Below, piece after piece: positions 1 through 64,000 of a DNA stretch of 64,000 nucleotides; the stretch's first letter is position 1; every line of letters starts with the position of its first letter. The stretch is from SAR324 cluster bacterium JCVI-SC AAA005 (GTDB lineage Bacteria > SAR324 > NAC60-12): contig AGAU01000412.1 in the NCBI GenBank assembly GCA_000224765.2, forward strand, positions 2,529 through 66,528, read 5' to 3'. Under the pieces are notes generated by a model, which saw only the letters and a list, made by a program, of their open reading frames with translations, was not told the origin of the DNA and made no database searches. The position numbers and the translations under genes are program-made.

Positions 1-446
1 TAGCAATGGGTAAGGCAAAACAGTCGACCATGCTGCCGGGCCAGATCATCTAGCTGCACAGCCTGTTCTCTGTTAACAGCTATCGGTTTTTCGCAGATAA
101 CATCGATTCCTCTTGTCAGAAATGCTTTTGCTGCCTCAAAATGGATATGGGGAGGAGTTGCAATCAACACCACTTCAATCCCATCTTCTCGTTGCGCCTC
201 TTTTTCAGCCATTTCGTTGAAGCTGCCGTAAACTCGATTGGCGTCAATAAATTCTGCTCTTGCAGTGGCTGCAGAAACTGTAGGGTCTATAGAAAAAACT
301 CCTGCATAGAGTTCGAAAAAACCATCAACTCGCATTGCAGCCAAATGGGTTTCTCCGATTACAGAATCTCGTCCACCACCAACAAATCCAATGCGTAAGC
401 GACGACCAAAGCGACTACGGAGTTCATCAATATCAATTTCACTCAT
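1..446 (-). CDS. Gfo/Idh/MocA-family NAD(P)-dependent oxidoreductase, N-terminal part (gene runs off the window start)
   Basis: Not in the ORF track because it is edge-truncated. My translation of the minus strand from ATG at 444-446 is stop-free to position 1: MSEIDIDELRSRFGRRLRIGFVGGGRDSVIGETHL...VVLIATPPHIHFEAAKAFLTRGIDVICEKPIAVN. It shows a Rossmann glycine motif and the EKP motif of the family. Confidence 0.7.
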   Translation of the reverse strand, partial: MSEIDIDELRSRFGRRLRIGFVGGGRDSVIGETHLAAMRVDGFFELYAGVFSIDPTVSAATARAEFIDANRVYGSFNEMAEKEAQREDGIEVVLIATPPHIHFEAAKAFLTRGIDVICEKPIAVNREQAVQLDDLARQHGRLFCLTHC

Positions 447-512
447 CTGCTTGTCCCTTTATTGGAATGATTCTCGGGCAAGGTATCACATCTATTTTTG
501 CTGAACTAAGGC

Positions 513-1700
513 TCACTTTGTCTTTGAATCCGCTTTGCTTAATCGTTCCCGGTAGTTTACATACTCAAACTTTCCTGATTCTGCGGATCTCGCAATTGTT
601 TCTATCACTTCCGCAACTCGGTAGCCGTCTTTAAAGTCTGCCCTAGGCGAAAGATTTTTCGATACAGCAATGGCTTCCAGTATGTGGCGAGCTTGATGTG
701 CAAAGCATTCGTTCCATCCCAGTGGATGCTGTCCCTGAATTCCTGAAGGAAGCCAAAAATCGCTATAAGGTTGTCCTTTTTGAGTCACTAGTTGTGTGCG
801 TGGCCCCTTGTTCGGTTCATAAATGGCTAGTTCGTTGAGTCGTTCCATCTGAAAAGATAAGGATTTTTTTGTTCCATCTACCTCAATCCAGCCTCCCAGA
901 TTATGTGCTTTTGCAACTCTAGAAGCCTCAAAACTAGCGGTTGCACCGTTCTCAAACTCAGCAGCGCAAACAAAGGCATCATCATTCACATCTAGAATTT
1001 TCTGTTGTTTGTCTGTGGACCAAGTTTTGGTCAATGCACCAACACGAACTAATTCACCTACGAGGAACCTTGCCTGGTCAACATGATGCGAACCGAGGTC
1101 TCCCATAGCGCCCAAGCCTGCTTGAGACTTACTGAATCTCCAGGAAAGGTTGCCATCGTCTGTGAGCATGTTCAGTAAGAATCGAGATCGGAAGTGACGA
1201 ACCTCACCAATTTCGCCGGACTTGATCATTTCACGTGCAAGATTCAACGCAGGAATGGACCGATACATGAACGCACACATCTGGATGACACCAGTCTCTG
1301 AAACTTCATCCCATATTTGAAAAGCCTCATCCGCAGTAGAAGCTAAGGGTTTTTCGCAAAAGACATGTTTACCTCTTTTTGCTGCTGCAATCGTGGGCTG
1401 AGCATGAATATGATTCGGGCCAGCATTAATGAAGAGATCAATCTCCGGATCATCAATGATATCCCTCCAGTTTTCTGTACATTCTTCCCAGTCAAATCGC
1501 TCGCCAACTTTTGCACAAAGCTCAGAATCAACATCTGCCAGAATTTTGGGGCACACGTGAATTTTTGGTTCCCACATCGACGTGGCTGCATTTCTTAGAG
1601 CCAAAGTATGCATTTGTCCAATGAAGCCGGCTCCGAGAAGACCAACTGCAATTGTACAGATGTCTTCTAGTTCTCTTGAGTGAGGTGTGGTTTTGGCCAT
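513..1700 (-). CDS. Gfo/Idh/MocA-family oxidoreductase
   Basis: 395-aa ORF. N-terminal VGLLGAGFIGQMH Rossmann motif, CEKPLA motif, and a C-terminal dimerisation-type region. Confidence 0.85.
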   Translation of the reverse strand: MAKTTPHSRELEDICTIAVGLLGAGFIGQMHTLALRNAATSMWEPKIHVCPKILADVDSELCAKVGERFDWEECTENWRDIIDDPEIDLFINAGPNHIHAQPTIAAAKRGKHVFCEKPLASTADEAFQIWDEVSETGVIQMCAFMYRSIPALNLAREMIKSGEIGEVRHFRSRFLLNMLTDDGNLSWRFSKSQAGLGAMGDLGSHHVDQARFLVGELVRVGALTKTWSTDKQQKILDVNDDAFVCAAEFENGATASFEASRVAKAHNLGGWIEVDGTKKSLSFQMERLNELAIYEPNKGPRTQLVTQKGQPYSDFWLPSGIQGQHPLGWNECFAHQARHILEAIAVSKNLSPRADFKDGYRVAEVIETIARSAESGKFEYVNYRERLSKADSKTK

Positions 1701-2162
1701 AGATGGGTAAATGAAAAAAAGTTTAAAATCACTCCAGTGGGAAAACTAACAAACCACCGTTGCTCTCTTGAGATGCATCTAAAATACATACTAAATACTG
1801 ATTTAATTAACTAACATAAGAAATAAAATTGTTTGATAAATTAATCATCAGCTACATAATGACGTTCTCACACTTGAAAATAGCAAAAAAAAACAGAAAA
1901 ACTTCAGTCTAAAAGATCAAAAGAAAAATGATCAGTATTTCGGAGAGAATTCGAGTATTGGACAACTTTGCCATTCATTTCAAAGAATCTACAGAAGGAA
2001 TAACTCTTTCCCGATTTTGAGGCATCAATGATCTGGAAAGAGTTGCTTTGTTCAAAATTACACAGAAAAAGATCGACATTTAGGCTTTTTCAGGTAATCA
2101 AATGAGGCCTTTTCGCTCAGTTTGAGCAATGTCTCTTCACTCTTGATAAGAGGAAACCAACC

Positions 2163-3161
2163 ATGAGCTTCAGCCACAAATTATTGACCGGACTTGTTAC
2201 TGCTGGACTTGTTCTGGGTAGTAGCCTGATTGCCCTACCAAGCTGGGCTGCTGACAAAGTGAAGCTGCGCATGTCCTGTCCTTGTACAGAGACCGATCTA
2301 CGCAGCCAAGGTCTACAGAATGTATTTGCCGCCAAGGTCAGCAGCTTTGCTGACTATCAGCCACACTACAACGCTACCCTTTTCAAGCAGGGTACTGAAT
2401 TGACGGCAATTGCCCGTGGCAACCTGGAAATGTCAATTACCTCTGCTCAGGAATTGGCCAAGCTGATTCCAGACTGGTCCGTTTTCACTGCTGGCTATCT
2501 GCTACGTGATGCAGACCATCAGCGTAAGGTTTTCACTAGTGATATCGGCAAGGAATTCTTTCAAATGGCTGAGGACAAGCTCGGAGTCAAACTGCTGGGT
2601 GTGATGTATTTTGGCAAGCGCCACTTGAACCTACGCACCGATAAGAAAGTGATGACTCCAGACGACATGGCTGGAGTCAAACTGCGCATGCCTGGAACTG
2701 ATGCCTGGCAATTCCTCGGGAAAGCCTTGGGTGCCAATCCAACCCCGATGGCCTTCACTGAGGTCTACACTGGTCTTCAAACAGGCGCGATTGATGGACA
2801 GGACAATCCACTGCCCACCGACAAGGACAAAAAGTTCTATGAGGTCACCAAGCAGATCATCCTGACTGGTCACCTAGCAGACATGAACTTTCTTGCTCTC
2901 AGCAAAAAAGCTTGGGACGGAATGACCGCTTCCCAACAAGACCAACTGCAGAAGGCTGCTAACGATGCGATGATGGTGATCAGCATCAACGTCGAGTCAC
3001 ACGAAGCCTTGTTGGAAGACTTCTTCCGCAAGGAGGGACTACAAGTCTACACTCCAAACGTGGACGCCTTTCGCAAGCGAGCTCAGGAAATGTATCTGGC
3101 CTCTGACTTCTCCAAGGGATGGCCCAAGGGCGTTGTCGAGCGAGTCAACGCTATTCGCTGA
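2163..3161 (+). CDS. dctP: TRAP transporter substrate-binding protein (DctP family)
   Basis: 332-aa ORF with a signal peptide (LVLGSSLIALPSWAADK) and DctP-like length and sequence. It is directly followed by the small and large TRAP permease genes. Confidence 0.85.
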   Translation: MSFSHKLLTGLVTAGLVLGSSLIALPSWAADKVKLRMSCPCTETDLRSQGLQNVFAAKVSSFADYQPHYNATLFKQGTELTAIARGNLEMSITSAQELAKLIPDWSVFTAGYLLRDADHQRKVFTSDIGKEFFQMAEDKLGVKLLGVMYFGKRHLNLRTDKKVMTPDDMAGVKLRMPGTDAWQFLGKALGANPTPMAFTEVYTGLQTGAIDGQDNPLPTDKDKKFYEVTKQIILTGHLADMNFLALSKKAWDGMTASQQDQLQKAANDAMMVISINVESHEALLEDFFRKEGLQVYTPNVDAFRKRAQEMYLASDFSKGWPKGVVERVNAIR

Positions 3162-3173
3162 TTACTATCTCTC

Positions 3174-3680
3174 GTGCCTTTCTTACGTTGGCTGAAGATT
3201 GGTGCTGACAGCGTGGCCGTCCTCTTTTTGGCGGCCATGTTTTGCAGCTTCATGCTTCAGATCATCTTCCGCTATCTCTTCAATCATCCCCTCAGTTGGA
3301 CTCTGGAAGCCTGTCTGATCACCTGGCTTTGGACAGTTTTCTGGGGTTGTGGCCTACTTTTGCGAGATCAGGATCACGTACGCTTTGACATCCTCTATCT
3401 AGCCGCTCCACACAAATTGCGTCGTTTGATGGCTGGCTTAGCTGCTGTCATCTTCCTGGTTGCCTACGCTGTTTCTCTTCCAGCAACTGCAGATTACATA
3501 GAATTCATGAAGATCGAGAGCAGTTCCTCCCTGAAGATCCGCCTGGACTACATCTTTGGGATTTATCTGCTCTTCGTGCTTGGAGTGCTTGGGCGATACT
3601 TCTGGCGGCTGGTACAAATTATTCGAGATCAGGATTTCGAAACTGGCATCTCTCACTCTGCGGAGCATTACAGTGAGTGA
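3174..3680 (+). CDS. dctQ: TRAP transporter small permease (DctQ family)
   Basis: 168-aa hydrophobic protein with four predicted TM segments, lying between the dctP-like and dctM-like genes. Confidence 0.8.
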   Translation: MPFLRWLKIGADSVAVLFLAAMFCSFMLQIIFRYLFNHPLSWTLEACLITWLWTVFWGCGLLLRDQDHVRFDILYLAAPHKLRRLMAGLAAVIFLVAYAVSLPATADYIEFMKIESSSSLKIRLDYIFGIYLLFVLGVLGRYFWRLVQIIRDQDFETGISHSAEHYSE

Positions 3681-4968
3681 AGCCTTTATTCTCTGCCTAG
3701 TGGCAATCTTTGGCTTAGCTGCTCTGGGTGCCCCGATTGCTCACTCGATCATCGTTGGTGCAATCGCTTTTCTGGCAGTTAATGGACAAGATCTCGCCCT
3801 GGCAGCTGAGCAAATCATTCAAGGACTCTACGAGAGCTTCGTGCTACTGGCTGTGCCACTGTTCATCGTAGCAGCCAATATCATGAACGCTGGAACAGTC
3901 TCAGATCGTCTGCTTCAATTCTGCGTGGCGTTGGTCGGAAGATTCCGGGGTGGGCTGGGTCATGTAAACGTGGTGGCTAGCATCATTTTCTCAGGAATGT
4001 CTGGTTCAGCCATTGCCGATGCAGCCGGAATTGGCAAGGTCATCATCAAAATGATGACAAAAGATAATCGCTACACGCCTGGTTTTGCAGCAGCTATTAC
4101 TGCGGCTTCCGCAACCATCGGCCCGATTATCCCACCATCAATCCCAATGGTCCTCTATTCACTTGTCTCAGATGCATCAATTGGCTATCTGTTTCTGGGT
4201 GGTGTTGTTCCTGGGCTACTAATGGGACTGGTTCTAATGATGATGATCGCCTACAAGGCCAAGACACTAAGCTTGAAAGCTGAGGCTCCAGTTCCTTTGA
4301 GAGAAATGCCCGGAGTAACACTCCGAGCCTTCCCAGCACTAATGCTGCCTGTCATTCTGCTCTTTGGGATCTACGGTGGAGCAACTACACCCACAGAGGC
4401 AGCCGCGGTTGCTGCAGCCTATGCGCTAATCCTGACAGCTTTCTTCTATCGATCGCTAAACTGGAAGGGGCTCTATCAGATTTTGCTGGAGAGCGCGCGT
4501 TCATCAGCAGCTGTGGGGCTTGTGATTGGTGGAGCGCTGATCCTGAACTACATTGTAGCCAGCGAAAACATTCCGAACCAACTGGCTGGAGTTCTCAAGG
4601 AAGTTGATATTGATCCTCTCATGTTTCTGTTGGGGATCAACCTACTCTTGCTGTTACTGGGATGTGTATTGGATGCCACCACGCTGATTCTTGTGGTGAT
4701 TCCTCTCTTCATTCCCTCCTGTCGAGCACTGGGAATCGACTTGGTTCACTTTGGTGTCGTTGTTGTAGTCAATTCGATGATTGGCCTCATTACTCCTCCC
4801 TACGGCATCTTGCTCTTTGTGATCAACGCCACGACGGGGATTCCCTTACGGAGCATCATCAAGGAGGTCGTTCCATTCCTGATGGCTCTTCTAGTTGCTC
4901 TCGCAACAATTGTACTCTCTCCAGACTTGGTCCTCTGGCTACCTCGACTGCTGGGCTACAATTCCTGA
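3673..4968 (+). CDS. dctM: TRAP transporter large permease (DctM family)
   Basis: The track ORF opens at 3556, but its first ~39 codons overlap dctQ. GTG at 3673 (VSEAFILCLVAIFGLAALGAPIAH...) overlaps the dctQ stop and gives a typical ~431-aa DctM. Confidence 0.85.
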   Translation: MSEAFILCLVAIFGLAALGAPIAHSIIVGAIAFLAVNGQDLALAAEQIIQGLYESFVLLAVPLFIVAANIMNAGTVSDRLLQFCVALVGRFRGGLGHVNVVASIIFSGMSGSAIADAAGIGKVIIKMMTKDNRYTPGFAAAITAASATIGPIIPPSIPMVLYSLVSDASIGYLFLGGVVPGLLMGLVLMMMIAYKAKTLSLKAEAPVPLREMPGVTLRAFPALMLPVILLFGIYGGATTPTEAAAVAAAYALILTAFFYRSLNWKGLYQILLESARSSAAVGLVIGGALILNYIVASENIPNQLAGVLKEVDIDPLMFLLGINLLLLLLGCVLDATTLILVVIPLFIPSCRALGIDLVHFGVVVVVNSMIGLITPPYGILLFVINATTGIPLRSIIKEVVPFLMALLVALATIVLSPDLVLWLPRLLGYNS

Positions 4969-4969
4969 G

Positions 4970-5485
4970 TCAGGCCAGGGCTTTGGCAAGATCGACGACT
5001 GATTCCCCTCCCAGTTTCAACAGAACCTGTGGATCCATCTTTACCTTGAGATCTCTTCCACCTCCTCCAACGATTATCCATTTACAGTCCATCACCCGAG
5101 AATCAATCCACAAAGGCAGCTCTGTTGGAAGCCCCAACGGAGTGACTCCTCCCACCTGCATCCCGGTTAAGGCCTTCATCTCTTCTGCAGTAGAAAAAGA
5201 AGTCTTGCGCACCCCCATCTTCTTGCGTAACTTGCCGTTGACATCCAAACGTGTTGTGGCCAAAACAACACATGCCACGAAGGTCTTCGGCTCTGCTTTT
5301 GATGCGATCACCAGTGTATTGGCAGACTGATCCAGTGGAACGTTGTAGTGAGTACAAAAATCAGCAGTATCCGCTAGTGCTGGGTCGATCTCAATGATCT
5401 CAAAGGTGAGTCCCAGCGGATTCAGGACATTTTCCAATTCGGTTTGATTCATCGGTTCCATTAGATCGTTGGTCTTTCCCACCAA
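4970..5485 (-). CDS. YbaK/ProX-type aminoacyl-tRNA editing (deacylase) domain protein
   Basis: 171-aa ORF with the MQVGGVTPLGL motif and the overall YbaK/prolyl-tRNA-synthetase-associated domain pattern. Confidence 0.75.
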   Translation of the reverse strand: MVGKTNDLMEPMNQTELENVLNPLGLTFEIIEIDPALADTADFCTHYNVPLDQSANTLVIASKAEPKTFVACVVLATTRLDVNGKLRKKMGVRKTSFSTAEEMKALTGMQVGGVTPLGLPTELPLWIDSRVMDCKWIIVGGGGRDLKVKMDPQVLLKLGGESVVDLAKALA

Positions 5486-5527
5486 GTGGAAAAATCGAGT
5501 TACTGACTATGGGTTGAGAAAAAGTAT

Positions 5528-6457
5528 TCAGGCTGTTGCTTTCTCTCGGGTGGATCGGGGCACGGCCGACTTGCGGAAAAGCAGCATTCCACTCAGCATC
5601 AACAGCATTCCACCAGCATGGTACCACTGAAAATTCTCACCTAGGAAGATAATTGCCAAGAGTGAGGCAAAAATCGGAACTAGGTTGATGAAGAGTCCTC
5701 CCAAGTTAGGGCCTATCAACTCAATTCCTCGATTCCAAAAGAGAAACGCAAGGATCGATGGAAATATGGATACATAACCCACCGCCCAGATGAGTTGTGA
5801 ACTGCCCTGAGGCAACCCTATCCAATACCACTCGAGTAGCATCAGAGGAATCAACATGCTACCTCCCAGGGCAAAGGTGACCGCTAGTAAACTCATCAAG
5901 CTGATGGCTGGTTTCACCCTAAGTAGTGTGGTGTAAGAGGCATAGGCCAACACTGCTGGTAGCAAACAGAGATCTCCAGGTACTAATTCAAACTTCCGCA
6001 ATATCTCCCAACTTCCCTGAAACAGCACCAATCCCACTCCTAAAAAACAGAGTAGGAGACCGTACCATTGGCGTTGGTTTGTATGTTCACCAAACCACCA
6101 CCAAGAAAGTAGCACAATCACTGCGGGTCCAGCTGATTGCATCAACGCCGCATTGATCGCTTGAGTTGTTTGTAGCGCTACATAGAAGAGAGTGTTGAAG
6201 ATCGTGATTCCCAGCAGAGAGAGCAGAAGTAATATCTTCCAGGAGCTGCGAATCATCCGCCAGTCACGTCGTATCGAAGGCAGAGCAAAGGGTAGAATCA
6301 AGAGAAAAGCAACTGTCCAACGTATCCAGGCGAGCGTGATTGGCGAAATGAACTCAGTCATTCCTCGACCCACTACCGCATTGCCACCCCAGAATAAAGG
6401 AACCAAGGTCAACAGCAGGTAGGGCTGAGCAAAAAACCATTCACGCAGTTGCTGCAA
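5528..6457 (-). CDS. EamA/DMT-family transporter
   Basis: 309-aa polytopic membrane protein with about 10 TM segments and the two-EamA-repeat architecture. Confidence 0.8.
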   Translation of the reverse strand: MQQLREWFFAQPYLLLTLVPLFWGGNAVVGRGMTEFISPITLAWIRWTVAFLLILPFALPSIRRDWRMIRSSWKILLLLSLLGITIFNTLFYVALQTTQAINAALMQSAGPAVIVLLSWWWFGEHTNQRQWYGLLLCFLGVGLVLFQGSWEILRKFELVPGDLCLLPAVLAYASYTTLLRVKPAISLMSLLAVTFALGGSMLIPLMLLEWYWIGLPQGSSQLIWAVGYVSIFPSILAFLFWNRGIELIGPNLGGLFINLVPIFASLLAIIFLGENFQWYHAGGMLLMLSGMLLFRKSAVPRSTREKATA

Positions 6458-7478
6458 TATACTCGTCTACGGCTTGGAGATGGCGTTGAACTTCTCCTTG
6501 TGGAAGAAAGCTGGCTTTGAATCCGTTCTGAACCAAGTGCAATGCCTGCTCTTGAGTGAGATCCAGCTCTTGGTGCAATGCGAAGAAATTTTCGTTCAAG
6601 TAACCGCCAAAATACGCAGGATCATCTGAATTAACAGTCACACAAAGACCAGCATCCAACAGCTGCAGCAAGTTGTGTTGTTTCATTTCTGGGAAAACGC
6701 AGAGGCGGATATTCGAGAGAGGACAGACAGTCAACGGCACCTGCTCTTCAGCAAGCCTTTGCATTAACTTTTCGTCTTCTGCAGAACGAACTCCGTGATC
6801 AATCCGATGAACCTTCAACAGATCAAGAGTTCTCCAGACATAGGCAGGAGGCCCTTCTTCGCCTGCATGAGCGATCCGACGATAGCCCTGTTCCTGAGCT
6901 TGGGCGTAGAGTCGTGCAAACTTTTCTGGAGGATGCCCCATTTCTGAACTAGCCAACCCAATTGCGACGAAACGTTCGCGGTAGGGTTCGACTTTCTTGA
7001 GCAAAGCCAGCGCTTCCTCTTCTGACAAGTGTCGGAGAAAGCTAAGAATTAACAAAGTCGACTGGCCCCAGTCTTTTTGTGCTTCCTGGATTGCAGATTC
7101 AAACCCAGACAGCACCGTCTGCAGAGAGACTCCTTGCGGGAAGTAGGTTTGTGGCTCCACCATGATCTCAGTATGGACTATGTTCTGTTCCCGACACTTG
7201 AGCAGGTAGTCCCACATCAGATGATAGAAATCCTCTTCGTTACGCAACACAGAGGCACCAAGATAGTAAAGATCAAGAAAGCTCTGCAAGTTTTCAAAAT
7301 CATAGGCTGCTTTAATTTCCTCCACACTGTGGTAGGGCAGTGCCACTGTGTTTTTCTTAGCTAGTTTCAGAAGTCGCTCAGGCTGCAGAGAACCATCAAT
7401 GTGCAGGTGCAACTCACACTTGGGCAAGCCCGTCAGCCACTTTTGCCAGTCTTGTCTGCTTTGCATCTCAACCTCCAA
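6441..7478 (-). CDS. add: adenosine/adenine deaminase (ADA family)
   Basis: Motifs LPKCELHLHIDGSL, HAGEEG and TVNSDDPAYFGGY are diagnostic of the metal-dependent adenosine deaminase fold. Its 3' end overlaps the EamA gene start by 17 nt. Confidence 0.85.
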   Translation of the reverse strand: MEVEMQSRQDWQKWLTGLPKCELHLHIDGSLQPERLLKLAKKNTVALPYHSVEEIKAAYDFENLQSFLDLYYLGASVLRNEEDFYHLMWDYLLKCREQNIVHTEIMVEPQTYFPQGVSLQTVLSGFESAIQEAQKDWGQSTLLILSFLRHLSEEEALALLKKVEPYRERFVAIGLASSEMGHPPEKFARLYAQAQEQGYRRIAHAGEEGPPAYVWRTLDLLKVHRIDHGVRSAEDEKLMQRLAEEQVPLTVCPLSNIRLCVFPEMKQHNLLQLLDAGLCVTVNSDDPAYFGGYLNENFFALHQELDLTQEQALHLVQNGFKASFLPQGEVQRHLQAVDEYIAATA

Positions 7479-7517
7479 GAATATTCAACTCTCAAAGAGC
7501 TAGAAGATCTGCCTGAA

Positions 7518-8690
7518 TCAGTTGAGCAGTCCTCGACGAGCCAGATTACGCATCAAATCTGCAGTACCAAAGGTCCAGGGGGGACAGTCTGGACTGAGGG
7601 CCACCTGGTTGCTGAGCGCACCGAGACAAGGAGTCTTGATGGTCACCCAATCTCCCACTTTGTGAGTGAAGCCTCCTCCCGGAGTATCTCGGTCCTTCGT
7701 AGGCGCAAACATAGTTCCAAGAAACAGCACCAGACCATCTGGATACTGATGATGAGGACCAATCGTTGCCTGGGTCAACTCTTCAGGACTCCGGCTGATC
7801 CGGTTCATTGAACTGCTTCCCTCCAAACGGAATCCTTCGGGACCAACGATTTCTAACTGCACCTCTGCTTGCTTGACATCTTCCAAGCTGAAATTCACAT
7901 CAAATAATCGTAGGAACGGCCCCAGTGAGCAACTAGCATTATTGTCTTTAGCCTTGCCTAGCAGAAGGGCTGAGCGTCCTTCCACATCCCTCAGATTGAC
8001 ATCGTTACCCAACATCGCCCCCACAATTTCTGCACGACTGTTTATCGCCAGCACCACTTCTGGTTCCGGATTGTTCCAACTAGAAATTGGGTGCAGGCCA
8101 ACCCGGGCTCCCAAACCAACTGAAGCCATCGGCTGAGCCTTGCTGAAGACTTCTGGATCAGGACCAATACCAACTTCAAGATACTGTGACCAGAGTTTTT
8201 GTTCAATCAGCAATTGTTTCAATTCCAGAGCAGCTTCTGAGCCTGGTTTGACCTGCGAAAGGTCTGAGCCAATCCGGCTCTGAACTTCTTCTCGAATCCG
8301 CTCTGCCTGCTTGGCATCTCCCTTAGCCTGCTCTTCAATGACTCGTTCCAGCAAGCTCTCCGCAAAGGTTACCCCACAGGCCTTGACTGCCTGCAAGTCA
8401 ACTGGTGCCAATAAACGTGAACGATAAGAATTCACTGTGGGTTCCAGTGAATTTGACAAAATCTCTACCAACGAGCCTAGGATTGGACCAGTAGTCTGAG
8501 CTATTGCAGCTGCAGGATTAGCTTGTTCCTGTAGGTCATGAACAGTTGGGAAAGAAGTGGTGATATCAAGTAAGTCACCATCCCGATAAACCACCACACA
8601 AGGCCCAGAGACCTCTGGATTCCAAACACGGCCGATCAAGCAGGCTCGCTCTGCATCTGTCGGAAGAATGGCTTCGGCTTCCAGTTGCAT
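7518..8690 (-). CDS. fumarylacetoacetate hydrolase (FAH) family protein, long form
   Basis: 390-aa ORF with an FAH-like C-terminal half (GNDVNLRDVEGRSALLLGKAKDNNASCSLGPF). It lies immediately downstream of the KGSADH-like dehydrogenase gene. Confidence 0.7.
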   Translation of the reverse strand: MQLEAEAILPTDAERACLIGRVWNPEVSGPCVVVYRDGDLLDITTSFPTVHDLQEQANPAAAIAQTTGPILGSLVEILSNSLEPTVNSYRSRLLAPVDLQAVKACGVTFAESLLERVIEEQAKGDAKQAERIREEVQSRIGSDLSQVKPGSEAALELKQLLIEQKLWSQYLEVGIGPDPEVFSKAQPMASVGLGARVGLHPISSWNNPEPEVVLAINSRAEIVGAMLGNDVNLRDVEGRSALLLGKAKDNNASCSLGPFLRLFDVNFSLEDVKQAEVQLEIVGPEGFRLEGSSSMNRISRSPEELTQATIGPHHQYPDGLVLFLGTMFAPTKDRDTPGGGFTHKVGDWVTIKTPCLGALSNQVALSPDCPPWTFGTADLMRNLARRGLLN

Positions 8691-8720
8691 CGTTTCTCTC
8701 AGTTAATGTGAAATGTGTTT

Positions 8721-10241
8721 TTAGTTCGTGCTCAAGTCAGCCGGCAGCAGTGCGTCTGGAAAGTTCTGGTAACAGACAGGCCGAACAAAACGCCGGATGG
8801 CCATGGTGCCGACCGAAGTGGCTCCAAAATTAGTGGAAGCTGGATAGGGTCCACTGTGCACCATGCTATCACAGACTTCCACACCAGTCGGGAAGCCGTT
8901 GACTAACAGGCGGCCTGCCTTGCGCTCCAGAGTTGGAAGCAGGGCTTGAGCCTCTTGGAGGTCTGAATCTTCTAGTTGTAGTGTACAAGTCAACTGCCCT
9001 TCCAAGGCCTCGGCAATTTGTAGCATTTCCTCTGGGCTTTCAGCCCGAACCACTAGGCCCAGGGGTCCAAAAACCTCGTGACTGAGCTCTGGGTTTGCCA
9101 ACCAATTTGCTGCAGTGGTTTCAAGAAGGTAGGGACTGGCGCTACGTTCAAGCTCCTCACTGGTCAACAATGCAGCTACGCCACTGACCCCCTGCATTCG
9201 TTGACAGCCCTGGCGATAGGCATTGGCAATTCCATCAGTCAACATCATTTGTGCAGTGACAGCAGCTAGTGCCTCCTTACTGGCTTTCACAAAGGCATCT
9301 GCATCACTACCGGAGAGTACCACTGCAATGCCAGGATTCGTACAGAATTGACCCACTCCCATTGTCAGTGAACCTGCCCAGCCCTGACCAATCGCTTGGG
9401 CACGCTGAGCCAGCGCCCCTGGCAACATAAAGACCGGATTGATACTGCCCATCTCAGCAAAAAATGGGATTGGCTCTGAGCGTTGCGCACAAATATCAAA
9501 GAGGGCTCGTCCTCCACGTAAAGAACCAGTGAAGCCCACTGCTTTGATACTGGAATGCTGGACTAGCATCTGGCCAACATGTCGGGCGTTTCCTTGAACC
9601 AGGCTAAAGACGCCTGCTGGCATCTTTGCAGCTTCAATCGCAGCCCGAATCGCATCAGCCACAATTTCACAAGTGCCCGGATGTGCTTCGTGTCCCTTGA
9701 CAACCACAGGACAACCCGCAGCGAGAGCAGAAGCGGTATCACCTCCTGCCGTGGAAAAGGCCAACGGGAAGTTAGAAGCACCAAAAACAGCCACTGGACC
9801 CACTGGACGCTGAACCATCTTTAAGTCGGGTCGTGTGAGAGGTTGGCGATCTGGCAAAGCCTCATCATGCCGTCGGTCCAGGTAATCTCCATTCAAAATG
9901 TGCTGAGCAAACAGCCTCAGTTGGCCTGTAGTTCGCCCTCGTTCCCCTTGGAGTCGGGCTGTAGGTAGGCCAGTTTCGCTGGTGCCAATCTCAGTGATGT
10001 CATCACCTCGTGCCCCAATTTCATCAGCAATCGCATTGAGCAGTTCAGCTCGTCGCTGCCGAGACGTTTGAGAAAAAGAGACAAAGGCTGCTTCTGCAGC
10101 AATGCATGCCTGATGTACCTGTTCTTCCGTCGCCACGCTGAAGGATTGTGGGGCTCCACTGACTGGTTGCGAAGTGAAACTGTCCTGGCTACGGACCCAT
10201 TTACCATTGATCAGGTTGGCACCTTGTGGAATAAAGCTCAT
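8721..10241 (-). CDS. NAD(P)-dependent aldehyde dehydrogenase, 2,5-dioxovalerate (alpha-ketoglutaric semialdehyde) dehydrogenase-like
   Basis: 506-aa ALDH-superfamily ORF (FGASNFPLAFS, GVGQFCTNPG catalytic Cys context). The length and motifs fit the KGSADH subgroup. Confidence 0.8.
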   Translation of the reverse strand: MSFIPQGANLINGKWVRSQDSFTSQPVSGAPQSFSVATEEQVHQACIAAEAAFVSFSQTSRQRRAELLNAIADEIGARGDDITEIGTSETGLPTARLQGERGRTTGQLRLFAQHILNGDYLDRRHDEALPDRQPLTRPDLKMVQRPVGPVAVFGASNFPLAFSTAGGDTASALAAGCPVVVKGHEAHPGTCEIVADAIRAAIEAAKMPAGVFSLVQGNARHVGQMLVQHSSIKAVGFTGSLRGGRALFDICAQRSEPIPFFAEMGSINPVFMLPGALAQRAQAIGQGWAGSLTMGVGQFCTNPGIAVVLSGSDADAFVKASKEALAAVTAQMMLTDGIANAYRQGCQRMQGVSGVAALLTSEELERSASPYLLETTAANWLANPELSHEVFGPLGLVVRAESPEEMLQIAEALEGQLTCTLQLEDSDLQEAQALLPTLERKAGRLLVNGFPTGVEVCDSMVHSGPYPASTNFGATSVGTMAIRRFVRPVCYQNFPDALLPADLSTN

Positions 10242-10437
10242 CAGTAGATCTCCAATTGAAAGGAATGACGGAACAGTCTTCTGGTATATCCGTCAGTGCA
10301 ATAAGGCTGAACGACACAGCCAATATAAACAGCGGCACGGTAGCTGACTAAAATCTTGGGAAGCAAAAAGTCTCTCGAATTTCGCTCCGAACAGCAAGGG
10401 AAAGTCTCTGGTAGGCAGTTGATCAGACAACTGCTGT

Positions 10438-10644
10438 TCAAACGTGTGAGCGGTCAGCTTCTTCTACCAATTTATCGATCTTCTGACGGAAGGCGTCATC
10501 CACCGTAAAGTAATGCCCATCTTCGTCATGCACCGAAACACCTGTACGATGAAACAGTTGAAGATGTTTCTGGAAAGCGCGGATATCTCGAATCGGACAA
10601 TCTCTCCCCTGATCATCCTGGATATTGATAGTTTTTAGACTCAC
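10438..10644 (-). CDS. hypothetical small protein
   Basis: 68-aa ORF with a GTG start and a GGAGGT Shine-Dalgarno about 5 nt upstream. No family recognised. Confidence 0.45.
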   Translation of the reverse strand: MSLKTINIQDDQGRDCPIRDIRAFQKHLQLFHRTGVSVHDEDGHYFTVDDAFRQKIDKLVEEADRSHV

Positions 10645-10806
10645 GTTACCTCCAGTTACTGAATGAAAATATGAACGATGGGTATTTTTGATTGAATCAA
10701 GATAACTGACTATCTGATCGCCCTGACGAAATCGATTAGCAAGGGGCTCTCAGTCAGTACATTCTATTGATTTATAACATCAATCAAAGATTCATTGAGA
10801 AAACGC

Positions 10807-12651
10807 TTAGGACTGGCTCTCTATACTAGATGGCTTTTGTTCTTGGGCCTCACTCTTCTGCTGTTTCTTCCACATTTCTGAGTACTCCCCTCCGAGCTTC
10901 AACAACTCTTCGTGACGACCTCTTTCCATGATCTCCCCTTGTCGGAGAACAAGGATTTCATCAGCGTCAATGATCGTAGAGAGACGGTGAGCTACGACCA
11001 GTGTTGTCCGTTCCTTGGAAACCTCACGCAAGGATTCCTGGATTTCCTTCTCCGTGTGAGAATCCAAGGCCGAGGTGGCCTCATCAAAGATCAAGATGCG
11101 TGGACCCTTGAGAATAGTTCTGGCAATCGCAACCCGCTGTTTTTCTCCTCCGGAGAGCTTCAGACCACGTTCACCCACCTCAGTTTCGTAGCCCTTGGGC
11201 AAACTTTCCACAAAACCATGGATCTGGGCCAATTGAGCGGCTTCTTGCACCTGCTCCCAAGGTGCCTCTGGGTTCCCATAGTGAATGTTATAGGCAATCG
11301 TGTCGTTGAACAGCACCGTATCTTGGGGGACTACGCCGATCGCTTTGCGCAAGCTCAATTGGCTGACATCTCGGATATCCTGCCCATCGATAGTGATTCT
11401 CCCCTGATCGACATCATAAAAACGGAACAAGAGTCGTGAAATCGTTGACTTGCCAGAACCACTGGGCCCAACAATAGCGACAGTTTTCCCAGGTGGGACC
11501 TGGAAGCTGATATTTTTGAGAATCCCGCGTTCCTCACTATAGCCAAAGGAGACATTCTCGAAGTCAATCTGACTAGGACCAACCTTCAATTCCTGGGCAT
11601 TCGCTACATCTACTACGTCCGGTTTGTGCTCCAGTAACTCGAACATCTTGTCCATATCCACTAGACTGCGTTTGATTTCCCGATAGACCACTCCCAGGAA
11701 ATTCAGCGGCAGGTACAGTTGGATCAGGAAGGTGTTGACCATCACAAAGTCACCAATCGTGTTATCTCCGCTGATCACACCGGCAGCGGCCATCCACATC
11801 ACGAGAATCAGTCCAATAGCCACAATTGCACCTTGCCCGAGATTCAGCAACGACAAGCTCGTCTGACTAGTCACGGCAGCCTTTTCATAACCAGCTAGTG
11901 CTTCATCATAGCGGCGATACTCATGCTCCTCGTTGTTGAAGTATTTTACTGTCTCAAAGTTAAGGAAGCTATCAATCGCCTTGGTGTTGGCCTCCGAGTC
12001 CTTGGCGTTCATCGTTCGTCGAAACTGTAACCGCCAGTCCGTAATGATTTGTGTGAACAGGACATAGGCCACAATTGTACCTGCTGTAGCTGCCGAGAAG
12101 CGCCAATCAAACTGCACAAAAAGAATCACCGTGACCATCGTGATCTCAATCAGCGTTGGCAAGATATTGAAGAGGATAAATCGCAGCAAAAATTGGATGC
12201 CCCCCACTCCTCGCTCGATCACCCTCGAGAGTCCACCTGTCTGCCGTTCCAGATGAAATTTGAGCGATAGTCGATGCACATGTCGGAAAGTGGACAAGGC
12301 AATCTCTCGCTGAGCGTGCTGAGACACCCGGACAAAGATGAAGTCCCGAAATTCCACAAAGGCCTGCTGAAGCAAACGGGCACCTCCATAAGCGAGAATC
12401 ACTCCGAGAGGAAGGACCAGCAGAGCCTCCTCAAACGACAGTTGATCGACTGCTTCTTTGTAGAGAAACGGCACATATACCGTTACCACTTTGGCTAGCG
12501 CCAGACTAGCCAGCGCGAGAATTACTCGAAATTTGAGATCCAGACGGCCTTGGGGCCAGAGATAGACAACCAAGGACTTCAGGGTTCGCAGATGATTTTT
12601 ACGTTCTTCTGAGCCAGTCGGTTCAAAAGAGGAGGTGCTGAATGATCTCAT
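10807..12651 (-). CDS. ABC transporter, fused permease/ATPase, Atm1/ABCB7-like exporter
   Basis: 614-aa ORF with an N-terminal 6-TM domain plus an NBD carrying Walker A GPSGSGKST, signature LSGGEKQRVAIAR and Walker B ILIFDEATSALD. Confidence 0.85.
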   Translation of the reverse strand: MRSFSTSSFEPTGSEERKNHLRTLKSLVVYLWPQGRLDLKFRVILALASLALAKVVTVYVPFLYKEAVDQLSFEEALLVLPLGVILAYGGARLLQQAFVEFRDFIFVRVSQHAQREIALSTFRHVHRLSLKFHLERQTGGLSRVIERGVGGIQFLLRFILFNILPTLIEITMVTVILFVQFDWRFSAATAGTIVAYVLFTQIITDWRLQFRRTMNAKDSEANTKAIDSFLNFETVKYFNNEEHEYRRYDEALAGYEKAAVTSQTSLSLLNLGQGAIVAIGLILVMWMAAAGVISGDNTIGDFVMVNTFLIQLYLPLNFLGVVYREIKRSLVDMDKMFELLEHKPDVVDVANAQELKVGPSQIDFENVSFGYSEERGILKNISFQVPPGKTVAIVGPSGSGKSTISRLLFRFYDVDQGRITIDGQDIRDVSQLSLRKAIGVVPQDTVLFNDTIAYNIHYGNPEAPWEQVQEAAQLAQIHGFVESLPKGYETEVGERGLKLSGGEKQRVAIARTILKGPRILIFDEATSALDSHTEKEIQESLREVSKERTTLVVAHRLSTIIDADEILVLRQGEIMERGRHEELLKLGGEYSEMWKKQQKSEAQEQKPSSIESQS

Positions 12652-12704
12652 TAGTGAAATTCAATTTTCCCCAACAGAATTAAGCTCGTAGGGGAGTTTT
12701 ACGA

Positions 12705-14075
12705 TTAGTTTTTGCTTGTTTGCAGACGAGGTCGCCAGTCTGAACTGAATAAGCAGAGAGCCATGCCGATACCGGTCACGAGTAATCCAGCGCTTACTCC
12801 TGCAAAAACCACTTGGATCGGCCAGTCCATCCAAACCGCCACAAGGCCCACTAGGGAAACAGTCAGTAAGCGTATAACACCAACACAGATCGGCAGCAAC
12901 AATCGCCCAGTTCCCTGACTTGCGAAATGCAACGCCTGACCCGCACCAAAAAACCCGTAGAACGGTCCAGCAATCGCCAAATATAGTACAGCGACCTTAT
13001 GGGCTGCCTCATCTGCCGTGAACCAATCCAGCCAAAGTGCTGGCATTACGGCCACTACAATACCAATTCCGCCTGTTACCAGAAACGCAATGCTGGCTCC
13101 TGCCCAAGCTATGCTGCGGGCTCGCTGAAAATTCTGAGCACCAACGTTTGCTCCAACTCCAGCAGTCAGAGCCGAACCAACTCCGAATACCAGAGGTGTG
13201 AGCATCAACTCTAGTCGACTTCCCAAACCATATCCAGCCAGCGCCGCTGCTCCAAAATGCCCTAAAATTGCCGTAACCACTACCACACTGAAGGCAACGG
13301 TGACGTTGTTGATCAGGCCAATTCCACCAACACGCATGATATCAATGAGCAAAACCAACCGTAGGGGGGACGGTTTCAGTTGGAGAAGAACTTTGCCTAA
13401 GTAGAGGCGACTTGCCAGAAAAAGGGCCATTCCAGCATGGCACACAATCATGGCGATTGCTGGACCAATCACACCTAGCTTGGGGAAATGCCCCCAACCA
13501 AGAGTCAATGCACCAGAAAGGATAATTTGACAACTGCAGCCAACTATGAACATCCTGGCTGGTGTAAGTGTATCCCCACTCCCCCGAAAAATGGCAGCCA
13601 GAATGTAGAGCATCCAAGTAACAACAGAACCGCCAAACGCTATTTGGGCATAGCTGACAGCTCCCGTCAGCACTTCACCAGTTCCGCCCATTCCCTGGAA
13701 AATTTCCGCTGGGAAGAGACCAAGGGGCAGGATGAAGAGCGATGACATGCTGATACCAATCACCACAGCATGCCAGGCCAAGGCACTCACCTCGCTGATC
13801 GCTCCTCTCCCGAGCGTTCTGGAAATGGCTGAAGTCACCCCTCCTCCAATTGCTCCAGCTGCCATAAAGACGATCAATGTTTGAAAAGGAAATACCAGGG
13901 CCAGGCTCGCCAATGCCACAGTTCCCGAATCTGCGACAAACCAGGCATCGCAGAATGTCACCAGGATCGTCATTACGACACCAAGTACATTTGGGCCTGT
14001 GAGCCTCCAGAGCATCTGGGAAATTGAACCCTCTAACAGGAGAGATAGTTGGCGAGAGCTTTTTGATTGGTCCAT
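12705..14075 (-). CDS. MATE-family efflux transporter
   Basis: 456-aa protein with 12 TM segments and typical MATE length and repeat organisation. Confidence 0.85.
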   Translation of the reverse strand: MDQSKSSRQLSLLLEGSISQMLWRLTGPNVLGVVMTILVTFCDAWFVADSGTVALASLALVFPFQTLIVFMAAGAIGGGVTSAISRTLGRGAISEVSALAWHAVVIGISMSSLFILPLGLFPAEIFQGMGGTGEVLTGAVSYAQIAFGGSVVTWMLYILAAIFRGSGDTLTPARMFIVGCSCQIILSGALTLGWGHFPKLGVIGPAIAMIVCHAGMALFLASRLYLGKVLLQLKPSPLRLVLLIDIMRVGGIGLINNVTVAFSVVVVTAILGHFGAAALAGYGLGSRLELMLTPLVFGVGSALTAGVGANVGAQNFQRARSIAWAGASIAFLVTGGIGIVVAVMPALWLDWFTADEAAHKVAVLYLAIAGPFYGFFGAGQALHFASQGTGRLLLPICVGVIRLLTVSLVGLVAVWMDWPIQVVFAGVSAGLLVTGIGMALCLFSSDWRPRLQTSKN

Positions 14076-14507
14076 TCCTCTCCAATACAGATGTATTCTC
14101 GGTGTGTGAAATAGGCTTAGGAGGTCTACTTTACCTAAAGGGAAGATACCCTGGCTGTATTTAGAAACAGACTAATCAGAAAATTTGAGAGGAGGAGTGC
14201 GAGGCCAGTTTTGTCAGGTTGCTCAAACTTTCTCCTGAATTGCGAGAGTGAGCATCGTCAGGCATCCAAAAATTACTGAGATTAAAATGACTAGCCAGAA
14301 CATTGACACTAGGGCTTTGTCCTGCACTAACCATTTCAGATAGGTATTCGAGTGGATCCAGAGAAATTTAGCAATCTCTGACCAATGAGATTTGTGAGGC
14401 TGTCCCAATCAGTTTCTAACTATTGTGGGATGGATACTGGCCAAGTTAGAGGGTTAGTCACCAGAACTAATCAGGGAACCTCCCCTCGCTTACCTATCTC
14501 TAATCTC

Positions 14508-14711
14508 TCATGTGCTAGCTTGTCGCCGATAACTGCGCATGAGTAGGATGGTAAGCCAGCAGATGATAAAAATCGTGAAAGAAGTCAATAGCCAGAAATA
14601 CAAATAATATGAACTCAGTGAACCATCCTTGCCAATGGAGTAGCCAAAGATAAAGACTCCCCAAAATGCGGTGATCATGAGCCACAATTTGATCAACTTA
14701 CTTGCCCTCAT
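14508..14711 (-). CDS. hypothetical small membrane protein
   Basis: 67-aa ORF with two clear hydrophobic helices. Its ATG overlaps the stop of the upstream ORF 14708-14890 (ATGA). No homology recognised. Confidence 0.3.
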   Translation of the reverse strand: MRASKLIKLWLMITAFWGVFIFGYSIGKDGSLSSYYLYFWLLTSFTIFIICWLTILLMRSYRRQAST

Positions 14712-15194
14712 CGCTCAATTCTCCTCAAAAAAGCCCAGCAACTGCAGTAAGGCTGGTAATCATCAACAAATATTTCTGTGGGTGAGCGTTGCTTCACAAG
14801 AACGCACATAAAACCAGGTAACCAACGTAGAGAAATAGCAGCAGTCCTAAGAACGACTAAGTAAACTTTTTCATGGAGTCCCTCTTTCAAAAAAATTCGA
14901 AAGAACTAACGGCTTTTCATCTAGTGCGGAGCTACACTCATGGGTCTTCTTGAAACAGATTTCTTCGGTCTAATTCAGCAATAGAAAGAGATCGGATACG
15001 GTGTGCACAATATGTTTGTTCGAGACCTTTCTTTCTCTATCTTGCCTGAAAGAAAACTTGTATCACAAGAGTTTGCTCTAACCGAGCATGTGTCATTAGA
15101 AAACCACAACTAACTGCCAACTTTGTAGCAGGCCATGTCTTTTACTTCAACCAACAGCACAAAATCTTTGAATCCTATCGGTGTCTTTCAGTCC

Positions 15195-16163
15195 TTACAA
15201 ACGGAAGCGTGACAAAAAATTCCAAATCAGCTCATTGGTCCCAAAGCCTGCAACTTGAAGATCGAACCAAACGTGTTCTCCACCAATCACTTGGTAATGC
15301 TGTACCTCAACACCTTCTTGTCCCCCAGCATAAACAAAGGAATGTACCGTCTGTCCGCTGCTTATCGTTGTTTCCTCAGTGGGCGAGGATTGGGTCCGAT
15401 TAAAATCAACCCAATATTCAATCACACCTTCCGCAGACACAGAACCACTCGAATCTCCTTTTGGATTAGAGACATTGTCTGATGTGTAGTAGGGCAAGAT
15501 ATAATCTTGGGTTCCATGCAACGTAATAACAGCAGTTGGCTGAGGCGGCTGGCATAGATTACCGATGTCGGTCAGCATAGTTCCAGACACAGAACCGACC
15601 GCAGCAATCCGTTCTCCACGATAGCAAGCAAGGCCAAAAGCGAGCATGGCGCCATTCGAATATCCGACAGCATAAACACGTTTTTCATCGATTCGGTAGT
15701 TCGCGCTCAGGTTGTCAACTAACGACTCGATGAATCCGAAGTCGTCCACCGTACTTTTGTTGGTTGCAGATGGTGGAGACGGGTTCCAGTGAGGAGAACC
15801 ATCGAACAAGGATCCTTGGGGGTAAGCAAGCAGGAAGATTTGCTCTTCTGCAAGTTGGCGAAAGTCGCTCGTCAACAAATGGTTGGCGGCAGAGCCTCCA
15901 TATCCATGGAAGTTTAGTAGTAGCGGAATAGCTTCTGTTCCCTCGGAGGACTTCGGCAAGTAAACCAGAGCTTCTCGGAGGACACCATCATGGTTCAATT
16001 CCAGCCATGTGGTATCTGGAATGTTGATATTTGAGGAATCTTTTAGATCTATTTCTGAGGAATCTTTTGAAACGCTACAGCCCCAGAGTTGAAGACAAAC
16101 AAGTAGGGCAGTCAAAATTTTGATAAAATTTCTCTCGAAAGATCGAATTATGGAGTATTTCAT
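15195..16163 (-). CDS. secreted esterase, PHB-depolymerase/CE1-type alpha/beta hydrolase (lipoprotein)
   Basis: Motifs LLLNFHGYGGSA, DDFGFIESL and nucleophile elbow GYSNGAM, with lipobox LQLWGC. I prefer ATG at 16161-16163 (MKYSII...), which forms an ATGA overlap with the stop of the upstream MBL gene. The track ORF extends to 16181. Confidence 0.75.
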   Translation of the reverse strand: MKYSIIRSFERNFIKILTALLVCLQLWGCSVSKDSSEIDLKDSSNINIPDTTWLELNHDGVLREALVYLPKSSEGTEAIPLLLNFHGYGGSAANHLLTSDFRQLAEEQIFLLAYPQGSLFDGSPHWNPSPPSATNKSTVDDFGFIESLVDNLSANYRIDEKRVYAVGYSNGAMLAFGLACYRGERIAAVGSVSGTMLTDIGNLCQPPQPTAVITLHGTQDYILPYYTSDNVSNPKGDSSGSVSAEGVIEYWVDFNRTQSSPTEETTISSGQTVHSFVYAGGQEGVEVQHYQVIGGEHVWFDLQVAGFGTNELIWNFLSRFRL

Positions 16164-16888
16164 TCCGTTAGAGTTTTGCACAATTCTCTGAGCAGAGACG
16201 CGCCATCACCGCTCCAAGCACTACCATGCATACATGCGAAGGTCGTGGGATTTGTAGACGCCAATTTTTCAATCAGCATAGCTGTATTTTTTGTGTAGGA
16301 GAAATCGTCCATTGCCTGACGAAACGCTTGGCTAGGTCCAAGAATGTCTGACTCTGTGAGTGGGGAATCACCGATACCTCCCTGTGTGAAAAGATCACCA
16401 CACAATAGCGTCTTTGTAGTTTGCTCTGAAAGAAAGCCACAATCCTAGCCGTGAGGTAGGTGTGGAGTGTCGTGCCATTGTAGAGAATGAGATCCTAGTG
16501 ATAGAACTTCACCATCGGCCAAGGCTCTAGGTGGCCGGTCTGCAATGTCCTGTACAGAAACCATTGCGGCTACGACACTACAAACAGGCTCAGCTTGGGG
16601 TGCCACTGCAAGCCACTCATTCAGGGAGCCACACCCATCTGCTTCCACATGTGAGATCGCAACATAACGGATCTTCTCAACCAGCATTACACTAGCTACC
16701 GCCTCTTTCACTAGTGGAAACATTTTTCGCAAACCTGTATGGAACAACAATGGTTCATCATCTCTAACCAGATACTGGTTGAAAGAAAATTTATTCCCTT
16801 CACCAAGATCAACAGGAGTATTAATTCTATAAATACCGTCGGCAATTTTGTGAATATTTGTGCAAGATTCCTGGTTGGTAACGGTCAT
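16160..16888 (-). pseudogene. MBL-fold metallo-hydrolase interrupted by one in-frame TAG
   Basis: Track ORFs 16445-16888 and 16160-16405 are in the same frame. Translation reads ...HDTPHLPHG*DCGFLSEQTTKTLLCGDLFTQGG..., a continuous MBL-type protein (ISHVEADGCG metal motif) with TAG at 16445-16447. Confidence 0.7.
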
Positions 16889-17043
16889 TATTCATCCAAA
16901 AAAGTAGTTTAAACTACTTTGCAAAAAACTCTATATCGATGAACATTAAACAAGCCACATCCTCATTATTAGTTTATTGAAAAGAAGAGATGATTTGCGG
17001 TTATTTTGCTTTGCTGATTTGTTACAGTTTATCAAACTGTTGG

Positions 17044-17319
17044 CTATGAGATTTTATCCATGGAATAGATCGTATCGACAATGTTGTACTTGGCATCAAC
17101 TTCAGCGGCTTCAGGTGACGACATCATGGCTGTAAACATTTCCATATCTGTTACATTCATCAATCCAACTGCCTTGTGATCATTGATCTTGGCAATCTCC
17201 CATTCAGAAACACATTTTTGCATTTCTCCCTCAAATTCACCGAGCATCGCTTTAAATTCTTCGAACGAACAATTAATTTGTACACTGAATAACCACCTCC
17301 GAAACCTGAGAGACACCAA
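17044..17319 (-). CDS. hypothetical protein
   Basis: 91-aa ORF. The true start may be the internal ATG at 17247 (MLGEFEGEMQKC...). No family recognised. Confidence 0.35.
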   Translation of the reverse strand: MVSLRFRRWLFSVQINCSFEEFKAMLGEFEGEMQKCVSEWEIAKINDHKAVGLMNVTDMEMFTAMMSSPEAAEVDAKYNIVDTIYSMDKIS

Positions 17320-17320
17320 T

Positions 17321-17953
17321 TCAATAATCTTTGATTTTCAGAGCTCGGCCCTGATAGATACATCCAACAATGCGAGGCATGTTTTTCAGGTAGAAATGCT
17401 CAACTGGCTTTATCACAAAACGTTGTGAGCGAATGATATTTTCGATAGGTCGATTCAACTGACACCCATCCCCAATAAAATTTTGAAATGGATTCATAAA
17501 TTCCTGCCAGCTCGCTATTTTTGGATCAGGAGAAAGACCATGTTCCAAAAAATAAAAACAACCTCCAGGTTTTAGCACCCGCCAAATTTCGCTCATTGCT
17601 TGATTTACAGATGCAATGCTACAAAGAGTGAATGTACTGACAACACAGTCGAAACTCTCACTTTCCATAGGTAAAGATTCTCCTTCCAGTTCGTGCTGAC
17701 AAATCGGAATATTTATCTGCGCAATCCGACTGGCCGCCTTAGCGTGCATCTTCGGGTTCTTGTCCACAGCATGTACCTCTTGAACACTCTCAGGGTAATG
17801 CAACAGATTGAGGCCTGTGCCGAACCCGATTTCTAAAACTCGTCCATGCGCCTCTCTTACGCAGTACTTCCTAAGAGGCTCTAACTCGCTGCTGGAAAGT
17901 GCCCAATCGCAGAGGCAAGGAAACAGATACTGGGAGTACAATTTCTGGAGCAT
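17321..17953 (-). CDS. class I SAM-dependent methyltransferase
   Basis: 210-aa ORF with motif I VLEIGFGTGLNL and a downstream acidic loop, matching the Methyltransf_11-like pattern. Confidence 0.8.
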   Translation of the reverse strand: MLQKLYSQYLFPCLCDWALSSSELEPLRKYCVREAHGRVLEIGFGTGLNLLHYPESVQEVHAVDKNPKMHAKAASRIAQINIPICQHELEGESLPMESESFDCVVSTFTLCSIASVNQAMSEIWRVLKPGGCFYFLEHGLSPDPKIASWQEFMNPFQNFIGDGCQLNRPIENIIRSQRFVIKPVEHFYLKNMPRIVGCIYQGRALKIKDY

Positions 17954-18003
17954 TACAAGTGCTGAAGCTTTTCAAACATGCTGATCCTGAAGACTAAACA
18001 GTC

Positions 18004-18336
18004 TCATTCCCAAGAATCAAAGACTAGCTTAGGCATAGGTGGGGGTGGTGCCTTCACATCCATACCATGAAACTCTGCCGCTTTTTGTTTCATTTCCTCA
18101 GGCATTGATTCCATCATCTTTGCCCAACTAGCTAGCGGATCCCTGCCCTCTAGAGTAATGATGATAGAGTCACCGCCTGGGGTTTCCTGCAGAAAAGATC
18201 TCTCGTGCACTCCTACCTCATCCCGGACTCGGACAGTTTCAGCCCGACCAGGGCCATTAAAGCCTTCATCCAGAAACTTTTGCCACTCCTCTTTTTTGCC
18301 CGGTAAGATCGGTAATGCCATTGCTATCATCGCCAT
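18004..18336 (-). CDS. hypothetical protein
   Basis: 110-aa ORF with good coding look (LPGKKEEWQKFLDE...). Family not identified. Confidence 0.5.
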   Translation of the reverse strand: MAMIAMALPILPGKKEEWQKFLDEGFNGPGRAETVRVRDEVGVHERSFLQETPGGDSIIITLEGRDPLASWAKMMESMPEEMKQKAAEFHGMDVKAPPPPMPKLVFDSWE

Positions 18337-18604
18337 TTTGAAACTCCGTGATTTTTGACTTCAATGCATAAAGCGAATCTCGCTTAAGTAAGCCGATAAG
18401 CAGAACATAGTGGCTTTGCCATTCCGTTGTTATCAACCAATTGGTAGTCTTCAGTCAAGCCCTAATCTCTCCTTGAATCCTTAAATCATCGGAAAATCTT
18501 TTTCCAAAAAGAGTCCTAGGTTTCGACTTCCGCTTTGCGGCTAGTTCAGCTAACAATTCGCAGTTCTTTCAAATTTCTTGAAATTAATTTTAGGAGTGCA
18601 AGCC

Positions 18605-19453
18605 ATGAAACTAGTACGCTACGGAGCCAAAGGTAAGGAGTTACCCGGTATTATTGATAATGATGGAAAGCTGCGATCTCTGGCTGGCCTGGTCAACGAG
18701 GAGAGTGAGCAATTTCTCTCAGACAAGGGCCTTGCGGAACTGGGTCGTATGAATCTTAGCAAACTCCCGCTGGTTCCTGGGAAACCTCGGTTTGGTTGTC
18801 CTGTTGCTAACGTCAGCAAATTTGTGGCAATTGGCCTGAACTATACGGATCACGCTAAGGAGACCAACTCTCCAATTCCTAAAGAGCCAATCATATTTAT
18901 GAAAGCTCTAAACTGTCTTCAGGGGCCAAACGATAACGTGATGCTCCCTCGAGGATCGGTCAAGACTGACTGGGAGGTCGAATTGGGGATCGTGATCAGC
19001 AAAAAAACTCGCTATGTCACCAAGGAAAACTCCTTGAATCATGTTGCGGGCTATGTACTGGTCAATGATGTTAGTGAGCGCGAATTTCAGGCGGAGCGTG
19101 GTCCTCAATGGGACAAGGGAAAAGGCTGCGACACCTTCGGTCCAGTTGGCCCCTATCTAGTGACTCGTGATGAGGTAAAAGACCCTCAAAATCTAGAGCT
19201 TTGGCTAGACGTCAACGGCAAGCGGATGCAGACAGGCAACACCAAGACGATGATCTTTCCTGTGAAGGAAATCATCAGCTATGTCAGCGAATTCATGACC
19301 TTGTTTGCCGGTGATATCATCACTACCGGCACGCCTCCTGGAGTTGGTTCTGGCATGAAGCCTCAGGTTTTCCTAAAGGCAGGTGATGTGATGACCCTCG
19401 GCATCAGTGGCTTGGGAGAGCAGCGGCAGACGGTCGTTCCCTTCAAGCTATAG
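18605..19453 (+). CDS. fumarylacetoacetate hydrolase family protein (short, YcgM/2-keto-4-pentenoate hydratase-like)
   Basis: MKLVRYG... start at 18605 preceded by AGGAG. FAH core motifs are present (GLNYTDHA, EVELGIVI, GDIITTGTPPGVG). The track ORF opens 27 nt upstream. Confidence 0.85.
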   Translation: MKLVRYGAKGKELPGIIDNDGKLRSLAGLVNEESEQFLSDKGLAELGRMNLSKLPLVPGKPRFGCPVANVSKFVAIGLNYTDHAKETNSPIPKEPIIFMKALNCLQGPNDNVMLPRGSVKTDWEVELGIVISKKTRYVTKENSLNHVAGYVLVNDVSEREFQAERGPQWDKGKGCDTFGPVGPYLVTRDEVKDPQNLELWLDVNGKRMQTGNTKTMIFPVKEIISYVSEFMTLFAGDIITTGTPPGVGSGMKPQVFLKAGDVMTLGISGLGEQRQTVVPFKL

Positions 19454-19465
19454 GGCTGTCTTTTG

Positions 19466-19502
19466 GGTTGACCAAAACCAAAGAAAACAGTTTTGATCAA
19501 CC
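19466..19502. terminator. candidate bidirectional hairpin between convergent genes
   Basis: ggttgaccaaaac (19466-19478) pairs with gttttgatcaacc (19490-19502), giving 13 bp with one mismatch and an 11-nt loop. There is no clear U-tract, so this is weak. Confidence 0.3.
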
Positions 19503-19609
19503 TGATAGTGATACAGTCTTTGATACATGACTAATGATGATGGCAATTTCAATGCGGGTTGGTTCACATTTATGGGTTAATGACAAAGACTGTGGACTTG
19601 TCAATTAGA

Positions 19610-22600
19610 TTAATAGTTACGCGTCAAACCATTTAACAATTGATTGTAAACACTGTCTTCAAGGATGGTGAGCATCTCTTGACCAATTGCTGTTTCACTG
19701 AGCTTAGTTTTTACGGCTTCAGGCGTACTCGGGAATTCATCATTCCCTGAGGCATGATCCTTAATACCCCGATACTCCACCAACAGGTTCATCAGAAATT
19801 CTATGCTCGCACAAGACGGATCAATACAAGTGCCAGTAATAACACCATTGACTGCCTCAGCATTTTCGGGATGGCGATACCAGGGGTATTCACCAGCCAT
19901 TGCTTCCCAGGTCAATCGTGTAAGAGTGCTCTGGTTCCAATTGCATCCTGCTGAAGTTTCTTCTCTACAACCTGTTGAGCTAGCCGAAAACTGATCTGGA
20001 TAAGCACTTGTGTAGCCGTAGTGATGCCAAAGGTGGATTGCTTCTTCCAGCAATACTTCTTCAACTCCATTTACTCCTGCATCACCCGAAACCGCGGACA
20101 ACCATGAGTGCTTTACGCCCATGTCTTTTCCTAAGTATTCACCCAGGGCACTAATGATTTCTCCTTCCAATGCTTCATTTGAAGAACTCATCATGTTCAT
20201 CCACGTTCCTGTTGAGCGAGTCTGAAGCAAATTGACGACACCAGTGTCATCAAGGTAACCATCTTGGTTATTATCTAAGATTTCAGCAAGCAAATCCGCT
20301 TGTCGTTGTGTCAGTGCCGTTATATCCAATCCAGCAGGAGATGAGTCGTTACTGTTGGCGACCAATACCCCCCCAACTAGTGAACATTTCTGATAGTTGT
20401 ACTGATTAAGAAGATTGACAGCCTCTGTACCAATTTCTTGACTGAGCGAAGAGCAATCCGAAACTACTGGTCGGGTAATTTCATTTCCTGTGCTACCTGC
20501 CAATTCACTGTTAGGCCCTTCTTCGGCAGACTGGCTGGAGTCACCGTCAGAATCGCTGGTTGAGTCAGTTAATCCAGCCACTGGACTCAATTCTGTCAAC
20601 ACACTGTTACCACTAGCATCTTCACCGTACATGACATATTGGAAAGTGACAGGTTCACCAAATTCATCCGCCAACTCTAGTTGTTCTAGCGTGAACTCTG
20701 GCTCTTGAGTCACCTCAACTACTTCGCTTATTTCAAACCACTCTCCACCAGTTTCAAGATCATTTAAGTTAAAAGCGTAGGTGAAAAATTGAATCTTATC
20801 CTTGGGCTTTAAAATTTTTGTTGTTTTATCGATTAGGATATATCCTTCTTCGTCATTATCATCCCTGAACTGTAGTTTGTAGGTTTGGATGCCATATTGG
20901 GTGACCGCACTGTTCTCATCAACTACCAATCGGAGCAACGCGTAGTCAGCAGGAAAATTATAACCCAATGCTTCATAGTTCTTTTCTGAGTCATAGTAAT
21001 CAATCTCCCCAACATATACACTATAAGTCTGCCTATCTTCTTGGTACTGATCTTCAAAGTAGAGGGGCATGAAGATTGATTCATCAGTATTCACTTTGAT
21101 AGTATACCAGCGCTGGTCCCACTCTGGAGTGAAGTATTGGCCTTCTACCTGAGTCGGATAAGCATTTAGTTCTGCAATTACAGACAAGTAGGTGCCTTCT
21201 TCGTATTCTTCTGCAATCCCATAGATAGTTCTCACCAAGCTGAGATTGGGGTCTTGAAAAGTTGCCAAGGCTCCTGCTGTTGCTCCACCCACACAACTTC
21301 TGGCGTTCCGGTCAGTTTTCACCTTAACCGTATTGCGCCGATCACCAATTAAAAAGGGTAGGTACCGTAATGCCCGTTTACTTCTTTCTGTTGAGAGTTC
21401 ATCCTCACAAAGTATAGATGAGTCTTCTTGTGCCGTTGACTCCTCTTCTGAAGCAGTATCTTCAGCACCTGCCCAACTAGTGTCCCATTCTTCATCCCAT
21501 TCTTCATTAAAACTTACATTGGCAGCACTAGTGTCTGTTACATAATTTATCACTGTGGGCGCTGTTGTATCGGAAGATTTAGCTATACTGTAAGCTTGGG
21601 CAAATTTGACCCAGTTTTCACTAACTCGCAGCGAATTGTAGTAATCTGTCAGCGCTGTAATTGGCTTTACTGCATTTTCGGGAGCGTCGATAGCAACTCC
21701 CCATGAGTTAGGACGAGTACCGTCTTCTTTGCTGTAGACAACATAATTATCAATCGCAGCAATCAACGATTCTAAGCTGCTCTTTTGATCATCCTCAGTC
21801 ACTCTCTGCTTAGTCAGATGACTCATATGCTTCAAATCAACAGAGGAGCGGGTACCAGATTGGGCTGATTTCCCGTATGCTTGAGTTTTTGATGTACTAT
21901 TGTTTAAAGCGCCAATGACTGCTTGATCACTTACCTGAAGTTTGCCAGTTAGATTAACCAGCACAGAATCTAATTGGGAGACCACTTCATCGTACTTATT
22001 CAAGTCAACCAGGGAGAGTGTTTTCCCAGAGTCTTCATAAGGATGGGAACCTTTGGCAACAAAGTTATCGATTATATTTTTTGCCGCAGCGGTGGCATTG
22101 TCTGCTGCACCGTAAGATTCTAGGACATTTTTCCAATTCCAGCCATGACCAGGTTCTAGTTCTTCAGAAGCCAGCAGAAAATTAGCTTTGCCTTTAACAG
22201 CTTTAGCCACTTCCAGAGTAGCCATCAAGCAAGAGTCGAAGCCAATCACATCGTAAGTTTGATTGGCCGTAGCTAGTGAATCCTCAATTTCTTTGAGTTG
22301 CAAAGGATCACCATTAAAATTTTGATCGTTTCCAAAACCTTCAAGGTTGGCACCGTGGTCCCAGAACACAAGCATTCTCTGATCAAAATCGGTGTATGCG
22401 TCTAGAAAGCTGAGAAACAACTTCAATGAACTGGCGTCACCCATGTGAGCGTCAGGAGCTACATATAAATATTCGTCTGATGGCTCGTTGCTAAAGGCAC
22501 CGTCCGAAGAGTCTTTTCGAATCTGCTCCAGATTGGCAAACCACATTCCTTTCCAATTGGACGCTCTTCCAAAGGCAACTACTACTTCTAAATTATTTAA

Positions 22601-22876
22601 TTCTGCACCTGTGGCTGCCACCATTTCCTTGAGGTCAGTAGTACCGTAACCATTGTTCCCTTCTAAATCACTGCCCACCATATAAACTGCGAGTAATTTT
22701 TTACCTTCACCATCTACCTCTGATGGAACTAGCGGAGCAAGTGTGCCTGCACTGGATGAGTGCCCTAACTTGCCAGCTCTGGGCTGAACTGTAACTGTAT
22801 TGGGCTTAGTAGCTTTTGTTCCTGATTCACTACTGCTATCACCTCCACTACAGCCTGATAAAATTAGTAGTAGCAA
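19610..22876 (-). CDS. large surface lipoprotein with N-terminal clostripain-like (peptidase C11) cysteine protease domain and an unassigned C-terminal module
   Basis: 1088-aa ORF. The C11 His/Cys dyad context is VFWDHGANLEGFG and IGFDSCLMATLEVA, followed by ASEELEPGHGW. Lipobox is LILSGC. The reading frame stays open upstream to 22921 (DIQIPKKIQLLFGLS), so the real start is probably non-canonical (ATA at 22910-22912 or 22916-22918). Confidence 0.8.
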   Translation of the reverse strand: MLLLILSGCSGGDSSSESGTKATKPNTVTVQPRAGKLGHSSSAGTLAPLVPSEVDGEGKKLLAVYMVGSDLEGNNGYGTTDLKEMVAATGAELNNLEVVVAFGRASNWKGMWFANLEQIRKDSSDGAFSNEPSDEYLYVAPDAHMGDASSLKLFLSFLDAYTDFDQRMLVFWDHGANLEGFGNDQNFNGDPLQLKEIEDSLATANQTYDVIGFDSCLMATLEVAKAVKGKANFLLASEELEPGHGWNWKNVLESYGAADNATAAAKNIIDNFVAKGSHPYEDSGKTLSLVDLNKYDEVVSQLDSVLVNLTGKLQVSDQAVIGALNNSTSKTQAYGKSAQSGTRSSVDLKHMSHLTKQRVTEDDQKSSLESLIAAIDNYVVYSKEDGTRPNSWGVAIDAPENAVKPITALTDYYNSLRVSENWVKFAQAYSIAKSSDTTAPTVINYVTDTSAANVSFNEEWDEEWDTSWAGAEDTASEEESTAQEDSSILCEDELSTERSKRALRYLPFLIGDRRNTVKVKTDRNARSCVGGATAGALATFQDPNLSLVRTIYGIAEEYEEGTYLSVIAELNAYPTQVEGQYFTPEWDQRWYTIKVNTDESIFMPLYFEDQYQEDRQTYSVYVGEIDYYDSEKNYEALGYNFPADYALLRLVVDENSAVTQYGIQTYKLQFRDDNDEEGYILIDKTTKILKPKDKIQFFTYAFNLNDLETGGEWFEISEVVEVTQEPEFTLEQLELADEFGEPVTFQYVMYGEDASGNSVLTELSPVAGLTDSTSDSDGDSSQSAEEGPNSELAGSTGNEITRPVVSDCSSLSQEIGTEAVNLLNQYNYQKCSLVGGVLVANSNDSSPAGLDITALTQRQADLLAEILDNNQDGYLDDTGVVNLLQTRSTGTWMNMMSSSNEALEGEIISALGEYLGKDMGVKHSWLSAVSGDAGVNGVEEVLLEEAIHLWHHYGYTSAYPDQFSASSTGCREETSAGCNWNQSTLTRLTWEAMAGEYPWYRHPENAEAVNGVITGTCIDPSCASIEFLMNLLVEYRGIKDHASGNDEFPSTPEAVKTKLSETAIGQEMLTILEDSVYNQLLNGLTRNY

Positions 22877-22940
22877 AGAAAGACCGAAGAGTAATTGAAT
22901 TTTTTTCGGTATTTGTATGTCTTACTTCAGATGAATATTA

Positions 22941-23066
22941 ACTAAAAATAACTAAAAATAACTAAAAATAACTAAAAATAACTGAAAATAACTGAAAATA
23001 ACTAAAAATAACTAAAAATAACTGAAAATAACTGAAAATAACTGAAAATAACTAAAAATAACTAAT
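22941..23066. repeat. tandem 10-bp A-tract repeat array (ACTRAAAATA x12 plus a partial unit)
   Basis: Counted directly: 12 perfect head-to-tail 10-bp units at 22941-23060 in two variants (A or G at position 4, order AAAAGGAAGGGA), then a partial unit. The array lies between the stop of gene 23052-24020 and the start of gene 19610-22876. Confidence 0.92.
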
Positions 23067-24020
23067 ATCACTTAGAGTAATAGATCGAAAACCATAATTT
23101 GCGATAGGCATTTTACTTGTTGGGAATGCGTATTCGGAATTATTAATTAAATCGTATATGGTTGGATCTTGCTCCTGCAGTTTTAATTTTGTGTGTGGAC
23201 ACCACTCAGTTTGAGCTTTCTGGCGTCCAGCTTCGGAAGCATGCATGCCAAAATTAGAACTGACTGCCCAGTAGATGTATTCCGTGATCATAGTTGCATA
23301 GTCAGCAGTATTGTCCTCGTAAAAATACCATGCCTCATCTGAGCCACCTACCTTACCCGCATTCGCACAGTCAGAGTTGTTGTAAATCCAAGCACCATTT
23401 GTGAGCTGAGTTTGTCGGCCACCTCTGGCAACATCCATTGCCTTCGCAAGTAATGATGTTGATTCATTAGATTCACCAAATATTTCAAGATATACTTTAG
23501 AGTATCCAAATTGAGTAATTAAATGAAATATTTCTTCTATACTGGCATCATGTTGATCTGCTGACTCATAGTTGACAGTTGTTTCGAAAGCACCAAGTCC
23601 TGTGCTGCTACTATCTAGTCCTAGTTTTTCCAGGGGCTCCATTAATATTTCTGATTCATCTAAATTATACATTGAAACAAAAGCTTCTAACTCATTTATC
23701 TTTTTTACGACACAAGTATTGTCAACTTCTCCATTTTCGTTATTGTCAATGAGTTCTGCCATAACATTGGCGGCATGTATCAATTTATCTTCACTAACTC
23801 CAGTTGTTGCTAAAATATTTATACCAAAAACGCTTATCCCTTTAGTGAGTCCAGATGATTTCGCAGTAGACAATGACAGCGTGTTACCTGATGTAAAATT
23901 CACATTCGAAACAGGAACACTATTATAACTGCAACTTGTGGAAACAACTCCAATATTTTCATCGTTACTATTTTCTCCCAAATCACTATCATTTAAAGTA
24001 ATTGTAGAATTATCTTCCAC
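23052..24020 (-). CDS. lipoprotein paralogous to the C-terminal module of the neighbouring C11 protein
   Basis: 322-aa ORF that aligns by eye with aa ~850-1088 of the 1088-aa protein (AELIDNNENGEVDNTCVV vs AEILDNNQDGYLDDTGVV; IEEIFHLITQFGY vs LEEAIHLWHHYGY). The frame is open upstream to 24119 and encodes IKKNKILYFYSILLLILSSCSGRDSS, a lipoprotein leader starting at ATT 24117-24119. Confidence 0.7.
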   Translation of the reverse strand: MEDNSTITLNDSDLGENSNDENIGVVSTSCSYNSVPVSNVNFTSGNTLSLSTAKSSGLTKGISVFGINILATTGVSEDKLIHAANVMAELIDNNENGEVDNTCVVKKINELEAFVSMYNLDESEILMEPLEKLGLDSSSTGLGAFETTVNYESADQHDASIEEIFHLITQFGYSKVYLEIFGESNESTSLLAKAMDVARGGRQTQLTNGAWIYNNSDCANAGKVGGSDEAWYFYEDNTADYATMITEYIYWAVSSNFGMHASEAGRQKAQTEWCPHTKLKLQEQDPTIYDLINNSEYAFPTSKMPIANYGFRSITLSDISYF

Positions 24021-24234
24021 AGTATTATTGTCATTATTAATTGAACTATCTCTTCCACTACAACTTGATAGAATCAGTAATAATATAGAGTAAAAATATA
24101 GTATTTTATTTTTTTTAATATGTCACCAATAGGTTAATTAAATTAGGGTTATATTCTCTTTATTTTATGAAATAAATTTTTTACTTTACTGAATTTATTT
24201 TTTTCAATCTATTCCCCTAGCTACTCACTGGTCC

Positions 24235-24774
24235 TCAACGAATAAACTGCTCAACATATTCTTCTCCTAAGCCAACTTTAATATAGTGTTCGCGACACTT
24301 GGCGATCCGGGTGAAGACGTCGTCAAATCCCGTGCTGTTTCCATCAGGGTCACAGTAAATCATTGCTCCATTGACCTGAAAGAGAGTAATCATCTCATCC
24401 ACATCTGGATCGACCACTAGTGTGTGCGTTTCTCCAGGCGCCTCGTAGACATAACCTCCTTCTTCCGCAACCCAGTCGTGTTCCAGGTAACGCCAACGGC
24501 CTTTCAGCACATAACCATGAACTGGTTGAGGATGACGATGGCGGGAAAGCACACCCGCCTTGCGAACACGCAGAAGGTTCATCCAGTAGCCTTGGGCCGC
24601 AGATAAACAGAGTGGTCTGAACCAAACGTTCTCTTCCAAAGGAACCCAAACCTTCTCATCACTTGGAATCACGCTTGAAATCACTAACTCAGGTGGAGAT
24701 TCCTTGGGCATTGGGTGTCGATAAGGTTGCCATTTTTCAGAAACAAGGGGATTTCTTTTTGTCATCACTATCAC
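24235..24774 (-). CDS. cupin-fold protein, 2,4'-dihydroxyacetophenone dioxygenase-like
   Basis: 179-aa ORF. The pattern LRVRKAGVLSRHRHPQPVHGYVLKGRWRYLEHDW...YEAPGETHTL matches the cupin metal motifs of this family. Confidence 0.75.
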   Translation of the reverse strand: MIVMTKRNPLVSEKWQPYRHPMPKESPPELVISSVIPSDEKVWVPLEENVWFRPLCLSAAQGYWMNLLRVRKAGVLSRHRHPQPVHGYVLKGRWRYLEHDWVAEEGGYVYEAPGETHTLVVDPDVDEMITLFQVNGAMIYCDPDGNSTGFDDVFTRIAKCREHYIKVGLGEEYVEQFIR

Positions 24775-24791
24775 TCCAAATGGGAATTGGA

Positions 24792-25516
24792 TCAGGTAAT
24801 CAGATAGCCACCGTCCACAGGCAGCACTACTCCAGTAACAAAGCGAGCTGCGTCACTGGCCAAAAACAAGACCGGCCCTGCGATGTCTTCTGGCTCTCCC
24901 CAGCGACCCAATGGTGTCCGCGAGAGGATGGCTTCTGAGCGCTGAGAATCGTCTTGCAGAGCCTGGGTGAACTGTGTGGTGATCCAACCGGGAGCCACTG
25001 CATTGGCTCGGATTCCATCAGGTGCATACGCAATTGCCAAGCTCTTAGTCAATTGAGCAATTCCTCCTTTGCTCGCGCTATATCCTGGTACCAAGCCCCC
25101 ACCAAAAAACTGAGCATCGATGCAGTGTTGATAATGCAACCATTGCGTTGCTTCAGCTTCTCTCGAGCCGCAGTACAAAATCTCATGCTACCATTGAGGT
25201 TGATATCAATCACGTCTGCAAAAACCTCTGGCTCATGCTCCGCGTTACGGCGAATCACTCCGGCACAATTGACTAGTACATCTAATGAATCAATCTCATC
25301 AATACAGGCTTGAACAGCACTCCCATCCCGCACATCCAATTCCTGAAAGCTGATTTCATTTGATCCTGACTGAGCCTGAGCACGTTCCACCTCCTCCTTG
25401 GTTGCCCCTGTTGCAATTACTAGATCTCCGTTTGCCACAAATAATTGGGCAATTGCAGCTCCGATCCCACTGCTGCCTCCAGTCACTAAAACCTTTCGCT
25501 TGCTACAATGACTCAT
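24792..25516 (-). pseudogene. short-chain dehydrogenase/reductase with a 1-nt frameshift in a homopolymer
   Basis: The N-terminal ORF (VLVTGGSSGIGAAIA ... IINTASMLSF) and the C-terminal ORF (FFGGGLVPGYSASKGGIAQLTKSLA...) are one SDR split at the A6 run at 25104-25109 (T6 on the coding strand). One extra T restores SMLSFFGGGLVPGYSASK. Confidence 0.75.
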
Positions 25517-25642
25517 CGATATACCTATAAATTTTCAGGAGAAATTTCATTGGGAGGGCCCGCAACTGCTGCAATCCAAATTTTGCAGTAGTGGAGCAGC
25601 AGCTCTATAAAATCGGTAAGAATTAATTGCTGAGAGGCTGAC

Positions 25643-25852
25643 TCAGGACTTCAGCACACGTAGTAAGGCTCTCCTACGAGCTAGGACACTCTTGCTCAGC
25701 GCAGCTTCAGGAGCAAACACTTCAGAGGCATGATAGGCGCCAGGATACACATGAAGTTAAGTTGGAACACCGGCCTGGATCAATCGAGCTGCAAACTGAA
25801 TGTCCTCATCCCGAAAGAGATCCAGTTCGCCAACATCAATGAAGGTTGAATG
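25643..25852 (-). pseudogene. C-terminal remnant of an alpha/beta-hydrolase fold-3 esterase/lipase with an in-frame TAA
   Basis: My translation reads [66 protein letters not shown]. This is the typical C-terminus of the Abhydrolase_3 family (D and H of the triad). TAA is at 25757-25759 and there is no N-terminal part. Confidence 0.6.
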
Positions 25853-27088
25853 AAGTGGGTGATATAGTCCAATCGATTTGTGCAGACTCCTGATGAAAGA
25901 CCAAAAGCCGTTCCATTTGCCACCTGAATTGCTTCGTCAATGTCCTGAATCCGAATGATGGGAATCACAGGCCCAAAGGTTTCCTGCTTAACTAGTTCAC
26001 AGTCCCAAGGGACATGATCAACAACCGTGGGAGGGAATACCGCTCCCTGACGATTGTTTCCGTACAACAACTTGGCACCTGTGGCGACTGCGTCTTCCAC
26101 TCGACGCTGAAACAAAATGGCTGACTGCTCGTTGATCACGGTTCCCACATCCGTCTGTGGATTCATTGGGTCGCCGTATTTGAGCTTCTTGGCTTTCTCG
26201 GTTACCAGCTTCACAAAGTCATTGGCAATCGAATCAATCACCAAGATTCTTTTCACCGCTGTACAACGCTGCCCTGAATTTTTGGTAGCTCCCTCGAAAG
26301 CGAGGGTCGCTGCACGGTCTAAGTCAGCATCTTCCATAACGATCAGGGGAGAGTTGCCACCCAGTTCTAATACGATTCGGCGATAACCGGCCTTCTCAGC
26401 AATCATTTTCCCGACTCGAACACTGCCGGTGAATGTGACTAGATCAATGAGTGGGTTACAGATTATCTCATCGCCAATGTCTTCAGGTCTCCCGGTGACC
26501 ACCTGGAACATTGCTGGGGGCAGATCGGCTTCGTAGAGTACATCGGCCAGTAGCAGTGCAGTCAGGGGAGTCAGTTCTGTCGGTTTGCATACCATTCGAT
26601 TGTTGGTGGCAATGCTGGGCGCAATCTTGTGGGCCACCATGTTCAACGGATGGTTGAAGGGGGTGATAGCACTTCACCCCCTTCAGTGGCTCTTGCTGGG
26701 TGAAGATTTTTCGCTTCTGACCACGTGGTGTCAGGTCACATGAGAAGATCTGGCCATCATCTAGGATGCAGAGTTGGCTTGCGAGACTAAAGACATCGAA
26801 GGCGCACCCCACTTCGTACAGGGAATCTTTCTTTGAAAGTCCCGCCTCTGCTGTAATCAGGTCTGAAATTTCATCCCGCCGTGCTACCAACAAATGCGCT
26901 GTCTTGGTCAAAATTTGCTGACGCTCATAGCGAGTCAACTTGGGTTTAAATTCCTTGGCAATCTGTAGCGCCTGCTGAACCTGCCCCCGAGAAGCACGGG
27001 GAACCGTGCCCACGACTTCATTGTTGTAAGGATTGAAAACTTCTAACGATCCAGCATCACCTGAAATCTTCTGGCCACCGATGCGCAT
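25780..27088 (-). pseudogene. phnY: phosphonoacetaldehyde dehydrogenase (PhnY-type ALDH), frameshifted and 3'-truncated
   Basis: The N-terminal ORF ends ...IFTQQEPLKGV and the second frame continues [25 protein letters not shown]...GQRCTAVKR. The shift lies within 26671-26680. After ...[19 protein letters not shown] the ALDH sequence stops and the hydrolase remnant sequence begins, so the last ~60 aa of an ALDH are missing. Confidence 0.75.
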
Positions 27089-27128
27089 CGTTTCATTGCG
27101 TTGTGGTCGGATATGAAGTGTTCATGAG

Positions 27129-28370
27129 CTAGGATGCGTGATTTAGAGCAAGGTCGAAGAGATCGTAATTATGAAGCAAATCTCCTGTTACCTCCACTTG
27201 CTGACTGAAGACAAGTGGAACTTGGCGATCACAAACACCACCGTGTGAGCGGAGTGGTTCCTTGAGTTTGCTCAGATCATGACGTTCAGGTGTTGTTCCC
27301 AAGACCTTGTTCATGGTGGAAACGACAATCAGATCACCAAGGCGATCATTCGGCAAATCAAAAGTCACACATCCTTCCGTGTTTGTATAAGCAGCCTCGA
27401 CTCCTTCAACTTCGGCTAAGCGCCCAGCAAACTCCTGGGCTTTTGTCTTATCAGAGAGGTACACCGTAGCAAAGGAGCCCAATGCGCCATGATGGACTAC
27501 GTAGGGATCGGTGATTGGCAGGATTACTCGGGCTTTTTCTGCACCAAGCCACTCATCGAGCAGGGATTGCAGGTAGAGCACATCCGGTTCACCCGCCTGA
27601 TTGAACTTAGCATTCATGCCGTGGTCGGCAGTCAACGCCAAGGCGGCTCCCTGTGCGTGAAGTTCTTCCCAATAGCGATCCATCATCGCGTAGAACTGAT
27701 TGGCTACCGATGTACCGGGTGCGTGCTTGTGCTGAATGTAATCAGTGGTGGAGAGATACATCAGGTCGGGCCAAAAGGAGTGCATCAGCTTGACCCCTGC
27801 AGCAAAGATAAACTCTGACAACTCTGCAGAATAGACACTAGGAATCGGTTTGCCCACCATACCATGGGCATTCTCGATACCATTCTCAGCAAGTGTCGTC
27901 TCATTTGCTTTTTCCGAGGAGAAGCAGATTGCTCTTCCAGAAGCGTAGTCCAATCCATGACCTAGTAATCGGCGTAGCTTATCCTTTGCCGTCACAATCA
28001 CAACCTTGGCACCTGCCTCGTGGAAAGCTTGAAAGAGTGTCCCAGCGCGCAGGAACTTTGGGTCATTCATCATCACTTCCTGGCTAGATTCAGGATCCAG
28101 AAAGAAATTTCCAGAAATCCCGTGAACCTTCGGTGGGACCCCCGTAACAATTGACAGATTGTTTGGATTTGTGAAGCTAGGGACAACACTGTGTCCACGC
28201 AAGTCGGTACCAGACTCCAGCATTTTTTCCGTGAAGGGCATATGGCCCCCTGCGATTGCTTCTTCGATGTACTCTGGTTGGGACCCATCAATACAGACAG
28301 CCACCAGAGGTTGCCGAGGCCAGGCGTATTCTCTACTGTTTACAGTAAGTAGTGAATTCATTGGAGTCAT
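27129..28370 (-). CDS. phnA: phosphonoacetate hydrolase (alkaline-phosphatase superfamily)
   Basis: 413-aa ORF. The N-terminus VNSREYAWPRQPLVAVCIDGSQPEYI, the length, and the position between the phnW and phnY homologues fit PhnA. Confidence 0.85.
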   Translation of the reverse strand: MTPMNSLLTVNSREYAWPRQPLVAVCIDGSQPEYIEEAIAGGHMPFTEKMLESGTDLRGHSVVPSFTNPNNLSIVTGVPPKVHGISGNFFLDPESSQEVMMNDPKFLRAGTLFQAFHEAGAKVVIVTAKDKLRRLLGHGLDYASGRAICFSSEKANETTLAENGIENAHGMVGKPIPSVYSAELSEFIFAAGVKLMHSFWPDLMYLSTTDYIQHKHAPGTSVANQFYAMMDRYWEELHAQGAALALTADHGMNAKFNQAGEPDVLYLQSLLDEWLGAEKARVILPITDPYVVHHGALGSFATVYLSDKTKAQEFAGRLAEVEGVEAAYTNTEGCVTFDLPNDRLGDLIVVSTMNKVLGTTPERHDLSKLKEPLRSHGGVCDRQVPLVFSQQVEVTGDLLHNYDLFDLALNHAS

Positions 28371-28388
28371 TTTTATAAATTGAATACT

Positions 28389-29513
28389 TCAAACAGGCTT
28401 GCCATTGGCAACACCCATTTCGACAAGAACAGCTTTCATCGCATCTACTGCAGCCTGCATATCTGCCGGCCAGAGGCACCCAATGCAGCCCACTCGGAAA
28501 CTGGGAGTAAATGTCAGTTTGCCAGGGTATAATATATATCCCCGTTCCTTGACTCGATCATAAAAGGTTTGGAAGTCAAAGGCAGGATCAGCAGGCATCC
28601 GGAAAGTGACAATGATTGGTGCTTGCCGCTCGGAAGGTAACAGAGGCTCGAAACCCAGTTCTGACATCCCAGCAACGAGTGTGTGGCAGTTCTCCGAATA
28701 GCGTGCGTTGCGCCCTGCTACACTTCCTTCTTTATCAAATTGTTCAATCGCCTTGTCAAAGGCAATCAAAACATGTGTTGGTGGGGTAAAGCGCCACTGG
28801 GAGCTAGCCTCCATAACCTGCCACTGATCGTACAAATCCAAGCTCAGCGAGTGTGCATTGCCCTTACATTGTTCCAGCACTCCCTGACGAAGGATCGCGA
28901 AGCCTATTCCCGGCACACCCTCAAGACACTTATTGGAAGAAGCCATCACAGCATCAAACTGTACTTGCTCCGCATCTAAAGGAATGGCACCGAATGCACT
29001 CATCGCATCAATGATCAGTGAGCGTTTGTGCTGGGCAACTATCTCAGCAACCTGTTCCACCGGATTGAGGATTCCTGAGGTCGTCTCACAATGAACAGCT
29101 AGCACATGTGTGATCGAAGGATCTTTGACAAGTGCCTGCTGCAGGGTCTCTAAATCCGGTGGCGAATCTTCAGGTGTTGCCTGGACCACTAAAGACCTCT
29201 GCATGTAGCCAAGCATCTTGGTCATACGCTGACCGTAGGCTCCATTGACCAGTACCAAGGCCTTGCCAGATCGTGGAATCAAGGTTCCCAGCGTAGCCTC
29301 TACCGCAAAAGTTCCACTACCCTGTAGGGGAACACAAACATGGGTAGAAGTAGCTCCAGCAATTTCTAGGAGTTTCTGTCGTACTCGAGCGTTGGCTTCC
29401 AGAAAGGAAGCATCTCTCGAACCCCAGTCATGCAGCATAGCTGCTTTGGTTTCATGAGATGTCGTCAGGGGGCCTGGTGTAAGCAGACGAGGGTCATTAG
29501 GAGTGAGGGACAT
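28389..29513 (-). CDS. phnW: 2-aminoethylphosphonate--pyruvate transaminase
   Basis: 374-aa class-V aminotransferase. The N-terminus PRLLTPGPLTTSHETKAAMLHDWGSRD is characteristic of PhnW. Confidence 0.9.
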   Translation of the reverse strand: MSLTPNDPRLLTPGPLTTSHETKAAMLHDWGSRDASFLEANARVRQKLLEIAGATSTHVCVPLQGSGTFAVEATLGTLIPRSGKALVLVNGAYGQRMTKMLGYMQRSLVVQATPEDSPPDLETLQQALVKDPSITHVLAVHCETTSGILNPVEQVAEIVAQHKRSLIIDAMSAFGAIPLDAEQVQFDAVMASSNKCLEGVPGIGFAILRQGVLEQCKGNAHSLSLDLYDQWQVMEASSQWRFTPPTHVLIAFDKAIEQFDKEGSVAGRNARYSENCHTLVAGMSELGFEPLLPSERQAPIIVTFRMPADPAFDFQTFYDRVKERGYILYPGKLTFTPSFRVGCIGCLWPADMQAAVDAMKAVLVEMGVANGKPV

Positions 29514-29617
29514 TCTAAGACAAAAACCAAGTTAGTGATTGATTGAGCTAGTTACAGATAATAAAATCTAGTTAAAAGTACAAATCCTTGAGTATTAAAA
29601 AGAGATGACAAAAATTA

Positions 29618-30000
29618 TTAATTCACAATCTCACGCTGAATCAAAATTTCTACTTTTTTGATACGATGATAAACAGTTTTTCTATCACATTCTAAGTAAG
29701 ATGCAACTGCAGTAATATTCCAATCCAATTCTTCAATAATATTTTTGAGTAATGACTGATTAGCATCATTTTCTAAAGTACTAAAACGAATTTCTTCAGG
29801 AAGATCTAGTAAAGAAACAGTTTCTTCTCCTAGTATTTGAGCAAGCTCTAGGACGTTCTCTAACTGTCTGATATTTCCTAGCCAATCGTATTGCAATAAT
29901 GCAAATCTAGCAGCTAATTATAGTTGCAAAGATTCCGATTTATATCTTTTGGAAAATATAAATTTATTGATCAGCCAATCCAAATCTTTCCCCTCAAATA
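29618..30000 (-). pseudogene. C-terminal remnant of a sigma-54-dependent (NtrC-family) transcriptional activator
   Basis: The 92-aa ORF begins inside the AAA+ domain (YDWLGNIRQLENV = YDWPGNVRELEN motif) and ends with a Fis-type HTH (NITAVASYLECDRKTVYHRIKK). The same frame upstream reads FEGKDLDWLINKFIFSKRYKSESLQL*LAARFALLQYDW with TAA at 29918-29920. No receiver domain or Walker region is present. Confidence 0.6.
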
Positions 30001-30553
30001 CATTTCTTCCCTGCTTCTTTTGACACCTCATCCAAGCACCAGCACATTCCCAAACTTGATCTGAAAGTGAAGATTGAAAGGATTGTAAGTTACCAATGAA
30101 TCTTCTAGCTGGCGTCAGAACAGAAGACTTTCAATTGCTGGAAGCTGCAAACGGAGATTCCTTTAAATCTCTTGTTTTGAATTTTGAACTACTGGAATCC
30201 TACACAATCGTTAACCTACAGCACCCATATAGTGAAGATGTTTTCAAGATTTGGCATAATGACCAAGTATGATTTTGAATTCAAACAATCTGTAGATCTT
30301 GCTGTACATTCTAACACAGTTCGCCTGTTCAACGAATCTGAGAATCGAGTCTAAATTAGAAGAGTAATTCCTTTCTCTGATTTGGCTCTAAATAGAATCG
30401 GGAAGCTTTCCTCTATGTTATTGGATTTGGGAGTATTCTTTTACTTCTTTCTATCTTGGGTTCTGATCCTTAACGAGTAAATTTAGCAACAAAACTTCAG
30501 AGTTCGTGTATTTGTGCTTTTTGTGAGCGCTGCCAGTCCATTTTGTGAGAAAT

Positions 30554-31093
30554 TCAGATCTCTTCATTAAACGCCATCACTTCACAACGTCCATAGCTCT
30601 GCGTAGGAATAACTGCACCATCTTTAGTAATTGTGTGCTGTGATGTCGTTGCGACAAAAGTTCCTGCCTCCCGGTTTTCTCGCATCACCATCACTGCCGT
30701 GGTATGGATGGGTCGCTCCGGGTTGACTTCCAGAAAATTCAGTGCTTCCAGGGTACGGATGATAAAGACTTCCTGAATTCCACTTGGTTCACCTGGGACT
30801 CTCTTGATCAAACGGGCCTTGCTTCCTTTTTGCGGAATGGCCGCAAAGATATACTCCATGTTTTCGATGGTATCTTCTTTCGACCAAGTTGTTTCCCAAG
30901 AAGTCCAGTTGGTAGTCACCTGTCGAGTGAACAAACAACGTAGACTCTTGGCCTTCAAAATGTTTGCATCGCGAATAAACAATGCATCTTCTGCCGCATG
31001 TAATGGACTGGTGAAGAGAATCATGAGTAGGGCCAACAATCCAAAAATCATGGGTCGACTCTGGCAATGGGTTCCAAAAATTTTATTCTCCAA
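30554..31093 (-). CDS. hypothetical secreted protein
   Basis: 179-aa ORF with a signal peptide (MIFGLLALLMILFTSPLHAAEDA). No family recognised. Confidence 0.55.
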   Translation of the reverse strand: MENKIFGTHCQSRPMIFGLLALLMILFTSPLHAAEDALFIRDANILKAKSLRCLFTRQVTTNWTSWETTWSKEDTIENMEYIFAAIPQKGSKARLIKRVPGEPSGIQEVFIIRTLEALNFLEVNPERPIHTTAVMVMRENREAGTFVATTSQHTITKDGAVIPTQSYGRCEVMAFNEEI

Positions 31094-31435
31094 AATCTTT
31101 GTTCTGAAGAGAATTGATGTGATTTAACTTCTACACAATTGCAGGTTTTCTTCCTTCTAGACAAATTCATCTATTTTCTGAGGTTTTCCCCTACTCGTGT
31201 TTGTTCCTTATTCTTTCTGATTCAATCAATATCATCACGAAAGTAGGAGATGGCTGGATTCTTGTTCCATTTACTAGTAAAAGACTTTTTACAATAAGTT
31301 TTATTACTAGATTTTCTCAAACTGAATCATTGAATGGCCTTGTTTCAAAACAGATCTGAGTCATTGAATTTGCGAGTCAACAAAACTTTCATCATTCAAG
31401 CAGAAGATTCACTACTCATCCCGAAAAGGTAGACG

Positions 31436-31786
31436 ATGAATCCGCTATTTCCACCAAAAGTTATGGATCGAAGACAGCAAGATCGAAGGGCAAACGAACG
31501 TCGATCAGATGAAAGAAGACACCATGACCGAAGATCTGGTTCAGGAGAGGTAGACAGAGAACGCCGTCAAAGAGAGGAACTAGTGGAGCTGACAGATCGT
31601 CGTCTGACGGATCGGCGCAGTCAGGATCGGCGGGAACACGATCGTAGGAAAATCAATTTATTGCTGAATCCAGAAGCACAGGAACTCTTGGCAAAAACAC
31701 CCTGGATGGAAGAACTGCTTGTCAAGATTTCCGAAGATCAAAATAGTTCTAACGAAGATCAAAATCCGCCCACCCTAGCGTCCTAA
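31436..31786 (+). CDS. hypothetical Arg/Asp-rich protein with period-5 xx[DE]RR repeats
   Basis: 116-aa ORF. The N-terminal two-thirds carries 10 [DE]RR triplets (DRRQQDRRANERRSDERRHHDRR ... TDRRLTDRRSQDRREHDRR). The C-terminal 40 aa are non-repetitive. Confidence 0.5.
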   Translation: MNPLFPPKVMDRRQQDRRANERRSDERRHHDRRSGSGEVDRERRQREELVELTDRRLTDRRSQDRREHDRRKINLLLNPEAQELLAKTPWMEELLVKISEDQNSSNEDQNPPTLAS

Positions 31787-31810
31787 TCCATAAGCAGCAC
31801 TCCTCCCCTC

Positions 31811-33169
31811 TCAGAGATACCTTTCCCGTATCGGAGAAACCGCGTTTTCGTGGGAGGAAAACCCTTCATAGCGGGCCAGGACTCTAGCTCTTTTGGCAAG
31901 TTCTGGATAGGCTGGAGGAGTAACGTATCCTACCGAACTTCGCTTCATAAAATCGTGAACAGACAGCGGACCATGGGTTTGGGCACCCTGACTTGTCGGC
32001 AGCACAGCATTGGGACCTAGTGAAAAATTACCAATGCATACCGGGGTATGAGGGCCCATCAAGATTTCTGCTGCCTCTGTGATATGGCCCAAATGGGTGA
32101 ACGGCTCTGTTGATAAAAGTTCTAAGTGCTCTGGAGCATAGTCATTGATGAACTGGTAGCTTTCCTCGACTGATGATGTCAGCAAAATTCCCCCATATGG
32201 TCCTGTCAGTACGATTTTAGAAAACTCTTCCCGCTGTGCCGTCATCTTGGCCCAATGATCAGGCAAAGCAGCCATAGCTTCTTCCGCCACACGGCGAGAA
32301 TGTGTGACTAAGTAAGCTGAACTATCCGGGCCATGTTCCGCTTCAATCAGCAGATCAAGCGCGGCAAGTCCACCATGAACACTATCATCAGCAAAGATAA
32401 TTGCTTCAGACGGCCCAGCTGGCAAACCAGGGTCAATAATATCAGATAGCAATCGTTTAGCTGCCACGACCCAAGGGCTACCTGGGCCAACAATCTTAAG
32501 TGCACGTTCTACAGTCTCAGTACCAAACGCAGCAGCAGCTACTGCCTGCGCTCCCCCACACTTGTAGACCGTATCGACACCTGCAATGCTTGCTGCTACC
32601 AGAGTTGCGGCATCCACAGATCCATTCGGCAATGGGGGAGTGAAGACTGCCAACTTGGGCACCTCAGCCACCATACCTGGTACTGTAGTCATCATTGTCA
32701 CTGATGGGAAAGCTCCCTTCCCACGCGGCACGTAGATCGCGACAGAGCGAATTGGAGTTAGTCGATCTCCAGCATAAGCCCCTGGGCGAATCTCCTTCAT
32801 CCACATAGTTTCTGGCTTCTGCTCCTCATGGAAAATTCTGATGTTGGTAATGCCATAGCGAATCGCTTCAATGACTGCTTCTTCGACTTCTTCAAACGCG
32901 ACAGCAAACTCCGCTTCACTTACCTTCAGTGCTTCCTTACTCAGTGGCGTAGAACCGTCCAATTGCTGGCCGAAACGAACTAGAGCTTCATCTCCTTCAG
33001 CACGCACCGCCTCGATGATAGGCTGCACCTTCTCCAGAAAGTTTGAGAGATCAGCCTCTGAACGCTTTAGCAAAGCTTTATAATCCTTGGCTTTCAGCTT
33101 ACTAGTTTCGTGAAAAGATACGGTTGACATGAGGCGGTACCTTTTTAAGTGAGTTTTGGTGAGGGTCAC
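31811..33169 (-). CDS. histidinol-dehydrogenase-family NAD-dependent dehydrogenase (HisD paralogue, substrate unknown)
   Basis: 452-aa ORF with HisD motifs GGAQAVAA, LPAGPSEAIIFAD, EAEHG, YAPEHLELL and EGFSSHENAV. The GTG start overlaps the stop of the upstream permease (GTGA). The alternative start is ATG at 33130. Confidence 0.85.
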   Translation of the reverse strand: MTLTKTHLKRYRLMSTVSFHETSKLKAKDYKALLKRSEADLSNFLEKVQPIIEAVRAEGDEALVRFGQQLDGSTPLSKEALKVSEAEFAVAFEEVEEAVIEAIRYGITNIRIFHEEQKPETMWMKEIRPGAYAGDRLTPIRSVAIYVPRGKGAFPSVTMMTTVPGMVAEVPKLAVFTPPLPNGSVDAATLVAASIAGVDTVYKCGGAQAVAAAAFGTETVERALKIVGPGSPWVVAAKRLLSDIIDPGLPAGPSEAIIFADDSVHGGLAALDLLIEAEHGPDSSAYLVTHSRRVAEEAMAALPDHWAKMTAQREEFSKIVLTGPYGGILLTSSVEESYQFINDYAPEHLELLSTEPFTHLGHITEAAEILMGPHTPVCIGNFSLGPNAVLPTSQGAQTHGPLSVHDFMKRSSVGYVTPPAYPELAKRARVLARYEGFSSHENAVSPIRERYL

Positions 33170-33966
33170 TTCGATTTCAGAAAGATTTCCAACCCAACCA
33201 GTTTGTCTAGCACAGTAATAGCCAACATCGCCACTGCGATAAAAACTACAGATACAGCCGCGAGGTCTGGGGTAATGATTGAACGGATTGAATTGTAGAC
33301 TTGAACAGGGAGTGTAACAATCCGAGCGTCTACCAGCAACAGGCTAACAAGAAATTCATTCAGAGATAAAATGAACATCAGCAGAGAGCCTGTGATGATT
33401 CCCGGCATCACCGATGGCAAGGTCACATAGAAAAAGGTTTGAACCGGGCCAGCACCACAACTTTGAGCAGCAAGCTCTAGATCAGGATCTAGGCCTGCAG
33501 CACTGGAGGAAACCGCCCAAATCATGAAGGGAAGGTTGATCACAGCGGTAGCTACACCAACCGGCCAAAGGCTTCCAAGAATACCAACCTCACCAAAGAC
33601 CAGCATCAATCCGATTCCCGAACCAATCAGTGGGATTGTAAACGGTAGTAGGAGATAGGTCTGAATCAAAGCCCTCTTACGTAATCGATACTTTGTCAGA
33701 GCGACCCCTGCCAAGGTCCCAGTAGGCAAAGAGATAAACACACAAATCATGGCCACCCAGATTGAGCGGATGAAGGCATCCTGCAACTCCTGCTTCTCTA
33801 CGAGAGCTTCATACCACTTCAAGGACAACCCATCAGGGGGGAAAACGATGATATTTCCAGAAGTCAGGGAGGCTCCAAGCACAACCAGCGTTGGTGCAGA
33901 GAGGGTGATGATCGAGATGACTACTAGTATCCAGAAAAACAATTTCTGGGAAATTGGCTGGTTCAT
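33166..33966 (-). CDS. ABC transporter permease (PotC-like)
   Basis: 266-aa protein with 6 TM segments and a binding-protein-dependent transport inner-membrane component pattern. It overlaps both neighbouring genes by 4 nt. Confidence 0.85.
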   Translation of the reverse strand: MNQPISQKLFFWILVVISIITLSAPTLVVLGASLTSGNIIVFPPDGLSLKWYEALVEKQELQDAFIRSIWVAMICVFISLPTGTLAGVALTKYRLRKRALIQTYLLLPFTIPLIGSGIGLMLVFGEVGILGSLWPVGVATAVINLPFMIWAVSSSAAGLDPDLELAAQSCGAGPVQTFFYVTLPSVMPGIITGSLLMFILSLNEFLVSLLLVDARIVTLPVQVYNSIRSIITPDLAAVSVVFIAVAMLAITVLDKLVGLEIFLKSK

Positions 33967-34907
33967 TTATCTTTTGCGCCTAGGGCCAATGTCCCTGCAC
34001 CAACTAACATAAAAATAACCCAAACTAAGAGTGAACCAATTACAATCAATATGACTGCCAGACTAGAACCAAATCCCTGGTCAGATGTCCGGAAAAACTG
34101 GTCATAGATTGCATTCGCTACAAAATCTTGAGTTCCTCCACCCAGAATAGCTGGCATCGCAAAATCTGTCAGAGAGAGGGTCAGGACCACTAAACCCGCA
34201 CCGATCAGCCCTGGCTTAGCCATTGGAAGTACCACATGAAGCATCGTTTCCACCCAGGAAGCTCCAAGGGATTCGGAAGCAGCTTCAATTTCTTCAGGAA
34301 TCGCAGTTAACGCCGGAGCCAGCATTAATACAGCAAATGGGAACATGTACTGAACTAGCCCGAAAAGAACTGAAGGATAGTTGAAAAGCATTCGTAATGG
34401 TTCAATACCAACCAACCCCAGTATATCATTCACTATCCCTTGTTTGCCCAAGATAATCAGCCATCCGTAAGCGCGTACTACTTGTCCAATAAAAAAAGGC
34501 AAAAACAGAGCAATTAGCAAGAATTTGCGTAGAAATGCGCTTCGGGTTCTTACCATAACGTAGGTATAGGGGAAGGCTAGTAGCAATGTAATCATGGTAA
34601 CAATGGTTGCACCAAGAATACTTCGCCAGATGACAGATCGAATGAATGGCTCTGTCAGTGCTCGCTCGTAGTTTGTTAGCGACCACTCCTCCGAGAAAAG
34701 GAAGGTACTTGTGTCAAGTGTTCTTAGGGATATATCACCAATATAACCAAGCCCTAGAACAAGCAGACCAATCAACAAAATTGCAGGACTCAGCATTAAA
34801 TAAGGATTCCATAGACCTCCTCCCTTGGGCCAAATTTTGCTGAAAACAGCCTCTAGTATATCCATCAAGTGCCAAGTCAATGGATAAGAAGATGGATTAC
34901 GTCTCAT
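33963..34907 (-). CDS. ABC transporter permease (PotB-like)
   Basis: 314-aa polytopic membrane protein with an EAA-type loop (EEIEAASESLGASWVETMLHVVLP). Confidence 0.85.
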   Translation of the reverse strand: MRRNPSSYPLTWHLMDILEAVFSKIWPKGGGLWNPYLMLSPAILLIGLLVLGLGYIGDISLRTLDTSTFLFSEEWSLTNYERALTEPFIRSVIWRSILGATIVTMITLLLAFPYTYVMVRTRSAFLRKFLLIALFLPFFIGQVVRAYGWLIILGKQGIVNDILGLVGIEPLRMLFNYPSVLFGLVQYMFPFAVLMLAPALTAIPEEIEAASESLGASWVETMLHVVLPMAKPGLIGAGLVVLTLSLTDFAMPAILGGGTQDFVANAIYDQFFRTSDQGFGSSLAVILIVIGSLLVWVIFMLVGAGTLALGAKDK

Positions 34908-34975
34908 CAGTTTCCGATCAATCTATGAAACCACTGGAACTTTAAATTAAAGCCCAGTGGCTGAACTGTTCAAGA

Positions 34976-36076
34976 TCACCCCTGCATGATCGCCTTGAAC
35001 TTCGAGAACCACTCACTCTCGTTTTCTACCTGAATCTTGCCTGAGATACGGATCAACCGATCGAAGTCAGCTGGCTTAGTTGGATAGGAAGGATCTCCAG
35101 CTAATCCTGGTGGAGGTTGCAGTCCAGGAATGACTCCGGGCAATCCTAAACCATCCAGCCAGATCTGCTGAGATTCTTTGCTCAGGGCTTGGTTGATATA
35201 TTCTTTGCACCAATACAAATCTCCTTCAGAATGTCCTCTAGGAATCCAAAGCCCATCTGTGTCAAACTTGGCTCCCTCCTTTGGAATCGTCCAGGCGATA
35301 TCTACTCCATTTCTTTTGGCTCCTAGTGCATTTGTTGAAATCGTACATGCAGCATCAATTTCTCCATTTTGGAACCACGTCACAAAATCAGGATCTTCTC
35401 CAAGTAATGGTTCTTGAGCTTTGATCTTGGATACAAAATCCCAGCAGGGCTTCATATTACTTGGAATCCCGTCCAATTTCCCACCACCAGCAACCTGTGC
35501 TGGAAAGTGGAATCCAATCCCATCGTTGTAGAATGCTAGCCGTCCCTTAAATTTTGGATCAAGCAGATCGTGATAAGATTCTGGTGGTCCACTTGGAAAG
35601 GCACTCGGCCGGTATGCCAACACATAGACATATCCGTAGGTATTGACGATCGGATACCCATCTACGCCCACAGGCTTTGCCAAATCAGTGGTTCCTTTTA
35701 AATTGGGCAGGTCGGAAAGATCCTCACACACCCCACGAAGTGCCGACTTAGTAGCATTAGTCGTCGTGTCCCAATTGATATGAATCGGGGGGGTTCGCTT
35801 TTGAGCAACAGCAGCCCAAACCTTGGGTTGTATTTCGTTATCCTCTGTTAGATCGTGTCGTACTTGAATGCCAGTCTTAGCCGTAAATGGGTCTGAAACA
35901 CCAGCTTTCAGTGCTTCCACCCACGGACCACCCCAAGCTCGAATAATAATTTCTTTTGGCTTTGCAGGGGCTGCCTTCAGTAAAGATGGCGCCATAGATC
36001 CAGCTGCACCAGCAATTCCTAGCAGGGCAGTGGTCTTCAGTAAATTTCTCCGTTTGATCTGCTTGTCGAAAGTCAT
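34976..36076 (-). CDS. ABC transporter periplasmic substrate-binding protein (PotD/PotF-like) with Tat-type signal
   Basis: 366-aa ORF. N-terminus is KRRNLLKTTALLGIAGAAGSMAPSLLKA, followed by a family-1 solute-binding fold pattern. Confidence 0.85.
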   Translation of the reverse strand: MTFDKQIKRRNLLKTTALLGIAGAAGSMAPSLLKAAPAKPKEIIIRAWGGPWVEALKAGVSDPFTAKTGIQVRHDLTEDNEIQPKVWAAVAQKRTPPIHINWDTTTNATKSALRGVCEDLSDLPNLKGTTDLAKPVGVDGYPIVNTYGYVYVLAYRPSAFPSGPPESYHDLLDPKFKGRLAFYNDGIGFHFPAQVAGGGKLDGIPSNMKPCWDFVSKIKAQEPLLGEDPDFVTWFQNGEIDAACTISTNALGAKRNGVDIAWTIPKEGAKFDTDGLWIPRGHSEGDLYWCKEYINQALSKESQQIWLDGLGLPGVIPGLQPPPGLAGDPSYPTKPADFDRLIRISGKIQVENESEWFSKFKAIMQG

Positions 36077-36121
36077 ACTAAACTCCTGACTCTGGTTTAG
36101 ACTCGGCTATTGCCAAGTCAA

Positions 36122-37228
36122 TCAATCCACGACAAAGACATACATGTCGCGGCTCTGCCATCCAACGAAGACCGTCTCTCCTATCTCAAATGTTGAGAAG
36201 TCTCGCTGGTCATGGTGAATGACCCTAATGAGCGTATTAGATAACGCTGCCACCGAAAGTTCGTAGAGAATCCTTTCTCCCTCAAAAATAACATCCGTTA
36301 CCCGACCATCAAAACAAACCTCACAGTCTCTGTTTTCTGATTGCCTCCGAAACAGTCGAACCTGTTCTGCACGGACAGTAGCCTTCACTAAAACTCCCTG
36401 GGCCAGCGTCGAGTTCTCACTTTTTAGAGTACCAATCAGCATCTGTTGACTGATTCTGATTACTACCTGCTGCCCCTCTAGTGACTCCAGCGTTCCATGA
36501 AACAGGTTAGTTACCCCTACAAAATTCGCTACAAAAGGATTCGATGGAGAACGGTAGATCTCCAAAGGGGTGGCATCCTGCTGGATTTCTCCGTGATTCA
36601 TCACAATGATTTGGTCAGAAACCACCAGTGCCTCCCGCTGATCATGGGTAACATTGATCGTGGTGACACCAAGTTCCTTCTGAATCCTCCGAAACTCTAG
36701 TTGCATTTCTTCACGTAGCTTACGATCCAAGGCCGCCAATGGTTCGTCTAAAAGAAGTAGGTCTGGTTCAAAAACTAAGGCTCGAGCAATCGCTACACGC
36801 TGCTGCTGCCCTCCTGAAAGTTCATTGATCCGACGACCACCAAGCCCTTCCAAGCGAACCAGGTACAAGTATTTCTTGACCCGCTCAGAGATCATACGTG
36901 CATCAAACCTTCGCATTTTCAAAGGAAATGCTACATTCTCTGACGCAGTCATATGTGGAAACAACGCAAGGCGTTGGAATACCATCCCAATCGAGCGTTT
37001 GTTAGGAGCTACCTCTCTAACAGTTTGTCCCTTGATAAAAATTTCACCCTGATTTGGCTGCTGAAAGCCAGCAATCAACCTGAGTAAAGTGGTCTTTCCA
37101 GAGCCTGAGGGACCCAAAACTGTAAGAAATCGGCCCTCCTCCAGCTCAAAACCCACGTTCTTGACCGCATGTACATCCCCAAACTGAAACCAGACGTTTG
37201 ATGCAGAAACTGCGGGAATTCTATTCAA
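36122..37228 (-). CDS. ABC transporter ATP-binding protein (PotA-like)
   Basis: Walker A GPSGSGKTT, signature LSGGQQQRVAIARAL, Walker B LLLLDEPLAALD, and a C-terminal TOBE-like domain. Confidence 0.9.
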   Translation of the reverse strand: MNRIPAVSASNVWFQFGDVHAVKNVGFELEEGRFLTVLGPSGSGKTTLLRLIAGFQQPNQGEIFIKGQTVREVAPNKRSIGMVFQRLALFPHMTASENVAFPLKMRRFDARMISERVKKYLYLVRLEGLGGRRINELSGGQQQRVAIARALVFEPDLLLLDEPLAALDRKLREEMQLEFRRIQKELGVTTINVTHDQREALVVSDQIIVMNHGEIQQDATPLEIYRSPSNPFVANFVGVTNLFHGTLESLEGQQVVIRISQQMLIGTLKSENSTLAQGVLVKATVRAEQVRLFRRQSENRDCEVCFDGRVTDVIFEGERILYELSVAALSNTLIRVIHHDQRDFSTFEIGETVFVGWQSRDMYVFVVD

Positions 37229-37304
37229 TGTAAGAAATTTGGGCTAGAGTCATTCACTGGTGGTTCAATCCAAAATGTTGTTATAAGAGAACAGAGATAG
37301 CCTT

Positions 37305-38075
37305 TCAGATGGATGCGAGATAGCCCCCATCGATGGCCAAACATTGGCCGGTAATATATTTTGCAGCATCACTAACAAGGAAAATGACCGCACCTTTGAG
37401 GTCGTTGGCCTGGCCAAAGCTATTCAATGGGATCTTCTGCAGCATAGCTTGCTGCCAAGCCTCTTCACGATAGAAATCCTCGGTTAACTCTGTCCGGAAG
37501 TAGCCTGGCGCAATCGCATTTACTCGAATTTTCTCACTTGCCCATTCCGTTGAGAGCGCACGTGTCATGCCCAACAATCCCGACTTGGAGGAACCATAGG
37601 GCACAGCAGTTGGCACACCCACATATGATGTGAGGGAACATACATTGACAATAGCACCACCTCTACCGGAACGTACCATACTATTTGCAGCAGCTTGGGC
37701 AGCGAAAAAGGCCCCCTTAAGATTGGTTTCCATAATAGTATCCCAAGTTTCCTCAGTCAATTCATAGGAAGGACACACTTGTTCATAGCCCGCATTATTG
37801 ACAAGGATATCTATTTCTCCAACCTGCTGAGCAACTGTCTGAAGTCTGCTCTTCATCGCAGGAACATCACGCACATCTAACTCTATTTGTCGGAACTCAC
37901 CTCCAAAATCGGTGATCTGAGATTGTGTCTCCTTGAGTGCTTTTAAGGAACGAGAAGTTATCGCTACCGTTGCACCCGCCTCTGCTAAGCCAATTGCGAT
38001 TGCCTGACCAAGTCCTCGACTAGCTCCGGTAACAATTGCATTTTTTCCTGACAGGTCAATGGTGAAACCTTTCAC
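37305..38075 (-). CDS. short-chain dehydrogenase/reductase
   Basis: 256-aa ORF with TGASRGLGQAIA, NNAG and YGSSK catalytic motifs. It heads the ABC/HisD-like operon. Confidence 0.85.
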   Translation of the reverse strand: MKGFTIDLSGKNAIVTGASRGLGQAIAIGLAEAGATVAITSRSLKALKETQSQITDFGGEFRQIELDVRDVPAMKSRLQTVAQQVGEIDILVNNAGYEQVCPSYELTEETWDTIMETNLKGAFFAAQAAANSMVRSGRGGAIVNVCSLTSYVGVPTAVPYGSSKSGLLGMTRALSTEWASEKIRVNAIAPGYFRTELTEDFYREEAWQQAMLQKIPLNSFGQANDLKGAVIFLVSDAAKYITGQCLAIDGGYLASI

Positions 38076-38156
38076 TTAAAAGTCTCCTTGCAGAAAAGTA
38101 ATTAAAGGGATAAGCATATTCTTAACAAGAAAATCTTATAATAAAAGTAATTTTCA

Positions 38157-39266
38157 ATGACAACACTCGAAAAGATTTTGCGCCCAGAACTGATGGAAAT
38201 ACCTCCCTACAACACAGGGCTTGGGCTAAATGAGGTAAGATCACGATATGGAATAACTGTAGTTGCAAAACTATCCTCAAATGAAAATCCAACTGGCCCA
38301 GCACCGCAGGTTTTAAAACGTCTCTCCAGAGCCAGTTCAGAATTGCATCTTTATCCTAGCAGTGAGGCTCAACTACTGCGAAAGTCCCTTGCTCAACGTT
38401 TAGATGTTTCAGAAAAACAAATAATTTTTGGCAATGGTTCAGAAGAATTAATTTCAATTATTTGTCGAAGTGCCGTCAATCCGGGTGATCAAGTTGTTAC
38501 TCTCTTTCCCTCTTTCCCGCTCCATGAAGATTACACCAAGTTAATGGGAGGTTCTGTTGAAAGACTAGCGATAAACGAAAATCTTCAGATTGACCTAGCC
38601 AAACTTATGGAGAGGGCTGCACAACCGGCCAAATTACTTATTTTTGCCAATCCGATGAACCCTAGTGGAAGTTGGCTAAACCCCGAACAACTAGGACAAC
38701 TATTTGAAGCCAAGCATCCCGAGACACTACTGGTGCTTGATGAGGCTTACCACGAATACGCAGTTCATGGAGATTATGCTAGTGGCCTCGATCTTACAAA
38801 ACTAATTAAAGGCCATTGGATAGTGCTTAGAACCTTTTCCAAGAGCTGGGGCCTTGCGGGACTCCGTATTGGCTTTGGCGTCTGCAGTTCAACTGAACTT
38901 CGTCAAGCACTGGATCGAACCCGCACTCCCTTTAACGTAAATCACTTAGCCCAAATTGCCGCCGAAGCTGCCCTAGATTATGAGGACTACATGCTCCACA
39001 GTGTTCAGCAAACAATCCTACAACGAAAGCATCTTGCAAAAGAACTTCGATCTCGCGGCTACCAGGTTGGAGAATCTATTGGAAATTTCCTGTTTGTCAA
39101 TATTGACCGTTCTTCTGTGAAATTTGCGGAAGATCTCCTAAAACTAGGCACTATCGTCAAACCTTGGCTCCAGCCGAGCTATGACAGCTTCCTCCGCGTT
39201 TCGATTGGCACACCAGCGGAAAATGAAAAATTTCTGGCAGATCTTGCTCAGGTAGAGTCTTCTTGA
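38157..39266 (+). CDS. class-II (HisC-like) PLP-dependent aminotransferase
   Basis: 369-aa ORF with the histidinol-phosphate aminotransferase pattern, including LRTFSKSWGLAGLRIGF (PLP lysine). Confidence 0.85.
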   Translation: MTTLEKILRPELMEIPPYNTGLGLNEVRSRYGITVVAKLSSNENPTGPAPQVLKRLSRASSELHLYPSSEAQLLRKSLAQRLDVSEKQIIFGNGSEELISIICRSAVNPGDQVVTLFPSFPLHEDYTKLMGGSVERLAINENLQIDLAKLMERAAQPAKLLIFANPMNPSGSWLNPEQLGQLFEAKHPETLLVLDEAYHEYAVHGDYASGLDLTKLIKGHWIVLRTFSKSWGLAGLRIGFGVCSSTELRQALDRTRTPFNVNHLAQIAAEAALDYEDYMLHSVQQTILQRKHLAKELRSRGYQVGESIGNFLFVNIDRSSVKFAEDLLKLGTIVKPWLQPSYDSFLRVSIGTPAENEKFLADLAQVESS

Positions 39267-39360
39267 TAGAGAGATTGGTCCAAAAGTTTTGAGAATCTCT
39301 TTTCTCTCAGGATATTCGTAAAAATTACTGTTTTGATCGTAATTTTCCAGCAATGTTCTG

Positions 39361-40509
39361 TTATCTTTGGCGAATGTAGCGGTCCCCAAACTGCTTTAGC
39401 TCATCAACACTAGACACACCCATCAACTTCATTGTGATTGAAATTTCTTTGGCAAATATTTCAATTGCTTTTTCAACTCCCAACCTTCCATCTGCAGCAA
39501 GGCCAAACGCATAAGCTCGACCTAGCAGTACTCCACTAGCGCCCAAAGCCAAAGCTATTACGACCTCTGAACCCCGGCGAAATCCACCATCAATCATCAC
39601 ACAATAATCTTTGCCCACTGCCTTACGAATTTCTGGCAAGATGGAGATTGTTGAATTTGCAAAATCCAGTTGTCGGCCGCCATGATTTGATACAACAATC
39701 GCATCCGCTCCGTGATCTATAGCCTTAAGAGCATCCTCTGAATTAAGTATACCTTTTATGACTAGTCGTTTTTTCCAGAGCTTACGAAGCCACTTGATAT
39801 CTTCCCAAGTGATTGAAGAATCCAGCCGCCCAGAAAGATTGGACGCCTGCTCTAGGATGCCGCTACCAAATTCAGGGTAGTTGGCCAACGCTTCTACACT
39901 TGGAATTCCGGACTGCCACATATCCCAGCACCAAAGTGGACGCTGCATCATTGAAAACAGTAGCGTTGGATTAAGATGCTTAACCGCTCGAAATCCATTA
40001 CGGACATCCCTTTCACGTACAGATGTCACTGCAGTATCAGCAGTGTAAAATAGAGTCTCTACTTCTGCGTCTTCAACTGACTCTACCAACTTTTCGACAA
40101 AAGGACGCTGACAATCCATGTAGAGTTGGAATTGGAGTGTCCCTCCAACTTCTCTCTGCAGAGTCGCTAAACTGGCAATAGAAAAAGTTGAAAGACACAA
40201 AGGAACACCTTTTTGTCTAGCTGCTTCTGCGCAAAGAATTTCTCCTCGACCACGATAAAGTCCTAGGAATCCAACCGGTCCAAGCATAATAGGAAGTGTG
40301 TGCCTAGCTCCAAGAAATTCACAACTCAAGTCTGGCATACCCTTCAATGCTAAAACTCGCTGTACCAAGCACCAGTTGTTAAAATCCTCACAATTACGCA
40401 ATGCCGTCGTGTCCGAAAATGCAGATCCATCAATGTAATCAAAAAATATTTTGGGTAACCGACGCTGTGCGTGCTTTCTCAGATCTTCAATATTCACAAT
40501 GACAGTCAA
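39361..40509 (-). CDS. FMN-dependent alpha-hydroxy-acid dehydrogenase/oxidase (LldD/mandelate dehydrogenase family)
   Basis: 382-aa ORF with a TTG start and motifs IFFDYIDGSA, QLYMD, VSNHGGRQLD and IDGGFRRGSEV. Confidence 0.85.
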   Translation of the reverse strand: MTVIVNIEDLRKHAQRRLPKIFFDYIDGSAFSDTTALRNCEDFNNWCLVQRVLALKGMPDLSCEFLGARHTLPIMLGPVGFLGLYRGRGEILCAEAARQKGVPLCLSTFSIASLATLQREVGGTLQFQLYMDCQRPFVEKLVESVEDAEVETLFYTADTAVTSVRERDVRNGFRAVKHLNPTLLFSMMQRPLWCWDMWQSGIPSVEALANYPEFGSGILEQASNLSGRLDSSITWEDIKWLRKLWKKRLVIKGILNSEDALKAIDHGADAIVVSNHGGRQLDFANSTISILPEIRKAVGKDYCVMIDGGFRRGSEVVIALALGASGVLLGRAYAFGLAADGRLGVEKAIEIFAKEISITMKLMGVSSVDELKQFGDRYIRQR

Positions 40510-40837
40510 CTTATTCCCCTTTTGTAGCTAAGAAAATCGTTAACATTGGTCAGACAGTTTGATGCTAGGACAAAATCAGGTGAGTCTTTCAAGTAAACAA
40601 AAATTGTAGAAAGATGTTGCCAAACAAGCACACAAATCACCATGGCTTTCTTTGAACTGCAAGCAACTCTTCAGAGACTCTTGGATTTATTGGCAGTAAC
40701 ACTCAACATAATTGTATAAATTGTATCTGCTAAACTTACTTGAAAAACCTTTACACATACTGGAATTAAATTCTCAACAGGGATCAGTAGCCATAACACT
40801 AACCATCTTCACACCAACCCCAATCGAGTCATCTCCA

Positions 40838-41287
40838 ATGTTTCAACCTAAGAGAGCCTATTGATTGCTATTGTACTTGGAGGACTCTTCATCCCAGGTA
40901 CTTCATAGGCAGATAACACAGACGCTATCATCAAATATTAGAAGGCAGTCTATACCTCAATGCGAGGGCACACCGGAGAAATCTCAAGAATTATCCGTGC
41001 TGGTCTAGGAGACTACAAAGGCCACGTTACAGCTCATGCAGTCGCTATCCAGAATACAGCGAAGATCATTCCCGCTAGAGGAATCTGACTTTAGTAATAC
41101 TGGGGCCTTAGAGAGCATCTAAACAGATCAAAAGGGCTTTGAGCAAGCCTCCCAGCACCTGGTAGATGCCAGTGTAGAACTGGTGACTGTTTCCCAATCC
41201 GGTGATATGAAAGCCATCGGCAGAGCTATTGGGGCTGTCGGAGGGGCTTGCAAAAACTGCCACGACAACTACCGCACCTCCAATTGA
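40838..41287 (+). pseudogene. class II cytochrome c (cytochrome c'/c-556-like), multiply disrupted
   Basis: My three-frame reading gives MFQPKRA / LLIAIVLGGLFIPGTS*ADNTDAIIKY*KAVYTSMRGHTGEIS...AKII / SFPLEESDFSNTGALESI*TDQKGFEQ...GDMKAIGRAIGAVGGACKNCHDNYRTSN. The C-terminal CxxCH-xxYR is the class II hallmark. There are at least 2 frameshifts and stops at 40906, 40939 and 41120. Confidence 0.55.
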
Positions 41288-42191
41288 AGCATGGGCTATT
41301 TTGCCTGAGTTGCCTGGTTTCTCTACTGATTCTCACCAGTGCTCAGGCATGCACTCCAGATCCGATTGCTGGAGGGCAAATTTTTCATGCGGCTGGTGGT
41401 TGTGGCTGCCACACTGATGTAGAGAACAGAGGTTCGCTTCTAGGTGGGGGTCGCCCACTTCCTACCCCATTTGGAGTCTTTTATGCTAAAAACATCACTC
41501 CAGATCAAACCACAGGAATTGGCTATTTGAGTGATGAAGACTTCGTTCGTGCCATGCGAGAGGGGATAGGACCAGAGGGACAGCATTTATTTCCCGAGCT
41601 TTCCTTATCCTGCATTCTCCAAGATGAGCAAAGATGATCTATTGCACCTCAAAGATGACCTCTTCAGCCTTGCCTCCCATTCAGCAAAAAAATTAGACCC
41701 ATGAACTGCAATTCCCCTTCGATCTACATCTGAATACTTGGTTCTGGAATATTTTCTTCCATGATCCCAAACCCACCACACTCAATCCAAACCGTTTTAT
41801 AACTTGGAACCGCGGTCACTATCTGACAGAAGCAGTCGCACACTGTGCACAATGCCACACACCTCGGAATCAATTGGGAGTTCTTCGATCTGATCTGGCT
41901 TATGCTGGCGCAAAGGATGGTCCTGAGGGAAAATTGACCCCAAGCATCACGCCTGACAAAGAGACTGGAATTGGAGGTTAGAGCCGAGACGATCTAGTGT
42001 ATGCTCTGCAGACGGGGATGTTACCTAATGGTGATTTTCTGGGGAATTTGATGAGAATAGCAGTTGAACACTACCAAAAACTACCCGATGAAGATCTAGA
42101 GGTAATCGCTGAATACAGCTTTTCGTTGCCTCCAATCGTCAATCAAGTTCGTGAGAAAAAAGCTGAAAGCACCGATGACTTCGACTGGTAA
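41284..42191 (+). pseudogene. dihaem cytochrome c (dehydrogenase cytochrome-c-subunit type), multiply disrupted
   Basis: TTG start gives MKHGLFCLSCLVSLLILTSAQA; first haem site GGCGCHTD; second haem site AHCAQCHTPRN sits in another frame. Frames change near 41596-41601 and at the extra G near 41672. In-frame TAG occurs at 41694-41696 and 41979-41981 (TGIGG*SRDDL). The tail ORF ends at 42191. Confidence 0.7.
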
Positions 42192-42211
42192 TTCCACATC
42201 CAAAAAACGGA

Positions 42212-42922
42212 TTAGCAGCCACTCCGTATGATGTAGCCATCCGGTAGAATCGTATCGCAGAGAATCGTTCCTTCTGCCAGATCAATACTAAGCTTAGCCC
42301 CTTCAAAGTTGGCTCCATCCAGGTTAGAACCTCGGAGTTTGGCAGTTCGCAAATCAGCATTCCAGAACGTGGCACCCCATAGCGTGGCACCCCACAGATC
42401 AGCTTCCCAAAAATCTGACTTATAAAAATCCGCCAGTGTCAGATTGGCTCCCCGAAAACTAACCCAACTGAGATCGGCATTGAGAAGCTTTGCTTTGAGC
42501 AGGTTAGCTTTTTCCAAGCTAGCACGTTCTAACTTTGCTCCTGAGAGATCAACAAGTGTCAGTTCGGTTGCCGATAGCTCGGCTGTACTCAGATTCGCTG
42601 AAGACAAGTCCGCCCCGGAGAGGTTCGCTCCAGACAGATTTGCACCAGACAAGTTAGCTCGGCTCAGATCTGCCGCAATGAGATTGGTTCTGGAAAGGTT
42701 CGCTCCAGACAGATTTGCACCAGACAGATTTGAGCGAAACAGTTGCAATTCTTCCAAAGTGGCTGAACTGAGGTCACACTGAGGGCAACTACCCGTTGCT
42801 TTTAGACGTCTCAAGTCCTCCATGTTGTAGGCACACGCTGACTGAACAAATCCCCCACAAAGTAACCAGAGCAGAATACCCAGCATATAAGATGAAGTTT
42901 TCGATTTCATCGCTCTCTCCAC
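42212..42922 (-). CDS. pentapeptide-repeat protein with signal peptide
   Basis: 236-aa ORF. N-terminal signal is MLGILLWLLCGGFVQSACA, followed by long runs of A(D/N)LSxANLSG-type pentapeptide repeats. Confidence 0.85.
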   Translation of the reverse strand: MERAMKSKTSSYMLGILLWLLCGGFVQSACAYNMEDLRRLKATGSCPQCDLSSATLEELQLFRSNLSGANLSGANLSRTNLIAADLSRANLSGANLSGANLSGADLSSANLSTAELSATELTLVDLSGAKLERASLEKANLLKAKLLNADLSWVSFRGANLTLADFYKSDFWEADLWGATLWGATFWNADLRTAKLRGSNLDGANFEGAKLSIDLAEGTILCDTILPDGYIIRSGC

Positions 42923-43157
42923 GAAAATGATGTAGTGTCCTCAAAAAATTGCATTTGCTATACATTCATAAATTTTTTCAATTACCTACTGACTTCTAAT
43001 TTCCATGCGTAGCTTTTGTGCAAGTTTGAGAAGCAAAACAGCAGTCTGAGCAACCCTCTAAAATATTAGTATCATACAGAAGCAAAAATGAACTAGAAAG
43101 TTGTGCAACTTTAACACCCCATAAATCAACAAGCTAAAGGGCTCAAAACCAAGTAAA

Positions 43158-43592
43158 TTAATATTGCTTTTGTGTGTTAACACGTTTTGTCTTTGCCAAC
43201 TGTGCAGCTACCATATCATCCATCTCACCAAGCTCAGCAGCTGCCTTAAACTGTTCTAGCACAGGCACCAATTCATCAACACTAGACAGTTCAACAGCAT
43301 CCATGCCCTTAGCAAGTTCCAATACCCTACTGCCATAGCGTACGGTTAATTGCACAGTGCCATCTGTACTCATACACCACCAACGTAACACACGTTTCGC
43401 TACTCCAACTGCACGTATTCCACCATTATCATCTGCAACAGCACGCACATTCACGGATTTATAGTTTGGATTTTGGGCAAGCTGTATTTGCTCACTTATA
43501 CCAGCAGCAAGCTTGACTCTGCGTTGTAGCACAGGATTGCTTGTGTTGTTTCGCTGATACTGTGGCAGCTTCAGTGTCTTCAGTAGTTCCAT
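43158..43592 (-). CDS. hypothetical protein
   Basis: 144-aa ORF with good coding look (…RVLRWWCMSTDGTVQLTVRYGSRVLELAKG…). Family not confidently recognised. It borders the AT-rich island. Confidence 0.6.
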   Translation of the reverse strand: MELLKTLKLPQYQRNNTSNPVLQRRVKLAAGISEQIQLAQNPNYKSVNVRAVADDNGGIRAVGVAKRVLRWWCMSTDGTVQLTVRYGSRVLELAKGMDAVELSSVDELVPVLEQFKAAAELGEMDDMVAAQLAKTKRVNTQKQY

Positions 43593-43907
43593 GGCTGCCT
43601 CCTTACTAGCAAGTGTTCAATAATATTATGTATTCACTTTAGGAGATGGACAAATGAGAATTCGATAGATTAGAAAAACAAAAAAATCAGATATTTGTAG
43701 CTAGAAAGTTTAAAATTTTTTATATTATTTTTATTCTATTAAATACTAATTTGATAACAAATATTTTCAATTTTAAGTCTAAGATTATTTATAACATATA
43801 TTTAGGGTGAATCCTACTGTAGTTAGGTTTTTATTTTCGCTAAAACTTCCAAAGATAGTTGGTAAATACTTCCTGAAGAGCAATAATTTAGTAAAAAAAT
43901 CATTTGT

Positions 43908-43931
43908 CTAATAGAATTCATATTCTATTAG
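43908..43931. promoter_or_regulatory. perfect 10-4-10 palindrome upstream of the proteorhodopsin gene
   Basis: ctaatagaat-tcat-attctattag read directly, about 280 nt upstream of the ATG at 44211. This is a candidate operator. Palindromes like this arise easily in AT-rich DNA. Confidence 0.2.
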
Positions 43932-44210
43932 GTCTTCGTAGAGGAGAGTTGCTATCTGTTAATTTAAATTTTATAATAATCTCTTTACTCTATCAATAAC
44001 TTAGTATACGCTAATCATTCATGTTTTTGTGGTGAGAAAGTTAGTTTTCAGAGGCTGGAAAATTTTCCGAAAAACTAACAAATCCTTCTATGTGATTGGG
44101 TATAATAGAAACTTGGTTCTGAAGCGGAAAAGTTTTTTGAAAAAAACTGTAGGCTTTCAATTTCTATTCGTGCGCAACCAAAAACTATTTTCTTCATTCA
44201 GGGGAGTGAA

Positions 44211-44906
44211 ATGGAAACTTTGTTAAAGCCAGACGATTTTGTAGGTATTTCTTTTTTCGTTGCAACAATGGCAATGATGGCCTCAGCTGTTTTCTTTTTT
44301 CTAGAAAGAGACAGTGTAGCTGGAAAATGGAAAACTTCAGTGACTGTAGCAGGTTTGATAACAGGCATAGCAGCAGTTCATTACTTTTATATGAGAGATG
44401 TATGGGTTACGACTGGACAGAGCCCAACAGTTTTTAGGTATGTAGACTGGTTACTGACGGTTCCACTACAAATTGTAGAATTTTATTTGATATTGGCGGC
44501 AATTGCAGCTGTGCCAATAATACTTTTTTGGAGGCTTCTAGTCTATTCTCTCATTATGCTGATCTTTGGTTATCTGGGTGAAGCTGGTTTTGTAGATGTA
44601 ACTCTGGGATTTATTCTAGGAATGGTTGGATGGCTCCTAATTCTTTATGAAATCTTTTTTGGTGAAGCTAGTCAAATCAATGCAAATTCTGCAAATACAT
44701 CTTGTCAAAAAGCTTTCCATGCACTACGCCTTATCGTGACTGTGGGATGGGCTATTTATCCCATTGGTTACTTTTGGGGATATATGCTTGATAGTGCAAA
44801 TGTAGAAGCTGTAAATATAATTTATAATTATGCTGATCTAATAAATAAGATGGCTTTCGGCTTAGTAATCTGGGCTGCAGCTAAACAAGATTCAAAAGTT
44901 GAATAA
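44211..44906 (+). CDS. proteorhodopsin (light-driven proton pump type), blue-tuned variant
   Basis: The 231-aa protein aligns residue-for-residue by eye with classical proteorhodopsin: KWKTSVTVAGLITGIAAVHYFYM, SPTVFRYVDWLLTVPLQIVEFYLILAA and IIYNYADLINKMAFGL. With an 18-aa offset, equivalents of H75, D97, T101, E108, D227 and K231 are all present, and position 105 is Gln (CAA 44469-44471). Confidence 0.92.
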   Translation: METLLKPDDFVGISFFVATMAMMASAVFFFLERDSVAGKWKTSVTVAGLITGIAAVHYFYMRDVWVTTGQSPTVFRYVDWLLTVPLQIVEFYLILAAIAAVPIILFWRLLVYSLIMLIFGYLGEAGFVDVTLGFILGMVGWLLILYEIFFGEASQINANSANTSCQKAFHALRLIVTVGWAIYPIGYFWGYMLDSANVEAVNIIYNYADLINKMAFGLVIWAAAKQDSKVE

Positions 44907-46039
44907 ATTTTTGTAAATTATTGACTAACCTTTGATTGGATTGTCAGAAAATATTTTCATACTTTTGGCAATCTAATCTACCACTTCATAACTGTTACTA
45001 AGCCATTATATTTTCAGTATATTCCATATGAAATTACTTCTTGTAAAGCTACTGCAAAGATTACAAATTTAATGGTAACGCACTACTCCTGCTCAACATC
45101 TATTTGGCTAGTTTACACAGAGGGAATATGTTTTAGGTATGAAAATTCCTCCTTAATAAAATGCAAAAATGGTTGAGCACAATTTATTCACAACTAAATA
45201 ACGACGTATTACCCAGCTGACTAAGTTTTAGTCTTACCCACCTTGATAGTGTTAAAACGATTGCTAAACTATTTAAGCTTCAATAAGTTTGTCTAGCTCG
45301 CCCTATCCCGCTCCAGTAAGTATCAATTTCGGCGTGAAAATCAATTCTGACTCAATGACTAATTTAAAGGGATTTCAGAACCTGACCAGTCCAATCGGCT
45401 TGCCACTACAGTGTATTCTCAGCTGCTAAGCGTAACTGGCTTTCACAGCATTCAACTCTTCATCAAGCTTGGCTAACAGCGTGCCAGTATGCAGGGTGGG
45501 AGCTCAGTACTTAGATCGCTTGTACCGTACGAGCTTGAATGATTTCAGAAGTTGCATGATTACTTAATGCGCACGTTCGCATTCAAGCCTATGGGAACTC
45601 TAGGAGACGGATGAACCATAAATCAGGTATATTTAAATTGGGTGTTTGAGCAAAATAGTAACAGGCACTGAATAGTTGCTTTAGAGATTAGGGTATTAGC
45701 AACTACAGTCTGAATTTTGTGAACGCAATTTGTGAAACTACCGTGTGAATGAGAGGGATTTAATTAAGGTTTGTTGTTCTCACTTTATAATGATTCTTAC
45801 CAAACTAGTATAAAACTTAGATTCTCTTTTTTGCAATTGAATCTATACGTTATAGCTTAATCTATATTGTTCAGATTGTGGCAAGCTGGAATAGATATGC
45901 TTATGCAGCAAGTCCATGATTGAGCACATTCGTTGACATAGAATTTGAAAAAAATTGCTAATTACACAAAGAGTTTTAACATTTATTTATCTAAACTAAT
46001 CAAAGCTGACCCAATTATGGTATACTGGTGTTAATAATA

Positions 46040-46834
46040 TCACACACAATTTTCGTATGATTGACCTCTGACCTGACAAAATTTTGGCATCACCGGAGCA
46101 TTTGTAACTCTTTCGTCTTTCCAAGAAAGAGATCTCATATAATGAGCAGCATAGCCTCTTCTTCTCTTAGTTGACAAATTTTTTCCACTGCCATGAATTA
46201 GGAGACTATGGTGAAAGCTAACACTTCCTGAATCTAATTCTATATCTTCGATTTCCCATTGTTTAAATTTTAAAAGTGGTAAAAATCTTTCCATTTTTCT
46301 TTCTCGAGAATCACTATCAAGACCTAAAGTTCCAAATCTGTGTGAGCCTGGTATAAATTTTAAACATCCATTTTCTAACGTGAAATCATCAAGGGCTGTC
46401 CAAGCAGTTATTAAATCTCTCGGAAAAATATCTGTCCAAGAAGCAGAGTCTTGATGCCAATATATTTCAGATCCAACCTCAGGATTTTTCATAAATAACT
46501 GGTCATCATATAACTTTATATCTTTAGTTTCTAATAATTGAGAAATAACATCGACTATTTTTTCATTGACTACGTGATTCCAAAAAATTTGGTCATATAT
46601 CGCAATGGCATAGAGTTTTCTAAGGGTTAAATTTTTTTCAATTGGAGATTCTATATTGACCTCAGGTTCTACCTGAGTACTAGATACAGGAACATGATCT
46701 ATTTTATTATCGCCGATCAACTCTGATTGAAGCTGGAGTCTCCTGATATCATCTTTACATATAAGATTTTCAATTATTAAAAAACCTTTTTGAAAATAAG
46801 AATCTTTTTGAGCTTCAGACAAAAGATATTTCAT
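46040..46834 (-). CDS. phytanoyl-CoA dioxygenase (PhyH) family Fe(II)/2-oxoglutarate-dependent oxygenase
   Basis: 264-aa AT-rich ORF with WHQDSASW (HxD iron motif), a distal SFHHSLLIHGSGKN histidine, and RRRGYAAHY (2OG-binding Arg region). Confidence 0.8.
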   Translation of the reverse strand: MKYLLSEAQKDSYFQKGFLIIENLICKDDIRRLQLQSELIGDNKIDHVPVSSTQVEPEVNIESPIEKNLTLRKLYAIAIYDQIFWNHVVNEKIVDVISQLLETKDIKLYDDQLFMKNPEVGSEIYWHQDSASWTDIFPRDLITAWTALDDFTLENGCLKFIPGSHRFGTLGLDSDSRERKMERFLPLLKFKQWEIEDIELDSGSVSFHHSLLIHGSGKNLSTKRRRGYAAHYMRSLSWKDERVTNAPVMPKFCQVRGQSYENCV

Positions 46835-46899
46835 ATTAAATCCACAAAAAATTTAGTTAAATTGTTCTAATAAATAACAGAAATTTACAGAATTATCTT

Positions 46900-55661: not shown

Positions 55662-57491
55662 ATGAGCAACATCCCCCGCAATGAGTATCCACGCCCACAA
55701 ATGCAACGTGAAGACTGGCTCTGCCTGAATGGTCTATGGGAATTTGAAGTGGACCAAGGAGACAGTGGACTCCAACGTGGACTACTGACCAAATCATTAG
55801 TCCAAACAATTCAGGTCCCCTTTTGCCCTGAATCAAAACTGTCTGGGATCGAGAACAAAGATCACTTGATTTGTGTCTGGTATCGAAAGCGTATCAAGGT
55901 TCCAACAGAATGGAAGGCAGACCAAGTTTTAGTTCACTTTCAAGCCGTGGATTATGAGTCTACTGTTTGGGCCAATGGTGAGGAAGTGGCTCGACATCGT
56001 GGGGGATTCACACCGTTTTCATGCAAAGTGGATCTGATCAATTTGGCTGCTGATCGAGAGATCGAAATTGTTTTGAGGGCCCGGGATTATGATGACCGTC
56101 CACAGCCTCGAGGGAAGCAAGCACGAGGCTTTGCTGGCCATGGTGCTTTATATGGCAGAACTACTGGCATCTGGCAAACTGTCTGGATGGAGCCAGTTCC
56201 CCAGATTCACCTACAACGCCCTCGTCTGACTCCTGTTAGATCCACAGAATCTTTGCAGGTTGTACAGCCCTTGAGCATTCCGACCGAGGGACATCAGGTT
56301 CACTTCCAAATCCTTGCCGATGGGAAAGAGGTTGCCTCCAAGACCTTAAAAACAAATGCTGATTTCACTCTTCAAGCAGATATTCCCTTAACCACAGTGC
56401 GACTTTGGACTGTAGAGGATCCTTTCCTCTACGAAGTGAATGTAGAGTTGCTGAATACTAGCGATGAAGTCATGGATTCTTACCAAAGTTACTTCGGCTT
56501 TCGAACGGTATCGTTGGATGGCAAGAAGTTTAAACTCAACGGCAAAACGATCTTCCAGCGGCTTGTACTCGACCAAGGTTACTACCCAGACGGATTGATG
56601 ACGGCTCCTCGTGATGAAGATCTAGTTGAAGATATTCGGCTCAGCTTAGAGGCTGGTTTCAATGGGGCGCGACTTCACCAGAAAGTGTTCGAAGAACGTT
56701 TCCTATACCATGCTGACCGCATGGGTTATCTGGTCTGGGGAGAATTTGGGGATTGGGGTGCGGCGAACCTGGGACGCTTTCCTCACCATCAAAGCTTTTC
56801 TGCTTCCTACATCACAGAGTGGCTTGAAGCTATCGAGCGGGACTATTCACATCCAAGTATTGTTGGTTGGTGTCCCCTCAACGAAACTTGGGAACCCATC
56901 ATGGAGGAGATGTCCCAGCTCGATGACATCACAAGAGGGATGTTCCTAGCAACCAAGGCCATGGATTCAACTCGACCTGTACTGGACACATCAGGCTATT
57001 CCCATCGGATTCATGAAACCGATGTTTATGACTGCCACGACTACACTCAGGATCCAGAAAAGTTTGCAGAACATCACTCACATGTTGGTGAGGGGAATCC
57101 ATACCAGAATGAGTGGAGGGTAAAGGGACCTCATCTGCGAGATTATCGTGGGCGGCCTCTCAAACAACGTTGGTCAACCCCTTACCGAGGTCAACCCTAC
57201 TTTGTCAGCGAATTTGGGGGAATTTGGTGGAACCCGGAAGATGAGCATCGTGATTCCTGGGGATATGGCGAGCGACCGAAAAATATTGAAGAGTTTTATG
57301 ACCGCTTTGAAAAACTCTGTACGATCCTGCTGCAGAATCCGCTGATGTTCGGCTATTGCTATACCCAGCTCACCGATATTGATCAGGAGCAAAACGGGAT
57401 CTACACCTATCGGCGAGATATCAAATTTGACATGCAGCGTATCCGGCGTGTTCAGACCCAGATCGCAGCCATTGAGAAGCTAGGAGACTAA
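55662..57491 (+). CDS. glycoside hydrolase family 2 protein
   Basis: Start at MSNIPRNEYPRPQMQREDWLCLNGLWEF (ATG 55662, 2 nt after the abfA stop). It has a GH2 sugar-binding domain (VWANGEEVARHRGGFTPF) and a TIM-barrel region (FNGARLHQKVFEERFLYHADRMGYLVWGEF). The upstream part of the track ORF overlaps abfA. Confidence 0.85.
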   Translation: MSNIPRNEYPRPQMQREDWLCLNGLWEFEVDQGDSGLQRGLLTKSLVQTIQVPFCPESKLSGIENKDHLICVWYRKRIKVPTEWKADQVLVHFQAVDYESTVWANGEEVARHRGGFTPFSCKVDLINLAADREIEIVLRARDYDDRPQPRGKQARGFAGHGALYGRTTGIWQTVWMEPVPQIHLQRPRLTPVRSTESLQVVQPLSIPTEGHQVHFQILADGKEVASKTLKTNADFTLQADIPLTTVRLWTVEDPFLYEVNVELLNTSDEVMDSYQSYFGFRTVSLDGKKFKLNGKTIFQRLVLDQGYYPDGLMTAPRDEDLVEDIRLSLEAGFNGARLHQKVFEERFLYHADRMGYLVWGEFGDWGAANLGRFPHHQSFSASYITEWLEAIERDYSHPSIVGWCPLNETWEPIMEEMSQLDDITRGMFLATKAMDSTRPVLDTSGYSHRIHETDVYDCHDYTQDPEKFAEHHSHVGEGNPYQNEWRVKGPHLRDYRGRPLKQRWSTPYRGQPYFVSEFGGIWWNPEDEHRDSWGYGERPKNIEEFYDRFEKLCTILLQNPLMFGYCYTQLTDIDQEQNGIYTYRRDIKFDMQRIRRVQTQIAAIEKLGD

Positions 57492-57564
57492 ACTTTTCAA
57501 GTTCAGGGCTTCTCTAAAAGTTAATCACTTGCAGTGTCTCTCTCATTTAGAGAAGCCAACGAGC

Positions 57565-58332
57565 TCATTCAGCTTCTGTATCTCCCTCACAATTACGGTA
57601 TTCCACCTTGCCATCAGGCAAGATCGTATTACAAAGCTTAGCCTTTTCGAACAGCGTGTTCTCTGTAATCGCTTCTCGTAGGTCAATACCGTACAAGTTT
57701 GCATCGGTCAAATCGGCATCCGTCAAATCAGCGCCTTGAAGTCGGATTCGATGTAAGTTCGCTCCAACTAGCTTGGCTTGACTCAGTACAGCTTTGCCTA
57801 GATCTGCTTCTCGCAGATCCGCTCCCGACAAGTCTGCCTCACTCAAATTCGCTTCACTCAAATTCGCCTCGCTTAGATCTGCATCCGTCAAGTCAGCACC
57901 AACCAAATTAGCACCCCGCAATTTAGCTCCAGATAATTTGGCACCTGAGAGGTCTGTTCCTCCGAGGTTTGCGTGCAACAAATCGACTTCCGTCAAATCT
58001 GCATTCTTCAAGTTGGCTTCTGGCGCATTCGCTTCATGCAAATCAGCGAAGAATAGTAAGGCTCCCGATAAATCCGCCTGTGCCAAATTGGCTTGATGAA
58101 GATTGGCCCCATTCAAGTCAACTCTATGGAGACCCGCTCCTACCAAATTGGCCTCCTGCAAATCGGCTTTTGCTAAATTGGCTTTGGACAGCTTGGCTTC
58201 TCGCAGATCTGAAGAATACAGGACGGCCTTGGGCAAATCGGCTTCCGAAAGATCTACACCAAACAACTCGCCTTTAGGACAAACCTTGGTCTCCAGAAGT
58301 TGACACAAGTGCTCCGGATCGTGGTGTTTCAT
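57565..58332 (-). CDS. pentapeptide-repeat protein (no signal peptide)
   Basis: 255-aa ORF made almost entirely of A(D/N)LxxA(N/D)L pentapeptide repeats. Confidence 0.85.
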   Translation of the reverse strand: MKHHDPEHLCQLLETKVCPKGELFGVDLSEADLPKAVLYSSDLREAKLSKANLAKADLQEANLVGAGLHRVDLNGANLHQANLAQADLSGALLFFADLHEANAPEANLKNADLTEVDLLHANLGGTDLSGAKLSGAKLRGANLVGADLTDADLSEANLSEANLSEADLSGADLREADLGKAVLSQAKLVGANLHRIRLQGADLTDADLTDANLYGIDLREAITENTLFEKAKLCNTILPDGKVEYRNCEGDTEAE

Positions 58333-58460
58333 TTTGTGTTTACATCTTTCAGTTGGAACAACTCAGATCACGAACAGAAAAATTAAACAAACCAAGTCCA
58401 CTGCGGCCAGGACCAGTAGAATCGGCAGGTATTTTTTGATGGTTGGATGAAGCATTGGGC

Positions 58461-59165
58461 TCAATGGAATTCGGCCATGTTTTTCCAGGCTTCCCGCAAT
58501 TTTTCCATGTTAAAGCCCGGTTGTTGGCTGGCGTTGATCAGGATCCGCTCCTTGTCAAAAATCTTCTGGGCCATCTCAACAATTTCCTGAATTCCGTCTT
58601 GGGGAACAACCACCGCACCATGCATATCTGCATGAATCAAATCTCTGTCCTCGACATCCATACCATGGACGGTCACAGACTGCCCCCAGTCCACAAGGTG
58701 CACCCAAGCATGTGATGGATTAACCATTCCGGCCAGCATTTGAAACTTGTCCTGAGCATCTGGAATGTCTCGAACACAACCATTGGTAATGACTCCCAAG
58801 CAGCCAAGGCCATAGTGCAGATTACTATTCACCTCCCCCCAAAACGAACCGTAGCCCGGCATCTCGTCTAGATCCTGGATCACAGAAATACTCGGCACAG
58901 GGCCTCCTTCAGCCACATAGCTGTAGTAACTATCTCGGTTCCAGGCATCTGTGGGTTGATGCATTGCTCGTAATCTGGCAGTTCGTGCATACCCCACGAT
59001 AGAAGGCAAAGAGGGACGCGAGCAGGTAAATGGGCGAATCGTGAAGCCCCGGTTTCTTCGATTTGGATACACGGCCTCAATCGCATTACAAACCGTGGGG
59101 GTATCCAATGTTTTCAAGGCTTGAAGCGATTGCTCATTTGATTGTGCCATTTTTCTAGTGCTCAT
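58461..59165 (-). CDS. RraA-family protein (4-hydroxy-4-methyl-2-oxoglutarate aldolase/oxaloacetate decarboxylase-like)
   Basis: 234-aa ORF with LDTPTVCNAIE and GSFWGEVNSNLHYGLGCLGVITNGCVRD patterns typical of the RraA fold. Confidence 0.75.
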   Translation of the reverse strand: MSTRKMAQSNEQSLQALKTLDTPTVCNAIEAVYPNRRNRGFTIRPFTCSRPSLPSIVGYARTARLRAMHQPTDAWNRDSYYSYVAEGGPVPSISVIQDLDEMPGYGSFWGEVNSNLHYGLGCLGVITNGCVRDIPDAQDKFQMLAGMVNPSHAWVHLVDWGQSVTVHGMDVEDRDLIHADMHGAVVVPQDGIQEIVEMAQKIFDKERILINASQQPGFNMEKLREAWKNMAEFH

Positions 59166-59226
59166 TTAATGATTATTAAGAAGTGATCTTCTGAGAGGAA
59201 ACGAATGCAACCAACCATTTTTATCA

Positions 59227-60051
59227 CTATTTATTTAGATCAACCGTAGTCATTTTGTCAGCAAAGAATGTCCGTTGGATACCGCGAACGCTCTCGCCTC
59301 CATCCACAACAATATTCGAACCCACACTGTAATTGCCAGCATCAGAAGCTAGAAAAATGGCTGCTCCTGCAATGTTCCCTTTCTCACCAACTCGTTTGCC
59401 TGGTATGTAATTTCGCATCTCTTCGGTATAGTCTCGAGCAATTCGGTTCAAATCTGTAGGGAAATCTCCCGGAGAAATCGTGTTGATATATATGTCTTCC
59501 CAGGCCAAGCTGTCCCCAAGATGTTTGCCCAGTTGAATCAACCCTGCCTTACTGACACCATAGGCAAAATTATAGTCAGGATTGATCTTCCCACAGCCAT
59601 CAATCGAAGCAATGTTGATTACTTTTTTCGGAGTTTCTGGAGAGCAATCCACTCGCAAATAAGGAAGAAAAGCCTGGATCAGAAAATAGATAGATTTGAT
59701 GTTGAGATCCATGACCCAATCCCAATCCGATTCAGTCACATCATCCAATGCCTTGCCACCATCGGAGATGCCAGCATTATTGACAAGAATATCGAGTCTA
59801 GATTCTCGCTCGGCAAACTGGGATACAAATTGTTTGATCCCGGCTAGGTCTTTCAAATCTGCAGAAATGACCTCACACTCCCCTAACTTAGAAAATTCCG
59901 CTTGCTTCGCCTTTAGTTGCTCTACATTGCGGGCCACCAGGTACGCCTTAGCCCCAAAGTTCAGGAATCCCTCGGCAATCATAGCCCCAATTCCCATTGA
60001 GCCGCCGGTGACCACAGCCACCTTGTTCTGCAAAGAGAACATATCTTTCAT
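59227..60051 (-). CDS. short-chain dehydrogenase/reductase
   Basis: 274-aa ORF with VVTGGSMGIGAMIA, NNAG and YGVSK motifs. Confidence 0.85.
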   Translation of the reverse strand: MKDMFSLQNKVAVVTGGSMGIGAMIAEGFLNFGAKAYLVARNVEQLKAKQAEFSKLGECEVISADLKDLAGIKQFVSQFAERESRLDILVNNAGISDGGKALDDVTESDWDWVMDLNIKSIYFLIQAFLPYLRVDCSPETPKKVINIASIDGCGKINPDYNFAYGVSKAGLIQLGKHLGDSLAWEDIYINTISPGDFPTDLNRIARDYTEEMRNYIPGKRVGEKGNIAGAAIFLASDAGNYSVGSNIVVDGGESVRGIQRTFFADKMTTVDLNK

Positions 60052-60324
60052 CCTGAACCTCTCAAAAATTGAATTTGTTGTGAATTCTGACTATCCCAAG
60101 TAGATCAATAACTTGGAATCCTTAAACCAGCTAGTACAGACTGTCCAGTAATTTGTTGTTTCTCTGCCTTTAAAAAGTTTAAAGCTCAAAGGTAAATCAA
60201 AGGTTTCAGTCTAACGCTAGGTGGCTCACAAGATACGCAACAGCATTCGACTTCAAAAACCCGTAAACCAACAGAGTACTCAAACCTTTAGAGATATTCC
60301 TCATCTACAAAGTCTAACCAAAAG

Positions 60325-61239
60325 ATGAAACCCGAACTTTCCAACCAGCAACTCTTACAATTTCTAACTGAGAAATATGGATCTGAACCGCAATGGACTC
60401 CCATCGCCGAGGGAATGGAATCTCGGGTATTCACATTTATTTGGGATGACCAGGAATATATTCTGCGAGTGAACCCCAACCAGTCTGGATTTCAGAAAGA
60501 TCGCTGGTGCTTTCAACAGTTTCATTCTGAAGAGTTGCCAATTCCTGAAATTCTTGAGATCGGCTCCTTCTCACCTCACTATGCCTACAGTATTTCCCAT
60601 CGACTTTCTGGTATCACACTCGAGGACAGCGCAATTCCAATTCTCCAACAACTCACTCCCTACGTTAGTCAGGTTTGGAGGGTAATTAGCCAAGCGCCAC
60701 TGCCAAGTTCTGAAGGCTTTGGTCCTTTTAACGAGTACGGACACGCTTCCTTCTCATCCTGGCAGTCCTTTTTACAGTCAACAATACGTGGGAAAAGTCG
60801 ACAGTGGGATCGTCTGTTTGCCAGTAATTTGCTAGATGCCACAGCACTTCAACCTGTGATGCAGAACTATCTTAAACTGATTGAGTATTGTCCTGAAGAA
60901 CACAAACTGGTGCACGGAGACTTCGGTTCTAATAATGTGCTGACCGATGGTCAAAAGATTACTGGAGTATTGGACTGGGACTGTGCGCTCTATGGGGATC
61001 CACTTTTTGATGTGGCTGGGAGTTTTTTCTGGTCACCATGGCTTGACTGCATGCGAATTCAGTCAGAGTTCTTTCATAAAACGCTAGGGAACGAAGCCGA
61101 CTTCGCTTTGTGCCTGCAGTGCTATCAACTACGCTGTGGACTAGAAGAAATCCATGAAAATGCTTTGGTGGGAAATCAAAAATTATTGAACTGGCTCCTC
61201 AACCGAACTATGCAGATTCATCAAGCAACAGAGAACTAA
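60325..61239 (+). CDS. aminoglycoside phosphotransferase, hygromycin-B 4-O-kinase (APH(4))-like
   Basis: The 304-aa ORF aligns by eye along its length with E. coli Hph as I recall it: RVFTFIWDDQEYILRVN, ELPIPEILEIG, SEGFGPF, LVHGDFGSNNVLTDGQKITGVLDWDCALYGDPLFDVAGSFFWSPWLDCM. Confidence 0.85.
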   Translation: MKPELSNQQLLQFLTEKYGSEPQWTPIAEGMESRVFTFIWDDQEYILRVNPNQSGFQKDRWCFQQFHSEELPIPEILEIGSFSPHYAYSISHRLSGITLEDSAIPILQQLTPYVSQVWRVISQAPLPSSEGFGPFNEYGHASFSSWQSFLQSTIRGKSRQWDRLFASNLLDATALQPVMQNYLKLIEYCPEEHKLVHGDFGSNNVLTDGQKITGVLDWDCALYGDPLFDVAGSFFWSPWLDCMRIQSEFFHKTLGNEADFALCLQCYQLRCGLEEIHENALVGNQKLLNWLLNRTMQIHQATEN

Positions 61240-61266
61240 ATTTTTAGCCAGAAGGCTAGCACAGAC

Positions 61267-61566
61267 TCACCTGCACTCTACCACAAGATGATTTGTTGCT
61301 TGCGTCACGAAGGAGTCTCCATGTGGAATTGTAAAAGCAGTGACTCGGTCCAGAATATCGTATCCTCCTGGACATACTATCCCCGCCTCTTTATAGCATT
61401 CATGGTGTTCCAGTTGATCTGAAGCCAAGGTTAACGTCCGACCCAAACCTACACACTCCAGCGTATGGATTTCCCCACCACTTAGCCCTGTTTGCTTGGG
61501 ACTCCCTTGGCAGCTGCAGAAGAACCACACAGCACCAATATTGATAAAAATTTTGAAGGGTTTCAT
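61267..61566 (-). CDS. hypothetical small Cys-containing lipoprotein
   Basis: 99-aa ORF with a signal peptide and lipobox (GAVWFFCSC). Confidence 0.45.
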   Translation of the reverse strand: MKPFKIFINIGAVWFFCSCQGSPKQTGLSGGEIHTLECVGLGRTLTLASDQLEHHECYKEAGIVCPGGYDILDRVTAFTIPHGDSFVTQATNHLVVECR

Positions 61567-61653
61567 TCGCTGTATTGCAAGACCATCAAGTTTTGAGATT
61601 AATTTGATTTCTGCAGGCCATCCAAACTTGATACCCGAACGTTCACTATCACT

Positions 61654-62136
61654 TCAGCCAGACTCTTCCTGCTTTCGCCGTAGGTGCATCGCATAGGCTT
61701 TACAGCACATCCCCGTGAGATGTCCTGTAAAGTATCCAAGAAAAGCAATCGAGAACGCTATCGACATAGTTCGTTCATTAAACACTCCAGTGAAGGCTAG
61801 GATAGATCCAAGTGCGGCTGCTAATTCTCCTGCATCCTTTGCCACATGAGAAGTTTCCTCCCAAAAATCCACTGAATTTTGAGGACGGCGTGTGTAGACG
61901 ACAAAAAAAGTGAGGCTCCACACAACGATGATCGTGGGTAGGTCAATAAAACGCTCAAAGATCGGACGCTGCAAAATCACAGAGTCCTCTGTACAGTAAA
62001 ATCCTCGCTCTGGAGAGTAGGCCTCTTCACAGACACCAGTAGGACTTTCAAACCGAAATGTGGACGATTGAAAGTCAAAGTGTGTTGCGACAAACACGAT
62101 CATCAGAATTCCAAGAAATCGTAAGCGAATCCCCAT
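61654..62136 (-). CDS. hypothetical membrane protein
   Basis: 160-aa ORF with 3-4 hydrophobic helices. No family recognised. Confidence 0.5.
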   Translation of the reverse strand: MGIRLRFLGILMIVFVATHFDFQSSTFRFESPTGVCEEAYSPERGFYCTEDSVILQRPIFERFIDLPTIIVVWSLTFFVVYTRRPQNSVDFWEETSHVAKDAGELAAALGSILAFTGVFNERTMSIAFSIAFLGYFTGHLTGMCCKAYAMHLRRKQEESG

Positions 62137-62455
62137 TTTACTCCTCCAATGCAGTTCTTCTCGCGGTTTACAGAATCTGAATGCGTTGATCCTAAGTACT
62201 TCCCTTGACTATCACCCAGTTCATAAGCTCTCCATACCATTGTTTTGAGATCATTGCGCCGTTCCTCTTTGGGTTAAAATCTCTTTAGTAAGGCAGTTCG
62301 CGCACTCGATCTAGGAAAGCAACTGCATCTTCCAGTCCCACATCTTTTGGATGTGGCTCACCCACCCATAGAGCGATCTCCCCCCGTCATCCTCCCCAAA
62401 ATTTTTTCCTTGCCCTAAGCTTTGCAAACCAATCAACACTACTCAGGGAAAACCC

Positions 62456-63712
62456 ATGAAAAATTTCATCTCAAAAATAACAAAATCATTACTAATGATC
62501 CTTCTTGTTGTTCCGGCTCTATCAGCCTGTAAGGACATGCCTCCAATTGAACAAACCTCACCTCTACTGGGTGCTTATCTTCAAGGTTCTAACGTTTTGG
62601 AAGGTAATTTTCTTGAGAGTGATTCTTTTGAATTCAATCTTTCTAAATCATTTCAGCCACAAATCGAATTCATCGAGCAACTCGATTTCCAGTGGGCTGA
62701 AGAAGGGGTGCAATGGACGCAAACTACTGTGATAGATTTGTTCGACTTCGAAATTCCTGATGTGGATATTCCAGAGCTTAGCCTTCCAAATCTAGCCCTT
62801 CCAACGATTAGTCTCACAGAAGTCAGCCTTCCTGATACAAGCCTGATTGTGTCGATCTTGCACACGATGGAGACTGAAGAAGTTAAAGAATTACAAGGCA
62901 ACAAAAATGAATTCTTCCTAGCTAAAAAAAATCTGGTGAAGGCAAACTTGATGGATGTTGATCTTTCCAGGGTTGATCTCTCTGGCAAAGACCTTTCTGG
63001 CGCAGACCTGCGAGGTTCAGATCTGAGCCACGCTGACCTCACAGGAGCCAACCTAACTGGAGCACACCTTTGGCAGGCAAAGCTGAGAAAAGTAACCTTG
63101 CGAGACACGGATCTATCTGGAATGGATTTCTCTGGAATGGATTTAAGCAGGGCAGATCTAAGGGGTGTCAACCTGAGTGGGGCCAGCCTATGGGGGACCA
63201 AACTATATCGCACCAATCTAAGTGGGGCCAATTTGAGTGGGGCCCGTCTCTCCAATGCAGATCTCTCTCAGTCAGAGCTTAGCGGAGCTAATCTTTTCAA
63301 AGCTGAACTCTACAACACACAGTTGATGGGAGCCAATCTCAGTGCAGCTAATCTCTCTGGAGCAGATCTACAGAAAGCTCAACTGACAAATACTAATCTC
63401 TACAAGGCCAACCTTACAAGTGCCTGGCTAGCTGGTGCAAATCTACAGGATGCAAATCTCTCTGAAGCAAATCTATTCAGAAGCACTCTGCATGGTGCGA
63501 ACCTACGAGATGCGGATCTAAGCGCAGCAAACTTGGTGGAAGCATCACTAATCAAAGCCAACCTGCAAGGTGTGGATCTGCAAGACGCGGATCTGAACAA
63601 GACTATTCTGTTCAAAGCTTCTGTCAGTAAATCCGTACTGATTAAAGCTCAACTGTGCCTCACGAACCTACCCGACCACACAATGTATAACCGGGATTGT
63701 GAGCGGACGTGA
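62456..63712 (+). CDS. pentapeptide-repeat lipoprotein
   Basis: 418-aa ORF with lipobox LVVPALSAC, a ~150-aa non-repeat region, then ~250 aa of pentapeptide repeats (ADLRGSDLSHADLTGANLTGAHL...). Confidence 0.85.
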   Translation: MKNFISKITKSLLMILLVVPALSACKDMPPIEQTSPLLGAYLQGSNVLEGNFLESDSFEFNLSKSFQPQIEFIEQLDFQWAEEGVQWTQTTVIDLFDFEIPDVDIPELSLPNLALPTISLTEVSLPDTSLIVSILHTMETEEVKELQGNKNEFFLAKKNLVKANLMDVDLSRVDLSGKDLSGADLRGSDLSHADLTGANLTGAHLWQAKLRKVTLRDTDLSGMDFSGMDLSRADLRGVNLSGASLWGTKLYRTNLSGANLSGARLSNADLSQSELSGANLFKAELYNTQLMGANLSAANLSGADLQKAQLTNTNLYKANLTSAWLAGANLQDANLSEANLFRSTLHGANLRDADLSAANLVEASLIKANLQGVDLQDADLNKTILFKASVSKSVLIKAQLCLTNLPDHTMYNRDCERT

Positions 63713-63834
63713 TCAGCGCAAGCTCTTATTTCTCTGTTTTCTTCCAATTAGCTTGACTTCATGGATCAGCAAAGGATGTTTCATCTGGGATTCCTATTAA
63801 GTTTAGGCAACTAGTCACTTTGCTTTTTAACTTT

Positions 63835-64000
63835 ATGCCCTTGAAAAACATCATGGTTCACCGAGCTTTATTTCAGTCCCTAGTGCTGGGATTTTTTCTC
63901 TTTTCCGTACAAAACATTTTCGCAGACGATACGAAAGAGGCACGTATTCAGGCAGCAGAGAGATATCTAGCAGCAGTACCGATTTCCCAGCTTCTTGAAG
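63835..64000 (+). CDS. hypothetical secreted protein, N-terminal fragment (runs off the window end)
   Basis: ATG at 63835 opens MPLKNIMVHRALFQSLVLGFFLFSVQNIFADDTKEARIQAAERYLAAVPISQLLE, which is stop-free to the window end and signal-peptide-like. Confidence 0.35.
   Translation, partial: MPLKNIMVHRALFQSLVLGFFLFSVQNIFADDTKEARIQAAERYLAAVPISQLLE

What the first reader, a model, noticed from the sequence alone, without database searches (positions are those of the whole stretch)
19454..24234. Paired surface lipoproteins: a C11 protease fused to an unassigned Ca-loop module, plus a free-standing copy of that module
Two co-oriented, AT-richer genes sit between unrelated metabolic genes. The 1088-aa protein has a clostripain-type catalytic context (WDHG / FDSCLM / ASEELEPGHGW), a long middle region, an acidic linker (EEWDEEWDTSWAGAEDTASEEE) and a ~290-aa C-terminal module. 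The 322-aa neighbour is essentially that module alone. Shared landmarks are AE[IL][LI]DNN[QE][DN]G..D[DN]T.VV (a DxNxDG calcium-loop-like motif), EE.[IF]HL....GY, and a W[YF].... block. Their leaders are near-identical (LLLILSGCSGGDSS vs LLLILSSCSGRDSS). I cannot place the module in a known family. The protease-fused plus free arrangement could reflect a shared ligand or substrate-recognition domain, or a protease with a cognate decoy or inhibitor.
Basis: partly seen in the sequence, partly recalled or inferred. Interest (0 to 1): 0.65.

Follow-up and report, generated by a model that had tools for sequence, protein, structure and literature searches.

The report
C11 protease plus unannotated Ca-loop domain
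Two neighbouring surface-lipoprotein genes of a marine SAR324-type bacterium, one of them a clostripain-type protease, each carry a distant version of a widespread, still unnamed protein domain that many bacteria attach to secreted enzymes; they are not a protease/inhibitor pair, and in this genome both genes have lost their normal start codon.

Summary
Two minus-strand lipoprotein genes sit between Cupin_7 and FAA-hydrolase genes. The large one (19610-22918, 1102 codons) has a Peptidase_C11 domain with its His/Cys dyad. Its last ~270 residues are homologous to the small protein (23052-24119, 355 codons): BLASTP E 2e-7, hhalign 98.7%, E 3.6e-16.

The two modules are not recent copies. They share about 20% identity and belong to two subfamilies. 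The fused one is closest to stand-alone proteins of gammaproteobacterial and Campylobacterota MAGs.

The family is large (2018 clusters at 50% identity). It has no Pfam, NCBIfam or PDB match. AlphaFold models are confident (pLDDT ~92), but fold matches are only weak. All 74 members checked keep a DxDxDGxxD loop and an [EQ]ExxH helix. Most high-scoring members are stand-alone. Others are fused to S8, trypsin, TAP-like and C11 peptidases, or to other hydrolases.

Related genomes carry either gene alone, or the protease with a different C-terminal domain. That argues against a cognate inhibitor or decoy.

I read the module as an autonomous Ca-loop domain, catalytic or ligand-binding, recruited as an accessory to secreted hydrolases.

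In this window both ATG starts are mutated (ATT, ATA), and a 10-bp repeat has expanded between the genes.

The parts
23052..24119 (-). Small lipoprotein gene (355 codons plus stop). It consists of a signal peptide, a low-complexity linker and one subfamily-A module. The start position reads ATT here and ATG in all relatives examined.
   Evidence: homologues; dN/dS 0.12-0.20
24060..24119 (-). Lipoprotein signal peptide of the small protein (IKKNKILYFYSILLLILSS|C, lipobox LSSC, Cys20).
   Evidence: sequence and regex; orthologues start MNKNKIL
23055..23867 (-). Subfamily-A module core (aa 85-355). Landmarks: VFGINIL, HAANVMAE, the DxDxDG loop IDNNENGEVDN (23718-23750), EEIFH (23523-23537), AMDVARGG, AWYFYED, TEYIYWA, TEW.
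   Evidence: alignments A1 and A2; AF2 pLDDT 92.5; coordinates
22939..23065 (.). 10-bp tandem repeat, 12.7 copies (TTATTTT[T/C]AG on the gene strand). It starts at the small gene's stop codon and fills the intergenic space. Relatives have about 2 units and a gap of 22-33 nt.
19610..22918 (-). Large lipoprotein gene (1102 codons plus stop): signal peptide, C11 peptidase, acidic linker, conserved middle domain, Ser/Asp linker, subfamily-B module. The start position reads ATA here and ATG in relatives.
   Evidence: dN/dS 0.14-0.28
22850..22918 (-). Lipoprotein signal peptide of the large protein (IQIPKKIQLLFGLSLLLLILSG|C, lipobox LSGC, Cys23).
   Evidence: P0121 starts MQIPKKIQ
21725..22687 (-). 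Peptidase_C11 domain (aa 78-398). Catalytic His in WDHG (22352-22363). Catalytic Cys and S1 Asp in FDSCLM (22223-22240). Lys209 (LQLK|E) lies in the loop between them.
   Evidence: Pfam E 3.1e-47; alignment to 6n9j, 3uws and 4yec; PmC11 features from PMC4850288
21440..21505 (-). Acidic Trp-rich linker EEWDEEWDTSWAGAEDTASEEE. It contains a 12-nt tandem duplication.
20519..21331 (-). Middle domain (approximately aa 530-800). It is shared with the ~800-aa C11 homologues that cover about 64-70% of the query. No Pfam or PDB match.
20414..20575 (-). Ser/Asp-rich linker between the middle domain and the module. Relatives switch to a different C-terminal domain at this point.
19613..20413 (-). Subfamily-B module (aa 836-1102). 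Landmarks: LDNNQDGYLDD (20246-20278), GKDMGVK, EEAIH (20033-20047), PWYRH, IEFLMN, and six family-conserved Cys.
   Evidence: AF2 pLDDT 91.6
19150..20786 (.). Stretch that is 98-99% identical to relative L001, while the rest of the gene is 78-91% identical. This is a recent recombination tract. It runs from inside the middle domain, through the module, into the FAA-hydrolase gene.

Best explanation
This is a variable surface-protein locus of a SAR324-type bacterium. It encodes two outer-surface or periplasmic lipoproteins.

- Gene 1 is a stand-alone member (subfamily A) of a large, unannotated extracellular domain family of about 250 aa.
- Gene 2 is a clostripain-family (C11) cysteine endopeptidase with an Asp in the S1 position, which in solved relatives goes with Arg/Lys specificity. 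It has the conserved middle domain of its C11 clade. Its variable C-terminal 'accessory slot' here holds a divergent member (subfamily B) of the same domain family.

The module is an autonomous folding unit. It has an EF-hand-like helix/DxDxDG-loop/helix element, probably a structural Ca2+ site. A long helix carries an invariant [EQ]ExxH, and a later helix carries an invariant Glu.

My preferred reading is that the module forms a metal-assisted active or ligand site: a hydrolase-like pocket, possibly a degenerate zincin with Glu replacing the first His. On this reading it acts on the same extracellular material as the enzymes it is fused to, so the C11 lipoprotein gains a second activity or an address tag.

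The two genes are neighbours through domain accretion and recombination at this locus. They are not neighbours because one controls the other.

Shown here: the architecture, the homology, the family size, the fusion partners, the locus variants and purifying selection.

Inferred: Ca2+ binding, metal-site chemistry, catalysis versus binding, the substrate, and any cooperation between the A and B modules.

The confidence of 0.55 applies to the overall picture (architecture, accessory-module role, no inhibitor relationship). The specific 'hydrolase-like' reading of the module is about 0.5 within that picture.
For: - Architecture and homology.
- Family size: 2018 representatives at E<=1e-3 and 1270 at E<=1e-10. 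97 of the 150 best-scoring representatives are 450 aa or shorter, i.e. stand-alone.
- No curated family or solved relative.
- Two independent AF2 models with pLDDT 92.5 and 91.6. In both, the acidic loop lies between two helices and ExxH lies on a long helix.
- DxDxDGxxD and [EQ]ExxH are present in 74 of 74 members checked.
- There are 37 invariant columns, including H, D, EE..H, D..R, E and EW, among 22 members at 31-84% identity to the query.
- Fusion partners are secreted hydrolases of several classes: S8 (2), trypsin (2), TAP-like alpha/beta hydrolase (2), C11, Exo_endo_phos and FGase. Others are BNR, PD40 and EF-hand/RTX.
- The same C11 clade carries other C-terminal appendages: domain X, MORN, PPC, SLH, CAP and beta-lactamase-like.
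- The fused module's closest relatives are proteins without a C11 domain in other phyla, at 38-55% identity.
- Locus variants exist with either gene alone.
- dN/dS is 0.12-0.28.
- For the A model, weak Foldseek hits point to gluzincins: M9 collagenase at E 0.015, and PPEP-2 at probability 0.80 with TM 0.55 normalised on the target. BFVD gives M1-like hits and hits of enhancin size.
Against: - No fold match is significant: none has E<=0.001. The zincin lead is not reproduced with the subfamily-B model, where the best hit has E 0.28 and all probabilities are <=0.11.
- HExxH is absent.
- Subfamily B lacks several subfamily-A invariants (the equivalents of H115, D191, D229 and R232). A shared catalytic mechanism is therefore not assured.
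- The partners include non-peptidases. In this C11 clade the same slot often holds binding or anchoring modules (SLH, PPC, MORN). Both points fit a non-catalytic targeting role equally well.
- Neighbourhoods of stand-alone members give no functional hint.
- In this window both genes lack a canonical start codon, so this particular copy may not be expressed at all.
Confidence: 0.55

Rival explanations
1. The module is a non-catalytic targeting or ligand-binding domain, like a Ca-dependent carbohydrate- or surface-binding module. It tethers secreted hydrolases, and as a stand-alone lipoprotein a binding function, to a common polymer or to the cell surface.
For: - It usually sits C-terminal in fusions with unrelated hydrolases.
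- The same slot in related C11 proteins holds SLH, PPC and MORN modules.
- Many invariant aromatic residues: Y246, W264, Y267, Y281, Y283, W284, W306.
- Subfamily B lacks several polar invariants of subfamily A.
- It has a Ca-type loop.
Against: - Charged residues (EE..H, D, D..R, E) are unusually invariant for a binding module.
- About two thirds of the best-scoring members are stand-alone proteins with nothing to tether.
- There are weak gluzincin-like fold hits.
Confidence: 0.33
2. One reading: the small protein is a cognate decoy, inhibitor or immunity-like partner of the C11 protease, recognised through the shared module.
For: - The two genes are adjacent and co-oriented, with a gap of only 22-33 nt in relatives.
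- Their leaders are homologous.
- The same A + C11::B pair occurs in at least 7 contigs or MAGs.
Against: - L009 keeps the small gene with no C11 gene at the same locus.
- L014 keeps the C11 gene with the small gene deleted.
- L015 pairs the small gene with a C11 that lacks the module.
- The family is mostly stand-alone and spans several phyla.
- The small protein keeps enzyme-like invariant residues.
Confidence: 0.05
3. The A and B modules work as a pair, as a hetero-dimer or in sequential steps. The locus couples an A lipoprotein to a B module, and the C11 fusion is a later elaboration.
For: - SAR324 NIOZ-UU44 (L023) has a stand-alone B lipoprotein immediately followed by a stand-alone A-type protein. 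There is no C11 gene and the locus is different.
- The window lineage has A followed by C11::B.
Against: - This rests on only two independent adjacencies, both in SAR324.
- B occurs without a nearby A in the Hahellaceae (L007) and Gammaproteobacteria (L024) loci.
- A occurs alone or as A-A tandems elsewhere.
- L015 pairs A with a C11 that has no B.
Confidence: 0.12
4. In this particular genome the two genes are dead or silenced remnants, or the lesions are sequencing artefacts. In that case nothing functional is encoded here. This concerns the state of this copy and is compatible with any of the functional readings above.
For: - ATG is changed to ATT and to ATA at the two starts, with in-frame stops two codons upstream.
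- The 10-bp repeat has expanded between the genes.
- The adjacent SDR gene is frameshifted in a T homopolymer. The aldehyde dehydrogenase gene is split. An esterase gene of about 980 nt is missing.
Against: - Both reading frames are intact over 355 and 1102 codons.
- dN/dS against the closest relative is 0.12 and 0.28.
- ATT and ATA can initiate translation at a low level (own knowledge: infC, pcnB).
- A homopolymer indel suggests read errors.
Confidence: 0.4

Closest known systems
Clostripain family, MEROPS C11 (PmC11 3uws/4yec, 6n9j, clostripain 9cip, 5dyn)
   Same: - The Pfam C11 match is far above the gathering score.
- The His (WDHG) and Cys (FDSC) dyad and the Asp two residues before the Cys align with the solved enzymes.
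- It is a lipoprotein or secreted protein, like the gut Bacteroidales C11 enzymes.
   Different: - It is about three times longer than PmC11.
- It has an extra conserved middle domain and an unannotated C-terminal module.
- It scores only 30 bits against the clostripain equivalog model, whose cut-off is 550 bits.
- Autoprocessing and Ca2+ dependence are unknown.
Gluzincin metallopeptidases (M9 collagenase peptidase domain 4ar8/4ar9/4arf; PPEP-2 6fpc, M34)
   Same: - These are the best, though weak, Foldseek hits for the subfamily-A model.
- The module has a long helix with an acidic-acidic-x-x-His motif, followed by helices that carry invariant Asp and Glu.
- Both are extracellular and associated with Ca.
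   Different: - There is no HExxH. The first His is a Glu (EExxH), or a Gln in some subfamily-B members.
- E-values are 0.015-0.14 and TM scores normalised on the query are about 0.3.
- The hits are not reproduced with the subfamily-B model.
- There is no sequence-level match.
DxDxDG / EF-hand-like calcium loops
   Same: The D-x-[DN]-x-[DN]-G-x-x-D motif is invariant in 74 of 74 members. It lies between two predicted helices.
   Different: It fails the canonical EF-hand pattern PS00018 in 0 of 74 members, because there is no acidic residue at loop position 12. Ca2+ binding has not been tested.
C-terminal accessory modules of secreted bacterial proteases (PPC, PKD/Big, SLH, MORN)
   Same: - The module occupies the same C-terminal slot on S8, S1, S33-like and C11 enzymes.
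- The slot is swappable within one C11 clade.
   Different: - It is much larger, at about 250 aa.
- It has an alpha/beta fold with enzyme-like invariant charged residues.
- It occurs mostly as a stand-alone protein.

Membership tests
Peptidase family C11 (clostripain family) | Sequence match to the family profile above the curated threshold | tested here: met
   PF03415: E 3.1e-47, 162 bits against a 25.8-bit cut-off.
Peptidase family C11 (clostripain family) | Catalytic His/Cys dyad in the conserved H-G and D-x-C contexts | tested here: met
   VFWDHG aligns to VFWSHG, and FDSCLM aligns to FDACYM, of 6n9j and 3uws. The dyad is His133/Cys179 in PmC11.
Peptidase family C11 (clostripain family) | Acidic S1 residue (Asp two residues before the Cys) that gives Arg/Lys specificity | tested here: met
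   The Asp in FDSC corresponds to PmC11 Asp177. The specificity itself is inferred.
Peptidase family C11 (clostripain family) | Activating auto-cleavage in the loop between the His and the Cys | not testable with these tools
   Lys209 (LQLK|E) lies in that loop. Cleavage needs biochemistry.
Clostripain proper (TIGR02806 equivalog) | Score above the equivalog cut-off | tested here: not met
   30 bits against a cut-off of 550 bits.
Bacterial lipoprotein (SPase II substrate) | Basic n-region, hydrophobic h-region and a lipobox [LVI][ASTVI][GAS]C | tested here: met
   KK...LLLLILSG|C and KKNK...LLLILSS|C match a regex. SignalP and LipoP were not available.
Bacterial lipoprotein (SPase II substrate) | A usable start codon upstream of the signal peptide | tested here: not met
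   The window has ATT and ATA, with in-frame stops two codons upstream. All relatives compared have ATG (L001-L003 and L019).
One domain family for both modules | Significant homology across the whole module | tested here: met
   hhalign 98.7%, E 3.6e-16, 216 columns. BLASTP E 2e-7.
Zincin / gluzincin metallopeptidases | HExxH zinc-binding motif | tested here: not met
   The motif is [EQ]ExxH in 74 of 74 members.
Zincin / gluzincin metallopeptidases | Significant fold similarity to a zincin catalytic domain | tested here: inconclusive
   A model: 4ar8 at E 0.015 with TMq 0.32, and 6fpc at probability 0.80 with TMt 0.55. B model: no zincin among the hits.
EF-hand | Canonical 12-residue loop (PROSITE PS00018) | tested here: not met
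   0 of 74 members match. DxDxDGxxD is present in 74 of 74.
Cognate protease/inhibitor (or decoy) gene pair | The two genes co-occur obligatorily | tested here: not met
   L009 has the small gene only. L014 has the C11 gene only. L015 has a C11 without the module.
Any curated domain family for the module (Pfam-A 2025, NCBIfam 20.0, PDB sequences) | A match at or near the curated threshold | tested here: not met
   No consistent hit for 60 subfamily-A and 14 subfamily-B members.

The most novel reading that the evidence does not exclude
The module family is a new class of extracellular metal-dependent hydrolase, a zincin-like scaffold with Glu replacing the first His (EExxH). It is widespread in marine bacteria and is repeatedly welded to serine and cysteine peptidases to make bifunctional degradative enzymes. 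In SAR324, A- and B-type modules may cooperate as a pair.
Probability: 0.2. Interest if true: 0.7.

Novelty: new variant of a known kind. Interest (0 to 1): 0.45.

Why it matters
SAR324 and marine Flavobacteriaceae are abundant degraders of oceanic organic matter, and their secreted hydrolases shape carbon and nitrogen turnover. This analysis delimits a domain family with these properties:
- at least 2000 sequence clusters;
- confident structure predictions;
- enzyme-like invariant residues;
- no entry in Pfam or NCBIfam and no solved relative;
- fusion to four mechanistic classes of peptidase and to other hydrolases.

Defining its activity would annotate thousands of 'hypothetical' marine proteins. 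It would also explain a recurrent design of secreted enzymes. The locus is also a clear small example of domain swapping and leader-mediated recombination in surface-protein genes.

Tried and rejected
1. Pfam, NCBIfam and PDB sequence searches of the module gave nothing. This includes member-by-member scans at E<=10. The weak hits were low-complexity noise from acidic linkers. Faint VanX / D-Ala-D-Ala-dipeptidase hits (E 0.097; 2 of 60 members at E 0.014) are within chance expectation.
2. The zincin assignment is suggested by Foldseek hits of the A model. The hits are not significant, and they are not reproduced by the B model. I kept it only as a lead.
3. 'The module is a recently exchanged cassette'. 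The low dS of the module (0.046) turned out to be part of an ordinary recombination tract (~20786-19150). The tract starts inside the middle domain and extends into the next gene. It is not bounded by the domain.
4. Gene-neighbourhood inference for stand-alone members gave no conserved partners in Flavobacteriaceae-type contigs or in Hahellaceae. P0063 was not on record.
5. 'Recent duplication of the neighbour' is rejected. The two modules share only 19-28% identity, and the fused module is closer to proteins of other phyla.
6. A literature search for EExxH found only ZIP8/ZIP14 transporters. Searches on SAR324 peptidase lipoproteins found nothing relevant.
7. Domain X, the alternative C-terminal domain, has no Pfam or PDB match.

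Full report
**1. What is in the sequence**

Two co-oriented minus-strand ORFs lie between a Cupin_7 gene (24235-24774) and a convergent FAA-hydrolase gene (18578-19453).

Orthologues show the real products are longer. The small protein is 355 aa and starts MNKNKIL.... The large protein is 1102-1103 aa and starts MQIPKK... or MKIPKK.... The extra residues supply the basic n-region of a typical lipoprotein signal peptide, ending in LILSS|C and LILSG|C.

In this window the two start positions read ATT (24119) and ATA (22918). An in-frame stop lies two codons upstream of each. Relatives L001-L003 and L019 have ATG at both positions.

GC content is 0.352 for the small gene and 0.436 for the large gene. 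The window average is 0.448 and the immediate flanks are about 0.48-0.52.

**2. The protease**

- Pfam Peptidase_C11 matches aa 78-398 at E 3.1e-47.
- phmmer against PDB finds only C11 structures: 6n9j, 3uws/4yec (PmC11), 9cip (clostripain) and 5dyn.
- The alignments place VFWDHG on VFWSHG, and FDSCLM on FDACYM. These carry the catalytic His, the catalytic Cys, and the Asp two residues before the Cys.
- In PmC11 those residues are His133, Cys179 and the S1 residue Asp177, and activation needs cleavage at Lys147 in the loop between them (PMC4850288).
- The window protein has Lys209 (LQLK|E) in the equivalent loop. Whether it is cleaved there is inference.
- It is not clostripain proper: 30 bits against a cut-off of 550 bits.

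About 120 of the listed homologues share the C11 domain. Many also share a middle domain, covering roughly 64-70% of the query. Only P0121 (98% identity) and P0122 (90% identity) cover the full length.

**3. The two modules are homologous but distant**

| Comparison | Result |
|---|---|
| BLASTP, C-terminal 316 aa vs small protein | E 2e-7, 28% identity over 112 aa |
| Profile of small-protein homologues vs large protein | 39.9 bits, aa 871-978 |
| hhalign, single sequence vs profile | 96.7%, E 3.9e-10 |
| hhalign, profile vs profile | 98.7%, E 3.6e-16, 216 columns |

The profile-profile alignment runs from the first beta-strands to the C-terminus.

Identity is only about 20%. A search with the fused module finds 14 relatives at 38-55% identity. 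They come from Hahellaceae, Campylobacterota and Gammaproteobacteria MAGs, are 266-514 aa long, and none carries a C11 domain (alignment A6). I call these subfamily B, and the small protein's group subfamily A.

The fused module was therefore recruited from a B-type gene. It was not duplicated from the neighbour.

**4. The module family**

- The small protein has 140 homologues in the word-indexed search. They include SAR324, Flavobacteriaceae and Carboxylicivirga, and essentially none has a Pfam domain.
- An exhaustive profile search finds 2018 cluster representatives at E<=1e-3, 1270 at E<=1e-10 and 538 at E<=1e-30.
- Of the best 150, 97 are 450 aa or shorter, so they are stand-alone.
- Invariant positions among 22 diverse A members include H115, D125/N126/G130/D133, D191, E195/E196/H199, M228/D229/R232/G233, W264/Y267/D269, E280/Y281/W284 and E305/W306.
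- Subfamily B keeps the acidic loop, ExxH, GY..YP, a Trp and the Glu of (T/I)E(Y/F). It lacks the equivalents of H115, D191, D229 and R232, and it has six conserved Cys.
- All 74 members checked contain DxDxDGxxD and [EQ]ExxH. None fits the canonical EF-hand pattern.
- No Pfam, NCBIfam or PDB sequence match exists, even in member-by-member scans at permissive thresholds.

**5. Structure**

AF2 models are confident for both modules:
- Small protein, aa 60-355: pLDDT 92.5, pTM 0.92.
- Fused module: pLDDT 91.6, pTM 0.90.

Both are alpha/beta. Each has a beta-hairpin, then a helix, then the acidic loop, then a helix. This makes an EF-hand-like helix-loop-helix. Further beta-alpha units follow, then a long helix that carries ExxH.

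Foldseek against PDB gives nothing with E<=0.001. For the A model, the top hits are:
- gluzincin peptidase domains of collagenase T and H (E 0.015-0.14, TM about 0.3);
- PPEP-2 (probability 0.80, TM 0.55 normalised on the target).

BFVD adds an M1-like aminopeptidase and several baculovirus or entomopoxvirus ORFs of 815-937 aa, all weak. For the B model no zincin appears, and all probabilities are <=0.11.

The zincin resemblance is therefore a lead, not a finding. On the evidence available, the fold has no solved relative.

**6. Domain partners**

I scanned 48 longer family members against Pfam.

| Partner | Members |
|---|---|
| Peptidase_S8 + Big_5 | P0279, P0296 |
| Trypsin | P0244, P0310 |
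| TAP-like alpha/beta hydrolase | P0262, P0067 |
| Exo_endo_phos | P0354 |
| FGase | P0376 |
| BNR_2 | P0314 |
| PD40 propeller | P0247, P0277, P0335 |
| EF-hand/RTX | P0246, P0245 |
| TPR + 3-keto-disaccharide hydrolase | P0347 |
| YHYH | P0369 |
| DUF4377 | P0326 |
| InlB-type repeats | P0254 |

Most of the rest have no recognisable partner. Some proteins carry two modules.

Within the C11 clade, the C-terminal slot holds other things in other members:
- an unassigned 'domain X' in P0123, which also follows an A module in P0062;
- MORN repeats in P0155;
- PPC, SLH, CAP or beta-lactamase-like domains.

The module therefore behaves as a mobile accessory unit on secreted hydrolases. It is nonetheless mostly a protein in its own right.

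**7. The locus is variable, which bears on the 'pair' idea**

| Loci | Arrangement |
|---|---|
| L001-L003, L019, L020, L022 | Cupin_7, small (A), C11::B, FAA hydrolase, with a 22-33 nt gap |
| L015 | small, then C11::domain X, same flanks |
| L014 | Cupin_7, then a chimeric gene; small-gene body gone |
| L009 | Cupin_7, small, a 234-nt AT-rich spacer, FAA hydrolase; no trace of C11 |

In L014 the chimeric gene has the small gene's 5'UTR and leader, which switch into the C11 body at a short shared stretch.

The leaders of the two genes are homologous. In L017 they are 74% identical over 86 nt, and in the window about 80% identical around the lipobox. This homology is a plausible substrate for such recombination.

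Each gene thus persists without the other, which argues against an obligate protease/inhibitor or decoy relationship.

Conversely, SAR324 NIOZ-UU44 (L023) has a stand-alone B lipoprotein directly followed by a stand-alone A-type protein. This is at an unrelated locus and there is no C11 gene. A-B adjacency has therefore arisen, or been kept, twice. That is a hint that the two subfamilies cooperate. Against it, B occurs alone in two other phyla, and A occurs alone or as A-A tandems next to an SLT gene.

**8. Selection and recombination**

- dN/dS against L001 and L003 is 0.18-0.20 for the small gene and 0.14 for the large gene.
- Against the closest relative, L019, it is 0.12 and 0.28.
- The module region shows dS of only 0.046 against L001, compared with 0.35-0.88 for the rest of the gene.
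- Mismatch mapping shows a tract that is 98-99% identical from about 20786 to 19150. It begins inside the middle domain and continues into the FAA-hydrolase gene.
- This is an ordinary recombination tract, not a domain cassette.

**9. State of this particular copy**

Several lesions cluster here:
- Both start codons are lost.
- A 10-bp unit at the small gene's stop codon has expanded to 12.7 copies (22939-23065). L019 has about two copies.
- The neighbouring SDR gene is frameshifted by a 1-nt deletion in a T7 run at 25109.
- The aldehyde dehydrogenase gene is split. It is also split in L009.
- About 980 nt that encode an esterase in L019 are missing.

Five consecutive genes therefore carry lesions. 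This could be real decay of the region, low-level initiation from ATT and ATA, or sequencing and assembly error. I cannot tell which. The reading frames themselves are intact.

**10. Interpretation**

Best supported: a C11 Arg/Lys-type endopeptidase lipoprotein whose variable C-terminal slot holds a B-type member of a large unannotated Ca-loop/ExxH domain family, next to a stand-alone A-type member. Domain accretion and recombination at a plastic surface-protein locus brought them together.

For the module itself I put the odds as follows:
- About 0.5 that it is a metal-assisted hydrolase-like domain, possibly a degenerate zincin.
- About 0.33 that it is a non-catalytic binding or targeting module.
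- The remainder on other roles.

The protease/inhibitor reading is unlikely (about 0.05).

Novelty: the C11 part is a new member of a known family. The module is an undescribed family. Overall this is a new variant of a known kind, a multidomain secreted protease with an accessory domain. It is of moderate interest, mainly as a lead for family annotation.

Noticed in passing
window 24117-24119 and 22916-22918 (minus strand): Both lipoprotein genes have a non-canonical codon (ATT, ATA) where relatives L001-L003 and L019 have ATG. An in-frame stop lies two codons upstream of each. The small gene's GGAG, present upstream of the ATG in L001, reads GGTG here.
   Followed up: yes
window 22939-23065: A 10-bp tandem repeat (12.7 copies) starts at the small gene's stop codon. 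The closest relative, L019, has about 2 units. The expansion widens the intergenic gap from 22-33 nt to about 130 nt.
   Followed up: yes
window 24792-25516: A short-chain dehydrogenase gene is split into two ORFs by a 1-nt deletion in a T homopolymer at 25109 (T6 here, T7 in L019).
   Followed up: yes
window 25780-27088; L009 2966-4405: An aldehyde dehydrogenase gene is split into two overlapping ORFs and is truncated at its C-terminus. The orthologue in L009 is also split (91 + 378 aa), so this may be a real, shared pseudogene.
   Followed up: partly
window ~25848/25849; L019 344-1324: About 980 nt present in L019 are absent from the window. In L019, L009 and L016 this stretch encodes a COesterase/Abhydrolase_3 gene between the aldehyde dehydrogenase and SDR genes.
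   Followed up: partly
window 19150-20786 vs L001: A recombination tract that is 98-99% identical, embedded in sequence that is 78-91% identical. It crosses the end of the C11 gene and enters the FAA-hydrolase gene.
   Followed up: yes
L014 1-480 vs L016 3296-3775 and L017 1180-1480: In one relative the small gene's 5'UTR and leader are fused directly to the C11 gene body, and the small gene is deleted. This looks like recombination between the two homologous leaders.
   Followed up: yes
P0123 C-terminus (L015 ~2950-3506); P0062 C-terminus; L014 2644-3198: A second unassigned domain of about 185 aa ('domain X', motif VLxDVPGS...GVHSW) replaces the module on some C11 orthologues. It also follows an A-type module in P0062. 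It has no Pfam or PDB match.
   Followed up: partly
L010 7001-9196; L011-L013 5819-8173: Other SAR324 lineages carry two tandem A-type module genes next to a TPR-SLT lytic transglycosylase gene and an alanine racemase gene.
   Followed up: partly
L023 1149-3110: SAR324 NIOZ-UU44 has a stand-alone B-type lipoprotein immediately followed by a stand-alone A-type protein. There is no C11 gene, and the locus is unrelated to the window's.
   Followed up: partly
window 21483-21507: A 12-nt tandem duplication encodes the EEWDEEWD part of the acidic linker.
   Followed up: no
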